DNA of 64,000 nt from NCBI GenBank assembly GCA_963803145.1, contig CAWDLW010000015.1, forward strand, positions 160,001-224,000, in the 5' to 3' direction. Position numbers and translations under genes: made by a program. Numbering within the stretch: the stretch's first letter is position 1; each line of letters starts with the position of its first letter. Below the pieces are notes generated by a model, which had not been told where the DNA came from, did not search any database, and worked only from the letters and a program-made list of their open reading frames with translations. Shown here one piece after another: positions 1 through 64,000 of this stretch. Source of the stretch: Methanotrichaceae archaeon (GTDB taxonomy: Archaea > Halobacteriota > Methanosarcinia > Methanotrichales > Methanotrichaceae).

Positions 1-660
1 ACTAATCTTAATGGAACGGCTCTTCCAGGCGTTCGGGTCACAGGGACGGATGCTGCAGGAAACAGCTTCTCAGGCACAACAGACTCAAATGGCGCTGTGG
101 TCCTCAGCGGACAGCCGGGAACATGGCAGTTCTCATTCGCGAAGGAAGGCTATGAAACACGTAACCCGAATTATGATGTTACTAAGACGGAGGAGGTTGC
201 AGCTTATCTCCAAAGAATAGCTCAACCTATGCCTCAGAGAACAACACAGCCAGCTCCTGCATATATCACTCCTCGACCTCAATCCGATGAGCAGTTCGAC
301 TTTACAGTCTGGGTTCACGATAGGAGTCTTAATGGCACAGCTCTCTCGGGCGTCCAGGTGACGGGTCAAGATGCCGCAGGAAACAGCTTCTCAGGAATAA
401 CAGATTCAGACGGCGCTGTGGCCCTTAGCGGACAGCCGGGAACATGGCAGTTCTCATTCGCGAAGGAAGGCTATGGGACGCTTAACTTGAGCTACAATGT
501 CACTAGCACTGATTATGGCGATGTATATCTCCAGAGCGCTAGTAGTGCAGATCAATCGGCGTCGGCACAATCAGAGGTACCAGTTGTCAGCGAAGTTACA
601 CCCACCCAGATGTATCAGCAATCCTCATCGCAACCTGCTATACAGACAATGAGCGGATAA
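1..660 (+). CDS. Partial (5'-truncated) surface protein with tandem carboxypeptidase-regulatory/PEGA-like beta-sandwich repeats
   Basis: Frame is open from base 1 (TNLNGTALPGVRVTGTDAAGNSFSGTTDSNGAVVLSGQPGTWQFSFAKEGY); the same module recurs about 107 aa later; Ser/Gln/Pro-rich tail. Confidence 0.75.
   Translation, partial: TNLNGTALPGVRVTGTDAAGNSFSGTTDSNGAVVLSGQPGTWQFSFAKEGYETRNPNYDVTKTEEVAAYLQRIAQPMPQRTTQPAPAYITPRPQSDEQFDFTVWVHDRSLNGTALSGVQVTGQDAAGNSFSGITDSDGAVALSGQPGTWQFSFAKEGYGTLNLSYNVTSTDYGDVYLQSASSADQSASAQSEVPVVSEVTPTQMYQQSSSQPAIQTMSG
10..475 (+). repeat. Intragenic direct repeat of about 145 bp (about 10-155 and about 331-475)
   Basis: Both copies contain gcaggaaacagcttctcagg and agcggacagccgggaacatggcagttctcattcgcgaaggaaggctatg. 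Confidence 0.9.
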
Positions 661-693
661 CCGCTAAAGCCACATATTCCAGTATAATTGAGA

Positions 694-726
694 GGAGCTA
701 GGGGATGATAAGTAACCCTAGCTTCC
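694..726. terminator. Hairpin between convergent genes
   Basis: agctaggg-N12-ccctagct inverted repeat between the stops at 660 (+) and 784 (-). Confidence 0.35.
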
Positions 727-783
727 ACTCCTACTATTTAGCGGAATCCTTATAAAAACTAAAAATAAAAAAGTGAAAGGTTT

Positions 784-1662
784 CTAGCAGTCTATGCCAG
801 CACAGGCAGGTTGCTCATTCTCAGGCACTGGATTCTCGTGGAACTTGATCGTCTTCTCTGCCTCGAACTGTCCTGTGAACATCTCGTGAGCCTTTATGTC
901 CTTGTAGAATATCTTGTGCCATGTGGCATCTGTGCCCCATGTGCCGTTGAATGTATTCTTTGTCTCCATGCCTATCAGATGCGCCGGGTTATTTCCCATA
1001 AGATCCTTCACCTTATCCTGGTCTCTTCCAGCTGATTTCAGGTCTTTCACTAGCTGCTCCGGTGAATAGCTGGAGGAGGTTCCAGAGTCATCTGGGTAGC
1101 ACATCGGGTAAATTTGCGGGCCTGAATCATATGACATCGGTGAACAATAGCAAGGAGCTGGGTTACATGGCTTGGTTGGGTTATATGGTGCAGTCGAGGT
1201 AAAGAAGGTTGTCTGTTCCTTCTCCATCTGATTTACTGAAAACGTCTCCTGGATATCAGCACCCATGCCGCCGTAGAACTCCTTTGATTTCAGGTACTTT
1301 CCACCGCTCAAAGGTGTCGAGCCCGAGTATGTGAGCTTCTGGTTATCATAGAGATTCAGATTGGATTCCTGGCCCCCGTTGACCGAGGATATATTTCTCT
1401 TAAGCTTATCTGCATTCTGTGAGTAAGCATTCTCTTGGTTAAGTTCCAGATCGCCATCTCCCGACATGGCGTTATAATATTCAAGGGCTATCTTTTTGTC
1501 TACTATCGAAGTGCTCACATCGATAGCACCAGTTCCTGATACTTTCTGACTGTCGCAGAATTGCTCATACTGTACCGGCGGCACAACAGGTGCCGTTGCT
1601 GCCACGATGCCGCAGCAGGCTAGAAGAGCGGCGATTAGCACCGCTACTACTACTCCCTTCAT
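784..1662 (-). CDS. Secreted hypothetical protein
   Basis: 292 aa ORF with N-terminal signal peptide MKGVVVAVLIAALLACCGIVAA. Confidence 0.75.
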   Translation of the reverse strand: MKGVVVAVLIAALLACCGIVAATAPVVPPVQYEQFCDSQKVSGTGAIDVSTSIVDKKIALEYYNAMSGDGDLELNQENAYSQNADKLKRNISSVNGGQESNLNLYDNQKLTYSGSTPLSGGKYLKSKEFYGGMGADIQETFSVNQMEKEQTTFFTSTAPYNPTKPCNPAPCYCSPMSYDSGPQIYPMCYPDDSGTSSSYSPEQLVKDLKSAGRDQDKVKDLMGNNPAHLIGMETKNTFNGTWGTDATWHKIFYKDIKAHEMFTGQFEAEKTIKFHENPVPENEQPACAGIDC

Positions 1663-2061
1663 TCTTTTTTCCCCCTATACCTATATTAACTAAGGTATAT
1701 GACTAAGTTGCTTTAAAGGTTATTAAACATATGCTATGCTAGCAGCACTTCCAGTGGAACTTGGCCAGATGATTCCAGTGGAGGACATGGCAGGATGATT
1801 AAAATATAATAATCGATGTAGCGAGTAACACCTTACCTTGCCGCAACCAATGCGCATAATCGATCTTGCGAGATATTGCTGCTGCCCACAACAGAACGAT
1901 TTTAAAGGTTATCAAGCAAAACTAAACAGTTTTAGGATAATTCAGAAACTAATCATCCAGATAAATTTATCGTTCGTTCGATTTCACCTTTAAATATCGT
2001 TCGATTTCAGTGTCATAGTGTAGCTGGTTCTTACTACCAGTTGAATTTCAAGGTGATTCAA

Positions 2062-2754
2062 ATGAAATTGGCAATATCGGCAGGTCTTGCGATCTGTTGC
2101 ATTCTCATCACATCAGCCTTCGCTGTGCCTGCAGGAACATATGTCCAAAATGGCCAGGACAGGGGTGCAGTATGGCTGTCTGGTGCAGAAAATTATACTC
2201 GCAATTGTATTGGTAACGGCTTATCTGATTTCAATAGAGAATTCAAGAACGGTACGACCAAGGTTGAGGTCATCAAGGGTGGTCGTGGCTTCGCCCTGAA
2301 TGGTGATCAGTTCCATGTTGTCAGTATAGCAGTTGAAAACACAAGAACTATAGATGCTGCGAAGGCATCAAAGATCAGAGATCTCCTGAAATCCAATAAT
2401 AGTGACAAGACAGTAGGCGAGCTCAGGAAAGAGGCATTAGCAATAATCGGAGAGCCAGTCTATAATGGAAGCCTCAGGCTGGGCCAGAGCAGCTACAAGC
2501 TTGTGAATATGAAAGTAGCTTCTAGCGGGAACCTCTCTTCCATAGACGCTGATCTATCGACACTAGCTAAAGGCGCAGCTTCGGGCAGCGTAGCTGGCCA
2601 CATTAAACTGACGACAGAAACTCATGAAGGATCCAGAGTGAGCAGCGGAGATCTTACACTAAACGGTACAAATTACAAAGTTCTTGTAAATATGATGCCG
2701 ATCCAAGGAGGCATGCAAGGGCATAGATATCAGCGAATAATTAGAGGCCGATGA
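2062..2754 (+). CDS. Secreted hypothetical protein, paralog family copy A
   Basis: AGGTGA SD before ATG 2062; signal peptide; motifs GRGFAL, GSLRL, DAD, AGHI shared with 6336-7298 and 10566-11342. Confidence 0.8.
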   Translation: MKLAISAGLAICCILITSAFAVPAGTYVQNGQDRGAVWLSGAENYTRNCIGNGLSDFNREFKNGTTKVEVIKGGRGFALNGDQFHVVSIAVENTRTIDAAKASKIRDLLKSNNSDKTVGELRKEALAIIGEPVYNGSLRLGQSSYKLVNMKVASSGNLSSIDADLSTLAKGAASGSVAGHIKLTTETHEGSRVSSGDLTLNGTNYKVLVNMMPIQGGMQGHRYQRIIRGR

Positions 2755-2988
2755 TAGGCCTGCTATGTGAGCCTGGTGTCGCAGAGTGCTGATAGAACGT
2801 GGGCACCGCCTCCAAATGACGAGCTGAGCTTTATGGACTGGCCATTATCCGGCCGTCCACAATTTAGTGAAGTTTGTATGAAAACAATAATGCTACATCA
2901 AAGCTGTAAGATAATAATGCGATATAATTCATTCGATTGCATAGTCCAGATAAACCGATAGAAAAAGCTAAGTTACAATGGTGACTTC

Positions 2989-3246
2989 ATGCGATCCATT
3001 AATGATTACTTGAAATGTAGGCCGGGTCTAAAAGGTCAGGTCCTCGATCGCGGAGAGCTTAAGCGAGTGGCTCGAGCATGCGGCTTGAGCCCAGAAGATG
3101 CTCGGTCTGAATTGAAAAGGCTAGGGTTTACCCTCACGAAGAACAGCCATGGCCTTGCGGTTTGGAAAAAAGAGGATAATCAAGCTCATTTATATAATCC
3201 GGATAATATGGGCATTGTGGAGGCCGAATCTGATGCCAATCGCTAA
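2989..3246 (+). CDS. Small hypothetical protein, possibly helix-turn-helix-like
   Basis: 85 aa; GGTGA SD upstream; overlaps the next gene as in an operon. Confidence 0.55.
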   Translation: MRSINDYLKCRPGLKGQVLDRGELKRVARACGLSPEDARSELKRLGFTLTKNSHGLAVWKKEDNQAHLYNPDNMGIVEAESDANR

Positions 3247-3457
3247 GATGGATACAAAAGGAAGAGTGCAGCTCCCTATAGGGATAAGATACAAATTGGA
3301 CTTAAATTATGGGGATAAGTTTGCAATAGATCATCTTGGAGATGGCACTATTATCCTTAAAAAGATAGGTTTGCAGGTATCATTTGACACAATGAGAAGT
3401 GCCGGTGATAATTGTTCAGATATTCTGGACTTTAAGCCTGAAGGCAGGAAGGCATGA
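3233..3457 (+). CDS. AbrB/MazE/SpoVT-family DNA-binding protein
   Basis: MPIAKMDTKGRVQLPIGIRYKLDLNYGDKFAI matches the AbrB swapped-hairpin pattern; start moved to ATG 3233; ATGA overlap with the next gene. Confidence 0.75.
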   Translation: MPIAKMDTKGRVQLPIGIRYKLDLNYGDKFAIDHLGDGTIILKKIGLQVSFDTMRSAGDNCSDILDFKPEGRKA

Positions 3458-4128
3458 AGGTAGTAGATCTAGTAGATATAGCGAAGAGTTACCTGATCGG
3501 AGACAGCGAGATAGCAGTTCTGAAGGGTATCAACCTCGGAATAGATCAGGGCGAGTTCATAGCGCTCATGGGTCCGTCGGGCAGCGGCAAATCAACGCTC
3601 ATGAATATAGTGGGCTGTCTGGACAGGCCGACACGAGGGAAGTATTTGCTCCTTGATAAAGACGTGAGCCAGCTGCCGGACGATGAGCTTGCCCGAGCCA
3701 GAAGAGAGGAGCTCGGATTTATATTCCAGACCTTCAACCTTATAGGCAGGATATCGGTTCTGAAGAACGTCGAGGTTCCAATGATGCTGAGCGAGGTTCC
3801 ACGTGAGGAAAGGCGCATCAGAGCCCTGCAGCTTCTTAAGGCCGTAGGGCTTGAGCACAGATCTGATTTCAGCCCACTCAGAATATCAGGTGGCGAACGT
3901 CAGAGAGTGGCTATTGCTCGGGCACTCGCAAACGACCCTAAGATCATAATTGCAGACGAGCCCACCGGAAACTTGGATTTGAAGTCGAGCGATGAGGTCA
4001 TGGAGATCATGAAAAACTTACACGATGAGGGCAGAACCATCATTATGGTTACCCATAACCCTGAGATAACCAGAGACTGCAATAGAGTCATAAGGCTCAG
4101 AGACGGCCAGATATTGGAGAATTCATGA
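3454..4128 (+). CDS. ABC transporter ATP-binding protein (LolD/MacB-type)
   Basis: Walker A GPSGSGKST, signature ISGGERQRVAIARAL, Walker B IIIADEPTGNLD, H-loop VTH. Confidence 0.95.
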   Translation: MKVVDLVDIAKSYLIGDSEIAVLKGINLGIDQGEFIALMGPSGSGKSTLMNIVGCLDRPTRGKYLLLDKDVSQLPDDELARARREELGFIFQTFNLIGRISVLKNVEVPMMLSEVPREERRIRALQLLKAVGLEHRSDFSPLRISGGERQRVAIARALANDPKIIIADEPTGNLDLKSSDEVMEIMKNLHDEGRTIIMVTHNPEITRDCNRVIRLRDGQILENS

Positions 4129-5015
4129 GTAGAGCCTTTCTTGTTTCAGCAATGTTATTGCTTATGCTAATAATAGGCTCATCGCAAGCCTATGAATATC
4201 ACATGCCAGTAAACATCCAGCCTACGATCACGCCTTCTGTGCTCATGCCCGGAGACGAGGCTGTTGTGGCAATCGAGCTTCAGAATGGTGCAGCAGCCTA
4301 TGGTGCAGGCGGAGATGCAGGGGCAGGAACTGCTGCTGCCGGCACAATCTTGTCCACGCCCATAAACCAGACGACTCTAAAGGGAACGAATGATATTCAG
4401 GTCATAAGCCCAGATTACAAGGATCTGGGCATGATCGGACCGGATGATAAGATCACACTCTACTACAAAATCAAGGCAAATGAGAATACCCCAAGCGGAA
4501 CTTACTTCCTGGATTTTAATGTACAAGGCGGCTATGACATGGTTCAGATCAACCGCGAGATTCCTGTCAAGGTAGATTCTGCTGCTGTGAACATTGCTCG
4601 AGCAGATGTGCCAACCAAGCCGAGCATAGACCTGAATGTTGCAAACCCGAGAGAGAATACTCTCAACGCAGTCACGATCATTCCTTCAGCTCCAGGAGTC
4701 AGGTTCTCACCAGACCAATACTATATAGGAACAATGGACCCCGATGAGGTTTTCACTATTAGCTTCGGAATAGATTCATCCGGCCCGGCAAGGCAGCAAA
4801 CACATGCATTAACCAACATGAGCTTCGTATCCAAGTTCAAAAACGGTGATAACTGGCACCAGTCAGGAGCATACACCACAACCTACACCCCACCAATCGA
4901 TACATCAAGGCAGAATAGTTATCTTATGCCCGCAGCTGGAGCCGCCGTGATCATAATCGCGGGAGCAGGCTTGTACCTGTACAGGCGCAGAAAGAATTTA
5001 CAGAAGCAGAAGTGA
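4125..5015 (+). CDS. COG1361-like S-layer-domain membrane-anchored protein (ABC partner)
   Basis: Signal peptide, beta-rich repeats (PGDEAVVAIELQN; YYIGTMDPDE), C-terminal TM helix followed by RRRK. Confidence 0.7.
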   Translation: MSRAFLVSAMLLLMLIIGSSQAYEYHMPVNIQPTITPSVLMPGDEAVVAIELQNGAAAYGAGGDAGAGTAAAGTILSTPINQTTLKGTNDIQVISPDYKDLGMIGPDDKITLYYKIKANENTPSGTYFLDFNVQGGYDMVQINREIPVKVDSAAVNIARADVPTKPSIDLNVANPRENTLNAVTIIPSAPGVRFSPDQYYIGTMDPDEVFTISFGIDSSGPARQQTHALTNMSFVSKFKNGDNWHQSGAYTTTYTPPIDTSRQNSYLMPAAGAAVIIIAGAGLYLYRRRKNLQKQK

Positions 5016-5094
5016 GTTTTTCCAAATATGACTCCAAGATATGGGTTTCAAGGTGTGAAATGGCTCCAGATTTTGACAAGTCCGGGAGGGCTGA

Positions 5095-6318
5095 ATGAAG
5101 CTGCCTGACGTGCTAGAGTTCATAGCAATAGGTTTCAAGGCTGACAGGTTTAAGACGCTCATGTCAAGCCTTGGAATCATCATCGGCGTAATGGCCATCG
5201 TTGTGATGCTCTCTGTGGGCGAGGGCCTTTACTCAGGAGTATCCTCGCAATTCAGCACTTTCAACCTGGACGTAATACGTGTAGCACCTGGCACCTTCAA
5301 CTTTGGTCCAGGTACACAGCCCAGCTTTAGGACGCCACAAGAACCTGCCAAATTCACAGATAAAGATACGAAAGTTCTTGAAAATATCGTTGGGATCAAG
5401 ACTGTGGCACCTGAAACATCGGCGAACGTAGTTATATCTTTTAGAGATAAGAATGCCTCCGCTAGTCTTACGGGCGTCGATCCAACTAAAGAACCCGACC
5501 TCAAAAGTAAGATAGACCTGGGTCGGTTCCTTACAAGTTCGGATTACAAATCGATTGTTATTGGAAGCGGCGTTTCAGATGGTCTCTTTAGGATGAAGAT
5601 AACTCCTGGAAATGTGATAAGGCTGTACTACCAGGACCATTATATGGATTTTAAAGTCGTGGGAGTATTACAGGATCAGCAGCAATCATCCTTCCGTGGC
5701 CCCGGAGGTAGTTCCAATACTCAAATGTATATAACTCATAAGGCCATGAAGGATTTGCTCGGAAGAGAGAATTATTATTATGGGTCATTCCAGGTGACTG
5801 TTGAGGATCCTGCACAAGTGGATAACATAATTGATACGATCAAGGCTGACCTTCAGAGATACCATAAGAACGAAGCCTATGATGCAACAACTGCCAGAGA
5901 TATGCTCGCATCTCTTTTGAGCATACTTTCGATGATTAGATATGCGCTTGGAGGAATAGGCGCAATCTCTCTTATCGTCGGCGGAATAGGGATTGCAAAT
6001 GTCATGATGCTCACAGTCAAAGAGCGCATACGCGAGATAGGAGTCATGAAGGCTCTGGGCGCGACCATGAGGGATATCAGGCTTCAGTACCTTCTTGAGG
6101 CTGGAGTCTTAGGCATTGTTAGCAGTATCATAGGCATAACTCTGGGTGTCGTCGTATCCTTCCTCATAGGTTCATTAGCAGGACTTCCCTCAGCCATAAC
6201 ACCTCAGTCAATTCTAATTGGGCTGATGTTCGGAGTGATGACAACGACAATCGCAGGCGTCTACCCTGCAAATAAAGCTGCAAGGCTTGACCCTATCGAG
6301 GCTCTGCGCGCTGAATAG
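5095..6318 (+). CDS. ABC transporter permease (MacB/FtsX family)
   Basis: N-terminal TM, large extracytoplasmic domain, GGIGIANVMMLTVKERIREIGVMKALGA, C-terminal PANKAARLDPIEALRAE. Confidence 0.95.
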   Translation: MKLPDVLEFIAIGFKADRFKTLMSSLGIIIGVMAIVVMLSVGEGLYSGVSSQFSTFNLDVIRVAPGTFNFGPGTQPSFRTPQEPAKFTDKDTKVLENIVGIKTVAPETSANVVISFRDKNASASLTGVDPTKEPDLKSKIDLGRFLTSSDYKSIVIGSGVSDGLFRMKITPGNVIRLYYQDHYMDFKVVGVLQDQQQSSFRGPGGSSNTQMYITHKAMKDLLGRENYYYGSFQVTVEDPAQVDNIIDTIKADLQRYHKNEAYDATTARDMLASLLSILSMIRYALGGIGAISLIVGGIGIANVMMLTVKERIREIGVMKALGATMRDIRLQYLLEAGVLGIVSSIIGITLGVVVSFLIGSLAGLPSAITPQSILIGLMFGVMTTTIAGVYPANKAARLDPIEALRAE

Positions 6319-6335
6319 ATCTTTAGTTAGGTGAT

Positions 6336-7298
6336 ATGGGAAATGGAGAATTATCTATGAATATAAAGCAGGAGTTCGGAGGTGTAAATCAGTCTCTATT
6401 GGTTTTATCGAGAATCAAAAGGAGCGTCGCCACAATCAAAATCAAATCAAATGTTGTTCACGTAGGGATGATAGTACTGCTAGCACTACTATTTACGAGC
6501 ATGAACGGAATAGGCCTCGCTCAAATATCTCAAGATAATTGGGAATCAGGAAACAGCAAAGTAGTCAATACGTCCGCTGAGAGATCAACCATTCACTGGC
6601 TCGAAGCTCAGCCTGAGGGTATACCTATAGAAAATTCCGATCAGCTTTTCCAAATCAGTGGAGGCTCGGAAAATACAAAAAAATTACTCAAGATGCCTGG
6701 GGACGAATTGATCGCCTACAGGCCATCTACTGTGTCAGATACAGGTGCGCCAGAGCCTCCTAAAGGCGATATTGTAACCAGTCTCTTTAGCGGGAGAGGT
6801 TTCGCCTTGAAGGGCAATGAAACGCATGTTCTAAGGATGAATGTGGAGATTGTCAGAGATGTGGACCCTGTGTATTTGAGGAATCTTATGACATCCAATA
6901 AGAGCATAGAAGATATAAAAGAGGGGCTCAATGCCAAGGAAGGACCTGCGTCTATTCGGGGGAGTTTAAGGATAAATGAAAGCAGTTACTCTCTTTTGAA
7001 TATTAAATTCGTATCATCCAAAGATAATGACACTATCTTAGATGCGGATGTGGCCAAGCTTTACTTAAAACCAGCTCCAGGCATGATTATGAGACCGGAT
7101 ACAGGCAATAAGACCACAATTGCAGGGCACATTAAAGTTACAGTAGCTCCTTCGAAGGATGGCTTGATAGGCAATGGCGAGCTAACTATGAGCAGCGAGG
7201 AGTATAGCGGCAAATATACTGTGCTTCTCCACATGGAGAAGCCCCTGCCCTGTAATATCCTGCCGCTTAGAGGTAATATAGCACCTCCACCAACTTAA
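6336..7298 (+). CDS. Secreted hypothetical protein, paralog family copy B (start uncertain)
   Basis: Hydrophobic segment VGMIVLLALLF; SGRGFALKGNETHVLRMNVE...RGSLRINESSY...LDADV...IAGHIKVTV. Confidence 0.75.
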   Translation: MGNGELSMNIKQEFGGVNQSLLVLSRIKRSVATIKIKSNVVHVGMIVLLALLFTSMNGIGLAQISQDNWESGNSKVVNTSAERSTIHWLEAQPEGIPIENSDQLFQISGGSENTKKLLKMPGDELIAYRPSTVSDTGAPEPPKGDIVTSLFSGRGFALKGNETHVLRMNVEIVRDVDPVYLRNLMTSNKSIEDIKEGLNAKEGPASIRGSLRINESSYSLLNIKFVSSKDNDTILDADVAKLYLKPAPGMIMRPDTGNKTTIAGHIKVTVAPSKDGLIGNGELTMSSEEYSGKYTVLLHMEKPLPCNILPLRGNIAPPPT

Positions 7299-7376
7299 AT
7301 AAGAGGTATATTTAAGGAAACATGATCCGATTAATAATATAGCTAACGCAGATGAAGGATGTTCAGGAGAGATCAT

Positions 7377-7700
7377 ATGAAGATTTTGGTGATATTAAGC
7401 CTAATCCTAGTGGTATCGACTTTTAGCTTAGGAGCATCTTCTCCAATGCAGCTCAATGGAGATGCCGGTAAGGCCATTTTGGTGAACTTAATTAATAATA
7501 CATCGATGAACTCAGTTAATAGTACATTAAACCAAACTATAAATGCCAGTCAGCCCATAGATACTACAGCAAATCAAGTAAGCAACGCCTCAACAGGAGG
7601 TCTTTGGAACTGGGGCACAGCACCGGCTGGTCATACGGTTGATAAATCAGGGAATCTGGTCATGGTGTCCGGCGATCAGGAATGGACCCCAAATATTTGA
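7377..7700 (+). CDS. Small secreted protein rich in N-glycosylation sequons
   Basis: AGGAG SD before ATG 7377; signal peptide; NNTS, NST, NQT, NAS sequons; C-terminal LWNWG.P.G motif. Confidence 0.7.
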   Translation: MKILVILSLILVVSTFSLGASSPMQLNGDAGKAILVNLINNTSMNSVNSTLNQTINASQPIDTTANQVSNASTGGLWNWGTAPAGHTVDKSGNLVMVSGDQEWTPNI

Positions 7701-7843
7701 AAAGATGATGATGCGCTAAAGGCGCTGAAAGCTGATGCAAATCAAGCCGCGGAAGTGGGCCACAGCGCTTTTTCAGGCATATCGGATCAATCTACGCCGT
7801 AGCATTCAAAATGTAGTTTCAACGTTATATTGCAGAAGGAAAT

Positions 7844-10498
7844 ATGAGCATAAAGGAAAATTTGCAAAGTTCAGGTATATACTGGTACGCAGGCGTCTTG
7901 TTGGCGTTTCTAATCTCATTCTACCTCCGTGCAGTCATTCCCCTGAGATCGGTGTTTGTCGGCAATGAGGTTATATTCAGCAGCGAAAGCGATGCATGGT
8001 ACCATATGATGCTTGCTATAAGCACAGCTCTGAACCACCAGCTTCCTTGGTTCGACCCAATGACCTACTTTCCTCATGGTACCCCGATACCATTCGGCCC
8101 ATTCGATAGCTGGGGAATAGCATTAATCTCTTTGATAGCAGGCTTGGGACATCCTAGCATATATACAATTGATACAATTGGAGCATTTTTTCCTGCAATC
8201 CAAGGGGCCCTCCTAGTCATCCCTGTATATTTCATAGGTCGTGAGATCGGCGGAAAAAGCTGCGGCCTGATATCATCACTAATTATTGCAGTTTTGCCCG
8301 GACAGATCTTTGAGCGAAGCGTCCTAGGATTCACCGATCATCATATATCAGAGTCTCTTCTTAGCGCTTTTGTTATAATGTTCTTCCTTCTCGCAATAAG
8401 TTCAGGGAAAGATATGCGTTTTGAATCCATAAAAAGAGACTGGGCAACGCTTAAGAAGCCTTTGATATATTCAGCTCTAGCAGGAATATCTCTCGGGCTG
8501 TACATAGATGCCTGGGCCTCAGGTTTTCTCTTCGAAGGTATAATTCTGATCTTCATTGCTTTCCAGAGCATAAGTGATCACCTCAAGAATAAGAACGCTG
8601 AGTATCTTGGAATCTCAGGAGCGATAACATTCCTTATAGCAGCACTGATGGTTCTGCCGTTTATACAGCCTTTCTATGGGTTTAGCAATTATTACTACTC
8701 CCTCTTCCAGCCGACTATTCTTCTCCTAGGGATGGCTGCTGCGCTGTTTATATCTTTCTTATCCAAGCTCGTGAAGGATAGAGGCATCAATAGATACTAC
8801 TTCCCAGGGATATTGGCAGCAATCGCAATTCTAGGGCTGATAATATTATCGGTAGCTATACCTTCGTTTACTGGGCCTCTCTTTGCTGGGTTCAATATAT
8901 TCCAGCCAAAGGCCGGAGGAGCATCAACTGTAGCAGAGGCATCTCCGCTGCTTATGGAAGGGGGCCAGTTCTCCCTGGACGGAATACAGGCAAACTTCCC
9001 CGGCATCTCGGTCATACTTTCGCCTTTCTTCCTGAGCTTAGTTGCTCTTGTTTTGCTGTCGATATACTACATTAGGACTCAGAGAAACACATATCTTCTG
9101 GCAATAATCTGGTCCATTATCGTTCTCTTTCTGACTTTGGCTCAGGTAAGGTTTGCATATTACTATGGAGTCAATGTAGCATTGCTTTCAGGATTCCTGG
9201 CATCCTGGGTTCTCCAGAAGGCGGGTTCTAGTAAACTTAAGGATTGGGCTACGCAGTCCAAAGATCCAGTGAAGCTGCTAACCTCAAATCTGAAAGGGGC
9301 AGCTGTAATTGTTCTGATATTGATTTTGATCATATACCCAAGCGTTAGCGTAAGCATTCTGACGGCTCAGTATGCCAGCAGCGGACCAGAAAATGATTGG
9401 ATGAGCTCTGTCGCATGGCTGGGAAACAACACGCCTAGCCCCGGCATGGATATTTACACCATATACCAAAGGCCGCCTGATAGCCAGCAGTACCCATATC
9501 CAACAACAGCTTACGGTGTAATGTCCTGGTGGGATTATGGGCACTATATCGAGACTATAGGTCACAGGATGCCCAACGCAAATCCATTCCAGCAAGGCAT
9601 AGGCAACCTATCTGCAAATATCTCAGGCTCATCACCATTCTTCCTATCGGAAAGTGAGGATCAGGCCGAGAATGTTTTGGCGAACCTGGATAAAAGTAGG
9701 TCGCCTTATCAGAATACCAGATACGTCATGATCGACTGGGAAATGGCCACCAGCAAGTTCTATGCCATGACTGCATGGAGCGCAGTTCCAATCACCAATT
9801 ACTACGGCATATTCTATCAGCCGCAGGGAAATCAGCTTGTGCCTATTGAAGCTTACAGGGATGCATTCTTCAAGACTATGACAGCCCGCCTCTTCTTCTT
9901 CGATGGAAGCGAGACTCCTGTCAGCAATGCCTTTGCCATAGCCTACCAGACCTTCGACCAGAACGGTACCCTGTTGCCTGTGATCGTTGAACAGCCATTG
10001 ATATCGTCGAACTATAGCGAGCTTGTAAACTATGTGAACGAGAGCAAGAATAAGGGATATGAGTCAGAGATATTGAGCGAAAACAATCCCACATCCATAT
10101 CATCATCATTACCACTCGTTGCCCTGAAACATTATCGGCTTGTGCATGAGTCAGAGTCGACGGTCACCTACACCGGACAGAAGTATGTTAAGACTTTCGA
10201 GCATGTACCTGGAGCAGTAATCAAGGGCAAAGCTCCTGCCGGAACGAATGTGACAATATCTGTGCCCATAATTACCAACCAGAACAGAGAATTCACCTAC
10301 AGCCAGTCAAATACCACTGATGCTAGCGGCAATTTCATGCTTGTGGTTCCATACTCGACAGAAGGGCCCAGCGCCTCTGGAACAAAGTTCGATACTGGAC
10401 CTGCCAGAAATTATTATGAACTATCGGCAGGCGGCAAGGTCTATGAGGTCAGTGTTCCTGAGAAGGATGTAATGACTGGAGGCACCATAAATGTGTGA
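7844..10498 (+). CDS. aglB: Archaeal oligosaccharyltransferase (STT3 family)
   Basis: Multi-TM N-half with DAWYH and GFTDHH, TVAE motif, WWDYG motif, NPFQQG. Confidence 0.95.
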   Translation: MSIKENLQSSGIYWYAGVLLAFLISFYLRAVIPLRSVFVGNEVIFSSESDAWYHMMLAISTALNHQLPWFDPMTYFPHGTPIPFGPFDSWGIALISLIAGLGHPSIYTIDTIGAFFPAIQGALLVIPVYFIGREIGGKSCGLISSLIIAVLPGQIFERSVLGFTDHHISESLLSAFVIMFFLLAISSGKDMRFESIKRDWATLKKPLIYSALAGISLGLYIDAWASGFLFEGIILIFIAFQSISDHLKNKNAEYLGISGAITFLIAALMVLPFIQPFYGFSNYYYSLFQPTILLLGMAAALFISFLSKLVKDRGINRYYFPGILAAIAILGLIILSVAIPSFTGPLFAGFNIFQPKAGGASTVAEASPLLMEGGQFSLDGIQANFPGISVILSPFFLSLVALVLLSIYYIRTQRNTYLLAIIWSIIVLFLTLAQVRFAYYYGVNVALLSGFLASWVLQKAGSSKLKDWATQSKDPVKLLTSNLKGAAVIVLILILIIYPSVSVSILTAQYASSGPENDWMSSVAWLGNNTPSPGMDIYTIYQRPPDSQQYPYPTTAYGVMSWWDYGHYIETIGHRMPNANPFQQGIGNLSANISGSSPFFLSESEDQAENVLANLDKSRSPYQNTRYVMIDWEMATSKFYAMTAWSAVPITNYYGIFYQPQGNQLVPIEAYRDAFFKTMTARLFFFDGSETPVSNAFAIAYQTFDQNGTLLPVIVEQPLISSNYSELVNYVNESKNKGYESEILSENNPTSISSSLPLVALKHYRLVHESESTVTYTGQKYVKTFEHVPGAVIKGKAPAGTNVTISVPIITNQNREFTYSQSNTTDASGNFMLVVPYSTEGPSASGTKFDTGPARNYYELSAGGKVYEVSVPEKDVMTGGTINV

Positions 10499-10565
10499 GG
10501 TATGGTGCCTTCAGAGCTATTTTTTATGAATGGCGTAAGGGCTTTCTTTTATAGTGCTTCTCGTG

Positions 10566-11342
10566 CTATCTGCCATGAGGCATCATAGGCGGCTCTGCAT
10601 TACCCATCCTGTGCTCATGAGGTTCAGCATTTTCAGCATCGAGGAGCATCCTGTAATTCCCGTCATATTTGCCTTCGCTCATATTTAGGACGCCTTGGCT
10701 TACCTGCGCCGTACCCTCTCTTGCCAGGGCTACGGTTATATGGCCAATTATCGTGATGTTGTGATACGATACTGTTGGCGGCTGGGAAACATTCGCATCT
10801 AGAACAGTCGTGTTGCCTGTGGATGGCATCCTTATATCAACAAGCCTGTAGGTATTATTGCCAAGCCTCATAACTCCGCGATTGGTTACATTGCCTTCCT
10901 GCATTCTGATGTCGTCTCTTATTTCATCTAATGTCATATTGGATGCAAGGAGCTTTATGATGCTTGTTGGATCCACCGGCCTTACGCTTTCAACGCTGAT
11001 CCTCAATGATATGGATTCGTTGTCTTTCAAGGCAAACCCCATCCATTGGTGGAAGACTATACCTATCGGCCCGCTATCTGTGTCCCTCAATGCCGTGCCA
11101 ATGAGCGGCTGTTTCGCCCCGTTAAAGGAGATGATCGAAGTCGAATTTCCCTGATCCCTAGGTATGACAATAAACATCGGTACCTCATCATACCCTGCTA
11201 GATCCTGCTGCGCCGATTCCTTTTGCCTTGGTACCCTATCTGCTGGATTAGCAGGCTCGGCAATGCCCGATACGAGCAGACTGACCAGCACCACTGCAAT
11301 CAGCCCAATGAATAGGGATCGTCTATTCATCAATCTCCTCAT
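10566..11342 (-). CDS. Secreted hypothetical protein, paralog family copy C
   Basis: Signal peptide; MGFALKDNESISLRISVE...RGVMRLGNNTYRL...LDANV...IIGHITV. Confidence 0.8.
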   Translation of the reverse strand: MRRLMNRRSLFIGLIAVVLVSLLVSGIAEPANPADRVPRQKESAQQDLAGYDEVPMFIVIPRDQGNSTSIISFNGAKQPLIGTALRDTDSGPIGIVFHQWMGFALKDNESISLRISVESVRPVDPTSIIKLLASNMTLDEIRDDIRMQEGNVTNRGVMRLGNNTYRLVDIRMPSTGNTTVLDANVSQPPTVSYHNITIIGHITVALAREGTAQVSQGVLNMSEGKYDGNYRMLLDAENAEPHEHRMGNAEPPMMPHGR

Positions 11343-11887
11343 GAACTCCAGCCATTATTGATGCCGTCATACGTGGCATTCCTTGAAGATATACTTGCTT
11401 GTTGACCTGACGGCTTAAAAGGGGCTTAGAGGCAGAGGGCGTTGAAATCCTAGGCTGGAAAAATTCAAAAGGTTCTTTGTGCGTTGAATGCAATTCTGAA
11501 TCAATTCAAGAATGCTACATAGCCAAACCCTAGCTCTCTTGAAGGCTTAACATTGTGGAGGGCTTACTGGTAGCCCCCAAGGCTGCATTAACCATGGCAT
11601 GACCTTATTGGTTATGGATTCTAAATCTGCTGCGGTATACGGAGGTGAGACACCCCGCACCATCACTTCATAGAGATGTCTTCCACATGACTGGCATGTA
11701 ATTTCCGATTTCAATTATATTCAGAAGTTCTAAGCTCTACTATATTATGCATGGGAAGGGATTCTGTTGCATCCTGTGGACTTTTTTGAGCCTAGAACAA
11801 TGAGTAGTGGCCCGGTCTGATTTTCAGTGTTTACCTTAATATATTAAATAAACTAAAAAATAGAAAATTTTATAATTGTTTACTGAT

Positions 11888-12274
11888 CTAATTTACTATA
11901 ATAGTCCCGCCTGCTCCATCTACATTTAATGAGGGTATGGTAACTTGAGCCTTATAATTTCCGGTTGGCCAATTTTGGTCAATTGTGAAGTAAATAGTCA
12001 CGGGGGATTGTTTTGCATATCCTGGGATATTAAATGATTGTTGGAAAGTTCTAGTGTACCAACCGGGAACTGAAAGCTGCAAAGTAGCTGTACCAGATGC
12101 TGATTTACCATTATTATTATTGATGTATGCAGTAATCCAAGTTGAAGTCCCTCTGTGGTGTGGGTTGCCCCAATCCACATGATATAAACTTATACCACCC
12201 AAAGCCGATACAACTGAGGTAACCAATAGCAATACAATCATTATTGCTATAAGCCATTTACTTTTTGAATTCAT
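11888..12274 (-). CDS. Small secreted Ig-like protein
   Basis: GGAGGG SD before ATG 12274; signal peptide; WPTGNYKAQV pattern typical of an Ig-like strand; AT-rich. Confidence 0.65.
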   Translation of the reverse strand: MNSKSKWLIAIMIVLLLVTSVVSALGGISLYHVDWGNPHHRGTSTWITAYINNNNGKSASGTATLQLSVPGWYTRTFQQSFNIPGYAKQSPVTIYFTIDQNWPTGNYKAQVTIPSLNVDGAGGTIIVN

Positions 12275-12430
12275 GGAATTCCCTCCGAGCAAGAGATTTA
12301 GTTCCTCATATTTATTACTTATTGTTCCTTGTTCTATTAAATTTTGTGGAGGCCTTGTAAAACCAATAAGGCAAAGAGATATATAATGGATGTATGGTAT
12401 AAACTAATATTTCGAATTGGAGGGATATAA

Positions 12431-14044
12431 TTGAAAAAGAATTTTTATTCAATACTGGGCATAGTCGCATTGTTGTTCTACATCACTTTATCATTAATAC
12501 CTTTGAGTGTAGGAGATGAAAATTCAGTTGCATTCTATTGGGGAAAGGATCAAGCAGGAAATGATATCGGTTGGCATGTGAAATCGGGCGGGCCAATGGG
12601 GCCAGGCAACAATCTTTGGGGAATTGATAATGCGTGGCTTGACAAGACCACAAATGAGGTGCACCTTAAATTATCAAAATCAAAAACAGATGGTAACTGG
12701 TATTGTGCTGAGATCTATACCGACCAATATTTGAATTTCGGAAAGTATCAGTTTTGGGTCACCACTCCCCTAGATAATCTTGACCCTAATGTAGTTTTTG
12801 GAATGTTTAATTATCCAGATAATGTGGTAGTAGACGGAACCAATGAGATGCTAGTAGATGGAACCAATGAGATCGACATTGAAGTCGCAAGATGGGGAAA
12901 TCCCCAAAACCCCAATCTGAATTATGGGTTCTATCCAAGTTGGAACCTAAATAAAGGACAAATATTCAAATATCCATGTGAACTTATATTAAATGGAGAT
13001 AAAACTTCAACGCATCGATTCATTTGGCAAAAGGATAGCGTATACTTCCAAAGCCTAAACGGATTCAAGGAATGGGGCGACAATTCGGATCAGATCAACA
13101 GCGCTAAGTCTTCCGATTATGTCGCGAGTTACATTCCTCAAGTACCACTACGGGTACATATAAATCTCTACCTCTATGAAAATCAGACGCCAGCCATTGA
13201 TGACGATATTGTAATCGTACTTAAAGATTTTTCATTCACTAAAGAAGGCAGCCCATCAAACACCCCAGAACAAGTCTGCCAAGCTAGCGGAGGCACATAT
13301 CAGAATGGACAGTGCATCATGCCATCTGTCTCCTCATCTCCATTCAAGGTTACATCAGGAACCTACAGTGAAACAGCAGACTTGGATCAAGCAGTCAAGA
13401 ACGAGTTTGGCAATGATTATCGTGTAGCTGATTGGAACGATATATTGGCATACAGTGGGGATATAGAAAGCTGGGCTAATGGAATAGGAATGAAACATGG
13501 CGATTATTGTTTCGTCACATGGAAGGGGCAAGGGTTCTGGAATGGAGGAAATAGGCATTATTTCATAACAAGATTTGATCATGTAGTTGATAGTGGCTAC
13601 CTAGTCCACGATCAGATAGAAAACAACTTCATAACTTTGGGTTCTTGGTATGGCATTCAAGAGCGCATTCTCGCAATTAAAACTACAGGCAACTCTACAC
13701 CACCATCAAGTAATCCAGGGCAAAACACGCCCAGAACAAATGAATATTGGCCTGGCTCGACACCTACGGCATGCACTCCAGGAAGTGCATATGCTATGTG
13801 TAAATCTTCAAATTCATGCGTTGATTGCTCTGGCCATTGTTACTCAGAAGGTCGCTACACATCCAGCCAAGGATATCCAATGGTTTGCTCTCAGGGAAAG
13901 TGGATTATAGGAGGTAGCAGCTCAACGCCACCAGAACCTAAAGATAGTTGCTCAACAGGTTGGGTGACTGACTTTATTAGTGGGCAACGTTTCTGTTGCC
14001 CAGAAGGAGCTTGGGACGGTCGAACGTGCCATTTAAAATTATAA
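12431..14044 (+). CDS. Secreted multidomain protein: GH16-like domain, second globular domain and Cys-rich tail
   Basis: GGAGGG SD and TTG start; signal peptide; NEIDIEVARWG matches the GH16 E-x-D-x-E catalytic motif; C-terminal region with many Cys. Confidence 0.7.
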   Translation: MKKNFYSILGIVALLFYITLSLIPLSVGDENSVAFYWGKDQAGNDIGWHVKSGGPMGPGNNLWGIDNAWLDKTTNEVHLKLSKSKTDGNWYCAEIYTDQYLNFGKYQFWVTTPLDNLDPNVVFGMFNYPDNVVVDGTNEMLVDGTNEIDIEVARWGNPQNPNLNYGFYPSWNLNKGQIFKYPCELILNGDKTSTHRFIWQKDSVYFQSLNGFKEWGDNSDQINSAKSSDYVASYIPQVPLRVHINLYLYENQTPAIDDDIVIVLKDFSFTKEGSPSNTPEQVCQASGGTYQNGQCIMPSVSSSPFKVTSGTYSETADLDQAVKNEFGNDYRVADWNDILAYSGDIESWANGIGMKHGDYCFVTWKGQGFWNGGNRHYFITRFDHVVDSGYLVHDQIENNFITLGSWYGIQERILAIKTTGNSTPPSSNPGQNTPRTNEYWPGSTPTACTPGSAYAMCKSSNSCVDCSGHCYSEGRYTSSQGYPMVCSQGKWIIGGSSSTPPEPKDSCSTGWVTDFISGQRFCCPEGAWDGRTCHLKL

Positions 14045-14059
14045 TATATTTGCATGGGC

Positions 14060-14194
14060 ATGATCTTAAATGCATGTCCTTTTACGGATGCATGGTACAA
14101 CAAAGGCATAGCTTTCAAGCCGCTCGGTCATACAACTGAAGCTAATGCAGCCTTCGCCAAGGCCAAGGAGCTGGGATTTATAGGCGAATCCTAG
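14060..14194 (+). pseudogene. Orphan C-terminal fragment of a TPR protein
   Basis: Translates as DAWYNKGIAFKPLGHTTEANAAFAKAKELGFIGES*, matching the terminal TPR cap motif seen in 21848-23653 and 23968-25530. Confidence 0.7.
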
Positions 14195-14363
14195 CTCTCA
14201 GCAAATTTCTGTTTTAGCAGCTATCAAAAAACCGTTATCATGCGATCGTTGAAATTTTATTCCATAATGTACGGGAACGATGAATTAGGCAGAATGGTAG
14301 TTAGGCCAATACCAGAAGAGCTCTGCAAGCTGTATATTTTGCTGTGGGCAAATGTGCGCATAA

Positions 14364-14624
14364 CTACATATCATAAGCATAGTCATGATGATCAAAATTT
14401 ACAAACCAAATTTCATTGCCTACAATTTTATAAATAATTACCCAATTTCCAACATGGCAGCTGCGATAACCAGCTAGGTTTTGGGTTAAAGTCTCTCCGA
14501 TTTCAGGATTATCAAGGATCTCTCGGATCTTCTTGAGAGTCCTATCCTTTAGAACCACGTTCTTTTTGGTCAATCGCTTAAAGTTCTTTTCATAGAGAGG
14601 CGATGAACGCGGTATATACGCCAT
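14364..14624 (-). CDS. RelE/ParE-family type II toxin
   Basis: 86 aa; NPEIGETLTQNLAGYRSCHVGNWVIIYKI...FVNFDHHDYAY. Confidence 0.85.
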   Translation of the reverse strand: MAYIPRSSPLYEKNFKRLTKKNVVLKDRTLKKIREILDNPEIGETLTQNLAGYRSCHVGNWVIIYKIVGNEIWFVNFDHHDYAYDM

Positions 14625-14630
14625 GCTGAT

Positions 14631-14795
14631 CTACAATTTTTCTAGATACTCTATAAACTCATCAGCATCCTTGAACTTTTTTCCAAGACCAGCCCTGATT
14701 TCAGCTTCTCCTTTCAAGGTTCCGGCAACTATCCGCGTATCCTCTTCGAGCGGTACCACCTTCTTTTTGGGCGTTTTAGCGGCTTTTGCCTTCAT
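14631..14795 (-). CDS. Putative antitoxin (54 aa, below the ORF-track cut-off)
   Basis: MKAKAAKTPKKKVVPLEEDTRIVAGTLKGEAEIRAGLGKKFKDADEFIEYLEKL* ends 6 nt before the toxin ATG; the EIRAG..K.F..ADEFIEYL tail is typical of RelB-like antitoxins. Confidence 0.8.
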   Translation of the reverse strand: MKAKAAKTPKKKVVPLEEDTRIVAGTLKGEAEIRAGLGKKFKDADEFIEYLEKL

Positions 14796-15071
14796 CCACG
14801 AGTGCTTAGATCTAATACGTTAAGCATTTTTCGGCACTGGAGTGTATGTTCCACTTATCGAGCTAATACGTGCTATGTTGGATAAGTCCCCGAAACCAAT
14901 AAGCTGACATAGTGGTAACGGAAAACGACTCGAAATCGGCATCATGAGGCAAAATTTTGAGGAAGTTATCCAACACAGCAACATAATATCAAAAATCTAT
15001 AGGTCAGACCTGGCAGCTGCGTGTATTTATGAAATAGACTTCAATTATGACAGCGGCGTTCTCGGAAGAAT

Positions 15072-16295
15072 TTATTGCGTCCCTTTCTTTGATGAAAACC
15101 ATTCAGATAGTTCTATAATATTTACCCTGCCCATTTCTTTCTTTGTTACCAGTTTTCTGCGCTCGAGTGAGAGAAGAATGCCAGTTAAAGAGGACTTCGG
15201 AATACGCGTCTCATATCTTATATCAGCCTGTACCATCTTTCCGTTATGATTAATTAAAGCCGTTAAAACCGCTCTTTCCCTGCTGGTTAGGGTTTCCATG
15301 ACAGCTGCCATCTCGCTAGTAATACTTATGGCCTGGTTGGCCGTTTCAGGCACTTTATGATCTATGCTACTTGATTCATCTGCGTTCAAATCGTTCTCTG
15401 ACTCAGAAGGATTTTCATCTAATCCAACTCCCTGGAGATCCATGCAATGCTGATTGCGGTCTGCTGATGGATCGGGATTATTTATTGGATTATCCACTTC
15501 GCTGGATCCATCCTTTTGTCCTGATGATTTATTCTCCTCTGAGATGTTGGGATTATCCACCGCTTTGTCTAATGCTTCACTAATTACGTTATCGAGCTTT
15601 GCGTTCTCTACCTCAGGGCCATTTGATCGGTCATCTTTAGGAGCTAACGTGACTGCTTTTCGTCTCCTCCAGACAATTATAGCCGCAGATGCCAGAGCTA
15701 ACCCAAACAACGCCGATGCAGGCTCCAAATAAGAGTTGCTGGACACAACTGTTGTGTTATTAGAAGCCATCGGTGTGCTGGAGTCCGTTATCGGCAGCTG
15801 GTAGTCTATGATGATTGTAGGGCTCTTAACATCGTAACCATGGAGGTCTACCTGAAATGAATCATTGGTTGCAGAAACTAGGTATTCAAGATCTGGAGTG
15901 GCATTTATCTTGCTGATCTTTACAGATGCTGGAAGATAGAATATCGAATGGTATTCGCTGTAGTTTCCCTGCGAGGGCAGCTTTGCCTCCCAGTCCTCTC
16001 CTGATTTATACGTTAATGAGTCTGTGAGCGCATAAAGCTGCTTGGTGTCTTTATCGTATTTGTACTGGGAATCTTTGAGAAAAGATAGGCCATTGATGCT
16101 GTCCGCATAGCCGGTAACCAGGACCTTGCCTGCATCGTTGACATAGATATTCAGAACTAGGTTACTTGTATAGGTGCTGTTTGTGGTGATATTGTAGCTC
16201 TGAGCCATGTATACGGGCATTATCGCTGAGAGGAGAACTACGGTGACGAAAACACAAAGTAACCCGATCCTAATTGGTCCTGCTATCTTCGACAT
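15072..16295 (-). CDS. Membrane-anchored winged-helix transcriptional regulator with extracellular domain (COG2512-like)
   Basis: Signal peptide, extracellular domain, TM helix plus RRRK, acidic linker, C-terminal LTSRERAVL...QADIRYETRIPKSSLTGILLSLERRKLV. Confidence 0.85.
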   Translation of the reverse strand: MSKIAGPIRIGLLCVFVTVVLLSAIMPVYMAQSYNITTNSTYTSNLVLNIYVNDAGKVLVTGYADSINGLSFLKDSQYKYDKDTKQLYALTDSLTYKSGEDWEAKLPSQGNYSEYHSIFYLPASVKISKINATPDLEYLVSATNDSFQVDLHGYDVKSPTIIIDYQLPITDSSTPMASNNTTVVSSNSYLEPASALFGLALASAAIIVWRRRKAVTLAPKDDRSNGPEVENAKLDNVISEALDKAVDNPNISEENKSSGQKDGSSEVDNPINNPDPSADRNQHCMDLQGVGLDENPSESENDLNADESSSIDHKVPETANQAISITSEMAAVMETLTSRERAVLTALINHNGKMVQADIRYETRIPKSSLTGILLSLERRKLVTKKEMGRVNIIELSEWFSSKKGTQ

Positions 16296-16476
16296 TCAGC
16301 GAAACCCAACCTTTTTCCCATCGACTGATACAATAATCAACTACTTAAAGTTTGAGCTCAAAATTTGGAGAATCATAATAGAAAAGCTCTTTTATAAATA
16401 TCATCATCTTTTTTCTCAGCAATTGTTTATCTTTCGACATAACTCGCATATTTTAGTCGGCATATACTGGATCCAT

Positions 16477-18126
16477 CTAACACATTTTGCAGGCGATAGG
16501 CATTCTCCAGCCGCTGCCAAAGGCTCGATCTGTAACCTTTATTCCAGGAGCAGCCTGCTTCCGCTTGAACTCAGCTGACTTGACAAGGGATAGTACATGG
16601 CTAACAGTCGCTGCATCAAATCCTTGTGCAATGATCTCCTCTGAAGATTGGTGTTGTTGTATATGCATCTCAAGGATTGCATCAAGAATATCGTAAGGCG
16701 GCAAGCTGTCCTGGTCTGTCTGACATGGCCTCAGCTCGGCCGTTGGTGCTTTTGTAAGAATGGCATTGGGGATTATGTCCTTCCTCGCATTTAGCCAGTT
16801 CGCGATTCGATAAATCATGGTCTTGGGAACATCAGATATCACGGCTAAACCACCTGACATATCGCCATAGATTGTGCAATAGCCCACCGCAAGCTCTGAC
16901 TTATTTCCAGTCGTGAGCAGGAGAGAACCGTACTTATTCGAGATGGCCATGAGCAGGTTTCCTCGTATTCTGGCCTGGATGTTCTCCTCAGTCACATCCT
17001 TCTCTAGTCCGCGAAAGGCATCCTTAAGGCTGAGATCAAAGGAACCCATGATCTCATTGATGGGTAGTGTCAGCGTTTTTATGCCCAGTCTGCGAGAAAG
17101 CGTCAGCGAATCATCGATGCTTCCCTGGCTCGAATAAGGCGACGGCATGAGCACACCCAAAACATTTTCGGGACCAAGGGCCTCTGCTGCAACGCTCGCA
17201 GTGAGTGCAGAATCGATGCCTCCCGATAAGCCCAGCAATACTCCCTTAAATCCGCATTTGCGGCAATAATCCCTTATTCCTAAAACAAGAGCGTTCCAGA
17301 TCTCAGCCTCGGGTGTGAAATCATCATCTGCAATAGGACCGAGACGGGACTTCAAATCTACTACTACAATATCCTCCTCGAATCCTTTGCCGCGGGCTAT
17401 GAGCTTGCCGACGGCGCCAAAGGCACAGCTTCTGCCATCAAAAACCAGATCATCATTGCCCCCAATCTGGTTGACATAGATAAAAGGAACTCCGTACTTG
17501 TGTGCCATGCCGCCCAGCATCGCCTCGCGGTGAAGCTGCTTGCCAACTGAAAATGGTGATGCTGATAAATTGATGATGGCCTCTGCTCCGACTTTCACAA
17601 GCTCCTCAATTGGATCTGTGTGATAGCGCCTGCGCTTCCAGAAATCGCGATCATTCCAGACATCCTCGCAGATAGATATACCCATTTTGATTCCATCTAA
17701 TTCAAGAATCTGAGGATTGTATCCTGGTTCAAAATAGCGATCCTCGTCGAATACATCATAAGTTGGCAGCAAAGTCTTATGAAAGGTTCGTATGATTTTG
17801 CCGTCATGCAGTAATGCAGCTGAGTTGAAGAGTGGCCTGCCTTCTAACGCTGGATTAGGGGCAGCTATGCCCACCAGCGCCGGTATACATCCCGCCAGCT
17901 CTTTGGCGAGATTCTCTAGGACATGCCAGCTTCGACTGATGAAGTCTGCATTCAGAAGTAGATCGCGAGGCGGATAGCCCAGGAGAGCAAGTTCTGAGGT
18001 TATCGCCAGATCCGCATCAATGCCTCGAATGGCATGAGATATTAGATCTGCATTGCCTTTCAGATCTCCAACTGTTGGATTGAGCTGCAGTAGCGCAAGT
18101 TTCATTTCAGGTTTAATAGCACGCAT
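16477..18126 (-). CDS. nadE: Glutamine-dependent NAD+ synthetase
   Basis: Nitrilase domain (ELALLGYPPRD, KTLLPTYDVFDE, ICEDVW) and synthetase domain (LGLSGGIDS, ENIQARIRG, TGNKSE). Confidence 0.95.
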   Translation of the reverse strand: MRAIKPEMKLALLQLNPTVGDLKGNADLISHAIRGIDADLAITSELALLGYPPRDLLLNADFISRSWHVLENLAKELAGCIPALVGIAAPNPALEGRPLFNSAALLHDGKIIRTFHKTLLPTYDVFDEDRYFEPGYNPQILELDGIKMGISICEDVWNDRDFWKRRRYHTDPIEELVKVGAEAIINLSASPFSVGKQLHREAMLGGMAHKYGVPFIYVNQIGGNDDLVFDGRSCAFGAVGKLIARGKGFEEDIVVVDLKSRLGPIADDDFTPEAEIWNALVLGIRDYCRKCGFKGVLLGLSGGIDSALTASVAAEALGPENVLGVLMPSPYSSQGSIDDSLTLSRRLGIKTLTLPINEIMGSFDLSLKDAFRGLEKDVTEENIQARIRGNLLMAISNKYGSLLLTTGNKSELAVGYCTIYGDMSGGLAVISDVPKTMIYRIANWLNARKDIIPNAILTKAPTAELRPCQTDQDSLPPYDILDAILEMHIQQHQSSEEIIAQGFDAATVSHVLSLVKSAEFKRKQAAPGIKVTDRAFGSGWRMPIACKMC

Positions 18127-18245
18127 ATAGATTTAAAGCCGATTGGACCTTGTATTACAAACAAGTATAAGGCGCTATGATGAAATGGCCTGACTGATCG
18201 GTGATGAGGATATTGAGTTCTGAGCGCCTTTTAGAGATCAAAAAT

Positions 18246-19226
18246 CTAAAGATCTTTATGAGGCACAAGGTCGCACCCTGTACATTTATAGCAGCCTGTC
18301 AGAGCTAGATTTCCCTGAAGATCATTCCTATCCAGAGATTTTCGCAGATAGCATGCGAGGCCCAATAGTCTCTCAGATGAAGGCCTGATCATATCGATTT
18401 CGCCGATACGTAAGGGATGAGGGTAGACTGCCCTTAAAACAGGAAGCACTCCCACCTCTGTTAGCTCATCAATTCCTGAACGCAGTGTTTTATCAGATTC
18501 GCCTAACCCGATAATCACATTGGAGAAAACTCTATTCTTGCCGAAGATAGCAACTGCCTCTTCAAGCGCATCCATGATACCCATATAAGAAATGCCCGGG
18601 CATACCCTTCCAAAAAGGTCTTGATCGAGGGTTTCGATATTGTACTTCACTTCATCAGCCCCAGCGCTTTTCAGAATCTTGTTTACACCTGGGAAAGGAC
18701 TTATTGAGACTCCGATTGGCACTCCGATACCTTTGGCCTTGAGATCTCTGACTATTCCAGCTATCCTTTCAGCCTCCCGCTCGGGCGAGACCTCAACACC
18801 TGAGGTAAGAGAGACAGCTCTCAATTTGCCTGTATCTGCGGCCTTATCGATCATTCCACCTACCAGCGCAGATGGCTTCACCCTTCCGCACAGCTTTGGT
18901 ACAGCGCAGAATTTGCAGTCGTAGATGCATCGCTCAGAAACGGTGATATACGCCTGTTCAGGACAGTGAAGAAGAGGCTCAACAAGCTCGCCTTGTGCAA
19001 CTTTTTCGCCTCCATGAAGTATCTCCACACCATTTTCGAGCCTTTTCAGGCTTAGCTCTGATTTCTCTACAACACTCAGCCTTACAATCCGATCTCCAGA
19101 GCGGAAGAAGATAGATTGTCCTCCGGCACCAGGGCCGGACGTAGATGATAGGCCGAAGGGTCCATGCTCCGCCATCTCTATCGTGCCTATCGAGATAAGG
19201 CGTGCTTTGGTCTCAAGATCCATCAA
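18246..19226 (-). CDS. Radical SAM protein (biotin-synthase-like, archaeal)
   Basis: CIYDCKFC motif; C-terminal CYKCTGCD. Confidence 0.85.
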   Translation of the reverse strand: MMDLETKARLISIGTIEMAEHGPFGLSSTSGPGAGGQSIFFRSGDRIVRLSVVEKSELSLKRLENGVEILHGGEKVAQGELVEPLLHCPEQAYITVSERCIYDCKFCAVPKLCGRVKPSALVGGMIDKAADTGKLRAVSLTSGVEVSPEREAERIAGIVRDLKAKGIGVPIGVSISPFPGVNKILKSAGADEVKYNIETLDQDLFGRVCPGISYMGIMDALEEAVAIFGKNRVFSNVIIGLGESDKTLRSGIDELTEVGVLPVLRAVYPHPLRIGEIDMIRPSSERLLGLACYLRKSLDRNDLQGNLALTGCYKCTGCDLVPHKDL

Positions 19227-19279
19227 CTTTCTGTCTACTCACATACCTTAAAGAAATTATCCTATCATATATCTCAGAG

Positions 19280-19747
19280 ATGATTCTGCATCTCTTCCAT
19301 GACGGCAAATGTCTGGCAGATGTGGCCTATCTTAAGGATGCCATTGAGGTATGCTATGGTGTCTATGGTTTAAGGGTGCAGGATCGAGGATACCTCTATG
19401 TGCCTTTAAAGGGGCAGCTTCTGGATGCTGCGAAACTGCTGAGGTATCTTGAAATCGCTGCAAACAAGCGAGCATCGCTCTGGATAATAGGCGGCAAAAT
19501 CTTTTACCCTGGCTCCGGTTTTGTCTTCGGCTGCTCTGCTGAAATGTGTGCCGTCTTATCGGCAGCTGAGATGGAGCCTGAGATCCTCGCCAAAGAGGCG
19601 CTACATGAGGTCGGCCACATCCTGGGCCTGGGGCATTGCAGCAAGAGCTGTGTGATGAACCTCTCAGATTCAATTGAAATGGCAAAGGAGAAGCCTTCGT
19701 TCCTCTGCTCTAGCTGCTCAGAACGAATAGGATTCCCCAGGATCTAG
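19280..19747 (+). CDS. Archaemetzincin-like Zn metalloprotease (M54)
   Basis: KEALHEVGHILGLGHC..SCVM and C-terminal CSSC; start placed at ATG 19280. Confidence 0.85.
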   Translation: MILHLFHDGKCLADVAYLKDAIEVCYGVYGLRVQDRGYLYVPLKGQLLDAAKLLRYLEIAANKRASLWIIGGKIFYPGSGFVFGCSAEMCAVLSAAEMEPEILAKEALHEVGHILGLGHCSKSCVMNLSDSIEMAKEKPSFLCSSCSERIGFPRI

Positions 19748-19998
19748 ACAACTGTCACAATATTGCTCTGGCCGAGGATCGGCCTGTTGATATCATAAGC
19801 GAACATCCTGAAATCGTACTGACCAGGCTCCATAGATGCCTGAAGGTTATCTCAAAGTAGCTATTACTAGCACAGCTACTATCATTAGAACCGATGGCTT
19901 CAATGGCCTCATGCTCATATATCTATAGCGATTGCTCGAGGGGTATAAAATGATATGGTGCCATTCTTCAGCCAGCTATTTAAATAGGGATTGCCATT

Positions 19999-20484
19999 AT
20001 GGAAGATATGGATTGTAACAAAGACTGCCACAAAGTCTGCCAAAAAGGCTGCCAGGAGTTCTGCACATGGGTAGAAAACATGCCATACCATGTGCATTAC
20101 GTTCTCCCAAAGGAGAAATATCCAAAGCTTCCCGAATGCTTTAGTGAGACTATGCTTGGGGAGATGTTCAACGGCGCAGGGCGGCAGCTTCGTGGGCCTT
20201 ACGGAGCACATGTGCATGAGTTCGAGGACAGGTGGGTCATTCACAGGGATAAGGCCGATGCGGGCGTTGATCCCCTTGGCCATCTGGTCAAGGATGCACC
20301 TGAGTATATCGCTTCCATTGTCCTGAGCGCTTTAGTTGGAGGACTACTGGGCAGACATGGCAGGCAGCAGGCGCTTTTGGCTGCAAGCCTGGCAGGCACA
20401 TTTGCCTTCGTCTCCGGAAAGGTCGTAAAGATGCTTAATGGTGATCCTGCCGAGGGCGAGGGGGATGCCCCAAGGATAAGCTGA
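19999..20484 (+). CDS. Hypothetical membrane protein
   Basis: 161 aa; Cys-periodic N-terminus; HVHEFEDRWVIHRD...DPLGHLVKDAPE; two C-terminal hydrophobic helices. Confidence 0.7.
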   Translation: MEDMDCNKDCHKVCQKGCQEFCTWVENMPYHVHYVLPKEKYPKLPECFSETMLGEMFNGAGRQLRGPYGAHVHEFEDRWVIHRDKADAGVDPLGHLVKDAPEYIASIVLSALVGGLLGRHGRQQALLAASLAGTFAFVSGKVVKMLNGDPAEGEGDAPRIS

Positions 20485-20520
20485 ACTTAAGTTGAACTCG
20501 CGTCAAGTTGTAAAGGGATC

Positions 20521-21168
20521 ATGGCCATCTACGATTATCTGGTTTATTTCCTATATGCGTTCACATCAATATTCGTCATAGTTAACCCCATCGAGGCCAC
20601 GATGGTCTTTATCTCTCTTACAACGGGTATGGAAACAGAAGAGAAGAGGAAGATCTACAAGCATACCACGATAGTAGCCTTTGAGATAGCGTTTATATTC
20701 GCAGTAGGAGGAGATCTCGTCCTGCGGTTCTTCGGCATAACAGTTGATTCGCTGCGTGTGGCAGGCGGCATTCTGCTGTTCTTAGTGGCGCTGGATATGC
20801 TTCGCGGCGGAAGACAGCAAAAGAAGGTCACTGATGCTGAAATGAGAGATGCGAATACCCGAGAAGACATCTCAGTCTTCCCGCTAGCAATGCCGCTTTT
20901 GACAGGCCCAGGTGCAATAACAACAGTAGTCGTATTGATGGGCGCAGCTGCTACCATTCCTGAGAAGGCGATGGTCATTCTTGCCATAACGCTGACATTT
21001 GTATTGGCCTACTTCATTCTCAAGTTCTCGGAGTTCATTGATAGAGCGCTCGGCATCACAGGTATAATGGTCCTGACAAGGATATTGGGGCTGATACTTG
21101 GAGCCATTGCCGTCAATTTCGTGGCTACCGGTACGTGGAACTTATATCAATCGTTTGCACACGGCTAA
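20521..21168 (+). CDS. MarC-family integral membrane protein
   Basis: IVNPI...FFGITVDSLRVAGGILLF...VFPLAMPLLTGPGAIT...RILGLILGAIAV. Confidence 0.92.
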   Translation: MAIYDYLVYFLYAFTSIFVIVNPIEATMVFISLTTGMETEEKRKIYKHTTIVAFEIAFIFAVGGDLVLRFFGITVDSLRVAGGILLFLVALDMLRGGRQQKKVTDAEMRDANTREDISVFPLAMPLLTGPGAITTVVVLMGAAATIPEKAMVILAITLTFVLAYFILKFSEFIDRALGITGIMVLTRILGLILGAIAVNFVATGTWNLYQSFAHG

Positions 21169-21433
21169 AAATCAAATAGCAACTTTTCCATCTACGATTT
21201 TCTTTTGATTTGAAGGGCACTATCGTTTTCTAAAACATTCTCCTGAAGAGGGGTTAGGGGCAATCCGCGTGAGCGTTAGAGCGCGCTAGAATGACCCTTA
21301 GTTTTAGCCCCGGAAGAAGTGTAAAGATAATAACCATTTTCAATCTCGGAGCGCGATTCAATCCCTACCTAAGGAAGAACCATAATGTCTTGCGGTTGAA
21401 TCTTGTTCTTTTGGTAATAACGAAACAAAACTT

Positions 21434-21650
21434 CTAATAATCAAGCAGCGACTTATGCTTCTGCGGCTTTGCATTTGCCGTCTCGCCGAAGCTCATCAGG
21501 CTGTTCCGCTTCATATCCTGGCAGAGCTTTGTTCTATTTATCCCGAAGGTCTCGAATGTTCGGAGCACCGGCGACAAAAGCTGCTTTTCGATGTAGCATT
21601 CCATGTCTATTGAGATGATCTTCTCAAGAACATACTTGCGGTCTTCTGCC
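21434..21650 (-). pseudogene. Diverged duplicate of the last 217 bp of polB (25737-25953)
   Basis: Colinear without indels; about 33 mismatches in 217 bp by hand count; reads AEDRKYVLEKIISIDMECYIEKQLLSPVLRTFETFGINRTKLCQDMKRNSLMSFGETANAKPQKHKSLLDY*. Confidence 0.92.
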
Positions 21651-21847
21651 AGCTAAATTCTGTTATATGCTAAAGCATAGAATGCCTTGCCTGAGTGCTT
21701 CCTGGTCATATCAGCAGTGATAACCGCGTATATGCCCATCTGCAATGATGAGTCTAATAAAACATCCAAGATATCAAAGCATAATTTCATGCTCATAAAA
21801 ATGAATGAGCTGATCCTAAGGTTTGCACACGCCCAAGTAATCTTGGA

Positions 21848-23653
21848 TCAGCCCGTCACAGTAAATTGCTCCTGCAAAAGCCACTGATCATTCACATAGA
21901 CATCTACCGTCCAGTCGCCGCGCGGGTCTGGGGCGGAGTTGGTCCCGTGATATGAGTAGCCTTCCTCCTCAGCACTTCTTTGAGCGTCCCATACATTGCT
22001 CTCGCCCCAATTAAAATCTTGAAGCATGCCAGGAACATCTATAAAATCCCAGACGTTGTAAGACGCATAATAGCCACCGTTCGGATTGGGCGGAATGTTA
22101 TAGGTATGTGTTATTTCATAATTTTTACCGTTATTAGTATATTCTCCGCCTTTCCAATCCCATTCGATTCTAGCAGCTCCAATATTTCCCAGCTGCAACC
22201 AGGAGTAAGGCACCAGAGTATCCTTGATTTTGTCGGTTTTCGTGGTTGTAACTGGCTTGCTGGTAGCCTCATCAATTTCGCTTGCCATGCAATGATCAAG
22301 GAGGGTGAAGGTGCCGAGTATAATACCAGGACCAGGCGTTACATTAGAGCCAATCGTCGCTGTTCCTGAGCCGATTTTCAGATCGAATTGCTCAGTCAGG
22401 CGCTTCTTGCCATTAATGTAGACATCTACATGCCAATTGCCCGACATGTACTGTTCCTTTGGTATATCGGCAATATCTAGACCATACCAGACATTGTAAG
22501 AAGGCCAATAGCCACCATTCGGATTGCGATCGATATCAACTTGACCAGTTTTGTAAGGATTGCCATCTGGAGAATACCAATGCCAAGTTACTGTGGCTCC
22601 TAGAATATGTCCTAAATTCAGCCAAGAATAGATTTTGCTATCAGCACTTGAGAACGTGCTGGTTCTAGTAATCACATTATTGGTAGACTCATCGACGTTG
22701 CTTGCCATACAATGATCAAGAATTTCGATGGAGTATAGGCTTGTCAAGTTTATGCCAGTGGCGTTGGTTTCAGGAACCCATGCAGATTGATCTCCCAGTT
22801 CTCTCGCCGTGGCGTAGGCTATATTTGACTCATTAGCTCTTCCGAGCGCCTTTAGAGCATAGCCTTTGTTAGTCCAGACTATTGAAATATCCGGGGCAAG
22901 CTCAATGGCTTTATCATAAGCCTGGAGAGCCTCCTCATACTTTCCTTGCTTAAAGAGAGCTTCGCCTTTGCTATTCAATGCCTGCCAGTTCTGGAAATTG
23001 TTGGGATCAGAATTGATAGCCTCATCGTAGAAGTGAATGGCTTCGTCATATCTTCCTTCGCCCTTGAGATTATCGCCTTTAGTAATAGCCAGATAGTATC
23101 TGTTTTGATTGTACAGATCCTTGTAAGCGAACTCGTCCGATTTGGTAAGATTATATTGATACTGATTTTCTGGCGTTGCGGCCTTCTGACCTTCTGATAT
23201 CGAAAAATACTCAGTGAGCATCTTCCTGCCATCCAGGAAAACATCTACATGCCAATCACCAGGGCGGTTAGCTGCATTCTTTCCAGCAATATCGATAGAA
23301 GACCAGATATTGTAGGCATTCCAGTAGGATCCGCTTGTTGGCATGGGGATCTCCGCGCTATCCATCTCTAGTATTTGGCCATCTGGAGAGTACCAATTCC
23401 AATGGACCGTACCAGACCCAACATCTCCCAGGCTCAGCCAGGAATATGCTGTGCTATCGTTTACAGAGAACTCTTGGGTTCTGGAGATAACAGCCCTGGA
23501 GGACTCGTCGATGCTAGTAGCCATGCTGTGATCAAGAACAGATACATCGAGAACGCCTTTGCTATCCCAATCAGCTGCTGTTGTCTGACCAAATGCTGGA
23601 GGGGATAGCAGTGCCAGCATAATCAAGATCAAAACGAGCCTGATCCCTTTAAT
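21848..23653 (-). CDS. Secreted TPR protein with three copies of an Ig-like module
   Basis: TPRs (WQALNSKGEALFKQGKYEEALQAYDKAIEL); repeated LDH.MA..DE...YSWL.LG...W.W.SPDG...G.W.VDVY module; track start is TTG 23632, SD suggests ATT 23653. Confidence 0.85.
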   Translation of the reverse strand: MKGIRLVLILIMLALLSPPAFGQTTAADWDSKGVLDVSVLDHSMATSIDESSRAVISRTQEFSVNDSTAYSWLSLGDVGSGTVHWNWYSPDGQILEMDSAEIPMPTSGSYWNAYNIWSSIDIAGKNAANRPGDWHVDVFLDGRKMLTEYFSISEGQKAATPENQYQYNLTKSDEFAYKDLYNQNRYYLAITKGDNLKGEGRYDEAIHFYDEAINSDPNNFQNWQALNSKGEALFKQGKYEEALQAYDKAIELAPDISIVWTNKGYALKALGRANESNIAYATARELGDQSAWVPETNATGINLTSLYSIEILDHCMASNVDESTNNVITRTSTFSSADSKIYSWLNLGHILGATVTWHWYSPDGNPYKTGQVDIDRNPNGGYWPSYNVWYGLDIADIPKEQYMSGNWHVDVYINGKKRLTEQFDLKIGSGTATIGSNVTPGPGIILGTFTLLDHCMASEIDEATSKPVTTTKTDKIKDTLVPYSWLQLGNIGAARIEWDWKGGEYTNNGKNYEITHTYNIPPNPNGGYYASYNVWDFIDVPGMLQDFNWGESNVWDAQRSAEEEGYSYHGTNSAPDPRGDWTVDVYVNDQWLLQEQFTVTG

Positions 23654-23763
23654 GAAGATCCCTCCTTATTCCGCCTATTTGACGAAAATTGTGAAGAGTT
23701 CCCAGCCAATAGGCAATCATGATAATTCATCCTCTTGTTCCATGATATCCCGAGGAGATAAAA

Positions 23764-23791
23764 AGGCTGGGGCAATCTCTCATTTCCCAGC
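23764..23791. terminator. GC-rich hairpin between the two TPR genes
   Basis: ggctggg...cccagcc inverted repeat. Confidence 0.35.
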
Positions 23792-23834
23792 CCTGATTCT
23801 ATTTCCCTTGCAAATCCGGCATCTTATTCGGAAG

Positions 23835-23936
23835 TTTTCCGGATAATTTCAGAGCTTGATCCATATAGCACCATGCATTAGCATCCTGAGGATCGATCTT
23901 TATAGCCAATTCATAAGCCTTGATTGCCTCGTTATG
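23835..23936 (-). pseudogene. Orphan TPR repeat fragment
   Basis: Reverse strand reads HNEAIKAYELAIKIDPQDANAWCYMDQALKLSGK, directly after the stop of 23968-25530. Confidence 0.65.
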
Positions 23937-23967
23937 CGGTCCTTCGCCGCTAGGAAATCACTCTTTC

Positions 23968-25530
23968 TCAGTACCACCATTCATCGTCAATTTCAGGATC
24001 GATCTCTATGGACTTATTGTAAGCGCTAGCCGCTTCATCGTGTTTGCCCAGGTCATCAAGAGCCATGCTTTTTAGGTACCATGCATCCGCATCTTTAGGA
24101 TTAATATCGATAGCCTTGTCGATAGCTTGAATGGCATCATTGTACTTTCTCTGACCATAAAGTGCTTCGCCTTTAAAATACCAGGCATCTGCATCTCGTG
24201 GATTTAGCATAGTGGCATTATCAAAAGCTTGAATGGCCTCATCATACTTGCCCGACTTGCTGAGGTTAAGACCCTGATAAACTAAATTAATTTCGTCTGA
24301 TAATTCTTCTAGTGTCAATTGTTCTTTTTTGGAATTAACCGATTTATTTCCTGATGGCCCTGTTGATTGTTCTCCGGATATGGAGAAATACTCTGTGAAT
24401 GCTTTCTGGCCATTAAGGTAAACATCCACATGCCAATCTCCAGGCAGGTTAGCTGCGTTATCTCCGGCTATATAGATATAAGACCAGACGTTATAAGAAG
24501 GCCAATAGTCACCGCTTGGAGTAGGAATATCAACCGTTTCATTTCTGTAAAGATTGCCGTCGGGAGAATACCACTGCCATTTGACTGTGCCATTTTCAGC
24601 CTTTCCCAGGCTTAACCAGGAGTATGCTTTGCTATCGGTACTGGAGAATGTGTAGGCTCTAGTGATCACATTATTGGTAGATTCATCGACATTGTTTGCC
24701 ATTATGTGATCTTTAACAAAGGTGCTGGATGCGGGAGTTCGGCCAGGTGCTGAACTAGGGTTGATGGCTGCTGCATTGCTCATCGATGCAAAATTGCCGT
24801 ATCCCAGCTCGCTAGCCTTCGCATAGGCTGCCTCCGCCTCTCCGGTTCGGCCCAGCTCCTTTAGAGCATCGCCTTCGCTTGACCAATAAAGCCCTTTGTT
24901 TGGCCTCAGCTGAATAGCCTTCTCGTAAGCCTCCAAAGCCTTATCGTATTTGTTCAGCGCCCAGAAATTATTGCCGATTAAATTCCATGGAGACGCAAAA
25001 TAAGGGTCCGATTTTATGGATTCTTTCAGGATATCCGTGGACTCGTCATACCTTCCAGTATCAGACAGGATCCATCCCTTTCTGTACAGAGCCCAGGCGT
25101 CTTTTGGATTTGCCTTAATTATCTTATCAAGGCTTTCAATAGCTTTAGACTTTGAGGGGTTTTCAAATGCTTTTTCTATCCAATACAATGTTGTGTTCCG
25201 GGCGGTCATATTTTCTGCATCTACCAAACCAGGTGAAACTGACTGGAAGCCAAAGCCCCGCAGGACCATATTGAAACCGTTCTGATAGAGGTCACCGTTA
25301 ACGATAGGCTCTCCGCTGCCCGTATCGATCCCTCTAAAAGTAACATCCTTGGTCAAAACTACGCTCTCATTATAAATCCCGCTGTACACATCAATTGTAT
25401 CATTTGGATGTGCCGCATAAACCACAGCTTGAATGCTTGTGCTGTCGCAACCCCTCAGGCATACAGTCTCATGCGCTGATGCAAATCCTGCTATCAGTAA
25501 GATAACTAGAATTGACAGAATTGGTTTCAA
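23968..25530 (-). CDS. Secreted TPR protein with N-terminal pectin-lyase/NosD-like stub and one Ig-like module
   Basis: GGAGGAG SD and TTG start; signal peptide; SIQAVVYAAHPNDTIDVYSGIYNE; several TPRs (DADAWYFKGEALY); YSWLSLG...WYSPDG...GDWHVDVYLNG. Confidence 0.88.
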   Translation of the reverse strand: MKPILSILVILLIAGFASAHETVCLRGCDSTSIQAVVYAAHPNDTIDVYSGIYNESVVLTKDVTFRGIDTGSGEPIVNGDLYQNGFNMVLRGFGFQSVSPGLVDAENMTARNTTLYWIEKAFENPSKSKAIESLDKIIKANPKDAWALYRKGWILSDTGRYDESTDILKESIKSDPYFASPWNLIGNNFWALNKYDKALEAYEKAIQLRPNKGLYWSSEGDALKELGRTGEAEAAYAKASELGYGNFASMSNAAAINPSSAPGRTPASSTFVKDHIMANNVDESTNNVITRAYTFSSTDSKAYSWLSLGKAENGTVKWQWYSPDGNLYRNETVDIPTPSGDYWPSYNVWSYIYIAGDNAANLPGDWHVDVYLNGQKAFTEYFSISGEQSTGPSGNKSVNSKKEQLTLEELSDEINLVYQGLNLSKSGKYDEAIQAFDNATMLNPRDADAWYFKGEALYGQRKYNDAIQAIDKAIDINPKDADAWYLKSMALDDLGKHDEAASAYNKSIEIDPEIDDEWWY

Positions 25531-25736
25531 TTTTGACTCCTCCTCGCCTCAAATGTTAGCAATTGCAGTTACATAGCTATAAATTTTGGGCCAAAGGTGA
25601 GAATAGCTTAGTTCTTTACTTAATGCGGCATAGAACTTCTTCAAGCGGCTCCCTTCAAACCGAATTCTGGAGGTGTATTAACCTTCCCTCTAATTGAGCA
25701 CAGCCCTGTCTGCCAGCTCAATCCTTTTATACACCA

Positions 25737-28412
25737 CTAAAAATCAAACAGCGACTTCTGCTTCTGCGGCTTTGCCTCTGCAGCCTCGCCGAATCCCATG
25801 AGGCTGCTCTGCTTCACATCCTGGCAGAGCTTTGTTCTATTTATGCCGAAGGTCTCGAATATGCGGAGTACCGGCGGCAAAAGCTGCTTCTCGATGTAGT
25901 ATTCCGTGTCTATGGGAATGTTATTCTCAAGAACGTAACTAGGATCCTCTGCCCTGTCCACAAATAATCCCTTTTTGCGGCTGTTTCCTCTGATGATCAC
26001 AAAGGGCACACGATCGCCAACGCCCGGAACCTGGCCACCTCTCTTCTTGATCTTTTCCACAAGCTGAACATGCGGCTGCTTATTCTTGTATGAGGCCGTG
26101 CCCTTGGTGTACTTCCTGGTCAACGTCAGGTCATCGATAATTCCAGGGTCCTTCTGAAGATCGAGGTTTCTCAGCCTATCAAGTACAGAGATGATATGAT
26201 CCTTCGCCTCCTCAACCTTTCCTTCCTTTAGGACAAGCTCAAGGCAGATCTTCAAAGTCTTGGATGTAAGCTCACACCAGTCTCTCCGTACCGTCTCCAT
26301 GCCACGCACTTTGATTCGGTCCTTCCATCCATCGCCTACGGGCTCAAAGACCCAGAGCGCATACCTCTTCTTCGTCAGGAATATCGCCCTTCTGGCAAAT
26401 GCCTCGAACACAAGCTCCATAGGCTCTGGGAGACTGGCAGTCACCGTCTCGGCGATCTTTTTGCCGATTAGCTCAGCATCCTGCAGAGACACCGCTTCCT
26501 CAGAGGACTTTAGCCTGACAAATACGCTATCTGTATCACCGTAAACTACGGAGAGGTCGAAGCGTCTTGCACCGGATTTTCCAAAATCAAGCTCCTTCTC
26601 AAAGACGACAGTGCCGTCGACTACATAGACTGACCCTATATCATCTATGAGCTGTTTTGTCTTCAGTATGTTATCCCTACCAAAGCTTGTGACTGCATTT
26701 GCGACCGCCAGGCTGTAGAGCCTTGCACGAGCGTAACCCGAGTAGCCATAAAAGCTGTTAAGGAGAATCTTCATAGCATACTGCTTCGCGTCCAGAAAAC
26801 GCCTCTCATCTTCGCTAGCTTTTTTCATGAGCTTCTTTGTGTTCGTTCTCTGATCCAATAGCTCATGGAGCACTCTCGGCATTATACCCGGAAAGACCTC
26901 CGGAGGTACAAACCTGCCGCCTGATGGCGAAGTTATTATACGTCCGGCCGGGATATTCTTTAATTGATCCATATGGCCAATATGATCCTCTGTACTCTTT
27001 CCTGTGATCACAGTAGAGTAGCAGAGGTTATGGGCCATCATAATTGTAGGATACAGCGATTTGTAATCGAGTATGACGACATCTTCTAGCAAGCCCTTTT
27101 CGGGATCGAGCACTGCCCCGCCCTTCAGCTCGTCGTTCTCAATATACCGCTCATCAGAGACCTCAGCATCAGGTTTAGGAGGCACCACCCTGTTTTGCTC
27201 TCTGAACCTTCTTAATAGAAGGCTTTCAACCATCCCGCTCTGGCCGCCGTTCACTATATCCTGCAGGAGAGAGCCGCTTGCACGCGAAAGAGCAATGTAC
27301 TTATCCATCAGCCGCAGCTCTAAAAGAAGCTTCTGGGCGAGGACTGCATCCCTTCGAGAGTAGCTTATGAACCGACGCAGGCCCTCGCCGCCCTCGGCCC
27401 AGAGAGACTCGATCTCCTTCGGATCGACATCATACTTCTCCATCTTGAGAAGCTCTGCTGAAGCGTTCCTCAGAGTGTACTGCTTGAGGCTGAAGGATGA
27501 TCTGATTATCGGCAGGAGATCTACGACCACACGGCCTGTAATTGATACATTGGTTGAGTTGACAATCTTTCTGATATACCATGAGCTGCCCTCTCTGCCA
27601 ACCCGGACGTTGATGTTCAGATTCTTCGCTCTTTCTTCTAAGTAAGGGAAATCGAACTCGTTTGAGTTGTAGCCGGCGAGGATGTCAGGGTCGTAATCTT
27701 TTATGATCGATATAAAGCGGGATAGAAGATCATGCTCGTCATCGCAGGATTCGATATCCTGCCTCTGACAATCTATCCTTTTGCCAACGAGCACAAGATC
27801 TTTCAGGCCATTGTACTCGGGCTCAAATGCCATGCTGATCAGAATGACGGGAGATATATCGGCCTTCGGCATCTCACCCTTGTTCGGCAGACATTCTATA
27901 TCGAAGGACATGTGCCTCAGGGGAGCATTTGCATCGTGCTGCACAGGCGATAATGAATCGAAGTTTACGATGGGCGCCTCATCCTTAACCCACTCTGGCA
28001 GTTTGGCATCGACCCAAGCCATGCCCCCGAGGCCGGAGTCTATCAAAAATCTGTTCCTGAAAAGTATATCGGTCTCATAGACGGCCTTCACCCCCGGAAC
28101 CTCTCGAACGCGTTCCCTGAGAGATCTGACCTCTTTAGGATCTTTGGTTGTGATCTTCAGCATCCTTTTTGGAGAGGTCTGATAGCCTATGGGCTCAAAG
28201 CGCTCGATTGCCTCGACCTCAAGTCCCATCTCACGCAGATCCTCGGCGGCCTGATCTATGCAGCCGTCTTCAACGCCAGCGTAAAAGTAAGGCCTGAAGC
28301 CAGCTACCCTGCAGGTTACGCTTCTGCCTTCATCGGTTTCGCCGAAGAGCTGAACTAACGGCCTCCTTTCAGAATCATAAGTATAGTTGGCATCGAGGAT
28401 CTGGAAGAGCAT
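25737..28412 (-). CDS. polB: Family B DNA polymerase
   Basis: Exo I SFDIE, Exo II YNSNEFDFPYL, DYKSLYPTIM, KILLNSFYGY, YGDTDS, KKRY, C-terminal PIP box QKSLFDF. Confidence 0.97.
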   Translation of the reverse strand: MLFQILDANYTYDSERRPLVQLFGETDEGRSVTCRVAGFRPYFYAGVEDGCIDQAAEDLREMGLEVEAIERFEPIGYQTSPKRMLKITTKDPKEVRSLRERVREVPGVKAVYETDILFRNRFLIDSGLGGMAWVDAKLPEWVKDEAPIVNFDSLSPVQHDANAPLRHMSFDIECLPNKGEMPKADISPVILISMAFEPEYNGLKDLVLVGKRIDCQRQDIESCDDEHDLLSRFISIIKDYDPDILAGYNSNEFDFPYLEERAKNLNINVRVGREGSSWYIRKIVNSTNVSITGRVVVDLLPIIRSSFSLKQYTLRNASAELLKMEKYDVDPKEIESLWAEGGEGLRRFISYSRRDAVLAQKLLLELRLMDKYIALSRASGSLLQDIVNGGQSGMVESLLLRRFREQNRVVPPKPDAEVSDERYIENDELKGGAVLDPEKGLLEDVVILDYKSLYPTIMMAHNLCYSTVITGKSTEDHIGHMDQLKNIPAGRIITSPSGGRFVPPEVFPGIMPRVLHELLDQRTNTKKLMKKASEDERRFLDAKQYAMKILLNSFYGYSGYARARLYSLAVANAVTSFGRDNILKTKQLIDDIGSVYVVDGTVVFEKELDFGKSGARRFDLSVVYGDTDSVFVRLKSSEEAVSLQDAELIGKKIAETVTASLPEPMELVFEAFARRAIFLTKKRYALWVFEPVGDGWKDRIKVRGMETVRRDWCELTSKTLKICLELVLKEGKVEEAKDHIISVLDRLRNLDLQKDPGIIDDLTLTRKYTKGTASYKNKQPHVQLVEKIKKRGGQVPGVGDRVPFVIIRGNSRKKGLFVDRAEDPSYVLENNIPIDTEYYIEKQLLPPVLRIFETFGINRTKLCQDVKQSSLMGFGEAAEAKPQKQKSLFDF

Positions 28413-28613
28413 CGGTTTATAAATACAAATTTTTACTTAAATAACTATCCTACAAGCCCTCATGGATATGGTATGACTCAAATGATCAGGAAGATTCAAA
28501 AAAGAATGGATAGGCCCCAAAGCTTTCTCATCCCCCGAGGAGGTGAGATTATCTCTTATATTCCAGCTCCTTGGAGGAAATCCCTAATTTTCCTTTAGGT
28601 ACAGATTTCTATC

Positions 28614-28745
28614 CTATTTCTTCGGGCTGAACTTTATGGCTCGATCATACACGATTTCTGAGTAGAATGGACCGGTCTTTGTGGAGTTCTCCATGTAGAT
28701 TCTAAAGGTAATTACAATTGGTTGATTCAGCTTTATGCCGTGGGC
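28614..28745 (-). pseudogene. Orphan 3' end homologous to the gene at 33212-34696
   Basis: Reads AHGIKLNQPIVITFRIYMENSTKTGPFYSEIVYDRAIKFSPKK* versus AYGINLDQPLMIAWRIYLEKATKIGPSYSEIMYDRAIKFSPKK*; about 32 mismatches in 132 nt by hand count. Confidence 0.88.
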
Positions 28746-28878
28746 GTTGGGGTTCCTTGCATTGACAAATGCTTCATTTGCTTTATGATGCGACCAAAAG
28801 ATAAGCAGAGGGCACCATAACCTGTGGGATGCCCTCCTATTAAGAATATATCCGGATTTGCTGTATTACTCCTAGATG

Positions 28879-30333
28879 CTAACTAACTCTCTTGACAGGC
28901 GGCGGCGACCAGGTGCCATCCGGGGCCTCTCTTCTCGGCGAATAAAGGCGCATGTAGATGCTCATGGGCTCTCTGGGCGCTGGCAGCCAGTTGGACATTT
29001 TATCCAAGCTGGGGGTACTGTTCTGAATATAGATATCCAGTGAGCCATCTTTATTGTAGGTGAGATTGCTGCGATCTCCTATTGCATAGCGGTTCAGGCT
29101 GTTGGCCACTGGGAAACCCTCGGCATCATACATGGTGACCGACCAGAAGGCATCTGCAGGCGGCATCTCGCTCTTGTTGAAGTGGAGCACGTAGGTACGA
29201 TTCCCATCTGGTGGGTGGCCATCGGCATCAACCTGGAGGATCGGATAGATGTTATCCTCGGGAAGGGTGGCAACAAAGCCTACCATGGTAGTCATGGCTC
29301 GCTTGAGATAGTAGTTGCCATACACGCCTACTGTATTGGTATTAATTAACCAGCCATTTACGAGCTTTCCCATAGTCGGGATCTTTACCTTCATCTCGAA
29401 TAAACCATCTTTTGTAGCATTTTGGAGAGCCAGCTTGACCGCCGGATCAAGGCTATTGAAGTCGAAGCTCTTGCCTGGCTCAATTCCAATCCTCTTCATC
29501 ATGGCGATAATGGGCTGATCAGTGATATGTGGAGGGTTGGCCTTCATGAGCTCTGCTGCATAGGAGAAGTAGATCGATGCATTCATGGAGTTCACCTGGC
29601 GCAGGGGTGGCGTGGTCATATCCACAGTGGGATCGATGGTTGCATTCACAGGTATCGGCTCCTTGCCCCACTGAGATAGGGGTGTGATCTTGTAGCCATC
29701 TTGTACCTCATGGGCAGCATCCAGATCATTCGGGCCGCTGACATAAGTCCGACCGAGAACGAGCACTAGCGGCGTGGGGGCGTCGATACGCGTTACTCCT
29801 TCTGGCAGGGTGCCGTTCCAGCTCTTCCAGACTAGAGCGAAGTTGCCTGCAATAGTTCCCGTAGTGCGCTTGCCGGGCGCTGCGAAGCAGTCGGTCCACA
29901 TATCAAACATCTGCAGGAAATAGTACCTTCCTCCGGTATCAGGCACTGAAACTATCAGGGGCTCTTTCGTCAGGTTCAGCCAGGCACTAGAGTATAATGT
30001 ATCGAAGTTGAGCCTGGTTGCATCCTTATAACCCGCTGATGGGAAGTTGCGAAAATGGGTGAATGTATTCATTGGACCGCGTCCCTCCACCTCACCGGCC
30101 TCGACATTGGTCATCTGCCGCCGGCTGACATCCATAGTCACCAGGGGATAGAGGTAGATGTAGGCATCCAGGCCTATATCATAAGCCTCCTGGTATGCAG
30201 ATGTGTTATCTTTTGTTTCATTTGTGATAATATCATTGCCTTTATCTTGCTGGGCAAGACATAGACCGCTCAACAGCAGGCAAAGCAAAGCCGCCACGGT
30301 CAAAAGCGGCTTCAGAATAGTCCGATGTTCCAT
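28879..30333 (-). CDS. DUF1254/DUF1214 domain secreted protein
   Basis: NFDTLYSSAWLNL..EP, GRYYFLQMFDMWTD, FWSVTMYD, NWLPAP, MRLYSP; start placed at ATG 30333 (AGGTGA SD, signal peptide). Confidence 0.9.
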   Translation of the reverse strand: MEHRTILKPLLTVAALLCLLLSGLCLAQQDKGNDIITNETKDNTSAYQEAYDIGLDAYIYLYPLVTMDVSRRQMTNVEAGEVEGRGPMNTFTHFRNFPSAGYKDATRLNFDTLYSSAWLNLTKEPLIVSVPDTGGRYYFLQMFDMWTDCFAAPGKRTTGTIAGNFALVWKSWNGTLPEGVTRIDAPTPLVLVLGRTYVSGPNDLDAAHEVQDGYKITPLSQWGKEPIPVNATIDPTVDMTTPPLRQVNSMNASIYFSYAAELMKANPPHITDQPIIAMMKRIGIEPGKSFDFNSLDPAVKLALQNATKDGLFEMKVKIPTMGKLVNGWLINTNTVGVYGNYYLKRAMTTMVGFVATLPEDNIYPILQVDADGHPPDGNRTYVLHFNKSEMPPADAFWSVTMYDAEGFPVANSLNRYAIGDRSNLTYNKDGSLDIYIQNSTPSLDKMSNWLPAPREPMSIYMRLYSPRREAPDGTWSPPPVKRVS

Positions 30334-30528
30334 ATCCATCACCTGATAGAGATTATCTCGTTTTATAACATCCAAAAAGCTGAGTATAGTCAGCCATTGG
30401 GCTATCTCCAATTGAGCGATCATGATTATTCGTTTATTTAACTTTAGGGTATCAGCCTGGAATACAGACGTCAAAACATCAAGAAGGTTGGTATCCCGGC
30501 CTGCCTGGCCGGGCATAAATCCAACGTT

Positions 30529-32328
30529 TCATTCTCGGTTTTCGATAATGAAATTTAGCTCATTTCCAGGTTCAGCATAATCTGTCTCATTGGTATATTT
30601 GAGACCCGGCGCTTTCTGCAGCTCTGCGTACTGATAGATCCTGGGTCCATACTGATACCCTGTCTCATTGAGCCACCAGTTCGGATATCCTCCACGAATA
30701 GTCGTATTGTTCTTGAAATCGTTGATGAATCCATTGCTGTATTTTGCAATCAAGATATCCGCGAGCTTCCACCAGTCATTGAATACGGAAATGGCATTAG
30801 TTGTACTGTAATTGGTCAGGAACACGCTGCATTCCCTGCTGCCATTTGAATCTAGGACCCTTTTTGCCTGATTTTCTATATCTGTCTGGCGAGAAAGCTC
30901 TTTTCCCTCGATCTGCGATTGCTCGGACTGGATATCCTTGATCATATAGCTATATCGTAAAGTCGACCAGTCTGTAACAAAGTTAAATGCCCAAAAGGCA
31001 AAATTCCTGTCAAAGACTGTCCGATTGCCGCAATAAAACTGTTTTGGAACAGAGTTAACTCCGGCATAGATCGGTACGTAACATGTTTCATATGGCTGAG
31101 CAAATCCGAACCAGCAAACTCCGCCGATGGGATTTGGAAGCCAGCTTCGTCCTTCCGTTACGTAGCTGTAACCGCAGAAGAAGGGAGACACTGGGCGAGG
31201 CCAAGCCCCCGGTTTAATTTCACCGGGTTCAAAGGCTTTGTGCTGATCAAACGGGCCATCATTGCGGTAAGGATTGCCGTAGGGTCCTGCTGCCACGCCT
31301 TTTGTTAGATCGTAGACTGTGCCCTCATAATGATCGCGGAAGAGGTGAAGCACATCATTTGCCGTAAGCTTTCTGTCAGGCTTTATCGAGAAAGGATACT
31401 CGCGCGACCAAGTATCATTAACGTATGGGCTGAGCATTCGAGAGGGAGATATCCTATTGTAAATACTCCAAACTCTTGCCAGTGAATAATATGGATGCGA
31501 ATATTCTCCTGTGGAGACGGTCTTCAGCCAATCAAGAGTTCCGTTTTCCGGCCGCCACCATCCTCTTTCTTTGGCAACATCGAAAAGGTTCTTTGAATAA
31601 AGCACGTTTGGATCATCAGGCTTTACATCACGAATTCGGAACGTGTTCGCTCCGACAAATACATCGCCGTCTGGAACTCTCTTCGCAACCCACAGCCCAC
31701 TGCGATTATCCAAAGTACCGCCACACATCTCCATCACCCAGGCCTCCTTGGGATCGGCAAAGAGCAGAGTTTCGCCTGTGCCGTAGTAACCGTAGGTATC
31801 GATCAAGCTGCCTACCAGCTCGACTGCCTGTCTGGCATTGGTGCATCGCTCCATGGCTATATTCGAGAGCTCCGCGCTGTAAAAAATGCGCTTATCTTTG
31901 TCCCAGTTCGGCTGCACCTTGGTATAATCTGTGCACTCGCCACTCATCAGCTGATGGTCATTAATGATGCCGTAAGTTCCAGTCAGATAGCCATAGGTAT
32001 GATTAATCTCATCTATATATGCGATTTCTGGGTTACCCGCTGTTGCATTTTTTGTCGGCTCGTCTGAGCCGGAGTTTGGATCGAAATGTACAGCACGCTT
32101 AGCACCGGTGGTATGATTCGCTGGAGCGACGTAAACTAATTTAGTATCATCCTCAGTCACGTTGTGGCCGGTAACACAAGGCCCAAATCCATCATTTGTA
32201 TGTCCAACATACATCGAGCCGTCTATGCTCGCCCCTGGCGTTACAATAAATGTTGTGCATTCGTGCGCTGCACTTGATTGAATTGAAGTAGATAAAATAA
32301 CAAGAAACACTATTAATTCTATTCTCAT
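30529..32328 (-). CDS. Secreted peptidase family C69 (dipeptidase/secernin-like Ntn hydrolase)
   Basis: Signal peptide then CTTFIV (N-terminal nucleophile Cys), GHTND, GYYGTGE...ADPKEAWVMEM, RDHYEGT. Confidence 0.9.
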   Translation of the reverse strand: MRIELIVFLVILSTSIQSSAAHECTTFIVTPGASIDGSMYVGHTNDGFGPCVTGHNVTEDDTKLVYVAPANHTTGAKRAVHFDPNSGSDEPTKNATAGNPEIAYIDEINHTYGYLTGTYGIINDHQLMSGECTDYTKVQPNWDKDKRIFYSAELSNIAMERCTNARQAVELVGSLIDTYGYYGTGETLLFADPKEAWVMEMCGGTLDNRSGLWVAKRVPDGDVFVGANTFRIRDVKPDDPNVLYSKNLFDVAKERGWWRPENGTLDWLKTVSTGEYSHPYYSLARVWSIYNRISPSRMLSPYVNDTWSREYPFSIKPDRKLTANDVLHLFRDHYEGTVYDLTKGVAAGPYGNPYRNDGPFDQHKAFEPGEIKPGAWPRPVSPFFCGYSYVTEGRSWLPNPIGGVCWFGFAQPYETCYVPIYAGVNSVPKQFYCGNRTVFDRNFAFWAFNFVTDWSTLRYSYMIKDIQSEQSQIEGKELSRQTDIENQAKRVLDSNGSRECSVFLTNYSTTNAISVFNDWWKLADILIAKYSNGFINDFKNNTTIRGGYPNWWLNETGYQYGPRIYQYAELQKAPGLKYTNETDYAEPGNELNFIIENRE

Positions 32329-32362
32329 GATATGCTCCCTCCTTGAGATCGATCAAGATTCT

Positions 32363-32920
32363 CTAGGACGTCCCATCCGATTTCCATTCCATCTTCCTCA
32401 GAGCATACGCAGCGCTCAATTGGACTTCGGTACTGTTATCGTTTAGCGCCTGAGTCAATTGATTTATTGCACGTCGATCTCCGATCCTTCCCAGGACTCT
32501 AGCAGCGTTTACTCGAATATCGATATTATTTGACCTAAGAGCCCGTATCAAAGAAATCACTGCCGGAATTCCGATCTTTGTGAGCGCCATTGCAGCAGAT
32601 ATTTGAACCTCAGTGTCATTATCTCTGAGAGCGTTGATCAATGGCCCAATTGTTCGGGTCGAATTGTGTTTCCCAAGAGCCAATGCAACCTTGCTACGGA
32701 CACTGCTATTTTTATCATTCAAGGCAACTATCAATGAATCGATAACTCCGGTATCATTTAGCTTTTGGAGATACTCTACGGCATGTAATCTGACTTCAGA
32801 GCTGTTATTTTTTAGATCTACGAGCGGCGAAACTTTGCCTTTCAGCTCGCTTTGCGCCATAACAGGCATGCACAGTAATGATATCACTGCTATTATGAAA
32901 ATAAGATTGATTTTGATAAT
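32363..32920 (-). CDS. HEAT/PBS-lyase repeat protein with signal peptide
   Basis: Repeats LIVALNDKNSSVRSKVALALG, LINALRDNDTEVQISAAMAL; track start GTG 32887, but SD AGGAGG points to ATT 32920 or ATC 32917. Confidence 0.8.
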   Translation of the reverse strand: MIKINLIFIIAVISLLCMPVMAQSELKGKVSPLVDLKNNSSEVRLHAVEYLQKLNDTGVIDSLIVALNDKNSSVRSKVALALGKHNSTRTIGPLINALRDNDTEVQISAAMALTKIGIPAVISLIRALRSNNIDIRVNAARVLGRIGDRRAINQLTQALNDNSTEVQLSAAYALRKMEWKSDGTS

Positions 32921-33211
32921 CCTGCCTCCTAAGCGATCTATAATGTAAAAATTAACTAAAAGCTCTTTCGGTCCACTGCGTCAAACCAGATTATGCTCAT
33001 GTTGAATTAGATATTTCAACTTTTCAAGCTTTAGCCCTATGGCATCAGCTTGAAAGTGGAGGCATTGGAGCTGTAGACCAGATGGTATTTATAAAGCTCA
33101 CATGGGCCTGACGATCAGGATGGGGCTCATGCCCGAAAAATGAAATGGTGAATTTGCAGGTTATATGTATAAGGAGTTGGGATTGGCCCTAGTATCCCAA
33201 ATCCTTTTACC

Positions 33212-34696
33212 CTACTTCTTTGGGCTGAATTTTATAGCCCGATCATACATAATCTCTGAGTAGGATGGTCCAATTTTTGTAGCTTTCTCCAGGTATATCC
33301 TCCAGGCAATCATGAGTGGTTGATCGAGGTTTATACCGTATGCTCCCACACCATAAGGTACCTCATAACAGTGTGGATCTCCATTGGAGTGTCTGGCGAT
33401 CTTGTAGACATAAAGGTATTTCGCATTAGTATCTCCGGGGAGATAGGCATCTGCAGTCCCATTGAAATCCTGATCAGTGATCGCTCCAATGCCATTCCAT
33501 GCATTTGCTCCGAATAAGCCGATGTTCTGGTACGTCGCCTTTCCTGCGGCTACATGGTTAACCCCATAGACGATTATGAACTCATTTGTATCATTGCCCA
33601 AGGTAATCGGCGGATTTCGTGAGAAACCATAGTACTGCGAGATGTTATTGAAGGGAGGTGTCTGCGAAGAGAGAGTCTGGTTCGCAGTCCAGAGATAGCA
33701 TGCATCGTTGTTAGGACCATAGGTACTGATTCCTCTCTGGAACGCCTCATTCGCATCTGGGTACCATTGGCTAGTCGGAAGCTCAATGGCATTCAATCCG
33801 CTGTATTTGGTTAGGATAGCTTGCCTCAATTTATTGAGATCGGGCGTCAAACCAAACTCTGCTTCCCCTGTTCCACGCACTCTTAGTTCTGGCACGTTAT
33901 ACGGATCTAGCTTTGTAGATTTGTTGGGGGTAATCCGGAAGATAGTGGCAGGTGTACTATTGATGTAATCGTTGCCAACTTGCTTATCTTTGAATAGAGC
34001 AGGGCGAATATATATGGTAAATGTATCTGAATTATTCTCTAGACCCATATTCAACATGGGGGAGGGAATCACCTGTGTGTTAATTATGCCGTCTGAATAC
34101 CCTACGGACTCCGCGACAGCACGGATGCGTTGATCGACGCCTTTGTCGGCCGTAGTGACTATCATGGTAGTTTGATTGAAAGGATTTCCTGCTGTTCCAT
34201 TTGGTGTCCCGTCAGTTTTAATGATTTCCATATTCAGAGGATCGCCTAAGTCGAACCAAGGCCATAAGGTTTTATTTCCATATGTCCTAGAAAATAAATT
34301 GACATCGAAATTGAAGTATCTACACTCAGGCGGTGTTCTTCCTACGAAAACAATAGCTTCATCAGGACGGAGTCGGAAATAGGCCGTCGCATTACCGCTA
34401 AATCCGAGTGCTTTAGCTAACATGGATGGTTTTTTGTCTACCTTGTAACCAGGCGCCGCTGGCACAAAATATGCTATATATTTTGTGGTTGGATTGTTCC
34501 CCCATGCAGAAGGCAACAATCCTTGATTATATAACTTAATTACATCATAAAAACCCAGCTCACCTTGTTGTACTGTAAACCCATCCTTTTCTAATGCTTG
34601 TTTAAAGGCATTCACGTTACCTACATTCACATTCGCTGCAGTGCAAGTTCCTATTAATATTGCAAACAAGACAGCAAATATTATATATCCTTTCAT
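33212..34696 (-). CDS. Secreted hypothetical protein
   Basis: 494 aa; AGGAGG SD; signal peptide; many N-x-S/T sequons; no family recognised. Confidence 0.8.
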   Translation of the reverse strand: MKGYIIFAVLFAILIGTCTAANVNVGNVNAFKQALEKDGFTVQQGELGFYDVIKLYNQGLLPSAWGNNPTTKYIAYFVPAAPGYKVDKKPSMLAKALGFSGNATAYFRLRPDEAIVFVGRTPPECRYFNFDVNLFSRTYGNKTLWPWFDLGDPLNMEIIKTDGTPNGTAGNPFNQTTMIVTTADKGVDQRIRAVAESVGYSDGIINTQVIPSPMLNMGLENNSDTFTIYIRPALFKDKQVGNDYINSTPATIFRITPNKSTKLDPYNVPELRVRGTGEAEFGLTPDLNKLRQAILTKYSGLNAIELPTSQWYPDANEAFQRGISTYGPNNDACYLWTANQTLSSQTPPFNNISQYYGFSRNPPITLGNDTNEFIIVYGVNHVAAGKATYQNIGLFGANAWNGIGAITDQDFNGTADAYLPGDTNAKYLYVYKIARHSNGDPHCYEVPYGVGAYGINLDQPLMIAWRIYLEKATKIGPSYSEIMYDRAIKFSPKK

Positions 34697-34834
34697 ATAC
34701 TATGCGCCTCCTGCCAACTAAATTAGCAGCAATTGTCGTCGAACTACAAAAAGTTTAGCCTTATATGTAGAACCTCTATGCAAGCAATGCCTTGAGAAAA
34801 GATTAATTAAAGTAAACGAGTAGTTTGGCATAGG

Positions 34835-36122
34835 ATGACCCAGAAAAAGATGTCTTCCTGGTTTCCATCTACTAGCCAAGCCTACGGGTGCAGCCTGCAA
34901 CCTCGGCTGTAAATACTGCTTCTTTCTATCCAAGAAGAATCTCTACCCCGGAAGCAGCTTCAGAATGTCTGATGAGCTTCTAGAAACCTATATCCGCCAA
35001 TATATTGAAGCACAGCAGATTCCCCAGGCTACCATTGCCTGGCAGGGCGGCGAGCCGACACTGATGGGCCTGGACTTTTTCAGGCGGTCGATCCAATATC
35101 AGCAGAAGTACAGGCGACCAGGAATGGTCATCCAGAACACCATGCAGACCAATGGCACCCTTTTGGATGATGAGTGGTGCGAGTTCTTCCACAATAATAA
35201 CTTCCTCGTCGGCCTGAGCCTGGACGGGCCGAAAAGGCTTCACGATGCCTATCGTGTAGACAAAGCCGGCAGGCCGACCTTTGATAAAGTGATGAGAGCA
35301 GCAAAGCTCTTGCGAAAGCATAAAGTCGATTTCAATATTCTGACAACTGTGCATGCTGCAAACGGCGATTACCCATTGGATGTTTACCGCTTTTTGAGAG
35401 ATGAAGTAAAAGCAAATTTTATACAATTCATTCCCATTGTAGAGAGAGATAACGATACGGGCTTTCAAGAGGGCGATAAGGTCACAGATCGCTCTGTAAA
35501 GGCGGAGCAATATGGAAGGTTCCTGATAGATATCTTCGATGAATGGGTAAAAAAGGATGTGGGGAAGATTTTCGTTCAGATCTTCGATATAGCTCTGGCA
35601 GCATGGTCTGGAGCCCCTCCAGGCATCTGTGCCTTCTCTCAGACCTGCGGAACAGCCATGGCCATGGAGCATAACGGCGATATGTACTCGTGCGATCACT
35701 TTGTGGAGCCCAAATACTTATTGGGGAATATTAAAGAGAAAAACATGGCCCATCTAGCTTCATCGGAGAAGCAGAGAAGATTTGGCCAGGACAAGCTGGA
35801 TTCCCTTCCAAAATACTGTCGCCGGTGTGAGGTATTATTTGTCTGTCATGGAGAATGCCCAAAGAACCGTTTTATAAGGACTCCTGATGGTGAGCCGGGA
35901 CTGAATTACCTCTGCGCAGGCTACAAAGAGTTCTTTAGACATATCGATGGCCCCATGAGGTTCATGGCTCACGAGCTCAGACAGGGACAGACCCCTGCTA
36001 ATGCTATGAACTACACGACAAATGGTAAAATCTCCGGGGTAATCTTCAAGCCTGGCAGGAACGATCCCTGTCCATGCGGCAGCGGGCTGAAGTTTAAGAA
36101 GTGCCACGGCAAGGCTGGATGA
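34835..36122 (+). CDS. Anaerobic sulfatase maturase (radical SAM/SPASM, C-terminal SEC-C), apparently frameshifted near the 5' end
   Basis: FHLLAKPTGAACNLGCKYCFFL lies upstream of the track start 34965 in the same frame; WQGGEPTL, QTNGTLLD, SPASM Cys, GRNDPCPCGSGLKFKKCHG; the ATGs at 34835 and 34850 are out of frame by 1 nt. Confidence 0.9.
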
Positions 36123-36178
36123 AAATATGAAAGTTTAGCTCAACTAAGAAAAATCTTATATCTTACCAGTTCGTTTAG

Positions 36179-37285
36179 ATGAACGTGGCCCCTGGCAATG
36201 GTCTGAAGATCCTTGCATGGATCTCGGTTATTATTCTCATCATTATCACCGCCTATATAAGCAGATTTCTAATAGGCACAATAATGCTCGGCATATTGCT
36301 TGCTTATATGCTCTTTCCAATTTATAAATTGGCCTTTATGAAAACCGGATCAGGGAGGAGATCTTCTCAAATAGCAATATCGGCGGTATTGATCACGGCA
36401 GTCTTGATCCTGCTGGTCTTTTATCTTATTATCTCACAGGGATTGACTGGCCCTTCTGCAAATGTCCCTGCGACCAATAATATCACTTCAGCTAACCTTT
36501 GGGCGAATTTAGGTATCTTGCCCAATCTTAAACAGTCTCAAGAAATGGCTAATTTCAAAAATGCGGTTCAGGGTGGTATGATCTCTTTCATGATCTCGTT
36601 TATCATTCCGGCTGTTGTTCACGAGGTAGTGAATTCATTGGTCATTCCCATCCTGCAAAGTAAGATACTGGACTTCACATTGGCATTTCCCATCTTTCTA
36701 ATTCAATTGATAGTTGCGACCTTTTTAGCATACTATCTTCTCTTGAATGGAAAGGAGGCCGCTCTAAGGTCGCCAAACCTTCTTCCAGAAGAGCAAAGGT
36801 TGGTTGGCAGACATTTTTTAAAGGAGCTGAATGGAATCTTCAAAACGCTTCTAACAGCAAACTTCGATATTGCTGCATATAATTTCCTGGTGGGCATCAT
36901 TATGTTTTCTCTGATAGGGGTGCCTTTTTCAGCAGTATGGGCAATAATGGCAGCTTTTCTATCTCTGATCAGATTCTTTGGCCCGCTGCTTATTTTCGTC
37001 CCGCTGTCCGTCTTCCTATTCCTGACAAACGATATTCCAAGGGGATTTCTCCTCCTTCTCTGTGGAGCTTCCCTTCTGGAATATGTCCCGGAATGCATCT
37101 TGCGGCCTCGCATATCTGAAGGGGGCTCTCCTGTCAACATCGCCTTGGCTTTTCTATCTTATGTAGCACCAATTTTGGTGCTTGGACTCATGGGAATTAT
37201 CATAGGACCCTTTATGTATGGATTATCGATAGCAGCCTACAGAACCGCACAACATTACAGCGAAAAAGAGATGCATAGCAGATGA
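36179..37285 (+). CDS. AI-2E (PerM-like) family transporter
   Basis: Multi-TM; LAYMLFPIY, YYLLLNG, ILRPRI, LGLMGIIIGP patterns. Confidence 0.8.
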   Translation: MNVAPGNGLKILAWISVIILIIITAYISRFLIGTIMLGILLAYMLFPIYKLAFMKTGSGRRSSQIAISAVLITAVLILLVFYLIISQGLTGPSANVPATNNITSANLWANLGILPNLKQSQEMANFKNAVQGGMISFMISFIIPAVVHEVVNSLVIPILQSKILDFTLAFPIFLIQLIVATFLAYYLLLNGKEAALRSPNLLPEEQRLVGRHFLKELNGIFKTLLTANFDIAAYNFLVGIIMFSLIGVPFSAVWAIMAAFLSLIRFFGPLLIFVPLSVFLFLTNDIPRGFLLLLCGASLLEYVPECILRPRISEGGSPVNIALAFLSYVAPILVLGLMGIIIGPFMYGLSIAAYRTAQHYSEKEMHSR

Positions 37286-37346
37286 TAAGTGGTAAAATCT
37301 CCATCTTTTGGGAAACAGAGTAAAAGACATATACCATGACGGTATT

Positions 37347-39896
37347 ATGACAAGCGGAGGGAGATCTATTCGTAAATCCTCATGTTTTATATTGGTCGCC
37401 TTGGTACTTTTAATGATATTCCTCGGGGCCTCTATCAGCCCTGCCTCAGATCAAGTGGCTGGCAAACCAAATTACCTTCAATTGAATAGCAGCTTCAAAA
37501 ACGATCAATTGGCAAATAATGCCAGCACAGGGGTCGACCTCCTTACCAACAGGAGAAAGCCTCTAGCCACCAACTCCAGCCTGGCATCTGTGGCCTACGG
37601 TGATGTCATTCAGCCTGATAAGGCCACGAGTGTTAGGGTTGTCAGAGCTAATAAAAGCGATGAGTGCCAGCCTGTAGTAGGTTTGACTTACAAGGACTCC
37701 ACCCAATGCTGGCCACAGGTGGCCCAGCCTCCCAAGGGCGCTCCAAATGTTGTATTCATTGTGCTTGATGATATTGGATACGGCGGCCTGGGATGCTTTG
37801 GCGGACCCGTTAATACTACGAATATCGATAAACTAGCGACGGGAGGATTGCGATACACTAACTTCCATACCACAGCGATTTGTGCTCCCACTCGCGCTTG
37901 CCTGCTCACTGGACGCAACCACCACTCTGTTGGTATGGGAACTCTTCCAGAGTTTGCCGACGGCTATGATGGATATAATGGCAACTTGTCAAAGAATGCT
38001 GCCACGATGGCCGAGATGCTTCAGTCTCAGGGCTACGATACCTACTGCATAGGCAAATGGCACCTTACGCCTTCAGATGCGATCAATGCTGCAGGGCCTT
38101 ACGATGAATGGCCCACTAGCCGAGGATTTGAAAGATACTATGGTTTCCTGGCGTCCCATACCAGCCAGTGGTATCCTGATTTGATCTATGATACACATCG
38201 TATAGATCCTCCAGCCACGCCTGAGCAGGGATACCATCTATCAAAGGATCTGGTTAACAGATCCATAGAGTTCATAAACGATGAAAAGGCGGTCAGCCCG
38301 AATAAACCCTTCTTCCTCTATCTTGCATTCGGTGCAGGCCACTGGCCACACCATGCGCCCAAGGCTTACATTGATAAATACAAGGGCAAGTTTGACCAGG
38401 GCTGGGATGTTATGCGAAATGATACTCTGGCCAGAGAGAAGGCTCTTGGAGTTGTGCCCAATAATACCGACCTTCCGCCGCGGGACCAGTATGTCAAAGC
38501 GTGGGATAACCTGACCCCGGACGAGAAGAAGGTATATGCACGCTTGGCCGAGGTCCATGCAGGATACGTTGACTATACTGATGAACAGCTGGGCAGGTTC
38601 ATCGATTACCTGAATCAAAGCGGACAGCTGAACAACACGATGATCGTGGTGCTCTCGGATAACGGTGCCAGCCCTGAAGGTGATGCCAACGGCTATACTA
38701 ATATGGTTCTCTGGGCCAATGGAATATCAGAAGGTGGAGATTCTGCAGGATTCCTGGGAAATGGTACATCTCTACCCAATTCCAATATAAGCACCATGCT
38801 GAAGAAGCTAGATGATCTTGGCGGGCCCCTATCGTATCCGACGTATCCTCTGGGCTGGGCCATGGCAGATAATACTCCCGACCGGCTCTACAAGTGGACC
38901 ACAAATGAAGGCGGCGTACACGATCCTCTGATCATATACTGGCCAGCAGTAATCAAAGATCAAGGTGGCATTCGAACCCAGTTCTGTCATGCCATTGATA
39001 TAGTTCCGACGGTTCTGGATGTAATGGGACTAAAGGCGCCGGAGGTCTATAATGGCTATCCCCAGAAGCCCATAGAGGGGATCAGCCTGGCCTATACATT
39101 CAACAACTCGAGCGCGCCGACCCGTAAGACGGTCCAGTACTTCGAAATGATGGGAACGCGCGCACTCTGGTACGAAGGCTGGAAGGCAGTTGCTTTCCAT
39201 CACGTTAACTCAGGAGGTAACTTCGATCAGGACGTCTGGCAGCTTTACAATCTCTCAGCGGATGTCTCAGAGTCCCACAATCTCGCATCAGTGTATCCTG
39301 AGATGGTGAAAAGTATGGAGGAGCGCTGGTGGGTCGAGGCAGGCAAATATAACGTTTTGCCTCTTGATGACCGTATTGGGGAGCGCTATGCTCCCAATCC
39401 TAAGACTGGATCGTTCACATATTATCCTGGAGCGGAGAAGGCTGTGGAGCCAGATATCCCCGATACTCATAACAGCTCCTACAATGTCACCGCTTATGTC
39501 GATATCCCGCAAACAGCGGCAGAAGGGGTTCTCTTCTCCATTGGAGGACGGTTTGCCGGACTCTCATTTTACGTCCAGAACAGCCATCTAATCTACGATT
39601 ACAACTTCTTCGGCCTGAAACATTACATTATCACATCGAAGGATAAAGTGCCCACAGGGCTATCAACGTTGGGCTTCTCCTTCAACAAGACTGGGAAGTT
39701 CAAAGGTATCGGAACGCTGTTCATTAATGGCAAGCAGGAAGGCCAGACTTATATCCCTATGACAGTGCCAACTCGATACTCCTACGACGAGGGCCTGGAG
39801 ATAGGCAAAGATCCTCAGACGCCTGTGACCGATAACTACACGAGCCCATTCAAGTTCAACGGGACTCTAGAAAAGGTCGTAATGGAGGTCAAGTGA
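37347..39896 (+). CDS. Secreted Cys-type arylsulfatase with C-terminal extension
   Basis: PNVVFIVLDDIGY, CAPTRACLLTGR (CxPxR), GKWHL, SDNG; signal peptide; start ATG 37347 or ATT 37368. Confidence 0.93.
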   Translation: MTSGGRSIRKSSCFILVALVLLMIFLGASISPASDQVAGKPNYLQLNSSFKNDQLANNASTGVDLLTNRRKPLATNSSLASVAYGDVIQPDKATSVRVVRANKSDECQPVVGLTYKDSTQCWPQVAQPPKGAPNVVFIVLDDIGYGGLGCFGGPVNTTNIDKLATGGLRYTNFHTTAICAPTRACLLTGRNHHSVGMGTLPEFADGYDGYNGNLSKNAATMAEMLQSQGYDTYCIGKWHLTPSDAINAAGPYDEWPTSRGFERYYGFLASHTSQWYPDLIYDTHRIDPPATPEQGYHLSKDLVNRSIEFINDEKAVSPNKPFFLYLAFGAGHWPHHAPKAYIDKYKGKFDQGWDVMRNDTLAREKALGVVPNNTDLPPRDQYVKAWDNLTPDEKKVYARLAEVHAGYVDYTDEQLGRFIDYLNQSGQLNNTMIVVLSDNGASPEGDANGYTNMVLWANGISEGGDSAGFLGNGTSLPNSNISTMLKKLDDLGGPLSYPTYPLGWAMADNTPDRLYKWTTNEGGVHDPLIIYWPAVIKDQGGIRTQFCHAIDIVPTVLDVMGLKAPEVYNGYPQKPIEGISLAYTFNNSSAPTRKTVQYFEMMGTRALWYEGWKAVAFHHVNSGGNFDQDVWQLYNLSADVSESHNLASVYPEMVKSMEERWWVEAGKYNVLPLDDRIGERYAPNPKTGSFTYYPGAEKAVEPDIPDTHNSSYNVTAYVDIPQTAAEGVLFSIGGRFAGLSFYVQNSHLIYDYNFFGLKHYIITSKDKVPTGLSTLGFSFNKTGKFKGIGTLFINGKQEGQTYIPMTVPTRYSYDEGLEIGKDPQTPVTDNYTSPFKFNGTLEKVVMEVK

Positions 39897-40182
39897 TAAG
39901 ATCTGGATTAAATTGGGATATATCGTATCCTAGGATCCCGGCATTAGCCGGGATCATCTTTTATTATCCTGACAGGAATAGCGCAAACTAAGCTAACAGT
40001 CTGCAATATAGGAGAGATCACGCGCCCAATATTTTTTGGAATTTTCGGAGGGCAACAAAGAAGTTCGTCCCGGGACTTACTAAAACAGCACGTGTTAAAG
40101 TATAAGAAGTGCCGCAGGAAGGCAGGATGAAAAGAGGGATTATTAGCTTCACTGGGGAAGCCAAACCTCCACAACCAGGGAT

Positions 40183-40692
40183 CTATATATAGAGTGTGTG
40201 AAGAAACAACAGTATATTACCTATAATAAAAAGCAAGAGACCTAAAGCGCCAATAGTCCTCTTGGGCGCTCGGCGGGCTACGAACATTAGAATATATGTT
40301 ATGACCGCCACTGCTATGACCACTGCAAGAACTTTATGGATGGGTGCCAGGAGATGCTTGGCCATCCCATAGTAGTATAGGATGTACTCTACTAGAGTTG
40401 ATTGGTGGTAAAACGTCACCTGATACACGGATAGCAGTATTATCGCGATGATAATTACCAAAAGTACCTTTCTATTGAACTTCAAAATGGCCTTTGCAGC
40501 CTTTGTAGATCGACCGAATGCCTTAGATGTTCGATAGTCCAAGCGATCGTTTAGCCGATCGATCTTCTCTGCTGATACGAGATACTCTATAGCCAGGAAA
40601 ATGCCTGCAAAGAAGTTGGCAATGATTCCCATCTGCTCCAAAGCTACATCATCCAGTCCAAATACCGCCAAGTGAAGATCAATTAAAGGCAT
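40183..40692 (-). CDS. Hypothetical membrane protein
   Basis: Four hydrophobic segments; GGTGA SD before ATG 40692. Confidence 0.7.
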   Translation of the reverse strand: MPLIDLHLAVFGLDDVALEQMGIIANFFAGIFLAIEYLVSAEKIDRLNDRLDYRTSKAFGRSTKAAKAILKFNRKVLLVIIIAIILLSVYQVTFYHQSTLVEYILYYYGMAKHLLAPIHKVLAVVIAVAVITYILMFVARRAPKRTIGALGLLLFIIGNILLFLHTLYI

Positions 40693-41125
40693 TAGTTCAC
40701 CTTTGCATCCCATGCTGCACTGCTACCAATTATCCGCCTGAGGATATACATCTCGCCAATGAGATATGATACCGGAATTTCAACAATTCCATAAGCCCTA
40801 TATCCGTCATGGATCAATTCCCATCCAGAGATAAATACTTTGTACCTGTGATCTCTCCCCCATTAATATAATATCAATCGATATTGGAGATGCCATATGA
40901 TTTTATCTTTAATCTCTCGCTCATCTATCCCCCGAAAATCCAATTCAGTGATTTTTGCCAGTTAAAATAGGAATGATTATCAGCTTCATTTTCATGAAGA
41001 TCCTTTAGTAACAGGATAGGATGCCATCTCCGGAAGGATCGATAGCCTTGAATGAGTCCGCAACAAGAGGTCTTATAATAAGCCAGATATTTGCGAATCT
41101 ACTGGATAGGCATAAATTATGAAGA

Positions 41126-43472
41126 TTAATCAAAGCATAAGAGAGCCATTGAAAGAGCGGATAGAAGGGCAGTCTGTTGGGGCTGCCCAGGTTCTGCCAG
41201 GTTCTCACCAAAGTATCTAAAGAGGCGGTGGAGGTAATAAGGCTCATAGCTGAGATCGTGGTTCTCGCCCGGCATCACCAGCAGGTCGAAGGGCTTATCC
41301 GCTCTAATGAAAGCATCCACCAGCTGCATAGTCATGCAGGGATTTACGTTATCATCCACATCCCCGGTGATCATTAGCAGCTTTCCTGTCAAGTTTCCGG
41401 CTTTGAGTGCAGTTATCTGTTCTGTGTAATTTGAGTCCAATCCCTCGTACTTCTCGCCCCAGAATGCTCCATAGAACCTGCTGTCATAATCTCCAGAAGA
41501 TGCCACACCTACCTTGTAGAACTCCGGATAGGTTAGCAATGCCTGAGCAGTCATCAACCCACCCGCAGAGTGCCCGAACATTCCCACCCGGCTCAAGTCC
41601 ATAAAAGGCCTATCTTTCGCTAACTGCTTGAGGCCATTTACATGATCGGCAAGGCCACCGACATCCCCCAGATGGCCGTAGGCTGCGTCATGGAACTCCT
41701 TAGATCTGTAAGCAGTGCCCGGACCATCCATAGTAACAACTATGAACCCGAGCTCAGCGACTGCCTGAGCCCTCCAGAAGATCTTGTTGACCCAAGATAG
41801 GTCTTCGGGGAATGATTTAGCTGTGACTATGGTATAGGGCCCAGGGTAAACGGTCTCAACAACTGGATACTTCTGGGATGAGTTGAAATTGGTGGGCTTG
41901 AAGATTAAGCCGTAAAGATCTGTTTTGCCATCAAGCGCCTTGATGCTGAACCTCTCTGGGGGCCTCCAGCCCATATCTGTAATGTTCTTTATATCTCCCT
42001 TCTCCAAATTCATGATTACATTGCCGTTCAGATCCCTTAGCACCGTCACAGGCGGAAGATCCACTCGCGAGTAAGTATCAAGAAAAGCGGTTCTGTCAGG
42101 GGTCATCTGTATGTCGTGATCTGCGTCTTCAGGCGTAAGAAGCGTGAGCCCGCTGCCGTTGAGGCCTATTTTGTAGAGATGACGGAAATAAGGGTCTTGC
42201 CCTGGCTCTTTGCCTCCGGCTGTGAAGTATACCAACGATTCATTCTCATCCACACACAGAAGCTTCCTGACAACCCAATCCCCGGAGGTTATGGCGTTCT
42301 TTTGTCTTCCATTTTTATCATAGAGGTACAGATGGCCATAGCCGCTCGCCTCAGAAAACCAAACTATATCTCCATTTTTCAGGACCCTAGCATTAGGTAG
42401 GCTGGCATAATCCAGGTTGGCCTCAACATAAGTGGGGCCACTCTCATTTAAGATCTCTTCAGTCTGTCCGTTATCAGGATTGATCTTCAGAAGATGCAAC
42501 GCCTTTTCGCCCCTATCTGCATAGAGCGAGTAGAGTACCTGGCCATCGTCGCTCCACCATTGAAGAACATCACTCATCGGTATCCATTAGAGATACCTCG
42601 GGCTGGGCTTTGTAAGCAATAGGGATGATTTTCTTCTCAAGAACATCTATCACTACCGGCTCATACATTGGAACATACTTATCCCCCGGCATAGCAAACC
42701 TGTAAGTCCAAGGTCTGGGCCTGGAGCTGTTATCAGGCACATACTGGAGGAGATACAATGGAGTAACATTACTCTGATTCATCCTGAATGTAGCAATTCT
42801 TCTGGAATCCGGAGACCACACGGCATAAGGCATTGGCGTATCATTCAGCCTGACCTGGCTGATCGGGTGCAAGACTGTGTCGGATCTCGTTGCATAAGCG
42901 TAGTCTTTAGATCCGTCGGTAGTCAGAGGATACTTCTCGCCGGCAGATATATCCCTGATCCATAGGTTATAGTCATGGACGTAGGCTGCCATGCTTCCGT
43001 CAGGGGAGAGCCCTTCACCAGGCCTAGCGTCCCTATCAGTGGATACCTCAGAGATACTATAGCTCTGAAGATTACACTGCCAGGTTTTGTTAAAGGCAGA
43101 GAACCTGATATTGCCCTTCATAAAGGTTATATAAGAAAATGGCAGGTTCGATGGATCTACTCGATCACCGGAGATTGCAGCAAGCACTTTAGCAAGTGCT
43201 GTTTGATTAAAGGCGAATTCCTTAGTCCTGTTTTTAATATCCACCAGGATGAACTGCTTGCCTTCACGACTTATTCTCAAATACCAGAAGGAAGAGGATC
43301 CATCTATCCAGTTAGGAGTGATGCTGACGTTATAGAGGGTCGGGATTACATTAGCTGGCACGAACTGCTCTGCCCGAGCATAGTCAGTGGTATTGTTAAG
43401 ACTGAAAGCAGGGGGAATGAGCACCAAAGCGGCTATCAGGAGCCAATAGAAGAGTAAGCGCATAACGTACAC
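41126..43472 (-). pseudogene. Secreted S9B dipeptidyl-peptidase IV-like protein split by a frameshift (ORFs 42570-43472 and 41126-42577)
   Basis: N-part has signal peptide and DPPIV_N propeller (WSPDSRRIA); C-part has GHSAGG, DDNV and H triad; junction gat gag t gat gtt shifts the frame mid-propeller. Confidence 0.85.
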
Positions 43473-43592
43473 TTGTTCACTTGCTTTAATTAACTTATCA
43501 TTACCGATAAATTAAATTCTTCAGAGAACAACTATAATAATTGCACTACTTATAATTGAAAAATGGTAGAAGATGAAGGCTTTTGGCCTTCA

Positions 43593-45224
43593 TCAACTTG
43601 CTTTTGCCGCATTTGGAAACGCCCTTGATGGCGTATTCGGGTACTTGAGCATGCTGGCAACAAGTTGCCTATAAATCTTTATTCCGGCGTTTTCAACGAA
43701 ATCATGCTCCCCAGCAATGTTATGCTGCTCGCCCGGATCTATCTCGATGTTGTAGACCGCGGGGATTTGGCCGTAATCGCTCTCAGGACCCTGGAATGAG
43801 TCATAGGCTTTGTAATGAATCTTGAACTGATGCCAGCGTATGGCCCCGGGATAGGCCTGGGCTGAGCTATCAGCCCCGAAATACCACACGACCCATTCTC
43901 TGTTGGAATTATTTTGTTTTCCTAATAGGAAATTCGATTGGTCTATTCCATCGATGGGCCTATCCGTGGGGACCTTTCCTCCCCCGAGGGCTGCAAATGT
44001 GCTGAAGAGATCAAGGGTACACATGATCCCATTAGACACCCCGCCGGCTTCGATCTTCCCAGGCCATCGGATTATACAGGGAACGCGCACACCGCCTTCG
44101 TAGGCTGTACCTATTCCGCCACGGAATGGCGAATAGCCCGAATCAGGCCATTGGTCAAGCGTTGGTCCATTATCGCTTGTCATAACGATTATGGTGTTAT
44201 TATCTAACCCCGCTTCTCGGACGGCATCAATAATTTGGCCGACGTAAGAGTCCATCTCCATTAATCCATCGCCATATGGGCCTTTGCTGGACTTTCCTGC
44301 CCATTTTGGATTTTGGACACTGGGGAAATGAGTCCGGGCAAAGGCCATGTATAGGAAGAAGGGCTTAGTGGAGTTCGACTGATTCTGGATATACGCGATA
44401 GCTTTGCCTACGTTTTTCTCATCAACAAATGCCATCGAAGTCAGGTTTAATGGCTCCACGAGTGTAAGGTTCTCGCCTTTCTTTGCCTCTACCAGGCCAT
44501 AAATTGGCTTTCCCAACTCTGAATCTGGATCGTATCCAAGGCGTTCCGGCTGACTGTAGGCATTGAAGTGATATAATTGCCCAAAGAACTCATCGAAACC
44601 CATATTTTGAGGCTCGCTTTCATTGATATCGCCCATGTGCCACTTGCCAAAGATAGCGGTTCTATAGCCCGCATTGGACAGCACTTTAGCAATGGTGGTC
44701 TCATTAGGAGATATGCCCGCACCAACACCAGGTGGCGTGGCCATGTTCATGCCCGTTCTGATCGGGAGCCGCCCTGTCAACATGGCCGCCCTGGTGGGAG
44801 TGCATTGCGTCTCCGAGTAGAAGGATGTTAGCCTGAGGCCCTCTTTGGCCATCTGATCCATCCTGGGTGTCGGTGCGCCTAATACAGCGCCGCCGCCATA
44901 GCAGCCTGGATCCATATAGCCCATGTTATCGGCCATCATGATTATTATATTCGGCCTAGGTGCTGGAGCGACATCCTCGTGGACTACCTGCTGAAGGCTC
45001 GCATTCTTGGATAAAACATTTTTCCTATTCGTTACCGCGTCTACTCCTATATTCTCTGAGGCTATTGCGTTATTACCATTTGCTTCAGGAGCAGTCGAGT
45101 TGCTTATTTTTAGATCTAAGGGTATTGGAGATAATCCTGTGTTACTGGAATCTAGACTGCAGCTGGCAACTGAAATTAGAAAAATACAGCCAATTGCTAG
45201 TGTACATATGGATCGATATCTAAT
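43593..45224 (-). CDS. Secreted Cys-type sulfatase (N-terminus extends about 95 codons beyond the track start)
   Basis: CTPTRAAMLTGR, GKWHMG, SDNG; frame is open upstream of 44939 through RPNIIIMMAD to a signal-like IRYRSICTLAIGCIFLISVASC. Confidence 0.9.
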   Translation of the reverse strand: MRYRSICTLAIGCIFLISVASCSLDSSNTGLSPIPLDLKISNSTAPEANGNNAIASENIGVDAVTNRKNVLSKNASLQQVVHEDVAPAPRPNIIIMMADNMGYMDPGCYGGGAVLGAPTPRMDQMAKEGLRLTSFYSETQCTPTRAAMLTGRLPIRTGMNMATPPGVGAGISPNETTIAKVLSNAGYRTAIFGKWHMGDINESEPQNMGFDEFFGQLYHFNAYSQPERLGYDPDSELGKPIYGLVEAKKGENLTLVEPLNLTSMAFVDEKNVGKAIAYIQNQSNSTKPFFLYMAFARTHFPSVQNPKWAGKSSKGPYGDGLMEMDSYVGQIIDAVREAGLDNNTIIVMTSDNGPTLDQWPDSGYSPFRGGIGTAYEGGVRVPCIIRWPGKIEAGGVSNGIMCTLDLFSTFAALGGGKVPTDRPIDGIDQSNFLLGKQNNSNREWVVWYFGADSSAQAYPGAIRWHQFKIHYKAYDSFQGPESDYGQIPAVYNIEIDPGEQHNIAGEHDFVENAGIKIYRQLVASMLKYPNTPSRAFPNAAKAS

Positions 45225-45599
45225 ACAGATCCCCTCTAGTTTCCCATATTAAGCTCATATGTATAAATAGATTTTTGAAAATGGTTAGCAAAAGAGTGAA
45301 AGAAAATAAGCATTTTTTTCGAGTCTGTGAAATATACTGAAATATATAATGCACCATACTTCTAAACACATAAATATGTAAAAATTGAGTGATGCTATGA
45401 GAGTAATAGTCAATCTTAATTTTACATTGGCTGTGCCCGATGGTTAATCATGACAAGTGTTGACGCTCCCGCACATGAAACCCAAAGCTTCTACGGCCTT
45501 TCAACCAATAAGCTACATCTCTTGGGCTTTGCATATGCTAAGCGTAATTTGATTTAACCCTGATCTCCGGCTTTTCTCTTTAGCCAATCTAAACTACCC

Positions 45600-45962
45600 T
45601 CACAGTTTAGCCACCGGCAGAGTTGCACCACTCGTAACTCCACCAATGTCGACCATTGCACCATCATTGTTATCGGCTAATCCAAGAGGATACAGCCCAC
45701 AGGCGGACATTGAATTGCATACAAATTCATTGAGCGTTATATTAAGGCTAGGCCTGGTTCCACTGAGATATGCCATTCCATTGCTTATTTCACCAGCAGG
45801 AAAAACGCCGGCCCCATCATTGATTATTCCGATTGTTCCCGGAACTCCATTTGGAACTAATCCACTAGATCCAATCACTATGGGTGCTTGCCCAAACGAA
45901 GACGAACAGCAAATTAGCATCATGATGAAAATCATGATTATTGGTTTCGCTTTTCTCATCAT
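45600..45962 (-). CDS. Small secreted hypothetical protein
   Basis: GGAGGG SD before ATG 45962; signal peptide; Gly-rich. Confidence 0.6.
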   Translation of the reverse strand: MMRKAKPIIMIFIMMLICCSSSFGQAPIVIGSSGLVPNGVPGTIGIINDGAGVFPAGEISNGMAYLSGTRPSLNITLNEFVCNSMSACGLYPLGLADNNDGAMVDIGGVTSGATLPVAKL

Positions 45963-46193
45963 CTTACTTCCCTCCAATTTTTATCATATTGCTTGTTGAC
46001 TATATAGAAGCTTCTTGTATATCACCATTTTGTCCTAGACTAATGGTAATGCCAATTGATGCATTAATTGGGCAAAAGGCTACAAAGACATGTTGCTACA
46101 TTCTAACTACTGGCCCTTTGACATATTAGATTACCGGAAGTGCTGTCTCCATGACTTGGAAAGTTGCAGCTGCAAAATTGCATTTAGCCCGGC

Positions 46194-47144
46194 TTATCTG
46201 CTAGGATTTCTGATAACTCCCTGGTCAAACCTATGAGAAGGCCTCAGGAAAGATGCTACAGCGGCTACCAGAGAGACTATGAATGAGACCAGAAAGACCT
46301 CATGCATGCCCATCTCGAAGTCTATGAGCGATGTGCCGCTCATGCCACCTCCATAGAGGAAGACGTGGAACATCACATCGAATGGTATGCGGCTGAGCAC
46401 GAGAGGGAAGCCTATGGCTATGCTGAGCATGCTGCCTGTGTTCATGAGCATAACGTTTGTGCCCGAGGCTATGCCCCTCTTTTCTGGAGGCACAGATGAC
46501 ATGATGGAGTTTGTATTGGGGGAAGCAAACAGGCCTGATCCACCACCCATGAGGATCATGTACAAAGCAAGCCACCAGTAAGATGTGGTGCTTACCACCG
46601 TTGTCAAGCCCAGGAGACCAAGGGCCGATACCAGAAGGCCAGCAGTTGCCAGCCCCCTAGAGCCATATCTGTCTGAGAGGTGGCCCGAGACTGGCCCCAC
46701 CAGCATGAATGCCGCTCCAAAGGGTGCCATCATTATGCCAGCAGTGAGCGGGTCCTCTCCATATGGGCCCTGGAGGAAGAAGATCAGGATAAAGAGAACC
46801 GCGCCTCTGGCTAGGCTGTTTAGGAACCTGGCAACTGACGCATAGGCGAAGAGCCTATCATTAAAGAGCTTGAAGTCCATCATAGGCTGCTCTACTTTGC
46901 GCTCCAATGCAAAGAATGCCGCCAGACCAATGACCGCACAGACAAAAAGGATATAGACATACATAATGCTTATCAGCGGAAAGGCCGCGAGGGAGACTGC
47001 CAAAAGCAACGATCCCAGCACCAGCAAGATATCACCAGGAGATATGTCAAACGCTTCCCTTGCTTCCTTGGGTATTACAATTTGACCACGCTCTCCTACC
47101 TTAACGCTTCCAAAGATCCGTAAGTCTTTCTTAGAGGTCTCCAT
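46194..47144 (-). pseudogene. In-frame fusion of an AbrB-like N-terminus (44 aa) to the C-terminal part of a DHA2-type MFS transporter
   Basis: FGSVKVGERGQIVIPKEAREAFDISPGDILLVLG then ERKVEQPMMDFKLF, GHLSDRYGSR, SPNTNSIMSSVPPEKRGIASG; the N-terminal MFS helices are absent. Confidence 0.75.
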
Positions 47145-47213
47145 TCCTTTGTTCTCAGATTCTTCATATCAAATCACTGATAGAATCTGATTCTTTCGTT
47201 GAGTTGTAATCCT

Positions 47214-48260
47214 TCAAGACGAAATAGCATCTTGGCAATCGCAGCTTACCTCTTTATAAATATAATACCTGAGCGGTATTTCGGCATTTACTGTGCTCTG
47301 ATCTGCAGTTCTTACATGGAAGTTCTTCATCAGAGGAATATCCACGTTTTTAGCAAGGACTATTTGATTATCTTTGTTGTCCATTGTTATAGCCATGCTA
47401 GTCGGGTCAACAGTTCTTATACTCAGTTTATCATATTGCTGGTCTACTTTGATTGAGATAGGGCTATCTGAGATCTGGAATATCCCATCTATTATGGCAT
47501 TAGCCTTCGAGTCGGTCTTGATAGCATCCTTTAAGTGGACGGCAATGATGACGATATCCTTAGTTGCTCCTAGATCTGTTTTGAAGTAATAGGTTTGATC
47601 TGATGTTGTCGCACTATCCATAGATAGTCGAACGATGTTGGTATCGACCGTTTGGTTATTCTTTCTGAGCTCCAGTAACACACCTTTGCTATCAGTATCT
47701 ATGCCATTCAAGAAAAGCTCATAGCCCTCCTTAAGTTTTAGGGGATTATCTGAGGATATCGCCATCTCAGAGTCATCATCCATCAGAACCGTGCTGAGTT
47801 GCTCATTGGTCATCAAGTTTGTATTTTCAGATTTATTATAAAGTATCGGCACAGCCACATTAGATGCAGACATTGCAGCAGTTGTTTGGCGACTATAAGC
47901 AGCAAAATCTCTATCGCCAAGGAATCCGATCACATAATATTGGCCCCATGGCTTGAACTTGAAGTTCACTGTTTGAGCTTCGGTCTGGTAGACTACACCC
48001 CTGTAGCCTTCCGCATCCTCTATATCGCTAAGAGTGCTGCTACTATTTTCCGAAATGCTAGACAGCCTAAACGTGAGCCTCTCTGTCCCGATATTCTTGT
48101 CTAGATCATAAAATAAACCGGCAAAGTTGCTATGATCCCAGCTAAATTGGTTCATGCCAAGATCTGCAACTGCGCCAGCTATATCTACTTTATTAGATGC
48201 CGAGCCGATCAACGATACTGAGATCATTACAAAAAGCACTACATATATATTTGCTCTCAT
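47214..48260 (-). CDS. S-layer domain protein (Methanosarcinales S-layer duplication/DUF1608-like)
   Basis: WDHSNFAGLFYDLDKNIGTE, WGQYYVIGFLG, LKLKEGYEL, IDGIFQISD, RYYIYKE. Confidence 0.85.
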   Translation of the reverse strand: MRANIYVVLFVMISVSLIGSASNKVDIAGAVADLGMNQFSWDHSNFAGLFYDLDKNIGTERLTFRLSSISENSSSTLSDIEDAEGYRGVVYQTEAQTVNFKFKPWGQYYVIGFLGDRDFAAYSRQTTAAMSASNVAVPILYNKSENTNLMTNEQLSTVLMDDDSEMAISSDNPLKLKEGYELFLNGIDTDSKGVLLELRKNNQTVDTNIVRLSMDSATTSDQTYYFKTDLGATKDIVIIAVHLKDAIKTDSKANAIIDGIFQISDSPISIKVDQQYDKLSIRTVDPTSMAITMDNKDNQIVLAKNVDIPLMKNFHVRTADQSTVNAEIPLRYYIYKEVSCDCQDAISS

Positions 48261-48470
48261 ACAGAACCTTCCTGAATTCCTAATAATTTTGCCTGATGAT
48301 AGCGCTTTAGATGATGGTGTTAGTCATTTTATACATACCTACAGGAGCCGGGATTAGATCCAATTTCCCAGCTCCATGGCTTGAACAAAGCTAGTCTAGC
48401 CGACCTCTGGCCTATGGCTCACTTTCTGCACCTGGTGCACAAAAGTCCCTATTTTTCTTTCTGATTATAT

Positions 48471-51400
48471 CTATTTCATACTTTGTTTTTCGACTCCAAA
48501 ATTAAGATCTGTTATCGAATCTGCGGATAAGTTGACTGAGAGCATCCCTCCTTTTGGAGCAGTCTGATTCCATCCGGGTTTTAGAACTTCTCGGATATTA
48601 TATTCACCAGGAGTCAGATAGGGGAAGATATACTTGCCTTCTTTGCCTGTGGTGTTGGTGGCAAGCACCTTGGCTGCAGCAGTCTCTAGTTGGATGGTCC
48701 AGCCCGCCAATCCTCGCTCTTCGGAACTCCAAACTCCATCCCCATTAGTATCGTTAAACATAGCCCCAGAGATAGAAAGCGCCCACCTATTGCCGAAGTC
48801 CATGCCGCTGGCATTTCCTCCCGTGAGGTTAATAAGGCGGAATTCCGCGCGCGGAAGAGTGCGAGTCCAGCCATGCCGCTGCTCCTCTGTCAAGTTATAG
48901 ATGCCGGGAGATAGGTGAATTATTGAATATGAGCCGTCTGACTTGGTGAGATTGGTTGCATTAAATGTCCCATTTTGCATCTGAAGCCTGATCTCCCAAC
49001 CTCCTAGGCCCTTTTCCGTTGATTCCTTTATTCCGTTGCCATTTGTATCGTTGAACTTAATACCGGAGATCGCCCTAATCCCACGATTGCCGAAATTGAT
49101 GCTGCTAGCATTGTATCTGGTAAGGTTGATCGACAAAGGACTGCTGATAGGAGCTGTCCTGGCCCATCCCGGCTTTGGAATCTGGCTGATGAAATACCTT
49201 CCAGGTGTCAGATTGGTGAAGTTATACGCTCCATCCTTATTTGTAGTCGCTTCAGCTATTATTTTTCCCAATGGCCTCTCCAAATTTATGATCCAGCCGG
49301 ACAATCCCACTTCTCCAGCTTCAATTCTTCCGTTTCCATTGGCATCGTTGAACTCGGTTCCCGAAATGCTCAAGGCTCCACGGTTGCCGAAGTCAATACT
49401 GGAGTTGGCAAGGCTAAGTGCCGCTCCATAAGCCTTCTCGATAGGAGCAGTCTGGGACCAGCCGATCTGCTGCTCCTCAGAGAGATTATAGGTTCCCGGC
49501 TGCAGATTGCCAAAGAAGTAGACGCCAGTCTTGTTTGTGGTATTTGTGGCCAGCACTGTTCCAGCTTGCAGCAGATGGATTGTCCAGCCAGGCATGCCTT
49601 TTTCATCTTTTTCCTTTATCCCGTTTCCATTGGTATCATTGAACTTGAAACCTGAGATGGACAGAATGCCTCTATTGCCGAAGTCCAGACCACTAGCATC
49701 GGACATAGTCAGAGTCACAGACCAGACCCTGCTTCTGGGTGCGGTCACTCTCCATCCAGGCTTTTGAACCTCTCTGACGGTATACCTCCCTGGTGGCAGG
49801 AAACTGAAAGAATATGCCCCAGAGGCTGAGGTGATGTTCCTGGCAATGACCTGGCCAGAAGGCTGCTCAAGGTTTATGACCCAACCCGAGAGTCCCGGCT
49901 CACCTGGATCTCTGACTCTATTGCCGTTTCTATCATTGAACTTTGTTCCGGAAATGGTTAATGCTCCACGGTTTCCGAAGTCCACATTCCTGGCATCTGC
50001 AAGGCTCAAGTTGACTGTCCGAATCCCTCCTACAGGGGCTGTTTGAGTCCAGCCTGGAATGAGAACCTCTGTCAAATTGAAAGTCCAAGGCTCCAGGTTC
50101 TCGAACTTATAAGTGCCGTCGGAGCCTGTAATTGTGGTTGCAATTATTCCTCCGGCAGGGGCCTGAAGATTTATTGTCCATCCGGAAAGTCCTCTTTCAC
50201 CAGGATCTAGGACTCCATTGCCATTTCTATCGTCGAACTTAATTCCTGAAATCTTTCGTATGCCTCGGTTTCCAAAGTCGATGCCAGTGATGCCTGTATC
50301 CGCGGCTTTAAGCTCAATCCTGTGATATCCGCCAGCAGGAGCGGTTTGAGCCCACCCTTGCTGCAGTATCTCTTTAACATAGTAAGCGCCTGGTCCTAGA
50401 TTGGCGAAGCTGTAAGCTCCGCCCGGGCCGGTGATGGCAGTACTGAGGAGGTTTCCTGGAGGATACTCCAGATAGACGACCCAGCCCGGCAGTCCAAGCT
50501 CTCCAGGGTCAAAGACTTTGTTGCCATTGGCATCATCGAACTTGGCTCCGGAGATTGTCATGGTGCCAATGTTTCCGAAGTCTACTCCGCCCACAACGGA
50601 ATCGGCATCTGTGATTACTACCACCCTGACGCCACCAGCTGGAACTGTCGGGATCCAGCCTGGCTGAAGAACCTCGGATACCGTGTAAGTGCCTGGCTTA
50701 AGCTTTGAGAAACCATAAGAACCGTCGAGGCCAGTTGTTGCATCAACTGTGGTTCCATCTGGTTTGGTCAGACGGATGGTGAAACCCTCCAGTCCGGGCT
50801 CTCTTTCATCCTTGACACCATCAGCGTTCAGATCATAAAACTTCATTCCCGATATGGATTTATCCCCTTCGCCACCGGAGATCTCGATCCGGTTGCCAAA
50901 ATCAATGCCTGTCGCATCATAGTCCTTCAGCTCCACCCTCTGTGCACCCGAACCCTTAGATGGAGCAGTCTGGGTCCATGGATACTTCTGAGCCTCTCGG
51001 ACCCAATAAACGCCCGGCTGCAGATCTTTGAAGCTGTAGGAGCCGTCACTTCCAGTGACCGTCCTGGCTATCTCGCTTCCTTCAGGCTGCTCAAGAATTA
51101 TTGTCCAATTTCCCAAACCCTCCTCGTAATAACCTTTGATTCCGTCCCCATTTGAGTCGTTGAACTTCATTCCTGAAATGGAGAGAGCTCCCATATTCGC
51201 AAAGTCGATGCCTTCAGAATTGGTATTGGGGTCAAGATCTACATACTGAATTCCATTGTCAGGTTTGACTGGCTTCCAGCCCGGCTTCGCCTCTTCTCTG
51301 ACCACATACTTCCCAGGAGCAAGCTTGGTGAACGAATAGGTTCCGTTGGGCGATCCGCTCAAGCCTCCGGGCGATGTAGTCGTCTTGGCAACGACATTGC

Positions 51401-53879
51401 CTTCAGGCTGCTCAAGCTGTATATTCCAACCTCCAAGACCTGGCTCGCCTGCATCCCTTAGTCCATTGCCATTTTTATCATAGAATTTAGTCCCATTGAT
51501 GGCCCTTATTCCCTGGTTGCCGAAATCGATCTTCCCTACATTTCTATCAGAGAGAACTGCTTTATGAACCCCTCCGGCGGGATACGTAGCTGTCCAACCG
51601 GTCATATTTCCCTCGCTAACCTCATAGGTTCCAGGCTCAAGGTTCTCGAACTTATACTCGCCCTTCGAATCAGTGAAAGTCTTCTCCTGAGTGCCCCCAG
51701 GTCTTGTTAGAATAATGGGCCACTGCTCCATTCCGGGCTCATCTTTATCTCTGACTTTGCTGCCATTTCTATCGTTGAATTTTGTTCCGTTAATGGAAAG
51801 AGCACCACGGTTGCCGAAATCTAGATCATCTTTGTCATCTGCCTGGAGGGTTATCTTGTAGGATCCCGATTTGGGGGCGGTCTGGACCCAACCCACTTTT
51901 AGCTCCTCGGTAAGAGTATACTCTCCGGGCTCAAGTTCATCGAACTCATACCATCCACCAGGATCGGTATTTGTTCCATACTCTCCCACTGGCCCTTTGA
52001 TCTTTATCTTCCAGTCGCTCATCCCAGGTTCATTTGAAAGCTCTTCGGGAAGAAGGCCGCCCAGCGAGCGACGGTCCCAAGAGCCATCGCCATTTGTATC
52101 GTTGAACTTTACACCTGAAAGGCTGAGATCGCCTGAAAAGCCGAAGTCCGCTTTGCCTGATTGGTTCTTTAACGAAAGGGTTACCGGGTTGGAGGTTCTT
52201 TCTTTCCATCCCTTCTGTTTGATAACAGTCGCCTTATATGTTCCAGGGTCGAGGTTATTGAACTCGTACTTGCCATTGGGGCCCGTTGTGGTTGTAGTGA
52301 CATTGCCATCAGACTTAGTGAGATTTACACTCCATCCGGAGAGGCCCAGGCCATTCATTATCGTTCCATTATGATACCTATCGTTATACACTGTGCCGTT
52401 GACCTTGAGGTTCTTCGAGTTGCTGGCCTGGCTCCCGAACAGGATATCCTGAACGTCCGATTCCTTCAAGGTAATATCAGCGAAACCTGCAACCGGCAAG
52501 GTCATTGTCCAGCCATCTGGCTTGTCTATTGTCACTCTATAGGTGCCGGGCTCCAGATGTTCGAACTTAAAGGACCCGTCTCCCTTGGTTTTATCTGAGT
52601 TCTCAGAGCCATCTGGCCTTCCCAGCTTTATGGTCCAGCCTTCCAGGTAGTTCTCATCATCCTCTTTTGTGCCGTTGCCATTGGCATCGTTGAAAAGAGC
52701 GCCTGATATGGTGAGGCTCCCACGATTTCCGAAATTCAAGTTTGCGATGTCTTCCGTCCTTATTTGGACCTGGTGTGAGCCAGAAGCTGGCGAGATCTGC
52801 TCCCAGCCCTTTACGGATTCTTCGCTGATCTCATAGTGATCAGGAGGGAGGTTTTCGAAGAGGTAGAACCCATCAGATTTTGTGGTAGCAGTCTCAGTGC
52901 TGCCGTCTGGTTTGGTCAGCTTGATGGTCCAGCTCCCTACGCCCGTCTCATCTCCATCCCACTGTCCATTGCCGTTTTTATCATTGAACTTGAACCCAGA
53001 TATCGTATGAGGCTGGTTGGCCCCGGGCATGTTTCCAAAATCCAGGCCTGATATATCCTTATCCTTTATCGAAATATCATAGCCCTCAGTCGCTGGCATC
53101 GTCTGCTTCCAGCCATCCTTCCCTATCTCTTTGACTTTGTAATCTCCTGGATTGAGGCCGCTGAACTTATAAGTTCCATCCGGGTTGGTGTAAGCCGTAT
53201 CATAGCCATCGGGCTTGAATAGTCGAATGCCCCAGTTGGCCAGCCCATCCTCACCGTTCTCTTTTGTTCCATTGCCATTTGAGTCGTTGAACATCAGGCC
53301 AGAGATCGAATATGTCTTATTGGCGGCTGCAGAGCTCTGTTCTGAACCCGTCTTTGATCCTGGTTTTGCGTTTATGTTGACGCAGCTGAAGGAGTTCCAG
53401 GAATTCCAGGCGGACATACTGCCGTTGCCTATCTTAGACGAGCATGCTGCACAAACCTCGCGAGGGGTGTTATATGGGCCGGAGTAATAATCGATCGAAT
53501 ATCCAAATGTTCCGCCGCTGCCATCTGGCAGCAATATCCCTCCTTTATCATCCGGATGATTGGGGAAAAGGAAAAGCCAGTCATCCTTCACGGGGCCATC
53601 AATTGTTCCATGTCCAGTGGCATGCAGCAGGTACTGTGGACTGCCAAAAGGCTTATCCATGATCGAATTTTGATCTGAGGAATTAGCTGTCGACTGGGAA
53701 ATCGATGGCTGAATCAGAATAAAGGCTAGAAGAAGAATAACTGAAATAGAAGAAACAAACCTAAAAGATGAAGATTTACTCGTTACGACTGCTGACTTCA
53801 TATTTTCTCCAACATTGTTTATCCAGCCAAATTGGATGCTATATTTACTAGTGATAGCATTCAAGCCATAATCATCCAT
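48471..53879 (-). CDS. Giant secreted protein with about 16 SdrD-B/Cna-B-like repeats
   Basis: 16 units beginning ISG.KF(N/Y/D)D.NG.G..D..E.GL.GW.I.L and ending DFGN; signal-like segment near the N-terminus; start 53879 or 53801. Confidence 0.92.
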   Translation of the reverse strand: MDDYGLNAITSKYSIQFGWINNVGENMKSAVVTSKSSSFRFVSSISVILLLAFILIQPSISQSTANSSDQNSIMDKPFGSPQYLLHATGHGTIDGPVKDDWLFLFPNHPDDKGGILLPDGSGGTFGYSIDYYSGPYNTPREVCAACSSKIGNGSMSAWNSWNSFSCVNINAKPGSKTGSEQSSAAANKTYSISGLMFNDSNGNGTKENGEDGLANWGIRLFKPDGYDTAYTNPDGTYKFSGLNPGDYKVKEIGKDGWKQTMPATEGYDISIKDKDISGLDFGNMPGANQPHTISGFKFNDKNGNGQWDGDETGVGSWTIKLTKPDGSTETATTKSDGFYLFENLPPDHYEISEESVKGWEQISPASGSHQVQIRTEDIANLNFGNRGSLTISGALFNDANGNGTKEDDENYLEGWTIKLGRPDGSENSDKTKGDGSFKFEHLEPGTYRVTIDKPDGWTMTLPVAGFADITLKESDVQDILFGSQASNSKNLKVNGTVYNDRYHNGTIMNGLGLSGWSVNLTKSDGNVTTTTTGPNGKYEFNNLDPGTYKATVIKQKGWKERTSNPVTLSLKNQSGKADFGFSGDLSLSGVKFNDTNGDGSWDRRSLGGLLPEELSNEPGMSDWKIKIKGPVGEYGTNTDPGGWYEFDELEPGEYTLTEELKVGWVQTAPKSGSYKITLQADDKDDLDFGNRGALSINGTKFNDRNGSKVRDKDEPGMEQWPIILTRPGGTQEKTFTDSKGEYKFENLEPGTYEVSEGNMTGWTATYPAGGVHKAVLSDRNVGKIDFGNQGIRAINGTKFYDKNGNGLRDAGEPGLGGWNIQLEQPEGNVVAKTTTSPGGLSGSPNGTYSFTKLAPGKYVVREEAKPGWKPVKPDNGIQYVDLDPNTNSEGIDFANMGALSISGMKFNDSNGDGIKGYYEEGLGNWTIILEQPEGSEIARTVTGSDGSYSFKDLQPGVYWVREAQKYPWTQTAPSKGSGAQRVELKDYDATGIDFGNRIEISGGEGDKSISGMKFYDLNADGVKDEREPGLEGFTIRLTKPDGTTVDATTGLDGSYGFSKLKPGTYTVSEVLQPGWIPTVPAGGVRVVVITDADSVVGGVDFGNIGTMTISGAKFDDANGNKVFDPGELGLPGWVVYLEYPPGNLLSTAITGPGGAYSFANLGPGAYYVKEILQQGWAQTAPAGGYHRIELKAADTGITGIDFGNRGIRKISGIKFDDRNGNGVLDPGERGLSGWTINLQAPAGGIIATTITGSDGTYKFENLEPWTFNLTEVLIPGWTQTAPVGGIRTVNLSLADARNVDFGNRGALTISGTKFNDRNGNRVRDPGEPGLSGWVINLEQPSGQVIARNITSASGAYSFSFLPPGRYTVREVQKPGWRVTAPRSRVWSVTLTMSDASGLDFGNRGILSISGFKFNDTNGNGIKEKDEKGMPGWTIHLLQAGTVLATNTTNKTGVYFFGNLQPGTYNLSEEQQIGWSQTAPIEKAYGAALSLANSSIDFGNRGALSISGTEFNDANGNGRIEAGEVGLSGWIINLERPLGKIIAEATTNKDGAYNFTNLTPGRYFISQIPKPGWARTAPISSPLSINLTRYNASSINFGNRGIRAISGIKFNDTNGNGIKESTEKGLGGWEIRLQMQNGTFNATNLTKSDGSYSIIHLSPGIYNLTEEQRHGWTRTLPRAEFRLINLTGGNASGMDFGNRWALSISGAMFNDTNGDGVWSSEERGLAGWTIQLETAAAKVLATNTTGKEGKYIFPYLTPGEYNIREVLKPGWNQTAPKGGMLSVNLSADSITDLNFGVEKQSMK

Positions 53880-54087
53880 ATTCCCTCACCACCATCGCTT
53901 TAGTGCTTAGCGCCAGGCCTTTTAATATTCAAGATATCACCTTTCGATAGATAAACTTAAGGGGTTTAATGGAAAGTCAGCCTGCCAAGGCGTTGGAGCG
54001 CGGCAGAAGGCAGTTAGGGCAGCTCTGGAACGCTATTTCTCAAGTAAACGATCCTCTCTGCACATATTATATTTATTCGAGAATTAA

Positions 54088-55062
54088 TCAGGCCCAAGTC
54101 ACCTCTACATCATCCGTCCTATACCCCGGCCTTACATGAGACAGCTCGATCGGCGTTGTCACTCCGCTCTTCAGCATTATCAGCCCCGTAAAAGCGATCA
54201 TCGAGCCGTTATCGCCCATGAATTTCCTATCCGGCAGATAGAACTCGGCTCCACGCTCCTCGCACATTATGTTCAGCATCTGGCCTAACCTCTTGTTCGC
54301 CCCAACGCCGCCCACAAGCATTGCCTCCTTCTTCTCTGCATGGGCCATCGCCCTCTCTGTCACCTCGACAAGCATTGCAAAGGCGGTCTCCTGAAGACTG
54401 TAGCAGACATCCGCCAAGTCATTTTTTTTCGCAGCCTCTGTGGCAGCTGTAGACATACCTGAGAAAGATAGATCCATGCCCTTCACAGTGTAAGGAAAGG
54501 GTATGTAGCGTTTGGCGCCCAAAGCCTGCTCCTCGACCTTTGGTCCGCCCGGGTGAGAAAGCCCTACTGAGCGAGCGAACTTATCTATCGCATTTCCTAT
54601 GCTGATATCCAGTGTTTCGCCGAAGATCCTATATCTGCCCTGGCGCAGAGCAAGCACCTGTGAGTTCGCGCCACTGACATAAATCACCACAGGGTCCTCT
54701 GCCCCGCTCTGCCATTTGCCAACCTCGATATGCGCTATGCAATGGTTCACTCCTACTAAGGGCAGCCTGAACCTGAGAGATAGAACACGCGCCGCCGTTG
54801 CCACAGTCCTGAGGCACGGCCCAAGCCCAGGACCCTGGGAGAATGCTATAGCATCTATCTTTAGATCATCCTCTCTGGCCTTCGCCAGAACAGCACCAAC
54901 AACCTCAGCCATATGCTCTGCATGATGCTGGGATGCCTCCCTAGGATGGATGCCTCCTTTGGCCGGCACATACGTTGCGCTCTTTTCGAAGATCACTTCT
55001 TTTTCGTTTACCATGGCAGCGCTGAGATTCCAGGCTGTGCCTTCAAGACCGAATACTATCAT
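54088..55062 (-). CDS. kae1: tRNA N6-threonylcarbamoyltransferase Kae1 (KEOPS)
   Basis: GLEGTAW, GGIHPREA, SQGPGLGPCL, VNHCIAH, GETLDISIGNAIDKFAR, GGVGAN, DNG.MIA. Confidence 0.96.
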   Translation of the reverse strand: MIVFGLEGTAWNLSAAMVNEKEVIFEKSATYVPAKGGIHPREASQHHAEHMAEVVGAVLAKAREDDLKIDAIAFSQGPGLGPCLRTVATAARVLSLRFRLPLVGVNHCIAHIEVGKWQSGAEDPVVIYVSGANSQVLALRQGRYRIFGETLDISIGNAIDKFARSVGLSHPGGPKVEEQALGAKRYIPFPYTVKGMDLSFSGMSTAATEAAKKNDLADVCYSLQETAFAMLVEVTERAMAHAEKKEAMLVGGVGANKRLGQMLNIMCEERGAEFYLPDRKFMGDNGSMIAFTGLIMLKSGVTTPIELSHVRPGYRTDDVEVTWA

Positions 55063-55077
55063 TACTATAGCTACTCC

Positions 55078-56496
55078 TCAGATATATCCAAGGCCGATGT
55101 CTTTTCTGTAACGCATTCCATTGAATCTGATCCTTTTGAGGTTATCATAAGCCTTCGTTCTGGCATCTGCGAGCGTTTCACTGCATGCAACCAATGTCAG
55201 CACACGCCCTCCAGTCGTGTAGAGCTTGCGTTTTCCCTGCGCATCAGTTCCTAAGGCAGTCCCATTATGATAGACCAGAATACCAGGATCGACATTATCA
55301 AGGTCTGAGATAGGCATATTTGTATAATGCTCTCCCGGGTATCCTGGGCGCTCCTCAGAACCGCTGGACAACGACTTGATAGCCCTTCCCGAAACTGCGC
55401 ATACTCCAAGGCAATAATCTTTGGACCACTCCAAGTTCATCTGATCCAACCTCCTATCAAGCATCGCCTCGGACAACTGGTAGAAATCGGTTTTCAGCCT
55501 CGGAAGGATGACCTCAGCCTCAGGGTCTCCAAGTCTAACATTAATCTCAAGCACATACGGGTCCTTATCTTCAGATACCATCAGTCCGAAGTATATCACG
55601 CCCACGTATTCAGTGCCCGTTGCCTCTTTAAACCCCTTTACCGTCGGTATCGCTATCCTGTTCATTATCTTCTCAGTCAGCTCATTATCCAGCCAGGGGT
55701 GTGGCGAGAATCCGCCCATTCCGCCAGTGTTCGGGTTGTTATCCAGATTTGGGTTGCCCGATAGCTTATTAAAAAGACGTATTGCTACTTTTTCGTCCAT
55801 TGAAAAAGCCTGTTTGTAATCCAAAGCAGATTCCAGCGGAAGAACTGTTTGACCGTCGCTGCAGCCAAAGAACATCAGCTCGCGCCCATGCAGCTTCTGC
55901 TCAATTTCTATTCTATTCCCAGCATTTCCGAAAAGCTTGGGGCTTACCATTATCCGGTCTATCGTAGAAAGGGTTTCATTTAGGGAGTCGCAAACAACCG
56001 AGCCTTTTCCTGCTGCGAGGCCGTCAGCCTTCACAACAAGGCCGCTTTCAGGATTTTCGGCATAGGATTGTCGTGCATATTCCTTTGCCTCCTCCGGATC
56101 GGAGAAATTCTGGCATGGTGGTACTGGAACATTCAAGCGTTTGAGAAGATCCTTTGTGTAGCACTTGCTGCCCTCTAGGATGGCAGCTTCACGTCTCGGG
56201 CCGACTATTCTCTGCCCGTCCTCCTGAAAAATATTAACTATTCCATCTGATAGATAGCCCTCAGGCCCTACAAATGTCAGATCTATTCCCTCGCTTTTTG
56301 CGAAGTTCAACAGCTCGGGGATGGACTTAAGCTGCCTGCCATCCTTTACGGCAAGGCAACATTTTTCAATCATCTCACTGCCAGCATTGCCTGGAGCAAC
56401 ATACACCCTTTCTACGATTGCGCTCCTGGCGAAGGCATGAGCTACAGCGTTCCCCCTGCCACCAGCATCAACCACCAGAACCTTTGCACCGCACAT
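55078..56496 (-). CDS. purD: Phosphoribosylamine--glycine ligase
   Basis: KVLVVDAGGRGNA, APGNAG, VGPE, LEGSK, VKADGLAAGKG, NTGGMG, EINVRLGDPE, GGRVL, YRKDIG; start placed at ATG 56496. Confidence 0.95.
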   Translation of the reverse strand: MCGAKVLVVDAGGRGNAVAHAFARSAIVERVYVAPGNAGSEMIEKCCLAVKDGRQLKSIPELLNFAKSEGIDLTFVGPEGYLSDGIVNIFQEDGQRIVGPRREAAILEGSKCYTKDLLKRLNVPVPPCQNFSDPEEAKEYARQSYAENPESGLVVKADGLAAGKGSVVCDSLNETLSTIDRIMVSPKLFGNAGNRIEIEQKLHGRELMFFGCSDGQTVLPLESALDYKQAFSMDEKVAIRLFNKLSGNPNLDNNPNTGGMGGFSPHPWLDNELTEKIMNRIAIPTVKGFKEATGTEYVGVIYFGLMVSEDKDPYVLEINVRLGDPEAEVILPRLKTDFYQLSEAMLDRRLDQMNLEWSKDYCLGVCAVSGRAIKSLSSGSEERPGYPGEHYTNMPISDLDNVDPGILVYHNGTALGTDAQGKRKLYTTGGRVLTLVACSETLADARTKAYDNLKRIRFNGMRYRKDIGLGYI

Positions 56497-56659
56497 ATAC
56501 GAGATCGAATGGATAACCTCTAGATAAGCATATTTGCTGAATATATTTGCGAAACAACACTCTGGAATCGGAGATTGCGATCTGATCGGGGATTCTAAAG
56601 GTGAGAGTACCACGTTACCTAAGGGGCTGATTAGGCATATACTCCCATAACTCCCAGAA

Positions 56660-57050
56660 GAATCTGCTCAGCACGATCCAAGGGATAAACATCTATCTCA
56701 TTGGATTACAGTTCACGGACATTCAGGCATAGTAAAGAAACTTGCAATATCCCTCAATCCTGCTTGTGAAGGCATTGAAGAGCGGCATATCCTTAGACGG
56801 ATCACCAATCGATGGCTGCCTGGAATTCAGAAACCACGCGCGATCCTGCGCCCTGATGTATCTACATTCATCCTCCTTCCATGGAAATCTAAGTACGGCG
56901 CGAACAAAGCCAGGTTCACCTGTGAGGTCCGCCGCTTTAATGGCAAGCCCCTCATACCGATCCCAGGAATACTCAAACGCCAGCTAGATCAGGCCAAAGA
57001 GATGGGCTATGCAATGAACGTCAGCCCCGAGATTGAATTCTTCTATAATG
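56660..57050 (+). pseudogene. glnA: Degraded 5' part of glutamine synthetase type I
   Basis: Across shifting frames: LQFTDIQ, GISLDGSPIDG, LRPDVSTFILLPW, ARFTCEV, DPRN/ILKRQLDQAKEMGYAMNVSPEIEFF; truncated there. Confidence 0.85.
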
Positions 57051-57070
57051 GGCATCCGCATTGGCCGCCC

Positions 57071-57083
57071 GAAATGTATATAT
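57071..57083 (+). promoter_or_regulatory. Probable BRE/TATA box for the tRNA-Lys/tRNA-Trp unit
   Basis: gaaatgtatatat about 25-35 nt upstream of tRNA-Lys. Confidence 0.5.
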
Positions 57084-57107
57084 CCAGCATCGACGTTGGA
57101 GCGTTCC

Positions 57108-57181
57108 GGGCCGGTAGCTTAGTCAGGTAGAGCGAAAGGCTCTTAACCTTTAGGTCGGGGGTTCAAATCCCTCTCGGCCCG
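57108..57181 (+). tRNA. tRNA-Lys (CTT)
   Basis: Acceptor GGGCCGG/TCGGCCC, anticodon arm aaagg-ctCTTaa-ccttt, T-loop GTTCAAATC. Confidence 0.95.
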
Positions 57182-57190
57182 CTTTAATTT

Positions 57191-57395
57191 GGGGCTGTGG
57201 CCTAGCCAGGTAGGGCGACGGGCTCCAGCGGTATATTTGATGATGAGCAACGGGTCTACTGAGGCCTCTCGACGGGGAGGCTGTTGATGATCCGTTGGAG
57301 CACTGAAATGGGTTGTTACCAGCCATCGTTTTCCGGCTGAACACTTCAGTATCGGAGAGACCCGTCGATCGTGCGTTCGAATCGCACCAGCCCCA
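57191..57395 (+). tRNA. tRNA-Trp (CCA) with about 131 nt intron at 37/38
   Basis: Acceptor GGGGCTG/CAGCCCC, anticodon stem gacggg/cccgtc with ctCCAg, T-loop GTTCGAATC. Confidence 0.95.
57229..57359 (+). ncRNA. Intron-encoded box C/D guide RNA of pre-tRNA-Trp
   Basis: C box ATGATGA (57240), D' CTGA (57259) after a guide complementary to agacccgtcg, C' TTGATGA (57284), D CTGA (57303) after a guide complementary to gctccagcgg; matches the euryarchaeal Cm34/Um39 guide arrangement. Confidence 0.9.
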
Positions 57396-57432
57396 CGTCT
57401 TCTACATCCGCAGAGATTAAATATACTCGAAC

Positions 57433-57765
57433 ATGCTCTTCACTCCTATGGACGCGGAGATGTATCGTAATATCCTAACCATGTGCTGGTCTATCAAAGA
57501 GGTTAACAAGAACCTCAGCGATAGAAGGTCCACAGTTGATTACTCGATAAAGTATCTGAAGAGCGCATGCTCAAACCTGGCAGGCATGCTAAGGCAAGTT
57601 GATAAGTCCGCCCCGAACGAGGCTATTGATGTTGTAGGCAGCAATGGCCAGAAAATGACCTTCACGCTAAAGGAGGTCGCGGATATGCTTTATGATGCTA
57701 AAAAGATCATAGAGCTGAATTTGATAAATAATATCGACTACTGGGCGAAAGCACATGTAGATTAG
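57433..57765 (+). CDS. Hypothetical protein
   Basis: 110 aa ORF with TATA-like attaaatata upstream. Confidence 0.65.
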   Translation: MLFTPMDAEMYRNILTMCWSIKEVNKNLSDRRSTVDYSIKYLKSACSNLAGMLRQVDKSAPNEAIDVVGSNGQKMTFTLKEVADMLYDAKKIIELNLINNIDYWAKAHVD

Positions 57766-58036
57766 ATGAAGCAAAAAAATCGGCCTGTAACTAGTTATAA
57801 ACTACTTGTAAGCTCCTGCTGAATTATCCCGCGCATCAGCAGCACTATAATTACTATTTTTCATGTAACGCCTCAGAACTCATAGGGCTCATCATAGTTT
57901 CAGAGAGATTTCATCATCATCGGCGTTATGATAAGTTGATAAAGGAATTCTAATGGATCTTCTTAGGATCTTTGAGAGACAGTTAGTAATCGAATGAATA
58001 GCCCCATACAAACAACGTCGAGGCTATTTAGGAGAC

Positions 58037-58435
58037 CTAAGGGCTGAATAATTTTTGAACAACAAGCAGAAGTGCGTCTTTGGAGATAGGCTTGACGAGA
58101 TATGTGCTTGCTCCTAGATCATAGCTTCTTTGGATATCATCATCTATGTTGGAGCCTGTAAGCATAATGATGGGTATGTGACTGAAGCGCATATCCTTCT
58201 TGATCTTTGTCAGAAGCTCTATGCCGCTTATATCTGGTAGATTGATATCTAAAAGTATGATATTTGGCATCTTTCCTTCTGTAGCCAGGCGCGTCAAAGC
58301 ACTCATAGCCTCTTTGCCGTCGACTGCAATAACTAGACCTTTATCAAGCCTATTATATCTGAGAACCCGTCTCGTGAAGGCCACATCTTCAGGATTATCC
58401 TCCACCAACAGGATCCTTAAATCTTGAGGTTCCAT
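58037..58435 (-). CDS. Single-domain response regulator (CheY/Rcp-like)
   Basis: ILLVEDN, ILLDINLP, IMLTGS, YLVKP. Confidence 0.93.
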   Translation of the reverse strand: MEPQDLRILLVEDNPEDVAFTRRVLRYNRLDKGLVIAVDGKEAMSALTRLATEGKMPNIILLDINLPDISGIELLTKIKKDMRFSHIPIIMLTGSNIDDDIQRSYDLGASTYLVKPISKDALLLVVQKLFSP

Positions 58436-58578
58436 TCATCCACCCAAACTCTAAATCCAGCCCTTATAGCCAAGGATAACCTACCCGCAAAAATAGTTTT
58501 CCCATTAATTATAGTCATCGACAATCTATCAGTTTTCTCCATATTATATAATCCCCCCACCATAATTCGGAATTAGGG

Positions 58579-59490
58579 CTACAGAAGCTTATTTGGCACT
58601 CTGCCGCTGGATAGAAGGACGACCCTGCTAAGAGGGACTTCCCCGGCCAGCTCGTAGCCCATAGCGCTACCCAGCCTTTCAGCAAAGTTGAGTATCTCAG
58701 AATGCTCGGGCATCGCGTCTCTGCTTAATCTGAGCCTAGATTTGCCGAGATGCATATAAGCCTTGACCTCGACGAAGTCCGGATTACTTGACTCAAGGAG
58801 TTTGGCATATCTCTCTGGATCATGCATATTCATGCCCCTTGCCATGGTCATTCTTATAACCGTCCTGCATCTGTGATCCCCAATTATCGAGAGACTTTGA
58901 ATTATCTTGCCCCAAAGATCACCAGTCGGATTGGATACCTTTCTATAAAGCTCCTCATCAGGCGCGTTTAAACTGAGATAGAGCTGTGTAGGCTCTAGAC
59001 CCTCAAGGACTTCAGGCTTTGTGCCATTTGTGACAAGGAAGGATGTCATATCCTTTTTCTTGATCTCATTTATCAGTTCTTGGAGATAGGGATATAACGT
59101 CGGCTCACCCATAAGCGATATTGCGACGTGCGCAGGTCTCCCGGCCTCATTAAGCCTAGCCAGGTCAGTCGTTTTTGAGCCTTTGTATCCCGAAAGAATC
59201 CTGTTCTGTCCCTTGAGGATTCCATCCAAGAGCTCCTTCGGCCCTGTCGGCGCCAATATTGGCAGAGGGCCATCTATCGGCCTCCAGCAATGAAGGCAAA
59301 GGTGATTACACTTCAGTGTGGGAGTCATCTGGACGCAGCGGTGGCTTGATATTCCATAGAAGTGATGCTTGTAGCATTGGTCGCCGCCTCGAAGGCTGCG
59401 ATTCAGCCAGAGGCAGGACTTGACCGCGCCTTCGCCGACCAGATGGTATCCCTGTTTTGATAATGCCTGTTCAGCAGTAAGCTGACCCAT
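58579..59490 (-). CDS. taw1: 4-demethylwyosine synthase (radical SAM TYW1)
   Basis: CYKHHFYGISSHRCVQMTP, CNHLCLHCWR, AISLMGEPTLYP, EVKAYMHLG.SR.RL. Confidence 0.95.
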   Translation of the reverse strand: MGQLTAEQALSKQGYHLVGEGAVKSCLWLNRSLRGGDQCYKHHFYGISSHRCVQMTPTLKCNHLCLHCWRPIDGPLPILAPTGPKELLDGILKGQNRILSGYKGSKTTDLARLNEAGRPAHVAISLMGEPTLYPYLQELINEIKKKDMTSFLVTNGTKPEVLEGLEPTQLYLSLNAPDEELYRKVSNPTGDLWGKIIQSLSIIGDHRCRTVIRMTMARGMNMHDPERYAKLLESSNPDFVEVKAYMHLGKSRLRLSRDAMPEHSEILNFAERLGSAMGYELAGEVPLSRVVLLSSGRVPNKLL

Positions 59491-59632
59491 GATAGTGAAA
59501 TAGTATTCTCGGGTAAATAGTTATTTCAAATCTCAGAATAGCTGTTTATTGTCCTGCCTCCCATAACCCTTGCCAGGATCATGGATCAAGCAATACAAAA
59601 TGATAAATCCTTGGGCAGCCCCCAGTGAAAGG

Positions 59633-61087
59633 ATGGTCCGGACCTACAGGCTGCTGATAATAGGACTACTATTGACATTTATTCTGGTAGGATCAGCATC
59701 GGCGCAATCCAACTCTACATATAGCATTAGCGCCGCCGATGTAGTAGCCAAGATAAAATCTGGCGAGGCTGTGGATTACCAGAATGTCTCAATAGAGGGC
59801 AATCTGGATCTAAGCGGTCTGAATGTTCCCGTAAACCAAGCTGTGATAATAACAAATTCACGAATCGGCAGTGCTAACTTCGATGGCGTCACATTTGAGG
59901 AGCCTTTGGATATGAGCGGCTCAGTGTTTCAGAAAAGCGTCAGTTTTGCAAAGGTCAAGTTCCTTTCAGACGCGAGGTTTACAGGCTCGGCTTTCATGGG
60001 TCCTGCAGACTTCAGAGATACTGATTTCGAAGGACCCACTTCATTTACCAGCGCGCAGTTTTTTAGCGATACAAGCTTTGGAAACGCCCAGTTCAGCAGC
60101 GATGCAAGTTTTTTAGATTCCAGCTTTGCTAGGGATGTGGACTTCAACTTCGCCCAGTTCTCTAGAACTGCATCTTTCTGGAATGCCAGTTTCGATAATG
60201 TTAGCTTTCTTGAGGCGAAGTTCATGGAACACGCCTCCTTCGGCTATACCCAATTCAATGGCAATTCTGTCTTTGCAGCCACGAATTTCGGAAGCGATGT
60301 AGTCTTCAAGTCATCGATATTTAGAGGCAATACCACCTTTGGGCTTTCTAAGTTCGACGGCTTATGCGACTTCACTGGTGTGAACTTCAAGGTCATGGCC
60401 ACGTTTTTAGGCACGAAGTTTTCCGATAATGTTTATTTCACTGACGCAAAGTTCGATAAAGATCTGATACTCGAGGGCGCAAGAATATACAGCATGCAGC
60501 TCGACAATGTTACCTTTGCAGAGGGCTCTAAAATAAACTTGAAGGATGCGGACTTCACCAGATTTGTAGTCAGGTGGAACGCCATTAAGGATCGCTTAAT
60601 CTTCGATGGGGCCGCCTATCAGGCGCTTGTCAAAAATTACAAGAACCTTGAATGGTTCGACGACTCTGATGACTGCTACTATCAGTACAGAATGCTTACT
60701 CAGTCCCAGGAGCCATGGGGCTGGACGAAGATCATAGATATTGTATCCTGGTTATCCTGCGGCTACGGGGTGCGTGTGAGCTATGTCACATTCTGGTGTA
60801 TCTTCACAATCCTTTTCTTCGGCTTCATCTACTGGGCTGGCAACGGTATGAGGCGATTCGAGCTTTCCGGCAGAGAGGTTCCGACGGATGGAGAGAGTAC
60901 GAATGATGATAGAACCCCGTTAACCGATGCCGTCTATTTCAGCACAGCGATGTTTACAACCTCTCAAGCCCCTTATTATAACTATCCTGTAGGAATCTAT
61001 AGACATCTGGCGATGTTTGAGGGCATACTCGGATGGTTCTTCCTCGGCCTCTTTGTCGTTGTGCTAAGTGGAGTATTGATACGATAG
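59633..61087 (+). CDS. Pentapeptide-repeat protein with C-terminal two-TM ion-channel-like domain
   Basis: Signal peptide; (A/S).F...(.F) repeats; GYG.R...TM, DAVYFS...T pore-like helix, EGILG.FFLGLFV. Confidence 0.85.
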   Translation: MVRTYRLLIIGLLLTFILVGSASAQSNSTYSISAADVVAKIKSGEAVDYQNVSIEGNLDLSGLNVPVNQAVIITNSRIGSANFDGVTFEEPLDMSGSVFQKSVSFAKVKFLSDARFTGSAFMGPADFRDTDFEGPTSFTSAQFFSDTSFGNAQFSSDASFLDSSFARDVDFNFAQFSRTASFWNASFDNVSFLEAKFMEHASFGYTQFNGNSVFAATNFGSDVVFKSSIFRGNTTFGLSKFDGLCDFTGVNFKVMATFLGTKFSDNVYFTDAKFDKDLILEGARIYSMQLDNVTFAEGSKINLKDADFTRFVVRWNAIKDRLIFDGAAYQALVKNYKNLEWFDDSDDCYYQYRMLTQSQEPWGWTKIIDIVSWLSCGYGVRVSYVTFWCIFTILFFGFIYWAGNGMRRFELSGREVPTDGESTNDDRTPLTDAVYFSTAMFTTSQAPYYNYPVGIYRHLAMFEGILGWFFLGLFVVVLSGVLIR

Positions 61088-61138
61088 CATCAGCCTCGGA
61101 AAGGTTGATATACGTGATTGCTTCATGAAAAGCTTCGA

Positions 61139-61213
61139 GGGCGCGTGGCCTAGTCAGGACAAGGCGGCAGCCTCCTAAGCTGTAGATCGGGGGTTCGAAT
61201 CCCCCCGCGCCCG
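61139..61213 (+). tRNA. tRNA-Arg (CCT)
   Basis: Acceptor GGGCGCG/CGCGCCC, anticodon arm gcagc-ctCCTaa-gctgt, T-loop GTTCGAATC. Confidence 0.95.
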
Positions 61214-61320
61214 CTTTCTCCCTGGCTTGTTTTATCAAGATAACAGCGGGCGACAGAAGCAGTGACTCGCAGTGCTCAGACTAAAGCTAGCGCTTTCTTA
61301 GCCAGGATCAAACATCTGAA

Positions 61321-61995
61321 TCAATAGCCCAAACACTCATTTACCAGTATTAGCGTGATTCTGCCGGTCTGCTTTTCATTCGCTAGTATCACGCACTTTC
61401 CTATCCAACTTGGAGCGCCTAGTGCTTTCTTGGCACGCGCATCCTCCAATGGAAAGGCATACTCCATCACCCTCTGCAGTGCATCAGAAAGCGTTGGAAC
61501 TATCTTGTTCACGCCCGAAATGAGAATCAGGTGCTTGGCTGCAAAAGGCCAGGCTCCAACTCGGCTTCCGGTTCCATCACAGGATACAATCTCACCTGTC
61601 ATGGCGATGGCATTGACCCCTGAGAGAAAGTATTCGGCGCTGACCGATCTTCTTCTGAGCTCATTTCTCTTCCCAGCATCGTTCTCTGATATCACAATTT
61701 TGCGCAGATTCTTCCAGCTTGATTTTTCGCTATTCGCCAGGTCATCATAGCCAATCTCTATTAGTGTTGTGGATGAACCGTTCATAACCTCAGCGCCTTG
61801 AGGTATGATCTCCTTAATTTTAGCAAGGGCTGCATTTCCATCAGGAACGCGTATTACTTTGATGTTGCCCTTTTCCTCGATTGTCTTGGCTGTCGTATTT
61901 ATCTCGCTCTCGGAGGGGACACGGTTCCACCTTTTCGAATCGATCTTTAATTCAGGCAAAAGGTTGACAGCGCTGTATTTAGTGGCGTTTACCAT
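61321..61995 (-). CDS. LUD-domain (LutC/YkgG-like) protein
   Basis: GSSTTLIEIG, FLSGVNAIAMTGEIVSCDGTGSRV, GVNKIV, ILVNECLGY. Confidence 0.85.
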   Translation of the reverse strand: MVNATKYSAVNLLPELKIDSKRWNRVPSESEINTTAKTIEEKGNIKVIRVPDGNAALAKIKEIIPQGAEVMNGSSTTLIEIGYDDLANSEKSSWKNLRKIVISENDAGKRNELRRRSVSAEYFLSGVNAIAMTGEIVSCDGTGSRVGAWPFAAKHLILISGVNKIVPTLSDALQRVMEYAFPLEDARAKKALGAPSWIGKCVILANEKQTGRITLILVNECLGY

Positions 61996-62107
61996 TCAAT
62001 CACCCTTTAACTATCATGAACTGCACTAATAGTATAAACTACTGTTAAATATCAATTATTGTCAAAGATTGTCAAATAATATTGAAAAACGAAGATTGAG
62101 GTCTGGA

Positions 62108-62536
62108 TCAGCTCGTAGTGCTGGCCTTAACGATATCCTTAACAATATACTTGACTAAGTCAGGGCTAACCTTAGTCTTCCCCTGAATTTGAGCTGTGAC
62201 CTCATCTATGCTCAAACCTAACGCAACCATAGCGCGGATTTCCGTCAGGGTGATATCATCCACGGTCAAATATCCATCGAAATTATTCCCATTATCCAGG
62301 CTATCCCAGATATCCCCCTCCAACAGCTCTATACCCTGCATCTCCAGGAATACTTGAAGAGCATTAGACATAGCCTTTCGATATGATGGCGATACTTGGA
62401 TCATTCTGAGACGAGGACATCTCTGCATGAGGGTGAGGATATCTACGTTTGAGGCTCTAAAGGCCAAATGAATCATCTTATCATCGGGATTGAGTTTAGG
62501 TATCTCAATCCTTTCGCTAACTATTCTAAGTCTCAT
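62108..62536 (-). CDS. DUF1699-like methanogen protein
   Basis: MRLRIVSERIEIPKLNPDDKMIHLAFRASNVDI...CPRL...LEMQGIELLEGDIW; start placed at ATG 62536. Confidence 0.75.
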   Translation of the reverse strand: MRLRIVSERIEIPKLNPDDKMIHLAFRASNVDILTLMQRCPRLRMIQVSPSYRKAMSNALQVFLEMQGIELLEGDIWDSLDNGNNFDGYLTVDDITLTEIRAMVALGLSIDEVTAQIQGKTKVSPDLVKYIVKDIVKASTTS

Positions 62537-62959
62537 ATTCTCTAGATTAATATAATGAACCAATCTCATTAATAGATGCTTGAACTGATCACTTGTGTAT
62601 AAATCGGCATGAATAGAACATAAACATTGGAAGAAATAAATTAATGTATCGATAATTGAGCATCTTACAGCCGACTTAAAACTCGTTGAAGAGCTTAAAG
62701 GGAACCCGACCTCAATTGACCAGCTCAAATCCAAGCGAGAGATACGGCATCCTCTTTGAATTCCATTCCATATAAAGCGTATTTTCAGAAGGTAACCAAG
62801 GAATTTATCTTTTTCATAGAATCTTTAGGATGTTATTATATATTATACTGATTATAAATCCGTAAAAGTTATATTACCTAACATACTAAATATCATTGCT
62901 AATCTCAAAAGGGACCAATCTTCCGATAGATAATATAGATTAACGAACGGAGGGAGACT

Positions 62960-63208
62960 ATGAAACGAAGTAGGCATACCATTATTTCGCAAGTCTTGAA
63001 TATATGTATTGGCGGCGCAAGCAAAACTAAAATAGTATATCAAGCGAACCTCAACTTCAGAACGGTTAATCCTTATATAGAGCTGCTTACAAAAAACGGC
63101 CTTATCAATATCAAGAATGGATCGACTGTAATATATGAGACTACAGAAAAAGGCAAGTCACTCTTGGATAGCATCAGACAAGTACAAAATGAATTATCAA
63201 AAACATAA
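62960..63208 (+). CDS. Winged-helix DNA-binding protein (archaeal ArsR-like)
   Basis: MKRSRHTIISQVLNIC..GASKTKIVYQANLNF...YETTEKG; GGAGGG SD. Confidence 0.9.
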   Translation: MKRSRHTIISQVLNICIGGASKTKIVYQANLNFRTVNPYIELLTKNGLINIKNGSTVIYETTEKGKSLLDSIRQVQNELSKT

Positions 63209-63339
63209 CGCCGCTTATTGAAGAATCGGATCTGATGCATTAGCTGGGTGATGCCGGAGAATGGATAATAGTCTGTTCCATTCTCAGAATACCTCTATCC
63301 ATATCTTCCTGTTCGATAAATTCTAATGGACTCTGGCGT

Positions 63340-63771
63340 TTACCCCTCGCTATCTGCCAGGTCTTTATCTGGAATTATTATCTCCCACACCTCATTCTCT
63401 AAATCATTGATTGCACCGTCGTAATACTGAGCATTAACTTTATTATAAGCCCGATCAGCTGCCAAATTTACATTCTCTGGATAGCCTGTTCCCTCAAAGT
63501 TCATTGCATGAAGCGCACAGATTATATAATCCATCTCTACTTGCGTAAGATCGATCTCAACCTGTTTAGTGGTATCGAATTTATCTCGGAATAAATTTGG
63601 AAGTTGTATTTCCCCGCCTCTTCTCAGCTTCAGATAAACCGCGTCCATGAATTTATGCGCTAGAACATAAAGATCCCTTCTGGATACGGATTTGGGAAGG
63701 AAAAAATCATCCATATCGCTGAGTGCTGATAGAATTATATTGGCTTCCTCAAGATCAAATAACGACCTCAT
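63340..63771 (-). CDS. Hypothetical acidic protein
   Basis: 143 aa ORF with GAGGG SD; no family recognised. Confidence 0.6.
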   Translation of the reverse strand: MRSLFDLEEANIILSALSDMDDFFLPKSVSRRDLYVLAHKFMDAVYLKLRRGGEIQLPNLFRDKFDTTKQVEIDLTQVEMDYIICALHAMNFEGTGYPENVNLAADRAYNKVNAQYYDGAINDLENEVWEIIIPDKDLADSEG

Positions 63772-64000
63772 AAGGACCCCTCGATCCTCTCATAGAGAAT
63801 CTAATTAAAAAGGTTTCAGGGTAGTTTGTTCCTTATTTCATATGATCAATAACTTTTGGGTTAACTGCCACACCATGAAGGGTATGGCTTGTAGCTAGTG
63901 GTCTACCTGCCAAAGCCGATAAAATCGAAGATAACGGTTATGTTAGATACGACAAAGGATGCAATGTTCATGGATTATTCAAACCGGGATCTCCCTGAAA

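Follow-up and report, generated by a model that had tools for sequence, protein, structure and literature searches.

The window analysed here, a 64-kb stretch of DNA, comes from a draft assembly of 51 contigs (4.13 Mb, 6.77% estimated contamination) and contains the convergent genes marC and polB, with a pair of genes for TPR proteins, two further copies of the polB 3′ end and a dispersed repeat lying between them (Table 1). The polB product is predicted to be a full-length family B DNA polymerase with polymerase and 3′-5′ exonuclease domains, orthologous to those of the congeners G002 (94% identical over the full length) and G001 (92%), and a full-length match was found in 41 of the 41 genomes searched. 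Across the whole gene, dN/dS between the source genome (G000) and G002 is 0.065, sliding identity to G001 and G002 gave no clear breakpoint, and the final segment, tail B, is identical to its G002 counterpart at 203 of 219 nt. The C-terminal motif of the protein is presumably a PCNA-binding (PIP-like) box.

Table 1. Features of the marC-polB locus, in the coordinates of the 64-kb window.
Feature	Position	Strand	Evidence
marC, ancestral convergent neighbour of polB	20521..21168	+	Pfam MarC, E 1.1e-59
Relic C, the oldest remnant of a polB end, 35 nt (EKLLFDF-stop)	21165..21200	-	In register with marC/polB overlap of relatives; stop overlaps marC stop
Copy of a genus-specific dispersed repeat, occupying most of the interval from relic C to tail A	21216..21416	+	BLAST
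Tail A, displaced pseudogene of the polB 3′ end (...KPQKHKSLLDY-stop)	21434..21650	-	85% identity over 217 nt; translation
J′, 23-nt direct repeat adjoining tail A on its body side	21645..21667		20/23 identical to 25709-25731
Two-gene TPR cassette common to G001 and G016	21790..25660	-	blastn of G001 C62 and G016 C44; boundary alignments
TPR protein, 594 aa	21848..23632	-	Pfam TPR families; weak DUF2914 match
TPR protein, 520 aa, hydrophobic N-terminus	23968..25530	-	Pfam TPR families
J, 23-nt repeat paired with J′, 5 nt past the stop of live polB	25709..25731		Repeat search
Tail B, live final 72 codons and stop of polB (...KPQKQKSLFDF-stop)	25737..25953	-	Alignment; repeat search
polB, family B DNA polymerase, 891 aa, intact	25737..28412	-	Pfam DNA_pol_B, E 3.7e-111; DNA_pol_B_exo1, E 8.8e-38

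A repeat search returned a family of two copies, tail A and tail B, which are 85% identical in direct orientation at a spacing of 4303 nt and which MAFFT aligned with 0 gaps. Since the open reading frame that ends in tail B is DNA_pol_B, the repeat corresponds to the final 72 codons and the stop of polB. The original prediction had described a gap-free copy of about 85% identity that keeps its orientation, ends at the stop codon and carries both synonymous and non-synonymous changes, and each of these points was borne out: CTA, the reverse-complemented stop codon, opens both copies, dN and dS between them are 0.141 and 0.37, and the longest identical run read off the alignment is ~28 nt. Past the stop codons, the similarity of 21340-21433 to 25655-25736 is at chance level, with 393 of 2000 shuffles reaching the observed local score, and a candidate third J-like copy after tail A was therefore discarded. 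Strong matches to the polB tail across the 4.13-Mb genome were limited to the tail itself (E 8.9e-110) and tail A (E 6.3e-65). A search of 40 other genomes, and of 106 further locus records that include the polB 3′ end, found no second polB tail.

Tail A is a displaced, dead polB 3′ end that has been decaying neutrally, because its changes are spread over the codon positions (5/9/7 among 21 substitutions confined to tail A), dN/dS against tail B is 0.38 and an in-frame TAG stands just upstream of the polB homology. The corresponding distribution for the G001 tail is 2/1/8 (n = 11). Residues that are invariant in the tails of 27 of 27 printed relatives are altered in tail A, for example in the TEYYIEK segment, which has C for Y, and in the QKSLFDF segment, which has H for Q and L for F.

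The marC-side end of the locus holds a third and shorter polB end. In other genera marC is convergent to polB at 13 distinct loci, within 500 nt at 10 of them and with overlapping stops at 3 of those, which confirms the adjacency that the original prediction had proposed checking in relatives and establishes it as ancestral. The empty site is present as well, since the two genes abut or overlap in G003, G017, L088, L091, L092, L094 and others, and homology to the congeners G001 and G002 ends precisely with the stop codons of marC and polB. Relic C is in register with the marC/polB overlap of L088, L092 and L094, which reads GGCTAA followed by AA.TCAAACAGCGACTTCTGCTTCTGCG; after GGCTAA, 21 of 28 nt match by hand count, and BLAST gave 19 of 21 identical positions (E 0.006 locally, E 0.22 genome-wide). 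From this register, relic C marks the ancestral marC/polB junction, with its stop overlapping that of marC as the stop of the live polB does in relatives. Three polB ends, tail B, tail A and relic C, are thus nested at the locus.

The dispersed repeat between relic C and tail A has 82 BLAST matches in the source genome, itself included, of which 26 copies were aligned. G001 holds 19 matches and G002 at least 40, and the repeat is absent from G016 and G003. It had no Rfam match, and a role as the promoter of a gene family was rejected, the copies having no conserved open reading frame downstream. The lone Rfam match at the locus was SNORD25 at 21738-21814, which is sub-threshold (29.1 bits against a gathering score of 39). 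Synteny blocks between the congeners are very short, so rearrangement is rife in these genomes, and the best of 80 metagenome loci was only 77% identical, so no further members of the genus were found.

Only the two TPR genes lie between the long polB tails, as the original prediction stated, with no other open reading frame there giving a family match and with non-coding gaps of <340 nt within the inserted unit. Both proteins have a hydrophobic N-terminus and are putatively secreted. The 594-aa protein has three copies of a ~120-aa non-TPR domain, seen as internal repeats, and its orthologues are 82% (G001), 78% (G016) and 65% (G070) identical. The N-terminal ~100 aa of the 520-aa protein are similar to the beginning of a long protein of beta-helix type that is encoded near marC in other genera (tblastn matches to residues 5-101 in G016, G003 and G017), and its gene is paired with that of the 594-aa protein in both G001 and G016. 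At the edges of the shared cassette, 21651-21789 and 25661-25736 are specific to the source genome. The pair occurs in other chromosomal contexts in the congener G001 and in two other genera (G016 and G070), and no polB tail relics were found near it in G001 or G016. Beside polB it was found in 0 of 115 polB locus records, the sole match being a 31-36% homologue ~5 kb off at L104, and a donor arrangement, with polB followed by J and the TPR pair, was not found among the polB locus records searched. Viral contigs encoded no relative of the 594-aa TPR protein or of the polB tail. The cargo is therefore a conserved chromosomal gene pair that is not recognisably mobile, which disagrees with the original reading of it as the cargo of an integrating element.

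The inserted DNA is bracketed by two nested pairs of direct repeats, the 217-nt pair at 85% identity and the 23-nt pair J and J′ at 20 of 23 positions. The first 6 nt of J′, TCTGCC (GGCAGA on the coding strand), are also the final 6 nt of the tail homology, and GGCAGA is a microhomology common to the body-side ends of tails A and B, to J and to J′. J and J′ form the only pair within 3 mismatches on both strands of the 4.13-Mb genome, the next best having 5, and no J-like motif within 6 mismatches was found near the TPR pair in G001 or G016. The order tail B, J, cargo, J′, tail A differs from that of one simple att pair. A Pfam scan of 42 of the 44 open reading frames of at least 120 aa in the window found no integrase, recombinase, transposase or Cas1 family, in agreement with the earlier remark that no integrase is visible, and none of the inverted repeats detected in 17000-30000 delimits the inserted unit.

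The original prediction had also raised the possibility of similar displaced tails elsewhere in the genome, which was upheld at mutS but less cleanly at atpG. On another contig, mutS shows the same stacked-relic pattern as polB: in the source genome a decayed tail relic occupies the position of the live tail of G002, G000 alone has an inserted BNR gene with a fresh tail, and an older relic of 1062 nt is also present in G002. This older relic is 96.6% identical to its own gene and ~91% identical to the orthologue. Relic lengths vary, being 35 and 217 nt at polB and 174-187 and 1062 nt at mutS. The displaced mutS relic groups with G002 at 7 sites and with the live tail at 1 site, which suggests that the live tail was imported. 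We rejected atpG as a clean parallel and treat it as a looser case: the DNA just past the live atpG stop is also common to G002, so the atpG copy lies inside a G000-specific stretch and not at the native end.

We interpret the locus as the product of two insertions of chromosomal DNA behind polB, made through the recombination or repair of the cell, in which the gene end was regenerated and the old end stranded, and we put the probability of this reading at roughly 0.55. The mechanism, order and age of events that we infer would start from polB and marC as convergent neighbours with overlapping stop codons, between which two insertions would have occurred in the lineage of the source genome. 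Because any insertion between marC and polB severs the polB end, the survivors would be only those events that supplied a fresh one. A first event would have left the 35-nt scrap of the old polB end on marC as relic C, which the dispersed repeat adjoins. A second would have placed the ~4.1 kb TPR pair between the body of polB and its then-current final 217 nt, and that stretch, stranded as tail A, would have decayed neutrally since. The agent would probably be the cell's own recombination or repair rather than a site-specific integrase, the candidates being a template switch during replication or homology-anchored illegitimate recombination whose partner was DNA that included the 3′ part of polB; in either case the far end may have been joined at the 6-nt microhomology GGCAGA.

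Several observations run against recombination or repair as the agent. The donor arrangement of polB, J and TPR pair was found in none of the polB locus records searched. The 23-nt J and J′ around the cargo are unexplained by simple homology-anchored recombination, and they could alternatively be what a mobile cassette leaves behind as att-like sites or as a target duplication. An integrase may have acted in trans or been lost, and the age of tail A (dS 0.37) leaves time for such a loss. The duplication, moreover, is present in the source genome only, which is a 51-contig draft.

Such a site-specific integrative element would be a cassette bearing an imitation of the polB 3′ end and moved by a tyrosine or serine recombinase, which replaced the end and displaced the original, with the integrase since lost or supplied in trans and with either J/J′ or the tail serving as att. 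Direct repeats flank the inserted DNA and a displaced tail lies at the native position, as expected of an element, yet no recombinase family was found among the open reading frames scanned and three further genomes conserve the cargo in a different chromosomal setting. Similarly, J and J′ are unique in the genome and of att-like length, but relative to tail A they are on the side opposite to where a simple attL/attR pair including the tail would have them. Three nested copies would suit one target that was re-used, while the unequal lengths of the relics (35 and 217 nt), the lack of a second polB tail in other genomes and locus records, and the lack of viral-contig relatives argue against an element. 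In the portions of Krupovic et al. 2019 (PMC6563490) drawn on here, archaeal integrated mobile elements insert at the 3′ end of a conserved gene between flanking direct repeats, leave the target gene with a working end and can stack, all of which the polB locus resembles. It differs from the elements in those portions (PMC6563490) in being without integrase or element-type genes, in having a chromosomal gene pair as cargo in one genome only, and in the length of its repeats, which at 217 nt (85% identity) are much longer than the att sites quoted there, given as 29-69 bp for archaea and as 13-69 bp across the sites in those portions; the older relic measures 35 nt. Casposons, which the same portions (PMC6563490) present as self-synthesising transposons that encode Cas1 and a family B polymerase and insert at gene 3′ ends, are alike in combining a family B polymerase gene with insertion at a gene 3′ end; here, however, polB is a chromosomal orthologue in 41 genomes and is the target rather than the cargo, no Cas1 family was found in the 42 open reading frames scanned, and no inverted repeat reported in 17000-30000 bounds the insert. 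Taken together, we regard a site-specific element as unlikely, and as less likely than insertion driven by recombination or repair. The 3′-end replacement proposed in the original prediction stands in so far as a dead tail lies at the native, marC-side position and polB has a second, intact end, but the part of the proposal that called on an element does not.

Duplication within the genome would invoke no foreign DNA: the polB end would have been duplicated in place, through unequal exchange at the GGCAGA repeats of two genome copies or through a template switch in replication, and the TPR pair would afterwards have arrived, by copying or transfer, from another site of the same genome. The GGCAGA microhomology is at the boundary where this would place it, and the TPR pair is present in the congener G001 and so could be native; simple tandem duplication, however, predicts J-like sequence past the tail A stop, where similarity is at the chance level given above (393/2000). 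Microhomology-mediated duplication or template switching is alike in its short direct repeats at the boundary and in a re-copied segment flanking the insert, but it predicts a collinear repeat past the stop, where the similarity here is at chance level, and alone it leaves the 23-nt J/J′ pair unexplained. The phylogeny of the tails, another check proposed originally, placed tail A inside the genus clade (support 98/99) but gave it a weakly supported position there: the best tree pairs it with G001 (21/13), and a clade of tail A and tail B, as internal duplication would have it, is not rejected (p-AU 0.41), so the fresh polB tail may have been either imported or copied in place. Likewise, the time obtained from the tail A-tail B values, 0.13-0.185, overlaps half the G000-G002 dS (0.24 gene-wide, 0.13 in the tail). 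Against this, 6 sites group tail A with G001 and tail B with G002, compared with only 3 that group tail A with tail B and 2 for the third grouping, a count that is only suggestive of the pairing with G001; the site pattern of the mutS relic also suggests import. We therefore consider a wholly internal origin rather improbable.

Small shares were present in eight runs of public reads, with no RNA run among those listed and only short contigs fitting, and the best run may be the source sample and so non-independent; in run X5, two pieces match 21138-21288 and 21472-21620. An assembly chimera, in which the contig would join two related organisms and tail A would be the end of another organism's live polB, is very improbable, for while the draft state and estimated contamination of the assembly would allow it and neither 21650 nor 25737 is bridged among the public contig pieces listed, tail A has a neutral substitution pattern with changes at residues invariant in the 27 printed relatives, no exact stretch common to the copies is of a length that could confuse an assembler, each flank runs collinear with the neighbours expected there, and mutS has the same architecture on another contig, its older layer being present in the 7-contig genome G002 as well.

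For insertion by the cell's own recombination, the nearest parallel is homology-facilitated illegitimate recombination, reportedly described by de Vries and Wackernagel in 2002 in naturally transformable bacteria. The likeness lies in one end being set in a conserved homologous gene and the other at a microhomology, GGCAGA in our case, with a dedicated recombinase unneeded. The process comes from laboratory bacteria, usually deletes recipient DNA and leaves no duplicated gene end, and we know of no case from archaea. A wider generalisation, which we offer tentatively and hold to be possible but doubtful, is that in this genus core genes (polB, mutS and perhaps atpG) offer their conserved 3′ ends as homology anchors for integrase-free chromosomal insertions of DNA from other genome copies or related species. 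The stranded tails would then form a datable serial record, in which some relics, such as the 1062-nt mutS relic, may have been kept gene-like by gene conversion.

If the cargo is instead a cassette moved in trans by a recombinase acting at the 23-nt J, it would represent a new small archaeal mobile unit. If the integrase-free reading is true, a duplicated gene end alone would be no proof of a mobile element, which would be a warning for annotators. Ordinary recombination could then add several kilobases behind essential, tightly packed archaeal genes, here convergent genes with overlapping stops, and leave them intact, while the stranded gene ends would record the order of events and their rough age. 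The signature of a gene, its cargo and a decayed tail would then offer a means of finding recombination-driven gene gain in heavily rearranged uncultured archaea.

A repeat search of the window returned a family of two copies of 217 nt that are 85% identical, lie in the same orientation and are spaced 4303 nt apart. The ORF that contains the first copy, tail B, matches Pfam DNA_pol_B (E 3.7e-111) and DNA_pol_B_exo1 and thus encodes a family B polymerase, so tail B comprises the last 72 codons and the stop codon of polB. The second copy, tail A, is on the same strand, 4.3 kb further downstream, and aligns with tail B without gaps, in agreement with the original prediction of a copy that ends exactly at the stop codon; homology starts at the stop codon in both tails, and similarity past it is at chance level, with the observed score reached by 393 of 2000 shuffles. 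When tail B was compared with the whole 4.13-Mb draft genome (G000; 51 contigs, estimated contamination 6.77%), of which the window is C15:160001-224000, the only strong matches were tail B itself and tail A. polB was present in every one of the 41 genomes searched in the class, and a second match to residues 819-891 occurred in G000 only. A screen of 115 locus records, including six re-fetches of genomes already covered and nine records without the polB 3′ end, found a second tail in 0 of the 106 that carry that end; two records flagged for a second tail were rejected as alignments split within the polB gene itself. Among these genomes and records, no relative lacking the TPR genes was seen to carry the duplicate. 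We conclude that the duplicated-tail structure is real, old and rather neat, its main weakness being that the whole depends on a single draft assembly.

Coordinates of the polB tail structure (window positions) and of the related loci elsewhere in G000 (contig positions)
Feature	Position	Strand	Description
Relic C	21165-21200	-	older scrap of the polB end
Dispersed-repeat copy	~21216-21416		between relic C and tail A
Tail A	21434-21650	-	displaced copy of the polB 3′ end
J′	21645-21667		direct repeat including GGCAGA
SNORD25-like match	21738-21814	+	C/D-box, sub-threshold
Conserved cassette	~21790-25660		TPR gene pair
TPR gene 1	21848-23632	-	594 aa
TPR gene 2	23968-25530	-	520 aa
J	25709-25731		direct repeat including GGCAGA
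Tail B	25737-25953	-	live polB 3′ end
polB	25737-28412	-	891 aa
Motif match to relic C	C12:48827-48856		end of a different gene
mutS (locus L157, C30:3977-11966)	C30:3977-6634		all five MutS domains
Downstream of mutS, in order			BNR-repeat gene; tail relic; PemK-family gene; partial copy; IS630-like transposase
mutS tail relic	C30:8897-9084		174-187 nt, 78% identical
mutS 3′-part copy	C30:9791-10849		1062 nt, 96.6% identical to own gene; IS630-like transposase directly after
atpG (locus L156, C36:9222-13305)	C36:9222-10163		Pfam ATP-synt; ATP synthase gamma

The translation of tail A ends in ...LAEDRKYVLEKIISIDMECYIEKQLLSPVLRTFETFGINRTKLCQDMKRNSLMSFGETANAKPQKHKSLLDY*, with an in-frame TAG directly upstream of the homology. 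In a comparison of tails A and B with those of two congeners, G001 and G002, 21 substitutions were private to tail A, distributed 5/9/7 over codon positions 1/2/3, and 11 were private to the G001 tail, distributed 2/1/8. The dN/dS ratio between tails A and B is 0.38 (0.141/0.37), that of the whole polB gene between G000 and G002 is 0.065 (0.031/0.477), and some residues invariant across the tails listed for 27 relatives are altered in tail A. We conclude that tail A, judged from its sequence, is a dead copy of the polB end. The tail phylogeny that had been proposed placed tail A within the genus clade in the maximum likelihood tree (support 98/99); inside the genus it gave no well-supported position, with tail A joining G001 in the best tree at only 21/13, a clade of both tails not rejected (p-AU 0.41), and sites divided 6 for tail A with G001 and tail B with G002, 3 for tails A and B and 2 for tail A with G002. 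Assuming that the tails were identical at the event and that tail A was neutral afterwards, by our own arithmetic their divergence corresponds to ~0.13-0.185 substitutions per neutral site since then. This is close to half of the G000-G002 dS (0.24 gene-wide, 0.13 in the tail), suggesting that the tail A event is old and of roughly the same age as the split from G002.

Tail A lies beside marC, and polB is likewise found next to marC in relatives, a point singled out for checking at the outset: the two genes are convergent in 13 distinct loci of other genera (four genomes and nine metagenome contigs), within 500 nt of each other in 10, and their stop codons overlap in three (L088, L092 and L094), where the marC strand reads GGCTAA followed by AA.TCAAACAGCGACTTCTGCTTCTGCG. 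After the window's marC stop (21166-21168) the sequence reads CTAAAAATCAAATAGCAACTTTTCCATCTACG, in the register of these overlaps. This scrap, relic C, matches L092 at 21 of 28 nt after GGCTAA by hand count, reads EKLLFDF and a stop codon on the minus strand, and gave 19 of 21 identities by BLAST, with E 0.006 in a local search and E 0.22 genome-wide. Relic C is convincing because of its exact position and register. Genome-wide it is outscored by the C-terminus of a different gene on C12, which ends in KRQKSLFEF and a stop codon; the ends of that gene and polB are 90% identical over ~30 nt and share a C-terminal motif that we take to be PIP-like. Nucleotide-level conservation of the end motif therefore extends to more than one gene, and position weighs as much as similarity in the case for relic C.

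Most of the interval between relic C and tail A is taken up by a single copy of a dispersed repeat. BLAST returned 82 matches in G000, self included, with at least 80 other places (such as C43:26701-26846 and C12:217913-218085), 19 in G001 and at least 40 in G002, and none in G016 or G003 from two other genera. The repeat is genus-specific, ~100-200 nt long, with a GC-rich core (..CCCCCGAAGAGGGGTTAGGGGCAGCCCGCGCGGCGATTGAGCGCGCTAG..), has no Rfam match or conserved adjoining ORF, and its plus strand shows a modest folding advantage over shuffled sequences (z -1.7). Possible identities are a miniature mobile element and a structured RNA.

The only substantial genes between the tails are the two TPR genes, as first described. 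Their order is kept in G001 (C62; 82% aa, 84% and 79% nt) and in G016 (C44; 78% aa), and the longer gene also occurs in G070, from another genus (65%); the flanks differ each time and polB does not adjoin. The TPR genes are thus not an orphan island. The terminal 139 nt and 76 nt outside the conserved cassette are specific to G000. Cassette-specific domains lie beside polB in 0 of 115 polB locus records, with L104 as an exception, where a 31-36% homologue lies at a distance of 5 kb, and a viral contig collection contained no relatives of the 594-aa protein or the polB tail. Consistent with the earlier statement that no integrase is visible, neither an integrase nor a transposase nor Cas1 turned up when 42 of the 44 window ORFs with 120 aa or more were scanned against Pfam. 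The G000-specific stretch between J′ and the cassette contains a SNORD25-like match (29.1 bits, E 0.004; gathering score 39) with readable ATGATGA and CTGA boxes, at a spacing long for archaeal C/D RNA. Residues 5-101 of the 520-aa protein resemble the beginning of a long secreted protein of the beta-helix type, whose gene sits between an archaemetzincin gene and marC in G016, G003 and G017 (L041, L042 and L044) and is missing from that position in G000.

Homology to the congeners breaks off exactly at the stop codons of marC (21169, 21164) and polB (25738, 25739) and, for both congeners, ~60 nt before the start of polB (28470, 28480; stretch 28413-28480). polB alone forms a conserved block, its neighbours on both sides differing among G000, G001 and G002. 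The G002 polB flanks map to G000 contigs C18 and C30, with G002 marC 230 kb away, and a 20-kb stretch of G001 maps onto five different G000 contigs. Gene order in the genus is therefore split into very small blocks, and an isolated polB block is not unusual by itself.

Read along the coding strand, the polB body leads through GGCAGA into tail B and its stop. After 5 nt come J (17 nt), GGCAGA and the cargo, followed by J′ (17 nt), GGCAGA, and tail A with its stop. The two 23-nt units are identical at 20 of 23 positions and are the only such pair on either strand of the genome at up to three mismatches, the next best having five. This placement puts a 6-nt microhomology exactly at the start of the tail A homology and a unique 23-nt direct repeat around the cargo, inside the tail repeat. 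Such an order is not expected from a single att pair or simple single-crossover integration, and fits an inserted segment J-GGCAGA-cargo-J′-GGCAGA whose far end was joined or re-primed at GGCAGA inside polB. The insertion model leaves the 23-nt terminal direct repeats unexplained; that the cassette was instead mobilised at the J repeat by a recombinase acting in trans seems to us unlikely.

The search for displaced tails genome-wide compared G000 contigs of at least 5 kb with themselves, seeking direct repeats of 90-700 nt, 72-98% identical and 0.3-40 kb apart, that end with the stop codon of an ORF no shorter than 150 codons. The yield was 339 pairs of repeats and 43 candidate rows, of which two loci were examined in detail; the pattern recurs at mutS and is less clean at atpG. 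In G002, mutS, PemK and the partial copy are present and the BNR gene and extra tail are missing, and the short G000 relic occupies the exact site of the live G002 mutS tail. Four-taxon site counts were 7 for relic with G002, 3 for live tail with G002 and 1 for live tail with relic, which hints that the live mutS tail may have been imported along with the BNR gene. The 3′-part copy is closer to its own gene than to the G002 orthologue (~91%), suggesting gene conversion between live gene and relic. At atpG, a 332-nt copy of the 3′ end (89.6%) follows at a distance of 2.8 kb; PIN and HicA/AF2212-like toxin-antitoxin genes occupy the interval, and DUF1828/DUF1829 and DUF6978 genes lie beyond the copy. 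The atpG locus is a less clean example, since the DNA right after the live stop is also common to G002, and its tail tree is not significant (relic with G002 78/86; live with relic p-AU 0.19). Other rows (C23:31115-34391, C8:485887-506224 and C15:43886-59357) are a purS-like gene, a HEAT-repeat gene and a histidine kinase, whose 3′ ends, found again downstream, may be paralogues instead of displaced tails.

Selection on rare rearrangements would be the simplest account of these tail stacks. With overlapping marC and polB stops, DNA inserted between them would truncate polB, and the surviving events would be only those that also brought a complete polB end. At least two such events would have occurred at the native place, the first leaving relic C and the next tail A. 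The route could be homology-anchored illegitimate recombination with DNA carrying the 3′ part of polB, or a template switch; homology-facilitated illegitimate recombination is described in bacteria. We favour the cell's own recombination or repair over a dedicated integrase, given the lack of a recombinase, the chromosomal cargo, the long and variable repeat lengths and the microhomology. Of the original prediction, 3′-end replacement with displacement of the original is partly supported, tail A being dead at the native place, and the mobile-element part is not supported, the cargo being chromosomal and no recombinase found in the 42 window ORFs scanned. The structure does not look like a mobile element, and the outcome resembles known integration that restores 3′ ends. 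According to PMC6563490, 14 of 68 archaeal elements are integrated in 3′-distal regions of protein genes, and archaeal att sites span 29-69 bp (median 45), with a single site of 13 bp; this is the closest phenomenon described, whereas the polB and mutS repeats are long and variable in length. At its core, the finding is that dead gene ends have piled up behind an essential gene, a pattern seen again at mutS, and its main value is as a signature by which integrase-free gene gain could be recognised in archaeal genomes that are heavily rearranged.
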